From the NCBI GenBank assembly GCA_040357565.1, contig JBDODJ010000084.1: 46,930 bases of DNA; one strand, 5' to 3'. The notes beneath the pieces were generated by a model, which saw only the letters and a program-made list of their open reading frames with translations, was not told the DNA's origin and did not search any database. Below are positions 1 through 46,930 of this stretch, one piece after another; within the stretch, counting starts at the first letter, position 1, and every line of letters starts with the position of its first letter. Source of the DNA: Cercozoa sp. M6MM. Its lineage: Eukaryota > Protista > Endomyxa: Ascetosporea. Made by a program: the position numbers and the translations under genes.

Positions 1-987
1 ACACACACACACACACACACACACACACATTTTCGGGTTTTTGTGCGAAGAAGCAGCAGTTCCTGCAATACCACAACGTAAACGTCGGGGAGGTTTTTGA
101 CCACATCAATAGGGAACTCGATTCAATGCGCAGGGACGGAGGTTCCTATCTGTGTCAAAGCCTGTCGAACCGAGGACGCGTCTCGATCTGTATTGGCGTC
201 GTCATATTTATTGCAATCTTTCAACTGATCGTTCGAAGAGGTGTCGCAGGTCTCGCTGTGCTCCCGATATTGCTGGTACAAGCAGTTTCTTCGTGAATGC
301 AGCCCCAAGGAATTGCTTTGTATTTTATGATTCAGTTCTGCATTTTCTTGTCACTGTGGGCGCGATCGCGTCGCGAGTCAGCACCCACTGTGAACGATGT
401 GCACGCAATGGTTTGCGAGCGACTGCTACCATTGTTGAACCAAGGAATGCACACCGGACTTTTCACTGTATTCTTGGAGCCATGTCCACGACGAACGATG
501 CTGCATTTGCCCAATCGACGTGGCTCTACTGTTTGTTGCTCTTTTGCACCAAAAGAGACGTGCACTGTGTCCTGCTGGAAATAAGTTTAGGTCACCACGT
601 CGCTTCGTGCTTTGTTAGTGCTGTGTTACGGGCAACGTTTGCTGTCTGACGAAATGCCTCCCTCCGCCTCTGCGGTGCAAGTGCAAGCCTCGGCGCCGCC
701 AGAGCTGCGAGTGCCTGCGCAAAATCCAGCCTTCTCGTCGGTTGCCGAAACACCGGCACCATCGCAAAGCCAGGTTGTCTTGCAGTACAATCCGTACAGC
801 AATGATGGGAAACAACAGCATCGGTACCAGGTAAAGTTACCTATCCTGGCCAGTGCATGAACAAATGGCACGTATTGAAACGACACACCGGCACAAATAC
901 AGCCGGTACCTGCGCCTCCACCTCCCTATCACCAACGCGAACAGTGACGGGAAGTCGCGCCGCCCCGTCCAGCGCGTACATCGACAT
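1..987 (-). CDS. Hypothetical protein, 5' part of a multi-exon gene running off the left edge
   Basis: Candidate ATG at 987 (MSMYALDGAARLPVTVRVGDREVEAQ) followed by a gtacc donor. Further plausible exons include DTVHVSFGAKEQQ, QYREHSETCD..IGTS and ELLLLRTKTRK, ending in a (GT)n intron at the window edge. The exon chain is not uniquely resolved and no family motif was recognised. Confidence 0.3.
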
Positions 988-1329
988 ATAGTACAGGCGT
1001 GATTTTGAGTACCACGTTTCGTGAACACCACAATCGAATCGAATAATAGCTTCAACGCTATCGAATTGCAACTATTGAAAAACGCGAGTCTGTCTCGTCT
1101 ACCGCATTAATCTATTATATAATTATATAGCTATTACTTAGTACCAACCGTGAAGAAGATGTCCTGGTGAGCTTCAAAGGGGATGGCCGGCCCCGCCTAC
1201 GCCTGTGATTCCCCCCCCTCCAAGACTGGGCCGAAAAGACATAGAAATACGAATACGATAGTACGAGTAGTTGGTTTCTTAGTACTGAGTGACTAACTAG
1301 CTAGTTATCAGTTACTTGACAAACTTACG

Positions 1330-4300
1330 TTAATATCCGGAAGACGACTGCACATTCGCACCCGGCAGCAGGGACACGCCACGTGACGTGCCGATACGCG
1401 AAGCGCCTGTTAATCAGCCAGAGCAAATTCCAAGGCAACCAAAGCGAATTCAGGGCGTCGTCTAAGAACAAAGCAGAAGCGAGGGGATCTTACCGGCACG
1501 AATCATGGCAATCGCGTCGTCCCGCGTGCGCACACCGCCAGCGGCTTTAACAAGAACGCCGCGCGAAGCGACGGTCTCGTGCATGAGCGACACGGCGTGC
1601 AGCGTGGCACCACCAGTCGAGAAGCCTGTCGACGTCTTGACAAAGTCAGCGCCAGCTTGGACACACGCACGACAGGCACGCACGATCTGGCAGAAGAGGA
1701 CAGTCAGAGAAGTCACTAGAGGGAAAATATTGATAAGAAAACACACCTCATCGTCAGTAAGCAGGCACGTCTCCAGGATCACCTTGACGGTCTTGCTGCC
1801 AGCCGCACGAACCTACAAAGCACAGCCTGGCGCCTAAGAGAGGGAAGAGAAGGGAAGAAAGGGTGAGGGATGAAGTGACATACGACAGCCTCGACGTCGC
1901 GCTTGACACAGCGGAAGTCACCCGCTTTGATAGCGCCAATATTGGCCACCATGTCGACTCTGCCAAAGAGGCCACCTGAAGTGAAAGAGGATAGTGTAGC
2001 AAAAGGTGGCAAAGTACTCATCCGCGCCAGCTTCGACTACGCGCGCAGTTTCAAAAGCTGCACATGAGCAAACACATGCATACAGAAGTCTCAGGCGGTG
2101 CGCAACAGAGACAAGAGATACCCTTGATCTCAGTCATGTTGGCGCCCAGAGGAAAACCCACAACGGTGCACACCATCACTACGTAGGCACAAGGAGTAAA
2201 GAATATAGTAAAGGCACACACACAGACACACCTTCGGAACAGAGCTCGTTTAGCATGCGACGGCACAGTGGCACCCAGCATGGGTTGATGCATACCGCGC
2301 GGAACCTGTGGCCAAGAAAGACTATGCTCAACATTGTCAAGAGACAATAAGTGTACTTGTGCTCGACTGCTTCGCGCACAAGTTTCTCAATCTAACAGAT
2401 AAAGGAAGGTGCGACCAAAGGATTTACGGTAAAAGAGGTAAGAAAAACACCCCTACCTGTTCCTGAGTGGCCGTCGGCTTGAGCAGAGTGTGGTCAACGA
2501 AGGCATGGACAGGAACTTCCTCATCCTCTGCTTGATAGACAAACATAATACCCTGGAAGTGGTTGTCAAGCTGGAGAGTTAATACCATTGGAGCACTCTG
2601 CAGCCTGCAACAGCCTCAGCACAGGCGACGGCAGCTGCATGCGACGACGGTACGACGGCTGAAATCGGACCCAGTAGAGGGAGGGATAAGAAGGTAGTAA
2701 AAAACCAAAGCTGTGATACCTGCGTGCCACGGAGACGCGTTGAAGCGGCGGCGACAGCGACAGCTGCCTTGAGCACTAAGAAACATGACAAGGGTGACTG
2801 GAGGAGGAGGGGGGGGGGGAATAAACTGAGAGGTACCATCTACGCCGAGGGAGGCGCCTGTAGAAAGCAAGTGCGCCAGTGCTCCGAGAAAGCAGTCACC
2901 AGCACCCGTCGTGTCAGCCACCTCATCCGCTACCGGGGGTTAGGGGTAAGTACACAGAGGGATGAGACGGGAGAGGTACCCAACGACAGGTCAGAGGGAA
3001 TAGGGACATCACTGGATCCTTGCTTGGTGATGAGACCTGCGATACACGTCAACATAGACTGCTTGGTTGACACTCACTAAAGTCAGTAGACGAGAGCGTA
3101 AAATGGATGGCACGTGCTCCCTTGGCGCCCAGTGTGACCACCACAGCCTCAACATCTGCACACATACGGGTGTTTGAACCACCTACTGTTGCACTCCCAA
3201 CAGATGGTCAACTGCACCAAAGTCCGCGAGTAGCGAGTCCTTCCGCAAAATCTCTGCTTCGTGTTCGTTCAGCACCAGCATGTCCGACACTGGGGGGGGG
3301 GGGGGGTAAAGGTCCAGACGCAAAAGCAAACAGGGTACACTTGCACAGCTCTCGCACTTCGTCAACCTTGTTCTAGTAAGGTTGAAGAGAACGTCAACAG
3401 AGTAGACAATAGAGGAAGTGAAGCATACCTCAGGCAATGGGGACGGGTTCAAAATGCACTTGGCGCCCTGGGACTTGGCCTTGCGACTATCCACAGGACA
3501 TGAGAATACATACAATCTCGGTGAGATAGTAAGTGTAGTACAAAGCAGCGGCCACGGTATTCAACGGTACTTCCAACTGGGCTATTTTAGTGATCACAAG
3601 CCGTTAGTCAGGGGGACCAGCACGTGCACAAGTGGGCGGAACTGGTACCAACGACATGACCCGAGAGGTTAGCCTGCTCGACATGCGCCTCGTCGAGCAG
3701 CATGTTGGCACCCGGCACCACGAGGATCTGGTTCTCTCCGTCGCCACGAACCGTGATACTATCACAAGAGGGTGTAGTACAACAGGAATTTTACAGATGA
3801 GTAACAAGGTAGGTGAAGCTAGCAATACGGGGCCTTGCCGGTGTCCGCATCGCACACAAAACTGCCCAAGTAAGCACAGTGGTTGGGGGAGAGGGAAACA
3901 GGGGGTTACATACAATAGTACATGCCATCGACGACAACGCCGTCTCGACGCAACTGGCGAATCACTACAACGCACACAGTGATAGTATCCCCGAGCAAGC
4001 ATACAACAGAGGAATACATACCAGCATGGCCATCGGCATCGTCTCCGACGCAGGCAACGAGGCGTGGAGCCGTCTCTGCAAACGATCGATGGCGGTAAAT
4101 GGGAGGTTAAACCACACATAGCACTTAGGGCTACCAACAGTCGCTCCAGGCGAACGCAAACGCGCTGCTGCCACTGCAACTGCAAGCGACACATTTTTTC
4201 GACATTGGCACGTATCGATATGGTAGCGAAAGCGCAGTACCATTGGAGCCTTTGCCACCCGAGTTCTTCTGAAACGATTCGCCGAACAAAGCTAACACAG

Positions 4301-4494
4301 GCCCAACACATTAAACCCACAGAAACAAGCGAACACATAAGGAGAATGTTACTCATGCCCCACTGCGGTGTTTCATTCGTATAGGTCACCAGGTCTATTA
4401 GCACACCCGGACACTAGTTTGCAACACTGCAGCACATATCACCTTAAACCTGACTACCAATGTTGACCGCTCCAACAACAGTGACTCCCGACAT
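1330..4494 (-). CDS. rbsK-deoC: Bifunctional ribokinase (PfkB family) - deoxyribose-phosphate aldolase (DeoC/DERA) fusion, 26 exons
   Basis: Hand-spliced through 25 GT-AG introns without a stop. Kinase motifs: [68 protein letters not shown]. Aldolase motifs: [46 protein letters not shown] (Schiff-base Lys), [16 protein letters not shown], and C-terminal Tyr (SSSGY*). Both domain calls are secure; the fusion depends on one intron at about 2531-2585. Confidence 0.9.
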
Positions 4495-5061
4495 CGTCCC
4501 TCGGTCCTGCAACGAATGTTGGTTCAATTATTTATTGTTGTTGCCGATCGAACCGAACCCCAGAACGTTGTCAGTTGCGCAAGAACATACCAAGTGCAGT
4601 GACCTAGCGCACACACTCAAAGTTGCGTTTTACTTGTATGCTGGCAATGCTATGTTCACTTGAATAGAAAACCGCATCTGTTTAAAGGGGTGAAAACGGT
4701 GAGAACTAAGTCTGACCAGAACAGCGCACACGTACACTATCTCAGTGGCTGATTGTGCGTAGCACTGAGCATCTGACACAGCAAGTGTGAGTGTGCAGCA
4801 CGTTTAGCGGCAGGCAACATCAGTCTGGAGCGTGCTCATCAAAACCCCCCAGACGGACACAGTGCACCTTGCCTTGCGCGTGTGACGTTCTGTGTGACTC
4901 TACGAATTGATCAGAGCGTCTGAAGCGCGCCTGATCGCGGAGAAACTAAACGCCGTTTTTCTTCACTCCGTTGGTCTTTTTGTTGACGAAGCAACCCAAA
5001 AGGTGCGCCTGCGTTCGCAATGCTGTGAACGAGTTGTGCACCATGATGTTCCTTTGTAGGC

Positions 5062-6415
5062 ATGGGTGTTCGTGGTCCGCTGAAGGCCATCGTGGTCTCG
5101 TCGACCGTCGTGTTTGCCGTATGTTGCACGTTGCACCTCTCTTGCACTCGTGTGTGCGTTGACTACGGTTTCCGTGTGTGCTGATCGCAGATCTTTGGTC
5201 TCGCCATGATGATTGTCGGCATCATCGGTCTCAAAAACATGGATGACTACGAGAAAGACATTCCGCCGCTCTCGTTGTTCCCGATGCGAAACTTCTGCGT
5301 CGCCGTCATCACAATGGTACGCTGTTACCCCTTGAGATAACCCCTTAAAGCCTTCACTCTTTTTGCATTTGCTTCGTAATCCTTTGCCCTTTATCCTTGC
5401 ATTTTACTCTTTCTTTCTTATTATCGCTCAGGGTGTCTTGCTGTTCTTGATCTGCTCGGCCGGTGTGCTTGGCGTGTTCAAGAAGCTCAACAAGCTCATG
5501 TCGGTCTACACGCTGCTGCTGTTCGTGTTGGTAGCTTCACCTACTGCTCTGCTTTACTCTTGGTGCCCTTCGTGCTTATCTGTTGTACTCTCCATACAGG
5601 TGGCGTGCCAACTCACGGTGGCGCTCATTCTCAGCGGTCAGTTCGGCGAGCAGCTCGAGCAAGAGGTTGATCGCAATGTCCGGTCGCAGTGGTAATTCCG
5701 TCCCTCCCGCTGTCAGTTGAGGCAGCTGCCTTTGACCCCTCTGCTTCAGGTTCGAGTGGTACACGGCCAACGAGGGCCTCACCGATGTCTACGGCGAAAA
5801 CGAGAAAGCCATCTTCCGCTACCAGAAGAAGGTGCGTCAGCCCTCCGCTGTTACCCCATGTTATGTTACTCCACTCCCCCTCCCCGTCACTCTCTTACTT
5901 CGCAGCTGGAGTGCTGTGGCTATGACTACATCGCTGACAACCAAAACCGCAACGATATGACGCTGGACCCGAATGGCTACACAACGACACCGCATCCTCA
6001 TGTAACTGGCCTTGCTTTCTGTTACCTCTGTTGCCCCCTGTTGCTTTCCTGTGCCACTGCCCTCTACCACTCCTCTCCGTTACCTTATCACCACCCCGAA
6101 CAGGATGATGGCTTTACGTACCGCTGCCTGCTGGACCCGTCGGTGGACGAGCCGCTCACGTGGTATGACAAGTCGCTCGAGCGCACCAAGAAGAACGCCG
6201 AGGGCGAAGACGTCGAGCTGCCGCAGGGTGGTGTTCTGTGCTGCCGCCAGGCCACGGTGGACTTCTTCAACGACGTCACCAAGCCCGTGTTCGTCACGCT
6301 GCTCGTCATGTCCTGCCTCCAGCTCGTTGTCGTCTTCATGACTTGCTACCTCATGCGCAAGGGCAAGGGCCGCGACGACGCCACCGACGTCTGGGCCTCG
6401 CCTTACTCCTACTAG
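5062..6415 (+). CDS. Tetraspanin family membrane protein, 7 coding exons
   Basis: MGVRGPLKAIVVSSTVVFA|IFGLAMMIVGIIGL... Three N-terminal hydrophobic helices, a large extracellular loop with the CCG motif (KKLECCGY) and later Cys (YRC, VLCC), a fourth helix VFVTLLVMSCLQLVVVFMTCYL, and a short tail. Probable 5' UTR intron at about 5003-5059. Confidence 0.85.
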
Positions 6416-6775
6416 GCCTCGCCGCCTACCCTCCTCGCACTCCCTCTACCCTACGCACCGACGGTCACGTGTAGTGCCCGGGTATCCAGCAGCCTCCCAG
6501 GCGGGCTGCCTGGCTGACTCCGCTCGGAGTGCAGTGTTTCTACAGTCGAAGTTATTGACATAAAACACAAGGTGTCTGTGATCTGATTGATAGAATGGGC
6601 GGAACAGAAACACGGCTAACAGGGTGTGTGCTGTCTTCTTACGCTTCGGTTCAGTTAAAAATCAAAAATACCTTTTACTTTGCCAATAGTTCTATAGCCA
6701 AAGCTGAGTTTAACAGTACCACAGAAGTGTGTCGGTGTGTGCGGGTGTATGCAGGAGCCGTCCGGTGGATGCTAA

Positions 6776-8344
6776 ATGGGAGTTTGTGTAAGTCGGCCTG
6801 TTGCGATCGCTATGCGGCGCAGATTGCTTCTTCGTGTTTGAGTTTTGATTTCTTTTGATCCCTGATAGGTGTCGACTCGACGCAAGAATCCTCGGTAGAT
6901 CTGTTATTTTGGGGCTGGAAAAGTTATTTGCGTGACGCGTGTGCTGGGGGTGCCGTAGGGTCCCTTTGCATGCGGAGTTCGATCGGCGCAGTGGTTCCAC
7001 TCCCGATGTCGAGCACGTCAACTATGGTTTGTTGGCCCTGTTTCGGGTCATGTGGATGAGTGTTTCTTTAAACTCTTTATCCTTTGCCCCTTTCTTAGAG
7101 GACATGCGTGTGGTGCTGCGAGCACACGAGATGCATGGCGTGCGAGGCAGGCGAGGCACGACGCCATCGGCGGCAACGAACGCGTTGCCTCGTGCACCGC
7201 GTCGAAGGTACTCTTCCTTTTACCTTTGGGCACCTTGTGATACCCCTAATAACCTACATCGTTACCCGACTTCTCCCTACTTCCCTACCCTACCATCCTC
7301 CCACCCTCCACTACCTACATACAGTACGGTGTCGACTGCCATGTCGATCGAGCCCGAGGTGCAGACGGAGGAGTACCCTCTGCCAAGTAGTCTGGCCAAT
7401 GAAAGTTCAAGCGACACTGAGCACGGCCTGCGACGCTCCTTGTCATGCCCGCTGTTGTCACAGCTTGTGCCCATTGTCAATGTACGACTCCTCTGGATTC
7501 TTTTAAATCATGTTACCGTGACACCCTGTTGTACACACAGAACAGTAGACTCAGTGAGGTACCTCCGTTGGAACGTCCGCAAAGTGCGCGTGCCGTCTCG
7601 CCTGATGAGCGTATGGTCTCTCTCTTTCTCGGCATACCATTTGGTGTACTTTTGTATCTTGTACCTTGGGGTAGGAGACTCGCTTCCGACAATGCGGAGT
7701 TTCCAACCAGGCGACACTGAGTGTCGTGTACTCTCTCTCATATATAGACATGTTTATTTATATGAAGGTCTGTTGGTGTGCGCAGTTCGATGCACTGAGT
7801 GAAATCCGTTCAGACACCGACATCGACGGTAGCATATGTGGAGTTTGTGTGGGAGGGGTAAGATGAATAAAGTTGGTGTAGACGGAGAACTGGATGCCAA
7901 GGCACCCATCGCTCGCAAGCGCAGTCGTCGGCAGAAGAGGGCCTACTGTTCCTGGTGCCTGCGACTCACCTATCATGGCCGAATTCAACGAAATTTCCTC
8001 CGTCGTTCCGGTAACATTCCCGGAGTGTTGTCGTGTTCGTCTATTACTGTGCTGTATCCTCATGTGCCCTAGTGTACCAATGCGGTGAGTGTTTGTACCG
8101 CACGCTGCCCTGTCAGTGGTGCAAGCACGGCATGTCGCGCGGCCACTCGGCCTACGACGAGGCTCTCTGTGGTACACCAATGTGTTGATGTGCCTTGTTC
8201 CCTACGGTGTACCCCTACCTCTAGTATCGTGTGATGGCACCTTGCAAACGGGCCTGACTGCCAAGGCTGCCAACGAACACAGCGACATTGACACGCGCAG
8301 TGACACCGAGTACTTTGATCCCTTGCCCCTCCTTTCTACTCACC

Positions 8345-8393
<49 letters not shown>

Positions 8394-11300
8394 GCGGCAG
8401 TGTCAGCGTGCACCACGACGTCGAAACCGAAGGTCACTGGCCGCGCACGGAGCACGAGCGACTGCGTGCACTGGAGCTACTCCTGAGTCGCACCGCCTGG
8501 TGTTCCTGGTGTCTGTACGCATTCTCTCATACTTTCATACCATCGTTAGCCTTTGAATATATGAGAGTATGTGCACAGACACCACACGACCCATCGTTTG
8601 CGCATGCGAAATGTCATTCGGCGTGACACCTACGGTTCCTTGCTTTCTACCAGAATACTCTACTGTGTGTGTATATGTGTATGTAAGTGTGTGTGTGCGT
8701 GTGTGTGTACAGTGTGCTCGCGCTGCGGCGGCCGCACGGTGCTGTGCCTGACGTGTCACTCGCGCGGTACGGCCGCAGGCATGGCACGTGCCTCCAAGGG
8801 TGCCACACTGGCACGTGCGCGATCATGTCTACGGTGTGACCCGTCTTGCACGGCTGGTAGTGACGGTTTCAACTGGGACAGTACCCGCACTGTATGTGTG
8901 TATGGTTGAATGGGCACAGTGCAAAGCTGGGACGCCTTGTCAGTCGTGAGTCAAGAAAGTGGCACCAACGACAACACTCTGCAGCAGGGAATCGAACGTG
9001 AGAGGTGCTCTAGTCCCCATACCCTACTACCTTGACCTCTCTGTATGCATTGTGTATGCGTGTGCGTACAGGGCGATACAAGCCAACATGCGTCGCGTGC
9101 GACAGGCTGGCATGCGCGTGCGTCAGCCCATGCAGCCCTTCCGCTCCTTCGCGCCGGTGCGTCGACACGTGCGCGGTACTTTGCCCAGTGACCCAGTGAC
9201 CTCTTTACTCAGTCGCCTAATTGAGCACGTGTGTGGCAGGTGAGTTCATTGTGGATGGCTGCGCGTTCAATGATGCACTGGCTGACATGATCGATCGCGC
9301 CAAGCGCCGCATCTTTGTGTACGTTCACCCCGTCTTACCAACTCATATCCCCCGCCTTACCCCGTCTTAACCCCGCTTAACCCCCTTGCCCCCTCTTACC
9401 CTCTGTGTCATCAGGTCGTTCTGGCACTGCAACGATCGCGTGTACCTGCGTCGTTTCGTCAAGAACGAACGGTTTCGAGGTACTTCATTGATAGCCTGGT
9501 CACTTTCTGGGGTCAGATGGTCGCTTTGACTGATCACTCTGACTGATCTGACTGACTGATCACTTTGACTGACTGACTGACTGTCTGACCGGAACAACAG
9601 GCCTGTCCAGGGACGGCACGCGGTGGCACGGCTGGATGGACGAGTTCGCGCACTCAGAGCGCCTCCCCGCGGACGAAGAAGAATTCTGGCGTTTCGATCG
9701 GCTGCTGCAGCGCAAGGCCGAGCAAGGCGTCCGCATCTACATTGTACCGACTTGTCCTCCTTTGTCCCACTTGCGTACCCCTCTTGCTTCTTTACCACCT
9801 TTACCCCCTTCCCCTTGTCCCTCTCTCGCCCCCCCCCCCCAGGTGCTGTGGAAGGAACCGTTGGGAGGTGCAGCTGTCGACAACTTCAGCAGCGAGGTGG
9901 CACAGGCACTGGAGGCCCTGCACTCCAATGTGCGTGTCCTTAGGGTACCCTGAGAGGTCCTTAGTGTATTCATGTGTTGTTGTTGTGTGTATGTATGTGT
10001 GTATGTGTGTGTGTGTATGTGTGTGTGCAGCACGGTACTCTCGGACTGCACAAACAACCGTGGTCGCACCATCAGAAGTTCGTCGTCGTCGATGACAGCG
10101 TCGCTCTGGTACCTCATGCAGGGGGAGTGTGAGGGAGATAACAAGTGTGGTCTGTGTGATAATTGTACACACTCAGGTCGGCGGTCTCGACGTGTGTCTC
10201 GGACGGTTCGACACGCCGCAGCACGTGCTGCACGACCTCAATCGCTCCAGCGACGACACGCCTGTTTGGTAGACACTGTAGCACACGCACACAGTGCCAA
10301 AGTATCCGCGCGGATGTGCGCGAATCTACAGGCGAGGCGTTGACTATTACAACCCGCATGTCGTCCGTCCTGCGCGTATCGAAGGCGACGCCTTTTTCGA
10401 GGATGTCGTGGATCGGCATGGCGTGCCTCGTATGCCTTGGTAGACTCCTTGCCGTTGTTGCTGACTTGGAAGGCCCTCTATTCCTCTGTACACTAGGCAC
10501 GACCTGGCCGTGCGACTGAATGGCAGTGCTGCCCGTGATATTGCACGCAACTTTGTTGTATTCCTTGCTCAGCACACCTACACTTTGTCTGGTCACCTTT
10601 TACCCCTTCCCTCCCGCAGGAGAGGTGGAACTCGCATCTGTCGGCCGAAATGTTCGGCTTCTTTCAGTCCTCCAGTGATCGCGGTGACTGTACAGAGTTA
10701 CTCGATATCTATCTTACACCCTCTACTCTGACTCTGTGAATGCTTGTAGTGTCAGTCACGGATTTTCGAAGCCGCTACTCGCGTCTGTCACTGTAGTCCT
10801 CCACATGTCTTGTCCACCCACTGTGTATGCTTGTGTATCAACCACAGACTGCCAACGGACTCAGTGGCACCGTCGCCACGTGGTACACTCCGTGTGCAAG
10901 CCGTGCGATCACTGGACACGTGGAGTGGCGGCTCGCGGCACGAAGCCTCGGTATTTTTTTGTTAGGGGGTCATCCTCAGGTACACATGTGTGTATGGGTG
11001 TGTGTGTGCAGATCTACGGTGCCATGCTGGATGCTGTGGAGCGTGCTGAACACTTCATCTACATTGAGCAGCAGTACATTGCGTCCTCGCTGGCTGGTAC
11101 CTGCGTGTGTTAAAATGCTGGAGATATAAGAAGGGGTTTCCATAACATACTGTGGCTGTGCGGCAGGCGGCGGCGTAGCCAATCAGTTGTTCCACCGAGT
11201 GCTGCAGAAACTTCGGCAAAAGATACGCCGTGCCGAACCGTTTCGTCTCATTGTTATTGTACCCTAACAATCTACCCCGACCTTGACTGAACTGTATCGC

Positions 11301-13164
11301 TCGTGTACACTCGTAGGTGCCGCAACCAGAGGAGACAGGTGACGGTGCACAGATGGTACCACGCTTTTTATATCCTTGCTGTCTGTACCATCTGATGCTT
11401 GTGTGTATGATAGATCCTGCGATGGCAGTACCGCACGATCAGTCGCGGCGACACCTCTCTGCTGGCACAACTGCGACACGACTTTCCACATGTCTCTCTG
11501 GACGACTATGGTACCACACACACACGCACACACACACACAGAGGTACACACGAAAAGGAAACCTCCCCTGTATACGTGTAGTCTCCTTTCACTTCTTGCG
11601 TCAGTGGACGCGTCTGCCACTCGACAGTACTCTCTCTTCCTCTGTCTGTTGCTGTCATGTCTGTCTGTCTTGTGTATGCCTGCACACACGCAGGTGTCCT
11701 GGCACGACACCGTGCCCAGCTGCCGATGGGAAGACGACTGCGACGCGACCTCTCCCAAGTGGTCGACTCCTACCTGTACTCTGTACCTGCACGTGACAAC
11801 TTACCTATGGTACGTGTGTGTGCTGTTGCACAGTTCAAGGAAGGAACGATCCCACTCTCTGTCACGTTCCCGTTCCTTCACGGTACGTACTGGGAACATA
11901 CGTATTGTGAGCATGAGTGTATGTATTGTGCCTCCTACCACTGTTTGCAGGAAAGTTGGCACAGCGAGCAAGACGAGTCCTTGCTCCAGGCTGACCACGG
12001 CGACGGGCACAGCGACGAGGCTTGGCTGTCGCCACAGTGGCCATCGGCGACACTGGTCGGTGCCTGGGCACGCCACGGCGGTGTTCCTGTCACCGAGAAG
12101 GTGTGTATATATTCCTCCCATGTCACAGCCCCTGCTTTTTCGTTTATATCTGTGTGAGTTTGTTGCAGGTCTTTGTGCATGCCAAGGTAATGATCGTGGA
12201 TGATCGTGTCGCCATCATCGGCAGTGCCAACCTTAATGACCGTACCATCACTCTTCTGCATCCTTCTCTTGTGTGCGTGAGGTGGGTTTCCATAGGCTCA
12301 CTGCTGGGATCAAGAGACTCCGAGTGTACTGCAATCTCTGCTGTCTTTTGTGATGTTTATCCCCTGTACCCAGCATATGTGTCTGTGTTGTCTTGTGCAG
12401 TGGCCGTTGTGGTCGAAGACGAAGACATCGTGCCGTCCTTCTTCGCCAATCGACGCATCGCTGTGGCTCGGTACCCTCACGTTTCTGTCCGGTGATTTTG
12501 CACATCCCGGTATGTGTGTTACTGCACTGTTGTTGATGTGCGCGTCGACACAGTGCAGTGCGCGATTTGCGACTGCGCTTGTGGCAAGAGCACCTCGGTG
12601 TACCCGATGAGACAGGTACAAACAACAACCCTCTGCCCCTGCTGCATACTCACTCGACTATCTTTGTGCCATCTACCCTCAGTGCCATCGCTGGTCGATG
12701 TCGGGACCGACGACGTCTACCATGGTAAGCCAGCAAGTGATAACTGCGCATGCTCATGTTGTATGCTATACCACCCAGGGGTATGGCGTGCCACTGCCCT
12801 TCGCAACACGCGGTTGTTCGAGCGTGTCTTCCCGAGCATTGCTTCCGATCGCTGGCGCACGTTGGAGGAGGTTCGAAAATCCCATGCTTGTCGGCACACA
12901 CATGCCGTATGTCATACGATGTTTCGCAGTGGCGTCGTGTCGGAGGTTTCGACGTGCCTCCGCGTGCCAACACCGACGGCACCGAGCTCAATCAAGTGCG
13001 AGGAACGCTTTGCATGGTACTGTTTTTTCTTGCTTTTGCCTGTTTTGGTGGGTGATCGCGTGAATTGTGACGGTTTCGAGCAGCACCCACTCATGCACTG
13101 CTGCGATGACGACGTCGGACGAGCACCGCTGGCTTTCTTGCTTGGCAACTCGGCCTTCCAGTAG
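6776..13164 (+). CDS. PLD: Phospholipase D (two HKD motifs) with N-terminal myristoylation motif and two Cys-rich repeats
   Basis: HKD1 WSHHQKFVVVD..VGGLDVCLGRFD; HKD2 [33 protein letters not shown]. Also PFRSFAPVR, LLQRKAEQGVRIYIVLWKE, PRMPWHD and HFIYIEQQY. The exon chain extends upstream to ATG 6776 (MGVCVSTRRK); stop TAG at 13162-13164. The start is less certain than the family call. Confidence 0.9.
8349..8391. repeat. (TG)n microsatellite, intronic
   Basis: Directly visible, ending just before a ttag acceptor in PLD. Confidence 0.95.
9527..9590. repeat. Degenerate (GACT)n / CTGAY array in a PLD intron
   Basis: tgactgatcactctgactgatctgactgactgatcactttgactgactgactgactgtctgacc. Confidence 0.85.
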
Positions 13165-13516
13165 TCGCGCCGGTCTCAGTCACCACCTACCTACATCGGC
13201 CGCTCGCTTCGGAGTAAAGCCGACCGAACCCGTTCCCATAAACCTTCGCTTCTAGCCCCATCGGCTCGGGAGACACGAGCTCGAGACGAGATGTTTTCGT
13301 TTGCGTTGAGTTACTATTTATTCACTTTAGCGCTCGGAAGGACCCACCCATCACTGCACGGCAACTTGTAACGTAACGTGGTAAGATGCATCGCATGCCG
13401 CATGCGATACGATACGAATTTGATTCACGGATGGATAAGACACGCGACGATGTTGAGCCGCGCAACCTCAGTTCGCTCAAGTTGCCGCACGTTCACTACA
13501 AGAGCGTAGGTTTCGT

Positions 13517-15317
13517 TTACGAACTCGAACTGTGTCGCTGTAGGTCACTGAAACACGAGTCGTCAAGTGTTTCGGGCAAGAGTTGTTTGCGCGTTCCGAC
13601 GACGGTGGTTTCGTTACGCCCGTTAGTCATGAGCCACTACACGTACCATACGTGTTTATAAGAATTAATATATATATATATATGTATAGTGCTACGCGAC
13701 TGCGCACGTTGTCAAATTGCTGCGACAGCGCCGCGCGAACTTCGTGTTCGTAGAGTTTCTTGAGACCCTTGTTCATGAACTTGAGTGTCAAGACAAGCAC
13801 GGCACCAGGTCGCATCTGCGGTGCCAGCAGCTGCACTTGTCGGCAGCTCTGCAAACAGACATGTTGAGCTCGTATCCCAACATATAGCAACCTTCGTCCA
13901 CAACGTACAATGCGCGGATCGATGTTCATGTCGCACACGATGATATCAAACGGCGCAGTTTGTGCCAGCTCTTCTGAGTAGAGCACCTTTTGCACTCGTC
14001 TGTAGTTCAGTCCACACGTCTCAAACAATGCATGGGTACATCAGACAGAGGCGGGCGAGAGCGAGGTTACTGCTGCAGGTGCACGACGGTGGCGTTGTCG
14101 TTGGCAGCCAGACGTCGCACCTCGGCTAGATCGATTTGGGCCGGATCGATCGCAACGACGCGACTGCCGGGACCGGCGATTCTGGCCAGGCACGTCGTCC
14201 AGCCGCCCGGTGCCGCACCTATCGCACACGTTTATTGCAAGTACAGCCAGGTAACAAAGCACCGGTACCTACATCAACGGCACGCAAAGTCGAAGGTAAC
14301 TCAATGCCAAAGTCTTCGCACACTTCGCGCAACTTGAACTGCGCGCGACACACAGCGTTTCGCGTGGCTTCTTCGCGCTCTATAGACCTCTGCCTGTCCA
14401 TCATCACAGTGACGTTTCCAGCATGTCATAGCAAATATAACAAGTGTCTGGGGCACATAGGGACGCAGCATACTTGTTTTGCCACTGGGCAGCCACGCAA
14501 ACGCCAAGGTAGTCGCGGTCGAACATGCGAGCACACATGAAAACGCGATCGAAACTGGAGGGCGACAAGGACACGCCGTTTTGGTACAGTGTCTCGGCCA
14601 CCTGCATCACTCTAAGCACAACTGACAGAGTGAGTTAGCAAGTTTATGATGATGTACGTGCGACGTGCTTACCGATTGGTGGGGCGTGCTTGCACGCGCC
14701 ACTTGTTTGATTCGGCAAACACATCGACGCCGTTGTTGGCCTCCTGCAGTGCAGCGCGCGCCTGTTCGAAGTTGTCCACGGCATTGTCCACAATGGCATC
14801 GACTGCAAAGCATGCACATCGTACACAAATTGAGGTACATAAATATGCGTACGATACCCCTGTAAATGCCGTGGATAAAGCGCGGCACAGTGTGGTGCGA
14901 CCAAACGCGCTCCATCAGCGTCTCGAGATTCTCGCGCTTTTGCATGCGCAAAAAGATGCTACAGGACGCGGAAATCAAGACCAGTGTGCGGACATTAGAG
15001 CTTATAATATTCCAAAGTCTGAGTACAGTCTGTGATCCATCTCTTGTTCAATCACTTCGCACTGCACGTCAGCTCCAAAGTAGTCGCTCACGAAGCGACG
15101 CTTCAATCGCGCAGCTTCAAAACATCACTTCTCGTTTCAGTCAGCAGAAGATTGGGTCAATCGCCTCGCGTACCATGTGAAGACTGCGTGAGTACAATCA
15201 AATCTGGCACGTAGCATTCACGTGTTCTACGCGCAAATAAATAACCGTCCAATATAGTGAGGGTGCATAGTACACAACTCACCTTTTGGTCGTGCGCACA
15301 ACAACCGGAGAAACCAT
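13517..15317 (-). CDS. FtsJ/RrmJ-fold RNA 2'-O-ribose methyltransferase (RlmM-like)
   Basis: RAQFKL, SAM-binding AVDVGAAPGGWT, VVAIDP, IVCDMN, VLTLKF and NGRNET give the K-D-K-E catalytic tetrad. A long N-terminal extension starts at MVSPVVVRTTK. Confidence 0.8.
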
Positions 15318-15808
15318 CGTTAATGACTATGATTAGGTTCCAGTCTGTGCTTGCTTCTAGCGATAGTGAGCTGTTTAAACCAGAGTCTCTATAAATGTCT
15401 GTATCGCGTAGTATTGCTTCCCTCACTGATTATCATCTTCTTGATGCAACAACATGGAAAAAACAAACAATGGGTTATTTTGAAACAAAATCGCATCAAT
15501 TGCTCATTGCCGAGTCAAGTAAATGGTGCGGTCGATCGGCAAAACCTGCGCCCACTCATGTAGTACCTTGTATTGTTTTTGTCAACCTGACTCCGAATCA
15601 ATCCCCTGAGCCAAAAACTTTGGTTGGGTGCTGTTGTACGACGTGTACGGCGAATCCACGTGCCCTCAGTGCACTAAAACACGAGTGGGTGTGTCTGGTG
15701 TCACCAAAAACGCTTAGGCGACGCGTGGCGTCGAGAAACAGTATTTTCATGTCGTCCCGGCAACATGATCTCTTTATTATTTTTTGATGCAGCTTCTGTT
15801 TGTGCAGC

Positions 15809-18356
15809 ATGGAGCCACCTGCGGCCCAGGACACCTGCAGTTCAACGGGTGTTTTTCGCACCAACAACGCTGATAGTCGGTACCCCATTCGCTTTCCCCG
15901 CCACTGTTTGTGGTTTATGTCTGTTGTACTGTTGTACATAGGCGCTCGAGCGTCAGTAGCGTGCGTTCACATCGCATCACGTCCATGCTGCGCGAGCGAA
16001 AGTGTTCGTCAGGCTCTTCCATCTACTGTGTCGACGGCGACAAGGACTGCGAGAACGAGCAGCCGCAAGGAGACAGCGCCAACAAGGACCCCAAGGATTC
16101 CAAGGACCCCAAGGACGAGCAGACAGACGAAACCTCTGCCGAGGCGAAAAGTCCGCACGAAGACTGTTCTCACTCAGGCCCGCCATCAACGCAGGGCCGG
16201 TCCGAGCAGCAGGAGGCCGAAATCACTGAAGTGAAAAGCGACACGGAGGATGCCGCCGGTGTCGAAAGAACAGAGCTCGCCGAAAGCGAGGCCAAAGCAA
16301 GCGAAGACAACGAAGCGGTCGCGGAAGCTGACGAAACTGAAGTCGTCGAGACCACCGAGGAGCCGAAAGTGTCAGACTCGCCGAAATCGAAACAGTCGGA
16401 AAGCACACCCGTCGTCTCCGGTGGCACGCAACAGGTTTCCAATCACGCGCGCAGTGCGACGCAATCCTCTTCTTCCTTTCTGGTATTCATTCCAGTTATT
16501 TTCAGTCCTGTGTATTTCGTTTTCGCTTGTCTTTGTTTTAATTTGTTTTAAATTCGCTACTACAACTTTTGGCAGCGTTTCTTGGGTTCTGCTAGCGTTT
16601 CTCATTTCTGGATGTTCTTTTCTCCGTTTTAATGCGAGTGGCCATGCCGTGGCATGGGAGCACATGCATCAACCCCTTGCTCCCATCGTCACTGGCCTTG
16701 TCGAAAGAAGCGATTTCGCCGCTGTGTGGCGCGATTTTTGCGAAAGTTTCGCTTTGGTGCTGTTTTGACTCGAGCCCAGTCTCAGTCGGAGGTTTCGAGT
16801 GAAGCTTCGAGTGAAAAGGGCCAACGCTCGGTGGTTGTGACTGTTGCTGCTCGCACACCGACCGTGTCGCGAGCTCAGATTTCGTCTGTTTCGCACATCG
16901 TTGAGATTCCTCACTTTTTCACGTTGCAGCAACGCTCGGCGGCGACGGCCAGCGCTTCCACCGGCACGGCCGTCTCCTCGCTCGTGTTCGACCGCTACGG
17001 CTTCGTGTGCGAGGTCGACGACGATGAGCTTGACGATAAGCCGCACATGGGTGCCACGCGCAACACCAAGGGCAACGCCATCAAGTCGATGCGATCGCAC
17101 AACCTTCGCGTGGAACAGTGGCAGAAAGTCGTCTCAAAGTGGGAAGTCTGGCGCAGGCGTCGGCCCAAACAGGTGCGTGTTGGTGTATTGTTGTTTTTAA
17201 TAGAGTATGTTGGTTTCTGTGTAGCTCAAGGCACTTGTGCGAGGTGGTGTCTGCGACGAGGTGCGCGAGTTGGTCTGGCGACGCCTCACCGACAGTGACG
17301 AAGTGCTGGCGCAAAATCGGGGCGAGTACCAGCGACTGTTGCAAGCGGCAAACGCTGCCTCAGAAGCTGCTGACAGGGAGGAGGAAAAGGTAGCGCTTTC
17401 TCTGACGACATCTGTTTGTGTTTGTTACCTCTGTGGATTAATACCCACAGCAAGACCCGTCGCAGCGGAAGCGCCGACGAGACGAACGAATTGAGAACGT
17501 CATCGCTCGTGACATTCACCGAACCTTTCCACAAAACCGTTTGTTTTCCGTCGGCTTGCTCGTTTCGAACGACGGCAGCGGCGACCAGCAGGACCTCGGT
17601 CTGATCGGACAGCAGACCTTGTTCAACGTGCTTCGCGCCTACGCCATCGCTGATCCCGATTTAGGTTACTGCCAGGGCATGGTACTTTGCTTCTGCTTCT
17701 GCTACATCCGCGTGTGTTGATACACGCACGTTGTGTGTTGCGCAGGGCTTCATCGCTGCGATGTTGCTCATGTTCATGCCGGAAGAAAACGCTTTTTGGA
17801 CGTTGTCGCAGCTGATTCGTGATCCACGCTACCACATGCGTCCGCTGTTCATGCCGCACGTTCCAGGACAGCACGAGCGCTTCTTTGTGCTCAAGCGATT
17901 GATGAGGAAGTTTGTGCCCAAAGTCTCGCGCCTCTTCGACAACTCCGGTGTCGACCCGGCCATGTACGCCAGCGGCTGGCTGTCCACGCACTTTCTGTAC
18001 GATTTACCGTTCGGCGCGGCGCTTCGCGTCTGGGACGTCTTCATGAGCGAAGGTGAAAAAGCGATCTTCCGTGTCGCCCTTGGCGTTCTAAAGGTAGAGA
18101 GCTTTTAGGCTACTAGGTCTTTTGTTTGCAGAAGTTCATGTGTGTGCTTGTGCTGTAGCTCGCTCAACCGTCCCTGCTTAGTGCAGGCGAGGGTCTTGAG
18201 AATGTGCTTCCTGCGATTAAACGTTTTCAGCAGCGTGAACTCGCGAAAGAGGCTGTTGTCGATCGTCTATTTGAAGTCGCGTTCAAGATCAAGCTGAAGC
18301 GAAAGCACGTTCTGGATGCGCAGAGGGAGTGGAGACAAATGCAAATGCAAAGGTGA
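15809..18356 (+). CDS. TBC-domain Rab GTPase-activating protein with acidic low-complexity N-terminus
   Basis: DRYGF, IARDIHRTFP (Arg finger), GYCQGMGFIAAMLL (Gln finger), EENAFW, MYASGW and LRVWDVFMSEG. The link to the acidic exon at about 15942-16434 is inferred. Confidence 0.85.
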
Positions 18357-19067
18357 TTTCGTTCAGGACCGACGGACTAGAGGCTTTCCGCAGCGCGAGA
18401 CGTCGCGTCAGTTGCGTTGGCGACTAGTAGTAGAGTGTTTGTTTATCGTCCTGGCATTTGCGTTGAGTTTCACGTCAGTTACATGTGCTGCAGGGAGCTA
18501 CCCACTCGAGCGTAGCACCCCAAGCACGTTACCGAAAAGAGTTTGCGGATGGCAGTCAGATATCTGTCACGTCTTGAACAGGCAGTGTAGACTGGTAAGT
18601 TGTGTAGACGTGAGACGCAACTGCAGTAGTACTCCAAGTGCGGATCAGCAAAACAAATCGATATCCGGCTATGTCCTAGATCGCTTGAAACTAGCTGAGA
18701 CCACACAGAACATAGTTTTCAGTGTTCGAGATGCCTTGCGCGGCTTAACTCGGCCTGTAGCTCTCAAAAATCCTCAAAAAGCTGCAGTCGTGATCAAACC
18801 CGCGCTGACCGGGATTTCTCGTTTTTTTCGAACCACAGTGCCTCTTTAGAGCTGAAAAGAGCACTCTGGTTGTAAATTAGTTGTTTACCTTTGTAGACCG
18901 AATTAAAGCCTATAAGGTGCACCAGGCAAGGAGAAATCGTTAAAAATACTGTTTTGGTGGCACACTCGGCAAACTGCGCGCGCTGAGGGTACGTGATCGT
19001 GTGATTTATCACTGATTGGTCACCACTCCATCTTTCATGATCGACTTGAACAACAACAACTTTGACT

Positions 19068-19882
19068 ATGGTTAGTTCTACCCTCTTGACTAGTGTTGGT
19101 TGGTGTGTGGCTAGTGTGTGCTGGCCGTGTGTGCCTCAAAACCTTGTTTAAAACGTTGATATGTTGCTGAACAGACTGTCATTTCCAAGCTTGTGGACTT
19201 CGTCCACCACCCTCACCTTCCCCACTGGGGCCTTCCCCATCTCCACCTGCCGCGCCGCCTCCCTCGCTTCCGTTCGCGCTCGGCCCAGCGTCTGGCTGCA
19301 GTCGAGGCGGAACTGCGCCGCGCCGACGCGCACTTCATGCGTGTGCACCGCAGATACGCCTCGCTCGTGTTCGAGCAAGCGGCGGCGGGAGTGCGGCGCA
19401 TAGAGCAGCAGCTCGCAGTCCAACGTCGACTTGGCCAGCTGGTGGCCGCTCATGCCGCTCTTGTTGCGGCTCGTCTGTGTAATTTCAATTCCTTTTTCTC
19501 CCTGCTTTCGCTCTCGCTTTGACTTCCACCGTGCACTTCGACTTTCGCTTTACTTCTTGGCATTAGTTTCACTCTGTTGTTTCGCGCAGCGATGTTGGCC
19601 GAATACCGCAGCCTCGCCTGTGAACTGCCGCTCTGCGACCCTGTGACGTCCATTAAGCGGTACAGTACTTTTCATTTTCCCTGGGTCTTCCCTGATAACT
19701 TGGAACGCATGTTCCCTTTGAACAGACGCACTCAAGTCGTACGTGCCTGTGACACGGCTGGTGAGCGCGCCGCTCGCGCCTGCTTCGCCGTCAAGCGCGC
19801 TCAAGAGCAAGATGACCTGCCGTCCGACCTTGCCGAGGAGCTCGTGCGCGTGCAACTGGAGCTGCTTAGTCTCAAGCACTGA
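19068..19882 (+). CDS. Hypothetical helical/coiled-coil protein, about 190 aa, 4 exons
   Basis: ATG|gt one-codon first exon, then TVISKLVDFVHHPHLPHWGLPHLHLP..RLAAVEAELRRAD.., AMLAEYRSLACELP.. and ..LAEELVRVQLELLSLKH*. Splice phases are broadly consistent; no family recognised. Confidence 0.5.
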
Positions 19883-20817
19883 GCCTCCCTCAACACAAGC
19901 TGTCTCCGCGTCTTGAACTGGAAAGTACTTTCCCCCTGAAAAACGCTGCACTAAATCAGCGGACAGCCTCTGTTTGACGCTTTTGCTGTTGCATTGGCGC
20001 TTTTGAATTGAATTAACCTACTGTGTACAGCGTTCTTCTTTCATTCTTACTGTGTCATTCGGCTCATGGGTTTCGTTTGACCTGGTTTCTTCAGGAGCTG
20101 AACCGACTCCCGACAGCGTGGTGATCACTAAGAGAATGTGCTTGTGATCAAAAACAGTGTGCATTTTGTCTGGCCTGTCTCATGGCCATGGCATTACCAC
20201 TGCGGGCCCCGCCGAATTCGCTCACGTTACTTCGTGGATACATTTATATCCTCCAGTGGCAGTGGGTAAGTTATTGTCTGGCCGTTCTTCCCTCGCCTAT
20301 CCATGCGAGTGAAGACTCAAGCACGCGCGGTCCAAGCCGCTGAGGCACTAGCAGCACGATATGACGACAACAAGGTGCACCCATCTCCGTCCACTGTCGT
20401 GGTCGAGCGTCGACGGTGAACCGAACCACCTTCCGAGTCAGACGAGTCTAGCGACGGGAGCTCTTCTGCCGTGTCTGTCGCGCGTGCCACTTTCTCTCCC
20501 CCGTGACTTCGTGCGAACCGTCAATGAACGATACGCCGTTGGGTCGGTGAGCTCGCTTGCCGGCTTAACAATCTTCGACCCTAACGACGAAGCATCCGAC
20601 GCTTAGTTGTTTATCTAGAACATCTATCAATCAATGGCTTCTTGGCAATGCCTTCGCTTGTTTGTTTGCTTTTGCTGATGCGATAGTACTAGTCAATCAA
20701 TTCAATAACGTCACAGCGTGCTTACATCGTACGTATCAATTACGGCCGATCAGCGGCTACACGGCCGGGACAGACGGACGGGGAGAAAGAAACGAAAGTT
20801 GACGACGGCCGGGCGCG

Positions 20818-21138
20818 TCACCGCGGCGCCACGTCCGAGTCGGCGTCGTCGGGCTGCCTCGCGGATGAACGCAGCGCGCGGGCGTCGACCTTAACGGCCA
20901 CGATGGGCGGCTGCTGCGACAGCGTGCGCTTGAGCACGGCTGTAAGAGTCAAAGATACCCGGTGATTGTACATTAGGCAGCACAAACAGCACAAACAGCA
21001 CAAACAGCACACACAGAGACACAGAGACACAGAGACACAGAGACACAGACACAGACACAGACACAGACACAGACACAGACACAGACANNNNNNNNNNACA
21101 CAGACACAGACACAGACACAGACACAGACACAGACACA

Positions 21139-21177
<39 letters not shown>

Positions 21178-21576
21178 GATAGTGCACCCTTCTGCTGGTG
21201 GCGCAGCGTGTCGGCCAGACGCGGACGCAATCGCTGTTCAAGAGCGTCCCACAGCACCGCCGGCAGCAAGCACAGCGCCAGCGAGGGCAGCGCAATTGCC
21301 CTGTCCATACACATATATGTATATAGGTATGTACAACACACATACATATATATATATAAATATACACTATATATAATGTCGTACCAGAAGGAAGAGCTGC
21401 CAAACACGTGGCTTACGACGCCGCACATCTCGGGAGTGAAGGTGCACATAGTCTCGTACACCTGCACAAACAGGCAGGTCAAAACACATGCGCACACGAG
21501 ACAAGGTGTACCAGGAAGACTGCGAAGTAGGCAACAATGCCCGCAAAAGCCGACAGCAGCGACACTGCATTCCACT
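20818..21576 (-). CDS. P4-type ATPase (phospholipid flippase), C-terminal fragment truncated by the 100-N gap
   Basis: WNAVSLLSAFAGIVAYFAVFL|VYETMCTFTPEMCGVVSHVFGSSSFW|AIALPSLALCLLPAVLWDALEQRLRPRLADTLRHQQK resembles the last TM helices and tail of P4-ATPases. Stop TGA at 20818-20820. No catalytic motifs are visible. Confidence 0.55.
20980..21176. repeat. Compound microsatellite (CACAAACAG)n/(ACAGAC)n/(AC)n spanning a 10-N gap
   Basis: Directly visible; lies in the last intron of the P4-ATPase fragment. N run at 21088-21097. Confidence 0.95.
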
Positions 21577-21676
21577 NNNNNNNNNNNNNNNNNNNNNNNN
21601 NNNNNNNNNNNNNNNNNNNNNNNNNNNNNNNNNNNNNNNNNNNNNNNNNNNNNNNNNNNNNNNNNNNNNNNNNNNN
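21577..21676. other. Assembly gap (100 N, probably of unknown true size)
   Basis: N run, flanked on the right by (TG)n. Confidence 0.99.
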
Positions 21677-21725
<49 letters not shown>

Positions 21726-22253
21726 AAATTGGTTCGTCAAGCTTTGGGATGAAGGCAGGTGTATTTGTCTTGCCCCCAACCCCAGTGTCTGAGGGGATAA
21801 GGGCATAAGGGATCTGAAGTATGTTGAGGCTAGAGTCCCCTACCTGGGACTCACGAGGACCACCATAAACAATCGCAATGCTCCATCGCTGTGCAAGCGT
21901 TTTAAAGTAGTGAGGAACCAAACGTTAACAACAGTTTTACGTTTAGTGCGGACGCGATCAAACTCTCCTGCGAGGATGGTAGTTGCTGGTACGCTCGATA
22001 ATGTATCGGAATGTATGCTTCGGAGGCTGGAACGACCAAAAGATGCGTGTTATTGTGCAACCGCGCCAAAGACAACGTGAGAGAAGAGCTGCGAAAATCG
22101 TGGGCGTAAAACTCACTTTCTGCCCCATCTGAGCAAATTGCTATCGCATGTTGGTCTTACCTCGCCATTGAGCTCAATCAGTGGACAGTGGTACGCGCCT
22201 CTGACCCTGCAGTTTGTTACCTGCACCTGCACACAGAATTTGCGAAAGGAGCG

Positions 22254-22349
22254 TTTCTCTATCTGACTAGAAACCACCCCTCCCCAGGTATCTGAACAAC
22301 TTTTCTCTATCTGACTAGAAACCACCCCTCCCCAGGTATCTGAACAACT
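22254..22349. repeat. Perfect 48-bp tandem duplication (2 copies)
   Basis: TTTCTCTATCTGACTAGAAACCACCCCTCCCCAGGTATCTGAACAACT at 22254-22301 and 22302-22349. Confidence 0.95.
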
Positions 22350-22493
22350 CAGTTGGTATCGCCGGTCGTCGCATGCGCAGTTACACGTCGCGGAGTAACA
22401 AAACACGCGTGGTCGTACTGCCGTGCAAGTGATACGGCATAGCGTTACTGGTTTCCATACCGTAACACAAGCGCTTGGATATTCGCGGATGGG

Positions 22494-23827
22494 GGGTTCT
22501 GGGGCGTTGAAGCCCACTTTTAAATACGCGTGCTAACTATCATCAGTGCATGAGCATATAAGATGGAAGTTCCGCTAATCCCGTAAACTCGAAGAAATCG
22601 GCTTCACAAAATCGGGCAATTGAGCGCCGACCCACGAAATATAAAACGACTGTCCGCGTCTTTTTCGTATGTTAGCATGAGCATAGTGTTGTTATTTTGC
22701 AAGTGTAGAGTGTAAGCACACGAGTGAACACGATAAAAACCATGCCTGGAGTTCTGTCGAAACTGGTGACAATCAAAACGGAGATTGAGTTCATTGAGAC
22801 GTACTGCTCTGATAAGGCGTCCTTGCTGCCCGATGTAGTGGATTTTTTCTCTTGTGGAGGCCACCCGGTGTGCCCGAAACACCGTACGAAGTACAACAAG
22901 AAGGCAAAGCGCTTCGCCAAGTACATGCCGAGCAAGAAGGCAATCTGTTGCACGCATCCCGACTGCAGCAAAGAATTCACGCAAAGAATTCACGCTCTCC
23001 AGTGTTGTCATGCAGACTGGGAGCACTTTGAAATGCGGTAAGCGCACCAGTGTGCAGTAGCTCCCTTCAGTTGAGCTGTGTACAGATATCTTCAAGCCAT
23101 TTCCAAAGATTGGACCGTACAAAGTGCTGCTCGCTGCCACTACGAGACTACGGTCACTGCGCCTTTCCTTCCAGGCAAGCCTTCGAGCTGCACGAGGACG
23201 ACCAGCAGTTCGTCGACACACGCGTCCAATTGCGTGCTGAGGCAGCTGCCAAGGCAGATGACGTGTGAGAGCGAGAGCGCCCTGGGAGAACTCCAGGACA
23301 ACGCAGAGGTACGTTGTGCACTCCTGTCAGGACCGCTCTCAACACCACACTTACATGTGCACATAACAGGACCTGTACGAGCTCCTGACCCGCGAAGACG
23401 CACTACGACAGCACGAGAACACTGCAGAAGTGGCAGATCAAGTTGACCCGGACTACGAGAGCCAAAACATGGCTCCCGGGACGCCAAGTGAGACCAGCGA
23501 ACCTCCCACCAAAAGACACGCCGTGCCGCTGCCAGCAAAGCAAAGACAGAGCTACTACGCCAAAGCCAGGGTGCTCTATTGATGTCAGCACTGCAGCGCA
23601 ACTTTCGTTACAACGAAACAGGCAGCAGAGATCGTCATTATCAAAGCGCGGTGATGCGAATCCGGCGCTCCAACGCAACAAAATAAGAGGATTGTATCAC
23701 AATTTTCTTCGAGTTTACGGGATTAGCGGAACTTCCACGCACTCAGTTATGCACTAATCTTATATGCTCATGCACTGATGATAGTTAGCACGCGTATTTA
23801 AAAGTGGGCTTCAACGCCCCAGAACCC
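22494..23827. mobile_element. Non-autonomous TIR DNA transposon (Mutator/MULE-like; Merlin-like not excluded), 1,334 bp
   Basis: Left TIR 22494-22597 (104 bp, GGGTTCTGGGGCGTTGAAGCCCAC...) and right TIR 23704-23827 (124 bp) are identical except for one 20-bp indel. A perfect 9-bp direct repeat GCGGATGGG flanks the element at 22485-22493 and 23828-23836. No DDE transposase ORF was seen. Confidence 0.92.
22742..23582 (+). CDS. Transposon-internal hypothetical protein, about 240 aa, 3 exons, Cys/His-rich N-terminus
   Basis: Exon 1 22742-23037 (MPGVLSK..CGGHPVCPKH..CTHPDCSKEF..CCH), gtaag intron, exon 2 23086-23308, gtacg intron, exon 3 DLYELLTREDALRQ..KARVLY*. Phases are compatible, but exon 2 may be frameshifted. 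Confidence 0.5.
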
Positions 23828-23929
23828 GCGGATGGGCTCGATCGACTTAAATTGCATTTGCATAGAAATCAAGTGACGCACGTGCACGACTTCGCGTCGT
23901 CATTAGTACGTTCTCGTCTAAACCGCGCC

Positions 23930-25748
23930 TCAGAAATGCAAGACCTCGACAGCGTAGTCTGGCCGTGCCTTTTGCCGGTGCTCTTGTCGGTGAATTTGTT
24001 GTAGTCGCAGAATGTGGTCGACAGAGCCCGCGAGGTCGGCAGCTTGCATGGCATCGTTCTGCCAAGCGACAGCAAAGTAACACCGTGAAAACACACTGAC
24101 AGTAGAGAGTACCCGAAGTCTATCGAGCAAGGGCGGCAGTTTCCTGAGCACCTGGCGCAGCGAGGAGGGCGCCGTGGCCACGTCGATGAGTCGCGCGTCA
24201 AGTGCCGCCGACGTCCACCGCAGCGCAGCGCGCAAAGCCTTCTCTCGCGTCACCTCGAGGTCCGACAGCATGGCTGAGTCGTCGCTCATCTCGTCGTCGT
24301 TGACGGTGTCACTCGTGACGAGTCGCATCACGTGCTGCAGCATGCGCAGCACGAGCCGCAGCACCTGCTCGGCCTGCGCCGACGGCAGCGCTCGCAGCAC
24401 TCGCAGCGCCGCTCGCGAGTGGAACCGGCAGTCCAGCATAACCTTAAGCAGCTCCTGGTCCACTGCGGCCTCGTCCTGGCTGTCGTCCTCGTTGACGTCC
24501 TGCTCCTGGTTCAGCACGAGTGCCACCACGAGAGCAACGGCGGCACTGTCGGTGACCACGTGCGCACACAGCAGCTCGAGCACCAGCGCGCGATCGTGCC
24601 GCACGAGCAGCTGAGCGTCCGGCAGCGTGAACACGACGTCGTCCAGCAGCGGTCGCACCGGGAACTGCATCACTCGCCGCAGCGTCTCCGTGTGTCCCTG
24701 CACGGCCGCCAGTGCCGCGAGTTGTCGCGCCTGCTGCGGAGTCAGCTCGTTCAGCGGCGTCTCCGACTGCAGCAGCGACGCACACAGCGGCACCAGCTCG
24801 TGCTCCTCGCACAGCGCGAGTGCCTCCAACACACGTCCGGGCGATGCGGTTGCCCGAGCACTCTTCAGTGCCTTGCTTACAGCGTCGCGCTTGCTGCGCA
24901 GCTGCACCAAGCGACTCGCATCGTCGCGTGCCTGCTGCAGCACTGCTGCCTGCGCAAAGAGCAAGGGAGAAATGAGACAAAGTGTGCCTGCGGAAGGGAC
25001 CAGAGAGCTACCGAAGCCGACGAGGACAGGTGCGCAGCCGTCAGTCGCACCTGCAACACGCCCGAGTCGCACACTACTGCCACCGAGCCGCGTGCCGGCA
25101 GCGACACCAACTGCTGCACGCGCGCACTCGAGTGCAGCGGGATCGCATAGTGCACACGCAGTGCCACATTGTGCACGTACAGCACGGCCTTGGCCTTGGC
25201 CTTGCCTTTGCCTTTGCCCTTGCTGGCGGTGGTACTGGCACGCAGCAGCACGCCACTGTCGCCTCCGAACGAACTGGCGAATGCGAGCGCAGCCTGCGAG
25301 TCCAGCGGGAAAGCCTCGGCGCCCAATGGCACCAGCGAAAGCGGGACGACGGTGCCGTTGGCGAGGCGCGCACGCGTGTCACGCGCGCGACTGGCGACGC
25401 TGAAGACGCGCGTTTCCAACGCCTTGTCCCGGCGCAGCAGCAAGGCAAAGTACTCGCCCGAGGCGTCAACGACGACCTGTGCAACGTCTCTGGCACTCAC
25501 GTGCATCTCGCTCAGCGAGAACGAGCGCAGCGGCGACACGGCCTGCTTCTGCGACAGCGCCAAGCGCGAGAGCCAGAACACCTCGAGCGACACGGCCGTG
25601 CACACCAGCAGCACGGCCTGCGAGGACTCGCCAGGCGTACCGACGTCCTGTACGACACTTGCGACGGCGCCAGACTCACCCTGACACTTGCCCAGACGCG
25701 TCAGGCCAGTGTCCTTGGCATCGAGGATCACGGTACTTCCTTCGCACA

Positions 25749-25800
<52 letters not shown>

Positions 25801-26653
25801 AGGAAAGGGGAGCAACATATAGTATCCTTCCTCGACACAAAGCACACGTGCAATCGACTGGTGGCACTCAGAAACAAATGCCAAAGTGTGTCACGCAATT
25901 CACACAGTGCGACTGCAGTGCCGTCCTTCCTTTTTACAAAAGAAAGAACGGCACGTACACAGTCGACACTTCTCGCTCATGTGATCGGATTACTAGATTG
26001 TTTGATCATCACCGTGCCACCAGTCCAAGTGCAGAAAGTGCAAACTCAAACCCATCAAAAGCATCGCATACCATCGACCAAAACCACCACGAGTGCCTGC
26101 AACGCCTCGCTCGCATGCATAAACTGCACTCGTTTGCGGAGGTGCACGGCATGCCGCACGTCCAGTTCGCCCTCAGCCTGCACGCGTGTCACCGAGCTGT
26201 CATCGAGCAGCACAAAGCGCTCAGACGCAACCTGCTTAGACAGTTCATGCATGGCATGCTGGCACCATGGGACTCCACAAGTTACCTGACATGCGCCTGA
26301 CACTTTGGCACCAGATACTCGTGCGAGTTCCCGCGTCTCCGATGCCTTCAAATGCGTGAAGGTAAACAAAAGGTGCCAAGAGCAAGCTGGGATACATGGC
26401 TTACGGTGTACTCGCGAAGGCCAAAGTCCCTGTGTGCCACGACGAAGCCATCATCGCTCGCGAAGCAGCCTGAGATCCCATGCGGCTCACTGGGATAACT
26501 CGTTACTGTCGTCACTGTCATCGCAGGGGAAGCCACACGGCGCGCCACACTGCCTTCTCACTTGCCGCGGAGCAGAGAGGTGCCACACAAAATAAATCAA
26601 GGAGCCCAAATATCCGTCCAAACGTACTGTTTCCGAACGCAGCTTTTCCTCAT
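23930..26653 (-). CDS. Large beta-repeat plus helical protein, probable nucleolar NOL11/Utp8-like
   Basis: Two long exons (about 25000-25740 and 24110-24950) plus small 5' exons. The N-half is beta-strand-like and the C-half helical. The C-terminus PDYAVEVLHF* resembles the YxxExL terminus I recall for NOL11/Utp8; the family call rests mostly on that motif. Confidence 0.55.
25751..25797. repeat. (AC)n microsatellite, intronic
   Basis: Directly visible. Confidence 0.95.
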
Positions 26654-26896
26654 TTTTTGCTTTCTCATTTTTGTCCGAATGAAACGGCTACGACACAGTA
26701 AAATACGCTATAATCGACGCTGATACACCTACAATCGCGGTATTGTTGCTGTAGAAAGCAGTCAAGTGCAAGTTTCTGGTGCTTTTGCCCGACCAACCGA
26801 GCCAGATTCTCAGCTTTCCTTGGGAAAAATAATCTTCATTCAGAGCACTGGGCGTCTGGGCGCAGGCATCTGACAGATACAGGATACAGGGAGCTT

Positions 26897-28119
26897 ATGT
26901 GGCCGTTTAGCGGAGCTCAAAGGTACGGTCCCACATTGATTGCTGAGATGACCACAACGCCGCCTTTTTTTCTGTTTCGAGTTTTTTTCGTTCATTCGCT
27001 GTGCGTGCAGCCGACGCGGATCAATGACCTCGGCATCTTCTGCGGCCTCCAGTAGCAGCGAAGTAGGCGATGCCTTCTACACCGACAGCGACTCTGAGAA
27101 CATGGGAATGGCCACAGGCACCGCCTCAGAAACCGTACGGCCTGTTTTGGTCCTTTTTAAATTCATACTGTATGCATGATTCGTGTTCTTACAGGACGAC
27201 ACCGACACTGAGGGCTACTGTCTCGTTGACCTTCCTGGCATGATAGCGAATGCGCCGACTTTGAAACCGCCATCAAGGTACTTAACGTTTGTAAACCTCC
27301 CATGTGTGTTTCGAAACAGTTCGATTACCTCTGACGTGTGTTGCAGCAGGAGTATGTTGCTGTCACCAGGCGAGCAGACTCACTTGCGAAAAGAGCTGCT
27401 GCGACTGGAGCAGCGCGAGCGCGAGTTGACGCGCGAGAATCTCACGTTGCGCACCGAGAACGAGCAGCTGCGACTCACGATGCGCGACTGGGTCGAGTTG
27501 CACGGCCCGCACATGGCCGAGCAAGAGGACGGCGACGTCGATGTCGACGACGAGAATGCCGACGCTGCCGCCGAGGCAGAAGATGAGCACGACGAGGATG
27601 AGGACGATATCGGCAGCGACGACGGCTTCGTGCGGCACTTTGTGTGCAGCTCGCGGCAGTGTCGCGGCGAGCCGCTTTTCACGCGCAACGATGCGCTCGG
27701 TCGGCACCGCGCCAAGCAGTCGCTGTGCCGCGTCGTGCGAGGCGAGAGCGTCAACCGCGACTGTCTCAGCGAGTCGCCTGCCCGCACGCGTCAGTGGTCA
27801 TCGGGTCTCTTCGCGGTCAAACCTGTCTCGTGCCGCACCTGTCTCAAGTCGCTCGGCTGGGAAGTCGTCAAAACCTTCCACCAGGTGCGTTTCCTTTTGC
27901 CGTCACTGTCACTTCCGTCGAATCTGTCTTCACTCAGACGCGTTCCCTGTGTTCTCCTTTGGGCAGAGAAACGCGAAGTTTGATGGACGTTTCTTCTTCA
28001 AGCTGGACGAGATCGTCGAGGTCCGGAGGAGCAGAAAAACCAGTCGCACGCTTCGCTTCACAAACACTCTGCTGCAAGATGAGAGCATGAAGATCGTCGC
28101 GGCAGATCCTCTTGCTTAG
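26897..28119 (+). CDS. Yippee/Mis18-type zinc-binding domain protein with upstream coiled coil and acidic linker
   Basis: FVCSSRQC ... RQWSSGLFAVKPVSCRTCLKSLGWEVVKTFHQ|RNAKFDGRFFF matches the Yippee pattern (TG.h.V..i.CxxC...lGW..., EGkf). A heptad segment LRKELLRLEQRERELTRENLTLRTENEQLR lies upstream. Confidence 0.7.
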
Positions 28120-29143
28120 GGCGGAGTTGATCACGATCACGATCACGTCTGAACATAGATAATCGAGTGCTCGTACGGTAGTAGCAGTCGCGTCGCTTCC
28201 GTTCATCTTCAGTTGGACTGTGTCATTGCAAACCCTTATGTAAAATAAGAAAATAGTGCCATAGCAGCAGCACAGCAACGGAACTGCACCTGATTAAGCG
28301 ACTAGCCGGCCATAGTCCTCTTGAATGTCAGAACATCTATGGCTGTGGCGAGGTGTTCTGCGCAGAATGGTTACTGGAGCCTGGTTACCATTGATCCAAC
28401 GGGGCAGACATGCGCGTTCGCCAGGTTCATTTCTTGTATGGCAAGAACATCGCACACATCGCGATGGCCGCTATGTGCCACTGACGACTCAAACTGGGAG
28501 CTGAATTGCGGTCAGTAAAAACTTATAAGTTTAGTTGCAAGACACTGATGAAGCCCTGATGTAAACTTAAGTTTACAGCTTCCGCAGTTTTAGCACGAAA
28601 CTGTCTCACGGTGTTTGCTGGGCGCATACACCACGTCCCAAACCTTCACCCGGCTACCTGCCGCCGGTCGGCCAGTGCCTTCTGCCACGGTACCTGGGCG
28701 GCAAGTTGCCTCGCTGGATCCTTGTGCAGCTTGTTAGCAAGCTGTATTGTATAGGTGAAGTACCACGGACGTACAGGCGCTCGTTGGTGATGCTTCTTCT
28801 GACGAGTGTTTGTCACAAAGTTGCCATGTGCCCACACCAACAAAATTATTTACTCACGTCTGAGCCGGCGCTCCGCTCTGGGGGATTTGAAGAACTCGCG
28901 GCACCTCTCTACCGTCGGTGTGAGACAGTTTCGTCTTGGGAACACGGAGGCGTGACGCGGTTTGGTGTTGAAACTTCTAGTTTCTAAGTTTACAGAGCTC
29001 CGTGCATCACTGTTTCTGTGCAAAGACTGGGGCACCAAAAATGAGCCCCGGAACGCGCGATTTCCCAACGCAACCCTTTTTCAGTCACTGGCAGAAACTC
29101 TGTTTTTGCACGAACAGAGCCTAGAACACACCGACGAGGTACA

Positions 29144-29831
29144 ATGGCAGTCGCAAAGAAGCAGACCTCGGTCCCTAAGTAAGGTCTCGTTTTCAGTCGT
29201 TGGGCCGTTTTGTGTGGGGGTTTTTAGTTTTGTTTCCTTTCCTGGAGCAGGTACATCGACATGGTCGTGATGGCCATCAAGGACGCGCGTGACTTTACGC
29301 GCGGTGCCTCGCGAGCTAAAATCGCCTCGTGGATCAAGACGAACTATCCCAAGTGCGACAATGCTGCGTTCAACGCCGCACTTCGAAACGCGCTTAGCAA
29401 GGTGCGTCTGTAAATCTGTTATTGCATATCATGATATTGCATATCATGATAACATGCTTCATAGGGTCTGGAGACTGGCGTGCTTGCACAAGGTGAGACC
29501 CCGCGGCGCTTCAAGCACGTGCCGGCCGCTTTGAAGGAAGCCGAGAAAAAGAAGAAGATGGTTGCGAAGAAGGCAGTAAAGAAGGAGGCAGCTAAAAAGA
29601 CACCGAAAAAGAAGACGCCGGCCAAGAAAGCAGCCAAAACGGGCAAAAAAACGGCCAAGAAGGTAACCAAAAAGCCTGCCAAAAAGGGTAAAAACCCCGC
29701 CAAGAAGGCGGCCAAGAAACCCACCAAGAAGGCAGCCAAGAAAGCAACCAAGAAGGTGAGAACACTTCGTCGTTTTTCGGTCTTGCTCGTATGAAGTACG
29801 TTATCAGTCTTATGGGCAGGCGAGCAAGTAA
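29144..29831 (+). CDS. H1: Linker histone H1, winged-helix globular domain plus K/A/P-rich tail, 4 exons
   Basis: MAVAKKQTSVPKYIDMVVMAIKDARDFTRGASRAKIASWIKTNY..ALRNALSKGLETGVLAQG..RFK followed by KKAAKK-type repeats. Stop TAA at 29829-29831. Confidence 0.9.
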
Positions 29832-30258
29832 AAACGGAAGGCGCCGTCCCTTACTTGGCAAACCAAACTTCGCTTCCAGGAACCATAGCTCCGAGTCGCG
29901 TCACCGTCACAAGTGATAAATTTCACATTCAGAACTGAAACATGTCCATCCAGTCAGTGCAGTACTAGCGCACTACGGTAGTTCCGTCACGCACGCGGAC
30001 AAGAAATGGCAACTGTCCTCACCGCTCAGCTGTCACTGAAAGGCCCCGCCCAGGCTGTTGCGTTGAGCAGTGACGGAAGTTTAGATTCAAGTTAATTTGA
30101 TCGCAGCTACACGTATCCGAACCCAGCGTAGGAAGAAACGAAAACTCTTGTAACAATGGATCACGGCATGACAACTCGACTTTTGATTTGCGCGAAATAA
30201 ATGGCTCCGCGGCGACTTCCGTCAGTTGAAACAACTAAAGACAGTGAAGCGGACGTGA

Positions 30259-32872
30259 CTAAAATTGGAGTCGCCTTGCAGCGCGCAGCGGGGTTTTGGT
30301 CGGCGCAGCTCTGCGCCTGCGAAAGATAAATTTTAAATTTCACACACAAGCATGTAGACAGGGCACAAACTGATCATGACAGTTTGTGAAGAGAACGATG
30401 CCATATACCTTCGCACAGAGGGATGTGACGGCACGGAACTATCGTGCTCGGTGCTGCTCCGACTGGGACTGCTGAGTGAATACTGGACGGACAGGTCGCT
30501 GGAAACAGGACTGTGATTGTGATTGCTGCTGCTGGCACCGAGATGTGGACTGCGCGAGTGCGAGCGTGACTCGTTGTTGCTCGCATTGCTGCTGTTGCTC
30601 ACGGACGAGCGACTCCGATGACGCATGGGCGAAGTCCGGGCTGGCGTCGGCGCGTTACTCAGTCGCCGTCGCTGTCGCTGTGCCATCGCGTGTGCCTGTT
30701 GCACTCGATATAACACCAGACAAACGACCGCACACATGCAAAGATACCTGTCTCCTGACACGACGCGCCTCGCTACTCGTCAGAAAGAAGCGCACAGCAT
30801 CGACCACTCTGTGACAAACAAGTGTCCTATCTTTCAACAAAACAGATAGATCACACTTACTTCTTTGAGTTGCCGATGAGGATACGCCGAATCTTGGCTA
30901 ATCGCTCGCGGTGCACTTCGAAACTGAACGTGCTCCAGACAAAGGAACTCAGCATCTTCCACATCTGCAGCTGCGTGAATATCCTCAGCGGCGCCAGCAC
31001 TGCGGTCAAGCCAAGTTGTACATCCGCCGTGTCGCACACGCCATTTAGGACCAACATACATGCAGTGATGATGACAAAGAGAAGATGCAGCAGCAGTTGC
31101 AACGGCCGTAACAGTACTCTGCACGCACACTCGAAAGTGAGTGCAGCGGTCAACATATGCAAAGAAATACAGTAGGCGTACCCGATCCAAGAAAGCAGCA
31201 TCACAAACGGCGTGAACAGTGGCATCAAAGCGCCGCCAATGACACCCGAAACGAGACTCCAGATCTATCGCAAGGCACCACAACATCTCAAAAAAAGGAC
31301 GGACCTAGTGATGTCAGACAACAAGTGTACCGGTCGCAACAGGTTGTTCCATTGGCGTGTTGCCACGTGTAAGAAAGCATCGGCGGTCGAGATGAAGGTG
31401 CCGAGGTAGCGGTTCACTACGTCGAGCAGCGGCCGCAAACGCGCCGCCAGGTCCAGCAGAATGTGGTGAAACAGACTGCACAAAACACACCCACATATCA
31501 ATACCGAAACACAAGCGCAAGATACGGTAGACAGGGTACTCGAAGTGGTGGTAAAGCTGCCAGAGCGCCCATCCCATCGACTGAACGTATATAAGAGCAA
31601 CGTCGCCAACATGCGCGGACAAACAACCACCTTGCACATACCACGACAGTCCAGACGACAGTGAGCCAATCAATGCCTCTGCGGAGTCGATACCAGTACT
31701 GCAATGACAACAAACAAAACGTCAGGATATTTAGTGTCCAGGACTATACTTGCGACATACCAAAGTGGACGGCACGAACTTTGCCCAGCCCGGCAGGCCG
31801 ATTTCGCACTTGGGTGCCGCTTCCAACAACCATTGTGTAAACTGCAGGACGCAAGCCATTCGATACACGGACCCACAAACACACGAAACAATAAAGAGCG
31901 ACAAGGTACAAATGCAGTTTCGGAAGCTGAGTCCGTGGGGAGTTCACACAAAAGCAGAGTTCCCAAGTCCTAGCGCATTTAAGGATATACAACAAAAGAG
32001 AAGTAGTGTCGAAAGGAACGAATGCAATCATACCGAGCACAGAGGGCGGCGCAGTTCTAGCAACAACCGCGTGTGCGGTTGAGCAGCGTCGAGACCGGCA
32101 CCGAGTCCCATCACGCACATATCGATGGCACTCACATTCTTGAGCAAGACGCGAAATTCATGCAACGGCTGCTCCTTGGTCTCGTCCCTGTACTCGAAAA
32201 GCTGCAACAAGAAAGCGTCTTCGCGGTTCAACCCGGGACCATCGTCACGTTGTTGCACAAACAGAATCCTGCCCGCAAAGCAACTTCGGCCGCTCCGGAG
32301 CTGTGGCAAATCGAGCACCCACTCCGTCTCGTCTTCGCTTGAGTCCGACTGAGAGCCGTTCTCCTCTTCATACTCCTCAACCACCGACGGCACAACCTGG
32401 TACGCACACGCTTCTTCGCCTGACTCTGATTCGTTGAACCTCCTTCTTCTGTTGAAGAGAAAGCGATCGATTTATTCTCGTAAACAATCAGTGTCTTGAT
32501 TGCCCATCGAAACCATTGTGTTTTCAACGAGCAACAGTTTCACTAAGCGACACGGTGAAGGATACATCTGTACAAGTGGTACCTCACAAAACGCGAAGAC
32601 ATGTCAAAAGTGAAGCAGAATCGCCAAGATCGCTGGCAACGACAAGTCGTTGCGCAGTCGAAATCGATTCCTGCAAAGACAATTTATTTCTTGTCGAGTT
32701 TGCAAACAGCGCCAGCACGCACCGATAGCAGTGTGCCACACGAGCAGTGCAGCCTGAGCTTGCGATCAGGTGAAACGCGTCTCTTATCAACGATCTGCTG
32801 CATCGGCTCGGCAGCGGGGGGTTGGTCCATTGTGACAATGAAGAATCGCTGATCGGCTGACCGCGTGGCCAT
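30259..32872 (-). CDS. Hypothetical multi-exon protein with hydrophobic central region and Ser/Arg-rich C-terminus
   Basis: Chain of exons MATRSADQRFFIVTMDQP.., ..PSVVEEYEEENGS.., LLCELPT.., SLFHHILLDLAARL.., LLRPLQLLLHLLFVII.., SR-rich tail, ..RRLQF*. Some 5' splice choices are ambiguous. Confidence 0.55.
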
Positions 32873-33028
32873 GATGTTGTATTGATCCTCACTGGATGGT
32901 GTGTTGAAGGGACAGTAGTCGCTCAGTGAAACGGTCTCACATTCTCCAGGAGTGCGAACAGCGGGCGCATAAACTAAGCAGCCAGCACCAACCCATTGGT
33001 TCGTCACGTTGCACACTGCTGACTAAAA

Positions 33029-34864
33029 ATGAAATTGCTATCGACCCTCAGCCTCGCGTTTGGTGCGTTCGCATGCGTCCGCGCGGATGTGCGAAACGCA
33101 GGCGTTGAACAATTCCTGCGTCGCGTGAGCGAAGGCTTCTCCGGCAACGAGGTTGCCGATTCGTTGCGTGCCGAGATGTACGCGCAGCCTGAGAGGCTTC
33201 TTGAAGACCGCGAGTGGCCGCCGCTGCCCAAGACACCGCGCAAGGTACGAGGTTTGATTCAATGTCGTACAATTTACCGTCAGTCCACCCTTTGTTGCAC
33301 AGGAAGTGCTTTCCGTGCTTTCGGGAATGTCTCAGTACGGCATTGCGGTGAGTTTCTTTCTGTTTGTCTGTATTATTTATGTGGATGTGTGTTTATGTGT
33401 ATATGTATGTGTCTACTTATAGAGTACATGTATGTGTTGCTTATAGAAAACCCTAGACAAACTGACGAGCTTTCACAGCCGCAACTCATTTGCTCCTTCG
33501 TATGTCCAGCTCTTCTTCTGTTCTCACCCCTTTTCCTCTCTCTCTCCATGTTCACGCATGCGTACGGTACAGAGCCCGTGAGGCAGGTCGATGGATCGCC
33601 CAGTCGGTACCTTTGCGGTGTTTGTGCTGTGTGAAAGTGGCAGGCTACTCAAAGTTTGTCCAACCTGACAACAGCTGAAGGACAGCGGCGCTGACAAGGT
33701 AGACTTGGTCGAATTCTCTGACAAAATGTGCCCGAACGTTGTTGCCGAGTTCCGCGGTGTCTCGGATGAGATCGTCGTCGTTGGTGGTAACCCCTGCTGT
33801 ACATATCAAGAATTGTATATACATATGTTTTCCGTATAGCGCACTACGACTGTCGAAACGAGGACGTGAATGATATTATTCTTCCTGCTCCCGGCGCTGA
33901 CGACAATGGCAGCGGCACCTCGTCGCTGCTCAACCTGGCGCGCGTCTTTGGCGATCTTCGTCGTCGGTAGCCTTCCTTCCTGTCAGTTTGTGTGCAGAGC
34001 AGAGGACGATACTCGTGTACCTCGCAGCAACGGCTTCAAGCCAGAGAAGACGGTGCATGTGCAGTTTTACTGTGGCGAGGAGCAAGGCCTCTTTGGCAGC
34101 AAGGCTCTCGCAGAGCAGTACAAGAACGAAGACCGCAATGTCTACGCCATGGTCAACTTCGACATGATGGCCTGTACCACAGCTTCATTTCTCCTAGTTG
34201 ACTCTGTCGACTTGAGGAATGCATGGCAGGGCAAGCGACGCCGCAGTCGACGCCGCCCTACGACGATCCGATCACTCTCGGCATCATGGATCGCTTCGTG
34301 TCACCGTCGCTGTCTGCCTACGTGCAGTGCGTTTTCTCATGCTTCCCTCAACTGTACTCGCATTCGTATACGTGTGCAGGGACATTGTGAAGCTCTACCT
34401 GCCTGGCCTGGCTGGTACACCTCTTGTAGGGAGAGTGTGTGTCCCTATCAGTGTTACGGTCTGTAGTTGAGGAAACTCCTGCTTGCTGCTCGGACAGTTA
34501 CTCCTACCACCGTACCACTTACTCTCTCTAGGCGTGTGTATGTATACGTATGGTGATGCGTATCTTTGTGTTGTGCCATCACAGAGGAAGGCTTCCACTC
34601 GGTTGGCCTCGCTGAGAACCGCCGTGAATACACGGGTACGGATAATTACTCCACACCTTGCTCACAGAGATATTTTTCACGTGCGCGTGCAGCCTATCCG
34701 TGGTACCATACGACGGAAGACACGATCGATAAGATCAACCTGTTCCAGGTACGTAGCTCACGTGGCTCCTTTAGCACCTTCCCCTCAAATTATTTTTCCC
34801 CCTGTAGCTTGAGATGCACGCCAAGGCGCTTGCTGCCATTGTCTCCACGCTTGCCGGCGTGTAA
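33029..34864 (+). CDS. Secreted M28-family zinc aminopeptidase (leucyl aminopeptidase-like)
   Basis: Signal peptide MKLLSTLSLAFGAFACVRA. Motifs NVVAEF, VVVGAHYD, APGADDNGSG, GEEQGLFGS, NFDM, CCSD and YHTTED contain all five Zn ligands (H, D, E, D, H). Confidence 0.9.
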
Positions 34865-34982
34865 ATGAACTCCTGTCCGCCATTAACCACTACTCATCCC
34901 TCGGCCTGGCCTGACCGACTCCCCTGGGCCGTTCTTACGGATTGTATTAAAAAAATTACACCGCAATTACGCTGTTCAAAAA

Positions 34983-36300
34983 TTACACATGCTGCACCGA
35001 CAGCAGCAGCGGCAGCACCGCCGGCAAGTTCTCCACGACACTCACTACCTCCGGGTGTCCCTCCTCCAGCCTGGAGGGGAGGGGGTAAAGGAGGTCAAGG
35101 GAGTCAAGATAAATACAGTACCGCACAGCATTTTAAACACATACACCGTTGATTCAATCATGTGTGCCGATACCTGGGGGAGCAAGGGGTAAAGAGGGGT
35201 AAAAGGGGGGGGGGGGTAAAAAGGTAAAAGATACAGGCAAGTGATGCTGCAGGTACAACACGTCGAACACGTCACTTCTGCCATACATAAATGGGGTAGG
35301 GGGGTAAAGGGCGGGGCAAGGCAGACCCACTGCTTCGGCCACAGCGGGTCGGCGTCCTGCGGCAGCAACTGCGACAATGAGTGGTTTCAACTGCACACGC
35401 ACACACACCTTTACCTTGTCTTATCCCCTCTTACCCTCTCTTACCTCCTGTTACCCCTCTTACCAGTTCGATGAATTCGAGCCTGCAGAAACACAGAATG
35501 ATGGGTCAAGAGGGGGGTAAAGGAGTAAAGGAGGGTACGCATGCACGGCCATGTCGACAGGAAACGCGAGCGTCGCTGCCGACACTACGCGCAGAGCATC
35601 TACTCCCCAGTCCATATATACCATCCATACGTACCAACCATCCCAACCCCGTCCAAAACAGACAGAAACACGGAGGTACCACCCGACGTAGTCAGCGAAG
35701 CTGTTGTGCACACGGACTCCGGCCTCGGAGTTCTCGATCTGCGAGGGGGTTAACAGGGAGGTATAAGGGGGTGGTAAACAGGGGTAAACAGGGGTAAAGG
35801 GGGGGGGGGGGGGTAACAAAGCTACCAGCTTGAAGAGTTCGCGTCGCGCCCCGTCGACCTCTTTCTGCGCTTACCCCGAGCCGTTTATGGGGGTAAACAG
35901 GGGGNNNNNNNNNNNNNNNNNNNNNNNNNNNNNNNNNNNNNNNNNNNNNNNNNNNNNNNNNNNNNNNNNNNNNNNNNNNNNNNNNNNNNNNNNNNNNNNN
36001 NNNNGGGGGGGGGGCAAAGAGGGGGTAAAGAGGGGGTAAAGAGAGGGGGTAAAGAGGGGTAAAGTCCAAGGCACCTCCAGTAACGTCTCTGGCGACAGAG
36101 CACACGGAAAGTCGCTCCGCTCCGCTCACCTTCCTACTCCCTCACCTTCCTACTCCCTTCTTATAGCCATATCTTACCCCCCCTTGTTGGCAAGCCAGAC
36201 GTCCTGTTCGCAATGTGGCGCGAACCCGTCAGCTCTCGGAGAATGATGACACCCTAATGATGATTTATCATTATCTATACCATCCTTTTAGTGTGCATTA
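34983..36300 (-). CDS. Hypothetical protein interrupted by a 100-N gap; weak resemblance to an M14 carboxypeptidase C-terminus
   Basis: Spliced exons QKEVDGARRELFKL|IENSEAGVRVHNSFADYVG..|..SSGSDVFDVLYLQHHLP|VSAHMIESTV|LEEGHPEVVSVVENLPAVLPLLLSVQHV*. The 5' end is unresolved and the coordinate 36300 is approximate. Confidence 0.4.
35076..36064. repeat. Interspersed GGGGTAAA / TTTACCCC degenerate repeats filling successive introns
   Basis: Examples at 35186-35230, 35410-35465, 35511-35536, 35760-35818 and 36005-36064. Confidence 0.85.
35905..36004. other. Assembly gap (100 N)
   Basis: N run flanked by G-rich repeats. Confidence 0.99.
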
Positions 36301-36821
36301 ATTACGGCTTCAGTCATGCAATTTCGCAAGCAAAACAGCGCGCAGTCTGCCAGCGATTTCGCCAGCTGTGATAATTGAAGGGGAGGTATAGGGGTAGGGT
36401 AACAGCAAAGGTGTAAAGGAGCTAAAACGGTAAACCTGTTCAACAACTTCTGTCTTAAGTCGTACCATTGGAGCAAACTGAATGAATGACGGACTGCCGG
36501 CAGTTGTTACCAGGCAGCATCAATAAAAAATGCTCAGTAATTACGGCGTAATTACAAACCCTTCAGTTGTTCTCGGGCACCGTCGCGTCCAGATATAACT
36601 GAATGATGGGGCAGCCCGGAGTCGCGGGGGGCGTTTTTTTTTTAAAATCCAGCCGTTCCCGGGACATACCCTGATGATGATGTACTAACGCACATGCACG
36701 TCAACATCATGTCAATACATCAATGAGAACGCACGCAATAGAATGGCAGGCATCAGAACGAGAAGCCGATCGTGTTTTAGTCCAATCCCACCTGCCGAGT
36801 TTAGCCTCATCGTTCGCTACA

Positions 36822-39686
36822 CTAGATCGTGGGGTCATGGTCCAGGGCAGCATGTTCTAGCGAGGTGCCACTAGTCGATGGCGAGAACGGACGACCAGTC
36901 AGTGGATCCGCGGCTACTCACACTCGGCATAAAAGTCACCAAGTACGTTCAAGTGTGCTGTGCTACATGGGTCCTCTTCAACGTATTCGTCCGTGTGGAG
37001 CAAGGCCGTCGTCGAATCCACGGGTTTTCGTCTGCATAGCATACTCTCATCGTGACACACGAGTTCACACTTGCGAGATAGTACTTTCTAACGGCGACAC
37101 TCTTCGCACGACGACGCTTTCGCACCGAACGCGAATTGTGGTGCGCGAACTGAGCACACACAGAGAGACATGATGTTGTGGGCAAGGAGACACATAACAC
37201 AAAGGTGTACCTGCAACTCAGCAACGACCGCACTGTCGACCGGGTACCGCCAAATGCAGAACAAGGACAGCAGCACGCCTGCACACGCACAAAATATGTC
37301 CATGGGTCACACACACACAGACACACAGACACACACACACANNNNNNNNNNACACACAGACACACACACACAGACACACACACACACAGACACACAGACA
37401 CACACACAGACACAGACCCAGACACAGACACAGACACAAAGACACACAGACACACACAAACAAACACATACACAGACAAAGACACACACAGACACACAAA
37501 CAAACACAGACACAGACACACACAGGGTATAAAGCTACCAACGACAGGAGCGGCGCTCACAAGCATCCGCAGACACATGACCACCGAGTCGGGCACCGGC
37601 TCCGGATCCTCGTCATCGTCATCGTCGCCGGTTTTGGCATTGTAGCCGGCAAAGTGCAGACCCATGTTGATGATGGCCTGTCGTACCAGCACAACAACAC
37701 CTCTTTGTCACACACCAGACGAGGACTCGCAAGAGAGCAACTGACCAGAGCGAGACCAACGCCGAACTTTTGGAAGAACACAAAGTAGGAGAACCACATG
37801 CCTTGCCTCGTCTAAACAGACACACACATACAACATGACCCACAAAAGAGAACTACTCAAGGGTAGCAACAAATACCTGGCCAGTGCGCGCCGTGTCGAG
37901 TGCAATCACGTCGGCCAGCATCGACCACGGGAAGAAGTAGGCACCGCCAAAACCGAGACCGATCACGACGGCCACAGCGATCAGGTAGCCACTCGGCGGG
38001 CGTTCCTTGAACCTACCCCAAAGAGTGATTGATCAACAGTGTCATATCAACGGTGTCATAGACGGTGTGGGTTAACAGTCAGAGAAACCGTACGTGCCCA
38101 GAATGACAACGCCGATACACATGATACTCAGCGACAGTGCGAAACTCAGCTTCTTGCCCAGGCGGTGAATAATGGCGGCCTACCCAAGGTCATTGTGACA
38201 CACCTGACTGGGGGGGGGGGATACGTACCCAAAACGGCAGTGCCAGCGCAGCAATGGCCAGCGTTGGCACCAGCAGGAACGTAAAGGCCTCAGTGGCGTC
38301 CCACACGATCGACACAAACAGCAGCATCTGTACGCACAACAGAGACGAGATACAATAAATATGGCACTACAAGAGAGACGAGGCACCGTGTTTTGCACGA
38401 AGCACACGCCCATCCACGCGCACAGGTAGGCCATCGTGAGCCACACGAAGCCCTTGTCCTTGAGGGCCACCTTCAGTCCGTTCAGGAAGCCTGTAGACAG
38501 TGGTTTGGGTAGGGTACCACACACACGCGCGCGCGCACACGCACACAGGTGCAGGTATAACCTGGAGTACCCATGGAGTCAGGCACAGTGCGCTGCTCGC
38601 GCGGCAGTTCCGTCACTAGCGACACGCAGATGATCGGACACAGCACGACCAGGGCGGTGCCGAACATGCTGCCCAGCTCGTAGCCGCGCTTGCCTGCAAG
38701 TGCACAGGATACACATACACACATACACATACACACATACACACGGACAGGATATCAGTACCCTCCTGCTCGTCCGAGTACTTGCCGATGAGAGCGCCGA
38801 ACACGGTAGCGGCCGTCAGCAAGAAGAGCAGGTTGCAGAACTGCCGGTACTTGAGCAAGGCGTTGCGCTCGCGGTCATTGCGGCCCATCTCGCTCTGCAG
38901 CGTCGTGTAAGGGATGAAGAAGCAGCCTGCACACGAAGGATATCTGACACCCGCAAAAACTTCGGTATTTGGAGACAGATGGCATACCGATAGCCGTGTT
39001 CAGCGAGCAGTACATCAGCAGGTAATACAGGAAGCGGTAAGTGCCTGGGGGCACAGGCGGTCGCCACAAGAAAAAGAACAGTGTTGCCTGCACACACACA
39101 GCACAAACATAGGGACGTACAGTGTGTTCGAACAGCAAGAACGTACGGAAGGCAGAGCGGCCGCAATCATCCAAGGCCGCCTTCTGCCGAACCGCGTGTC
39201 TGTTCGGTCGCACAGGTAGCCCACAAACGGGTCGACCAGGCCATCCCAGACACGGCCGACCTGGGCAAGACAGTCGTGTGAATCAAATGCAACAGCTAAC
39301 CATGTGTGTGTAAGTGTGTGTCTGTCTGTGTAGTGTTGTGTACCATGAGGATAACACCGACTTGCGCAGGAGGCACAAGGGCCACTTCCAGCAAGAACGC
39401 GTTCAGAAAGAACGACACCGTCGTCGTTGCGATTGAAAAGGCCCCAGACCCGAGTCCTGTACTCCATACGACACATACACGACACATCCATAACTGTCAA
39501 GAAGTTACCAAAGCCGAGCTTCCTCCTGAATGGCAGCGAGTCAACATCGGGCGGCCGGGTACCGATCTCGAGTTCCTGTGATGGAGTAAAACAGACCGTG
39601 CTTAGTTAGAGCACATAAATGCAAGCTGTCGGATGTACCTCGACGACGAAGTTATCCTGCTCGGCAGTCGTAAAGTCATCGGGCAT
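36822..39686 (-). CDS. MFS transporter of the GPH/MelB-MFSD2 family
   Basis: [63 protein letters not shown], and about 12 hydrophobic segments. ATG at 39686; stop TAG at 36822-36824. Confidence 0.88.
37308..37524. repeat. Compound (AC)n/(ACAGAC)n microsatellite spanning a 10-N gap
   Basis: Directly visible; intron of the MFS gene. N run at 37342-37351. Confidence 0.95.
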
Positions 39687-40022
39687 CTTTCGGGTCCCGC
39701 GCAGGTGAATGAAGTGCGTGGCGCCCGCACGTCAAACTCGTGCTTTTTGCCGTTTGTGCGATGCGTCGAAACTCGTCAACACACCTCACTCACCGCAGCA
39801 CTACACTCTTGCAATCGCGCCTGGTGACGATGCGCGATCGCTGAGTGCGGTCTCCAGATGAAAGGGTGCCCACCACGTCGCTCAAAACGGTCTAAGTCCG
39901 TTTGGACCGTTGTTGTCAACGATACAATAAAAACCCACCTACGATCGTCCCGGCGCTCCACACCGCGTTCCGCGCACAGACCTGACATCGTGTATCTAAG
40001 TGAGGTGCTGCCAGCGAGCGAA

Positions 40023-42637
40023 ATGGGTCGTAAGAAGTCTAAGAAGCAGCGTCGGTGAGAAGAAAATTTTTGATCCGTTCTCTTCTTCATCCCTCGGGTT
40101 TTTTCGTGCTTTCTCTCCAATGTACTCGTTTTGCCTCGCACCAAGGGTGTATTTTAATGACTTTGGTGCACTGGCATTTTTGTATGACGGATTGAATGCT
40201 AAAAGCTCAATGGAGCGACGAGCTCTGAGTTTTCTTCACATTTTCTCGTGCCTCTCATTTTGCCGTTCCTATCGTTTGCGTTTTGTAGCGTCTTTGACGA
40301 CGAAGAAGACGTGGTGTCGACGTCCGCCACTGACAACTCGTGGGAAGACGAAGACGAGGAGGAGATACCCATGCCGGTGCCGAAGAAGAAGGTGTCGGCT
40401 TTCGCTGAGTTCGAGGACGACGACGCTGATGACTGGTGTGTTAACGATACCAAATTCTGTTCCGGGGTGTGACTGTGTATTTTGTGCACACATGTTGTTG
40501 CGCAGGGATGACTCTGAAGAGGAGGAGAAGCCGGCTCCGAAGAAGGTCGACAAGAAGCAGCTGAAGGCGGCGGTGTTCGAGGACGATGATGATGCCGACG
40601 ACTGGGGCGATGATGGCTGGGATGACGAGGATGTACGTTTTCTCTGACATCCACACCCCTCTCGGTGTGTCTGCAGTAACAACGATCTGTCTTTAAACAG
40701 GAAGAAGAACCCGAGCCCATCCCGCAGCCTGTCTCGGTAATTGCGATGTTGTGCTGTACTGTAATGTGACCCTCTCTGATAACTTGGCAGAAGAAAAAGA
40801 AGAAGAAGAACAAGAAGAAGAAGAAGAAGGAGCAGCCCAAGCTCGATGACTTTGAGGACGAGTTCGATGATGAGGAGGAGGATGTGGTATTACCCCCTAC
40901 CCCGAGCGATATCTAGCACCTGGATGCTCGGCTTTCTCAGAACCAGCCTGCTGCTCCGCGTCTCATGACCAAGGCCGAAAAGCGAAAGGTTCCTCTCTGT
41001 CATGCAAGTCGCAAACCACCCGTGCACTGCAGTTTTGCGCAGGCCAAGAAAGCCGCCAAAAAGTCTGCCAAGGGCAAGAAGGAACCGGCCAAGAAGCCCG
41101 CCAAGCAGGCCGAGCCTGAGCCGGTCTTTGACGATTTCGAGGACGAGGAAGACCTGCTCGACGAGCCTGTTGTTGGTACTTCAGTGCCCGATTCCTTCTA
41201 CATTTTGCATGTTACGGGTGTCTCTGTCTCCGAGCAGAGGAGGCGCCGCGTCTGATGACCAAGGCCGAAAAGAAGGCTGCCAAGAAGGCCAAGAAGAAGA
41301 AGAAGAAGGGCAAGAAGCAGCAGCAGCCTGAGGAGGAGTTCGAGCCTGAGCCTGAGCCTGAGCCAGTGCCCGAGCCTGAGCCTGAGCCAGTGCCCGAGCC
41401 TGAGCCTGAGCCTGAGCCGGTACCAGCTTTTCGCTTCTTGACGATTTGGGGAGGCATGAGTGTTGCGTGCAGAAGAAGGGCAAGAAGAACAAGAAGAAGA
41501 ACAAGAAGAAGAAGCAGCAGGAGGAGATTCTGCCCGAGCTTCCAGAGGAAGAGCCGGTACCCTTTGTTTTCGATCTGGTGTACCCTAGTGCATCTCTCTG
41601 TGTATCAGCAGGAGGAGTTCCTCGAGGAGGAGGAAGAATACGTCGAGGAGTGGACTGGTCCGCGAATCACGCAGAAGGAGCGTCTGGTATCTTCTCTGAA
41701 ATCGTTTCTTCTGGCCAACAGCACTGTTCCTTGCGTGAGCAGAAGATGGACCGCGAGCGTCGCAAGAAACGTCGTCAGAAGAAGCAGCAGAAGGGTGCCT
41801 TTCTGTTCCTTCCCTCTCGGATGATGAGATAATCGGTATTTAACATCATTACTACAGAGGAAGCCACCAAGCCTGTGCCCAAGCCGGCTGCGTCCAAGAA
41901 GAAGCCGAAGAAGCCCGAGCCCGAGCCCGAGCCGACGCCTGAGCCTGAGCCTGAGGAGGTGATTTTGCTGCGTTTGTTTCGCTTGCATGTTTGAAAGGTT
42001 GACAACGGAGTTTTTACGTTTCTGTAGGAGGAGATTGATGAGGCCGCGCTGGAGGCCGAACTTGAGGCCGAACTCGAGGCCGAACTCGCTGGTCTCGACG
42101 ACGAGCTTGGTAGAGTTCGGATTTTGGTGATTTTTATCTTTGGTTTCTTTTATTTTTGTAAAACATGTGACACAACAGAAGACATGGATCTGGAGGACTT
42201 TGAGGACGAGTTCGACGTTGAGCAGGAAGAGCAGACGCTCGAGCAGCTCGACGACGTCGACTTTGACTTTGAGGACTTGGATGAGGTGCGCACCCTTAGT
42301 TATAGTATATTTTATGTTCTTGGCAATATCTCCTGCCCTAGGATCTGGGCGAGTCGAACCTGCAACCGCAGACTGTGGGCGCTGTCGACCAGGCTGCTGT
42401 GTTACTCTCCATTTTCTTCTGCTCTGTGTTTTCTGTATTTTCCTGGACACTGAGGTGATTCGGCATTCTTGTGCAGCTGGCGCAAGACTGGGATGAGTTC
42501 GACGAGGAAGAGGAGGAGGAAGTGAAGAAGCCGCAGAAGCAAAAGTCGCAGCCGAAGACGCCGTCACCGCCGCCATCGGAAGCTCCGAAGAAGGCGCTGT
42601 CCAAGAAGGAGAAGAAGGCTGCTGCTAAGGCTGCTGT

Positions 42638-42694
<57 letters not shown>

Positions 42695-45670
42695 CGGCTT
42701 GACTGTACCCTTTAACATGTCTGTGCTGTGACAGCGCACGGCCGCTCTCGCCAAGAACCAGGCCTCGACGCAGTCGGTACAGGAGGCTCTTGAGTAGTTG
42801 TGGATGCAGTGCGTTGAACTAAATGTGTTCATGTGTGTGTGTGTGTGTGTGCTTGTGCAGTCGCGTTCGCCGATCTGCTGTGTGCTGGGTCATGTCGACT
42901 CTGGCAAGACCAAGATTCTAGACTACCTGCGTCGTACCAACGTGCAGGTACAATGCGCACTGCTTGGTTTGTTACCTTTTTGTATTTACCACCCTCTTGC
43001 TGTAGGACCGCGAGACTGGCGGTATCACGCAGCAGATTGGCGCCACTTTTGTGCCGGTAGTTTGACTATCTGTCTGTCTATCTATCTATCCATCTATCTA
43101 GGTACAGATAAATTTTTTGGAGGACAGGTTGACGCCATCCGCAAGGAAACCAAGGAGCTCAATGATATGCTTGGCGGACGTCTCGATTTCAAGCTGCCTG
43201 GGTACCTGCCTTCCTTGTTCTCTGTTTGCTTTACCCCCCCCCCCCCCACGTACCCACACAGTATGCTCGTGATCGACACGCCGGGCCACGCGTCGTTCAG
43301 CAACCTGCGAAACCGCGGTTCGTCACTGGCCAACATTGCCATCCTGGTTATCAACATCATGGGTACCTTCCACTCCCCGGGTCTAGGTGTCTCTTTGAGA
43401 AAACCTGTGTTGTGTGCACATAGAGGGAATCCAACCGCAGACGATCGAGAGCATCCAGCTGATGCGCGAGAACCGCGTGCCCTTCGTGGTGGCGCTCAAC
43501 CAGGTCGACCGTCTGTACCAGTGGCAGTCGGTCGAGAAGTCGCCGATCCAGAAGGCGCTTAAGCGACAGAACAAACGCGTGGGCTACGAGTTCGAGTACT
43601 CTTGTCTCTCCTGACCAGTCGACTGACTGGATGATTATTGTATATATGGTCTTTCTGATTTATGTTATATAACGGTGTGTGATAGGGACCGCGTGAACCA
43701 GATCGTGGCCGAACTGGCCGGTCAGCACATTAACGCGGCGCTTTACTGGAAGAACAAGGACATGCGCAACACCGTGTCGCTGGTGCCGACCTCGGCGCAC
43801 ACGGGCGAGGGCCTGCCTGACCTTATGGTATCCCTTACTTTGTGACCCCTTGACTTGACTCTTTGGCGCTTTGACCATATGGGGTGTTGACTCTTTGAAC
43901 AGGCCATGATCATGCAACTGACGCAAAAGTTCATGTCGGAACAGATGCGATTCGTGGCCGACCAGGTCGAGTGTACTGTGCTTGAGGTATCCCTGCTACA
44001 CTCATTGTCACACTCATTATCTGCTTCCGCGTGGATGCTGATAATTGTGTGACACAGGTCAAGCCGACGCCGGGTGTGGGCACAACGATCGACTGCGTGC
44101 TCAGCAATGGCCAGTTGTTCCTGGGCGAGACCATCGTACTGCCTGGCATGCACGGTCCCATTCGGTACTCCTGTCCTTTGCCCTCCTCCCCTTGCCCCTT
44201 ATCCCTTACCCCTCCTATACCCCCAGCACGACGATCAAGGCGCTGCTGACACCACCGCCGATGCGCGAGATTCGCGTCAAGAGCGACTACCAGCGCAACA
44301 AGTCGGTCACTGCCTCCGTCGGTGTCAAGGTAGTCTTGTCTGTTTAGTCTTGCACGTGCCCGATTGGACCGTCTGTGTCCACTGTTGGTCGGTGTTTGTA
44401 TCCGTGTTTGTACAGATCGCTGCCATCGGACTGGAGGATGCTATCGCCGGCAGCAACGTTCGCGTCGTGCGTCAAGGCGACGATGTCGACGAGGTAAGAG
44501 TTTCTCCAGACTGGACGGTCCAGTTGGACTGACATTTGTGTGTACTGAACATGTTGTACTGCCCTGTTTTTGTTAAGGTCATGGCCGAGGTCGAGGAGGA
44601 ACTTTTTTCGGTGCTCGAGTCGCACAAGAGCAAGACGGGCAAGGTAACCACCCCCCTCCATGCCACATGACTTACCCCTCCCCCTGCAGGGTGTCTACGT
44701 CATGGCCAGTACGCTCGGCTCACTGGAGGCGCTGCTCGACTTCCTGAGCGAGCACGACATTCCTGTAGCCTCCCTTTCCATCTGAGTCTCTGTGAGTTTG
44801 AAGGGTGCGATGTGTGTGTGTGTGTGCAATACAGGTACTCGATGTGGCACTGGGCGATGTCACCAAGAGGGACGTCTCCAAAGCTTCGACCATGCTCGAC
44901 TGTGGTCAGAAGGAGTACGCCAGTATCCTTGCCTTCAACGTCAACGCCTCTGCTGTGCCTTGTCCTACCTATGCCCCCTACCCTCTATATCCTACCCTCC
45001 CCACCATAGCTATATACCCGATGTTGTATGCTTCATACACCTTGTACCCTGATGTTGCCTACAGGAGGTGCGCAGCATGGCAGCCTCGCTGGGCGTGCGC
45101 ATCTTCACGGCCGAGATCATCTACCACCTGGAGGAGGCCTTCACCGAGTACCTCGAGCAGCTGCGTGAGGAGGTAGCCCTGCCTGTGAACTACCTTGCTA
45201 TTACATCAACCCATGCTTTGCGACAGAGACGTGCGGCCGCGACGGGCGACGCCGTGTTCCCGGTGGTGTGCGAGGTGCTCAAGGACCACGTGTACCACCA
45301 GCGCGACCCGATCATCTGTGGTGTCACCGTCAAGGCCGGCATCCTCAAGATCGGCACGCCGCTGTGCGCCATGTTTCAGCCCGAAAGTGGCGATCATCAC
45401 CACGTGCCGATCGGCAAGGTGCTCAGCATCCAGGCCAACGAGAAGGACGTGTCCTACGCGCGCGCTGGCCAGGAGGTCTGCGTCAAGATCGCACCCACCA
45501 ACGACAGCGGCCCCGTGCTCTACGGACGGCACTTTGACCACCGCAATCGTCTCTGCTCGATCATCTCGCGTGCCACCATCGAAGCGCTCAAGGCCAACTA
45601 CCGCGACGATATGGAGGACGACGACTGGCGTCTCATCATCCGTCTCAAGCCTTTCTTCGACATCCTGTAG
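40023..45670 (+). CDS. eIF5B: Eukaryotic translation initiation factor 5B (IF2 family GTPase)
   Basis: Long K/E/D-rich N-terminus starting MGRKKSKK. RSPICCVLGHVDSGKT, GGITQQIGAT, IDTPGH, PTSAHTGEG, GVYVMASTLGSLEALL, IIYHL, YGRHFD, ISRATIEALK..DWRLIIRLK. Confidence 0.95.
41342..41419 (+). repeat. (GAGCCT)n coding repeat giving (Glu-Pro)n in the eIF5B N-terminus
   Basis: Translates as EPEPEPEPVPEPEPEPVPEPEPEPEP. Confidence 0.9.
42642..42691. repeat. (CT)n microsatellite, intronic
   Basis: Directly visible after a gtacc donor in eIF5B. Confidence 0.95.
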
Positions 45671-46004
45671 TCCTCGCGCCTCGCCTACTCACACGACAGG
45701 CCGGTTGTCTCCTCGCGTCTAACGCGAAACACCTTTATTCACCTTAATCGCATAAACATGTGCTAAGCATTAGCGTAGTTTAACCACGCACCTTCATTGC
45801 GTCAGGGTTCGCGGGTCAGACTCGAGTGGTCAACATTCTATCTCAACTTGATCATGCTCTGCCCTGACAGTGCCAAAGCCTTTGGTACCACAAGTGTGCG
45901 CAGACGTGTGTGATTGCATTCTATTGCCTTGCCCTGACTTTTGTTCGAAGCGAGCTCGTTCTCTTTGGGGGGGCTGAGTCGTGCGTTGGCAGTCCTCCGC
46001 GTGG

Positions 46005-46882
46005 ATGTGGAGCGAACCTGCGGCCAAGCGCCGGCGCACGACGGTGGCGAGCGCGCCATCGCGTGCTGCCATGCCTTTGGTTGCCGCACGTGCTCGGGTA
46101 AGTGCGCTGTATTGTAGGGTGATCGAGTGAGATTGAACACCTTTTGTGTGCCCAGGCGTTGTTTTCGGCGGTGCCGTTTTTCATGAAGAATGCCACAGGT
46201 TCCTTGGCGCAGAAGCAAGAGAATCTACAGCAACAGCAGCAACAACTACTACAGACACAGTTAGAGCAACAGCAATACGAGCAGTCGCAGCAGCAGCAGG
46301 AGTCGATACAGCCGATCGAGACACCTGCGAGTCCGGGCTCTCTTGCGAAACACAGTGCTCCTGAGGGACTGCTACGTCGTGTGTTCTGCCACTTTATCCC
46401 CACCCATTTTGCCCTCCCCAGTTACTTCTTGTGCTTGCATTTTAGCCCTTTATGACCTTTAAACCTTTACCCCCCCCCCCCCCCCAGGAGCGACATCGTC
46501 TCGTTTCGTGCGGCCTGAGCCGTTTTTTAACACGCGACGCGCCGGCATGTCTAGTAAGTTGTATCTACGCCCTCCTACCTCTTTATCCTCCTCCATTCCG
46601 TACTCTTGTGCAACACAGGCATGTCGCCCAAGGAGCGCATGAAGGAACTGCTGCGGCGACAGCGACTGCTGCGACTGCTGCGTCGAGACCGTGTCATTCT
46701 CGGTCGCGTGGTAGACTCTTGTTTTTGCCCCCTCCTTAGCCCCTTTACCCCCATCTTACCTCCTTCCACAGAAGACAGTCGACAAGCTGCGCAAGGACGT
46801 GCACATTGTCATCAGGTAGTTTTGTGCGTGTGCTGCCTTTGTGTCTGTCTGTCTGTGTCTGTGTGTGTATCTTGTGTGTGTC

Positions 46883-46930
<48 letters not shown>
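46005..46930 (+). CDS. Hypothetical protein, 5' part, with NLS-like motif, poly-Gln tract and the possible start of an S1/OB domain
   Basis: MWSEPAAKRRR.., a Q-rich exon, then ..RLLRRDRVILGRV|KTVDKLRKDVHIVI. Runs off the right edge inside a (TG)n intron. Confidence 0.45.

What the first reader, a model, noticed from the sequence alone, without database searches (positions are those of the whole stretch)
1330..4494. Ribokinase fused to deoxyribose-phosphate aldolase: a one-polypeptide deoxyribose catabolic pathway
Seen: a complete PfkB ribokinase domain splices in frame, through a linker of about 30 aa ([31 protein letters not shown]), into a complete DeoC domain, and the catalytic motifs of both are intact. 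Established: kinase then DeoC are consecutive steps (2-deoxyribose to deoxyribose-5-P to glyceraldehyde-3-P plus acetaldehyde) and are normally separate genes. Inference: a bifunctional enzyme for scavenging sugar from digested DNA, possibly with substrate channelling. The short DeoC ([15 protein letters not shown]) looks like the Bacillus/Thermotoga type rather than the longer animal DERA, so bacterial origin is possible. I do not know of a characterised eukaryotic example, but I cannot search.
Basis: partly seen in the sequence, partly recalled or inferred. Interest (0 to 1): 0.8.

Follow-up and report, generated by a model that had tools for sequence, protein, structure and literature searches.

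The report
Protist ribokinase-deoxyribose aldolase fusion gene
An intron-rich eukaryotic gene is predicted to splice into one protein joining a ribokinase to a deoxyribose-phosphate aldolase, likely breaking down the sugar of DNA in two steps; the same pairing occurs in a few bacteria and likely arose separately here.

Summary
The minus strand 4494-1330 carries a 26-exon gene (25 GT-AG introns, 49-87 nt) giving 542 aa: a PfkB ribokinase followed by a short, Bacillus/Streptococcus-type DeoC. All listed catalytic residues are kept. The model equals public protein P0251, labelled by its source as a cercozoan MAG. The junction intron (2585-2528) has a strong donor. No RNA run was listed, so splicing is predicted, not shown.

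The architecture is not unique. 22 full-length bacterial clusters share it (Desulfatibacillum, Ca. Alcyoniella), as do 5 of 401 genomes of one phylum. A reverse-order fusion and a fructokinase-type fusion also exist. An earlier scan note (e1-7622268, unchecked) reports a different PfkB-DeoC fusion in another eukaryote. Eight paper searches found no description of the fusion.

Trees favour, without proving, an origin separate from the bacterial fusion (kinase AU p 0.013-0.047 for the narrow clade; DeoC p 0.18). The kinase has DeoK-like Tyr17 and Pro102 but ribokinase-like Asn11, so it probably uses both ribose and deoxyribose. Channelling is untested.

The parts
1330..4494 (-). Whole gene: 26 exons, 542-aa ribokinase-DeoC fusion
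   Evidence: model = P0251; Pfam
2586..4494 (-). Exons 1-17: PfkB/ribokinase domain (aa 1-~305) and start of linker. Exons 4494-4458, 4394-4353, 4291-4241, 4179-4135, 4075-4022, 3964-3922, 3861-3829, 3758-3649, 3581-3542, 3486-3429, 3372-3339, 3289-3218, 3155-3114, 3036-2980, 2929-2837, 2775-2720, 2658-2586
   Evidence: TIGR02152 ribokinase best kinase family, 213.5 bits, below its 299.65 cut-off
4353..4394 (-). Exon 2: Asp13 (RbsK Asp16) and Tyr17 (RbsK position 20, Tyr in DeoK)
2837..2929 (-). Exon 15: anion hole DTTGAGD with catalytic Asp251 (RbsK Asp255)
2528..2585 (-). Junction intron 17 (58 nt, phase 1). If retained, the kinase stops at TGA 2568; an ATG in the DeoC frame lies at 2546
1330..2527 (-). 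Exons 18-26: rest of linker and DeoC domain (aa ~320-542). Exons 2527-2457, 2391-2357, 2305-2232, 2178-2122, 2057-2018, 1959-1884, 1812-1747, 1686-1494, 1406-1330
   Evidence: TIGR00126 deoC 251 bits, cut-off 117.3
1494..1686 (-). Exon 25: Schiff-base Lys470 (E. coli Lys167), Lys500 (Lys201), Arg506 (Arg207)
1330..1406 (-). Last exon: phosphate-site Ser525 (E. coli Ser238) and terminal Tyr542 (E. coli Tyr259); absent from the 527-aa public isoform P0001
   Evidence: residue roles from PMC8403123 passages

Best explanation
The gene has 26 exons predicted to splice into one 542-aa, likely cytosolic protein whose kinase half would phosphorylate 2-deoxyribose (and likely ribose too) with ATP and whose DeoC half would cleave deoxyribose-5-phosphate to glyceraldehyde-3-phosphate and acetaldehyde, likely joined in this protist lineage independently of the bacterial fusions. 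Shown: reading frame, splice signals, both domains, catalytic residues, bacterial proteins with the same domain order. Inferred: splicing across the junction, substrate range, location, role in salvaging sugar from digested DNA and RNA, and separate origin. The benefit is probably co-expression and proximity on a flexible tether rather than a sealed channel.
For: Frame, introns and identity to P0251. All seven ribose-binding residues of E. coli RbsK listed in PMC9604405 (N14, D16, G42, K43, N46, E143, D255) are kept as N11, D13, G39, K40, N43, E142, D251. DeoC D102, K167, K201, S238 and Y259 (PMC8403123) are kept as D408, K470, K500, S525, Y542. RbsK and DeoK each act on both sugars (PMC13432705; PMC9604405). 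Tyr17 matches DeoK and the RbsK N20Y change selected on deoxyribose (PMC6452873 supplement); it is in 32 of 35 fused and 10 of 124 stand-alone kinases aligned. Both halves are intron-rich and have the same GC3 (0.65, 0.65). For separate origin: 0 of the 119 best other kinase-half hits is fused. The DeoC halves of the main bacterial fusion family form a 97/95 clade without the query and rank 267th or lower among 461 DeoC domains. Forcing the kinase into that family is rejected by AU (p 0.022, 0.047; 0.013, 0.014). Other independent-looking fusions exist: reverse order P0253 and fructokinase-like P0335.
Against: No transcript was seen, and nothing was assayed. Asn11 is ribokinase-type, whereas 5 of 5 deoK-operon kinases have Met there. 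N20Y alone did not give growth on deoxyribose. The otherwise conserved Gln47 position is Val (40 of 44 have Gln), and the kinase scores below the TIGR02152 cut-off. On origin: KH and SH tests do not reject the forced kinase tree (p 0.10-0.22); a slightly wider clade (adding P0142, P0511) is not rejected by AU (0.10, 0.22); DeoC as sister to the bacterial family is not rejected (0.18). The kinase is a long branch (1.0-1.1) placed differently by FastTree and IQ-TREE. Tree searches were short, and the only named eukaryotic kinases were insect ones.
Confidence: 0.6

Rival explanations
1. Same function, different history: the fused gene (or an adjacent kinase-deoC pair) came whole from bacteria related to the Desulfatibacillum-type fusion family, then gained 25 introns and diverged.
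For: Same domain order and similar spacing (GTQ to DHT 38 aa against 33-47 in 15 bacterial fusions). 36-43% identity over at least 90% of the length. Tyr17 and Pro102 are shared with 32 and 30 of 35 fused kinases. Sister positions are not rejected for DeoC (AU 0.18) or for the wider kinase clade (0.10, 0.22). Kinase and deoC are neighbours in many prokaryotes.
Against: Each half has better stand-alone hits. The narrow kinase clade is rejected by AU. The query lacks that family's DeoC residues (it has CINP, GAN, GGVRT, RIGTS where most have CVNS, GAM, GGIKD, RIGAG). By a residue count, 6 kinase sites side with other ribokinases and 3 with the DeoK/RBKS/fusion group.
Confidence: 0.22
2. The protein is fused, but the kinase is the cell's ordinary ribokinase, feeding ribose into the pentose phosphate pathway; DeoC works on deoxyribose-5-phosphate from the phosphorylase/mutase route, so the two halves do not form a working two-step pathway.
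For: Asn11 as in RbsK. Best kinase hits in the PDB are human ribokinase. DeoC is fused to several other pentose or nucleoside enzymes (RpiB, PNP_UDP_1, PF00383/PF08211), so it fuses readily.
Against: Ribokinases accept deoxyribose as a good substrate, and Tyr17/Pro102 are DeoK-like.
Confidence: 0.12
3. Two separate neighbouring genes or transcripts, merged by gene prediction: the kinase ends at TGA 2568 and DeoC starts at ATG 2546.
For: That stop and an in-frame ATG do lie inside intron 17. The public model may be ab initio and is not independent proof.
Against: Only 19 nt separate stop and ATG, too little for a polyadenylation site and promoter (general knowledge). The donor is stronger than all 255 unused GT sites; length and composition are those of the other introns. 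The stop-then-ATG pattern also occurs in 1 of the other 24 introns. The spliced spacing matches bacterial fusions.
Confidence: 0.06

Closest known systems
DeoK + DeoC deoxyribose pathway (Salmonella/E. coli deoxyribokinase and deoxyribose-5-phosphate aldolase; PMC6365646)
   Same: Same two predicted reactions; Tyr at RbsK position 20 and the Ala-Pro-Ile lid motif as in E. coli DeoK and four deoK-operon kinases.
   Different: Separate genes in operons with a permease and an epimerase-family gene; Met where the query has Asn11; the query is outside the DeoK clade (97.9/100).
Bacterial ribokinase-DeoC fusions (Desulfatibacillum aliphaticivorans WP_012610752.1, UniRef 'Multifunctional fusion protein'; D. 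alkenivorans; Ca. Alcyoniella australis)
   Same: Same order, length (495-554 aa) and spacing; 36-43% identity.
   Different: Bacterial and intronless; both halves form their own clades without the query; no study of them turned up in the searches.
Human ribokinase RBKS (PDB 5byc, 6wjz, 5c3z)
   Same: Best-scoring kinase structures by sequence (E about 2e-34) and ranks 2-11 by fold.
   Different: Stand-alone enzyme, about 33% identity.
Short Firmicutes-type DERA (Streptococcus suis 5dbu, Bacillus halodurans 6d33, Entamoeba histolytica 3ngj)
   Same: 53-57% identity, rmsd 1.2-1.3 A to the model; all catalytic residues kept.
   Different: Stand-alone. Entamoeba shows that this DeoC type is already known in a protist; gut fungi are reported to have gained ribokinase and DeoC by transfer (10.1101/487215, passages; no fusion mentioned there).
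IolC-aldolase and PfkB-KDPG aldolase fusions (NF047869; ESM Atlas clusters)
   Same: Same logic: a PfkB kinase joined to an aldolase of the next step.
   Different: Different kinase subfamily, aldolase family and substrate.

Membership tests
Deoxyribose-phosphate aldolase DeoC (TIGR00126, PF01791) | Score above the curated cut-off | tested here: met
   TIGR00126 251 bits against 117.3; PF01791 81.3 against 23.8
Deoxyribose-phosphate aldolase DeoC (TIGR00126, PF01791) | Asp102, Lys167, Lys201 triad; phosphate-site Gly171, Gly204, Ser238; C-terminal Tyr | tested here: met
   D408, K470, K500, G474, G503, S525, Y542; Ser239 position is Arg526
Deoxyribose-phosphate aldolase DeoC (TIGR00126, PF01791) | Cleaves deoxyribose-5-phosphate | not testable with these tools
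   needs assay
PfkB carbohydrate kinase (PF00294) | Score above cut-off, GAGD anion hole, NxxE motif, fold | tested here: met
   144.2 bits against 25.8; D251, N190, E193; Foldseek E 5e-26
Ribokinase (RbsK/RBKS) | Ribose-binding N14, D16, G42, K43, N46, E143, D255 | tested here: met
   7 of 7 kept
Ribokinase (RbsK/RBKS) | TIGR02152 equivalog cut-off | tested here: not met
   213.5 bits against 299.65, though best of all kinase models: works like a ribokinase, not filed in the bacterial equivalog
Deoxyribokinase DeoK | Met at RbsK position 14 (its role in specificity is recalled from Tourneux 2000, which was not held) | tested here: not met
   Asn11; Met in 5 of 5 deoK-operon kinases
Deoxyribokinase DeoK | Tyr at RbsK position 20 | tested here: met
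   Tyr17; also present in insect and other non-DeoK kinases, so not specific
Deoxyribokinase DeoK | Falls in the DeoK clade | tested here: not met
   clade 97.9/100 without the query
Desulfatibacillum-type ribokinase-DeoC fusion family | PfkB then DeoC in one frame with similar spacing | tested here: met
Desulfatibacillum-type ribokinase-DeoC fusion family | Both halves share that family's ancestry | tested here: inconclusive
   outside both clades; kinase AU 0.013-0.047 narrow, 0.10-0.22 wide; DeoC 0.18

The most novel reading that the evidence does not exclude
A protist has built, on its own, a dedicated one-chain deoxyribose-degrading enzyme that hands deoxyribose-5-phosphate straight from kinase to aldolase. 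It did so from a neighbouring kinase-deoC pair whose stop-to-start spacer (TGA 2568, ATG 2546) became intron 17, so splicing alone could switch between fused and separate enzymes.
Probability: 0.08. Interest if true: 0.7.

Novelty: new variant of a known kind. Interest (0 to 1): 0.4.

Why it matters
The kinase-aldolase route for free deoxyribose is described in bacteria. A eukaryotic one-chain version would show that a protist recycles the sugar of ingested DNA, and that kinase and DeoC have been fused repeatedly: at least three bacterial arrangements are seen here, plus this gene. It also gives a single-chain kinase-DERA for testing proximity effects; DERA is a biocatalyst of industrial interest (PMC8403123). 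The chemistry is ordinary, which limits the interest.

Tried and rejected
RNA evidence: no RNA holder was listed, so no reads were laid; this is no evidence either way. No whole genome is held, so other ribokinase, DeoC, phosphopentomutase or nucleoside hydrolase genes could not be checked. An exact 20-base search of the exon next to the junction found 0 metagenome stretches. A protein-pattern scan of metagenomes gave 1 weak locus from 282 stretches (L110, 39% over residues 185-262), not followed. The genome-contig scan read 1 of 64 parts; none of its 80 loci held a fused ORF, and one (L010) had adjacent genes. The treekit AU test did not finish and was replaced by smaller IQ-TREE tests. The ESM Atlas showed no PfkB+DeoC cluster among the rows it listed; it covers only clusters of 50 or more, so this shows nothing about absence. 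Bacterial contamination was rejected: 25 spliceosomal introns, and RabGAP-TBC and other eukaryote-type genes on the contig. The alternative AAG acceptor 3 nt upstream scores -1.0 against 5.5. The operon-relic reading of intron 17 is kept only as the novel case: the pattern occurs in 2 of 25 introns and was noticed after the fact. No complex prediction was run, so there is no evidence on a fixed domain interface; the model's pTM is 0.65 with mean pLDDT 87 (on the 527-aa isoform). Paper searches: none of the listed titles or abstract starts describes the fusion. Most subscription journals are not covered.

Full report
Observation. Reading the minus strand gave a gene from ATG 4494 to TAA 1330. 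After fixing boundary slips, the model has 26 exons and 25 GT-AG introns and translates to 542 aa without internal stops. Introns are 49-87 nt, median 61. A search with exon 25 returned P0001, 527 aa, on a contig of 46,930 bases, labelled by its source as a Cercozoa MAG hypothetical protein. Its cluster holds a second isoform, P0251, which matches my model letter for letter by eye. P0001 reads into the last intron and lacks the final exon. The public model may be ab initio, so it supports my reading of the DNA but is not transcript evidence.

The junction. Intron 17 (2585-2528, 58 nt) has a donor ranked 6 of 25 in leave-one-out scoring, above all 255 unused GT sites, and an acceptor ranked 10 of 25, matched by 12 of 122 unused AG sites. 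Its base composition is intronic. If it were retained, the kinase would stop at TGA 2568, and an ATG in the DeoC frame follows 19 nt later at 2546. This pattern occurs in 2 of 25 introns. Two genes 19 nt apart are unlikely in a eukaryote (general knowledge). No RNA run was listed, so splicing remains predicted.

Domains. Pfam gives PfkB 3-291 and DeoC 324-527. NCBIfam gives deoC above cut-off (251 against 117.3) and ribokinase as best kinase model, below cut-off (213.5 against 299.65). The AlphaFold model of the 527-aa form (18-row alignment) has mean pLDDT 87.4, pTM 0.65 and a low-confidence stretch at 311-320. Foldseek matches ribokinases and short DERAs as separate domains. None of the 60 PDB sequences shown, of 73 matched, covers both halves. 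Aligned with E. coli RbsK and DeoC, the protein keeps 7 of 7 ribose-binding residues listed in PMC9604405 (passages), with Asp251 as the base (PMC13432705, introduction). It also keeps D408, K470, K500, S525 and a terminal Tyr542, matching residues discussed in PMC8403123 (passages). Only the 542-aa isoform has the last two. Deviations: Val at the Gln47 position (Gln in 40 of 44) and Arg at Ser239.

Substrate. PMC6365646 (passages) names deoK plus deoC as the previously known deoxyribose pathway. RbsK and DeoK each accept both sugars. At RbsK position 14 the query has Asn, while E. coli DeoK and four deoK-operon kinases (called DeoK here from operon context) have Met. At position 20 it has Tyr, like DeoK and like the N20Y change selected on deoxyribose (PMC6452873, main-text passages; supplement passages). 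That change alone did not give growth. Tyr is in 32 of 35 fused and 10 of 124 stand-alone kinases; Pro102 is in 30 of 35 fused. The best reading is a kinase active on both pentoses.

Is the architecture unique? No. Of 119 other proteins listed, 25 carry both Pfam families and 22 cover at least 90% of the query at 36-43% identity. Named ones are Desulfatibacillum (UniRef 'Multifunctional fusion protein'), Ca. Alcyoniella australis and a Proteobacteria MAG; many are unnamed. In a sample of 401 genomes from the phylum of a Desulfobacterales genome, 5 had the full fusion in one frame. The exhaustive search of 1.84 billion representatives listed 149 other proteins. Four of them have both domains: P0252 and P0169 of the same family, P0253 in reverse order (Clostridia), and P0335 with a fructokinase-like kinase (my reading of its sequence). 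No second eukaryote-labelled ribokinase-DeoC fusion was seen in these lists, but unnamed rows cannot be placed with certainty. Adjacent unfused pairs are common in prokaryotes. An earlier scan note, e1-7622268, reports a fructokinase-like PfkB-DeoC fusion in a probable alga; I could not check it.

Origin. None of the 119 best other hits to the kinase half is fused; the best fused kinase half scores 148 bits, at the lower edge of that list, against 183 for the best stand-alone. Among 461 DeoC domains, a set drawn from best hits, the main bacterial fusion family ranks 267th or lower. In a 63-row DeoC tree that family is a 97/95 clade without the query, which sits in an unresolved backbone. Forcing them together in a 39-row set costs 28 log units but is not rejected (AU 0.18). 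The kinase is a long branch. FastTree on 160 rows puts it at the base of the group holding the insect kinases and the fusion family; IQ-TREE on 42-44 rows puts it, unsupported, with Acidimicrobiia-like kinases. Query plus fusion family is rejected by AU (0.022, 0.047; 0.013, 0.014) but not by KH or SH. Adding P0142 and P0511 to the clade gives 0.10 and 0.22. Grouping with three unnamed kinases I take to be eukaryotic gives 0.44 and 0.34. The rows were hand-picked subsets, searches were short, and eukaryotic sampling was thin. Separate origin is favoured at roughly 2.5 to 1, not shown. Sixteen introns before the junction, eight after it and equal GC3 indicate long residence of both halves.

Literature. 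Eight searches listed no paper on a ribokinase-DeoC fusion, judged from titles and abstract starts. Passages of 10.1101/487215 report separate transfer of ribokinase and DeoC into gut fungi (its supplements are closed). Passages of 10.64898/2026.07.16.738196 report expressed ribokinase in another rhizarian and do not mention aldolase. Tourneux 2000 was not held; its Met/Asn result is recalled only.

Verdict. A real, intact fusion gene for a known two-step pathway. The architecture is already in bacterial databases but apparently undescribed, and this eukaryotic version is likely an independent assembly. New variant of a known kind; interest 0.4.

Noticed in passing
window 1407-1493 (-): The public record has two isoforms; P0001 reads into this last intron and loses Ser525 and Tyr542, so it is probably inactive or a prediction artefact.
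   Followed up: partly
window 3156-3217 (-): Intron 12 begins with an open stretch that resembles the short helix of actinobacterial ribokinases; a weaker in-frame donor/acceptor pair could give a slightly different exon 12-13 join. Seen by eye only.
   Followed up: no
window 4495-4510 (-): An in-frame acceptor-like CAG lies just upstream of the ATG, so a 5' exon cannot be excluded. Seen by eye only.
   Followed up: no
window ~5040-6415 (+): Divergent neighbour, intron-rich, tetraspanin-like (weak Pfam hit, E 0.006).
   Followed up: partly
window 11995-45670: Other genes on the contig: phospholipase D motif (~12.2 kb), RabGAP-TBC (17.7-18.1 kb), weak Nol11 (23.9-25.4 kb), peptidase M28 (33.9-34.5 kb), MFS_2 transporter (39.0-39.6 kb), translation GTPase resembling eIF5B (42.8-45.7 kb; name is my reading). 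None is linked to pentose metabolism by these hits.
   Followed up: partly
P0121-P0143, L087-L091: A bacterial ribokinase-DeoC fusion family (Desulfatibacillum and relatives) with no paper found; in L090 it follows genes that look like cytidine deaminase and nucleoside phosphorylase (my reading).
   Followed up: partly
P0253, P0335, P0143, P0304, P0356, P0165: DeoC fuses readily: reverse DeoC-ribokinase, fructokinase-like-DeoC, a second ribokinase-DeoC type, PNP-DeoC, RpiB-DeoC and PF00383/PF08211-DeoC.
   Followed up: partly
P0254: 821-aa unnamed protein with three tandem DeoC domains of the long type.
   Followed up: no
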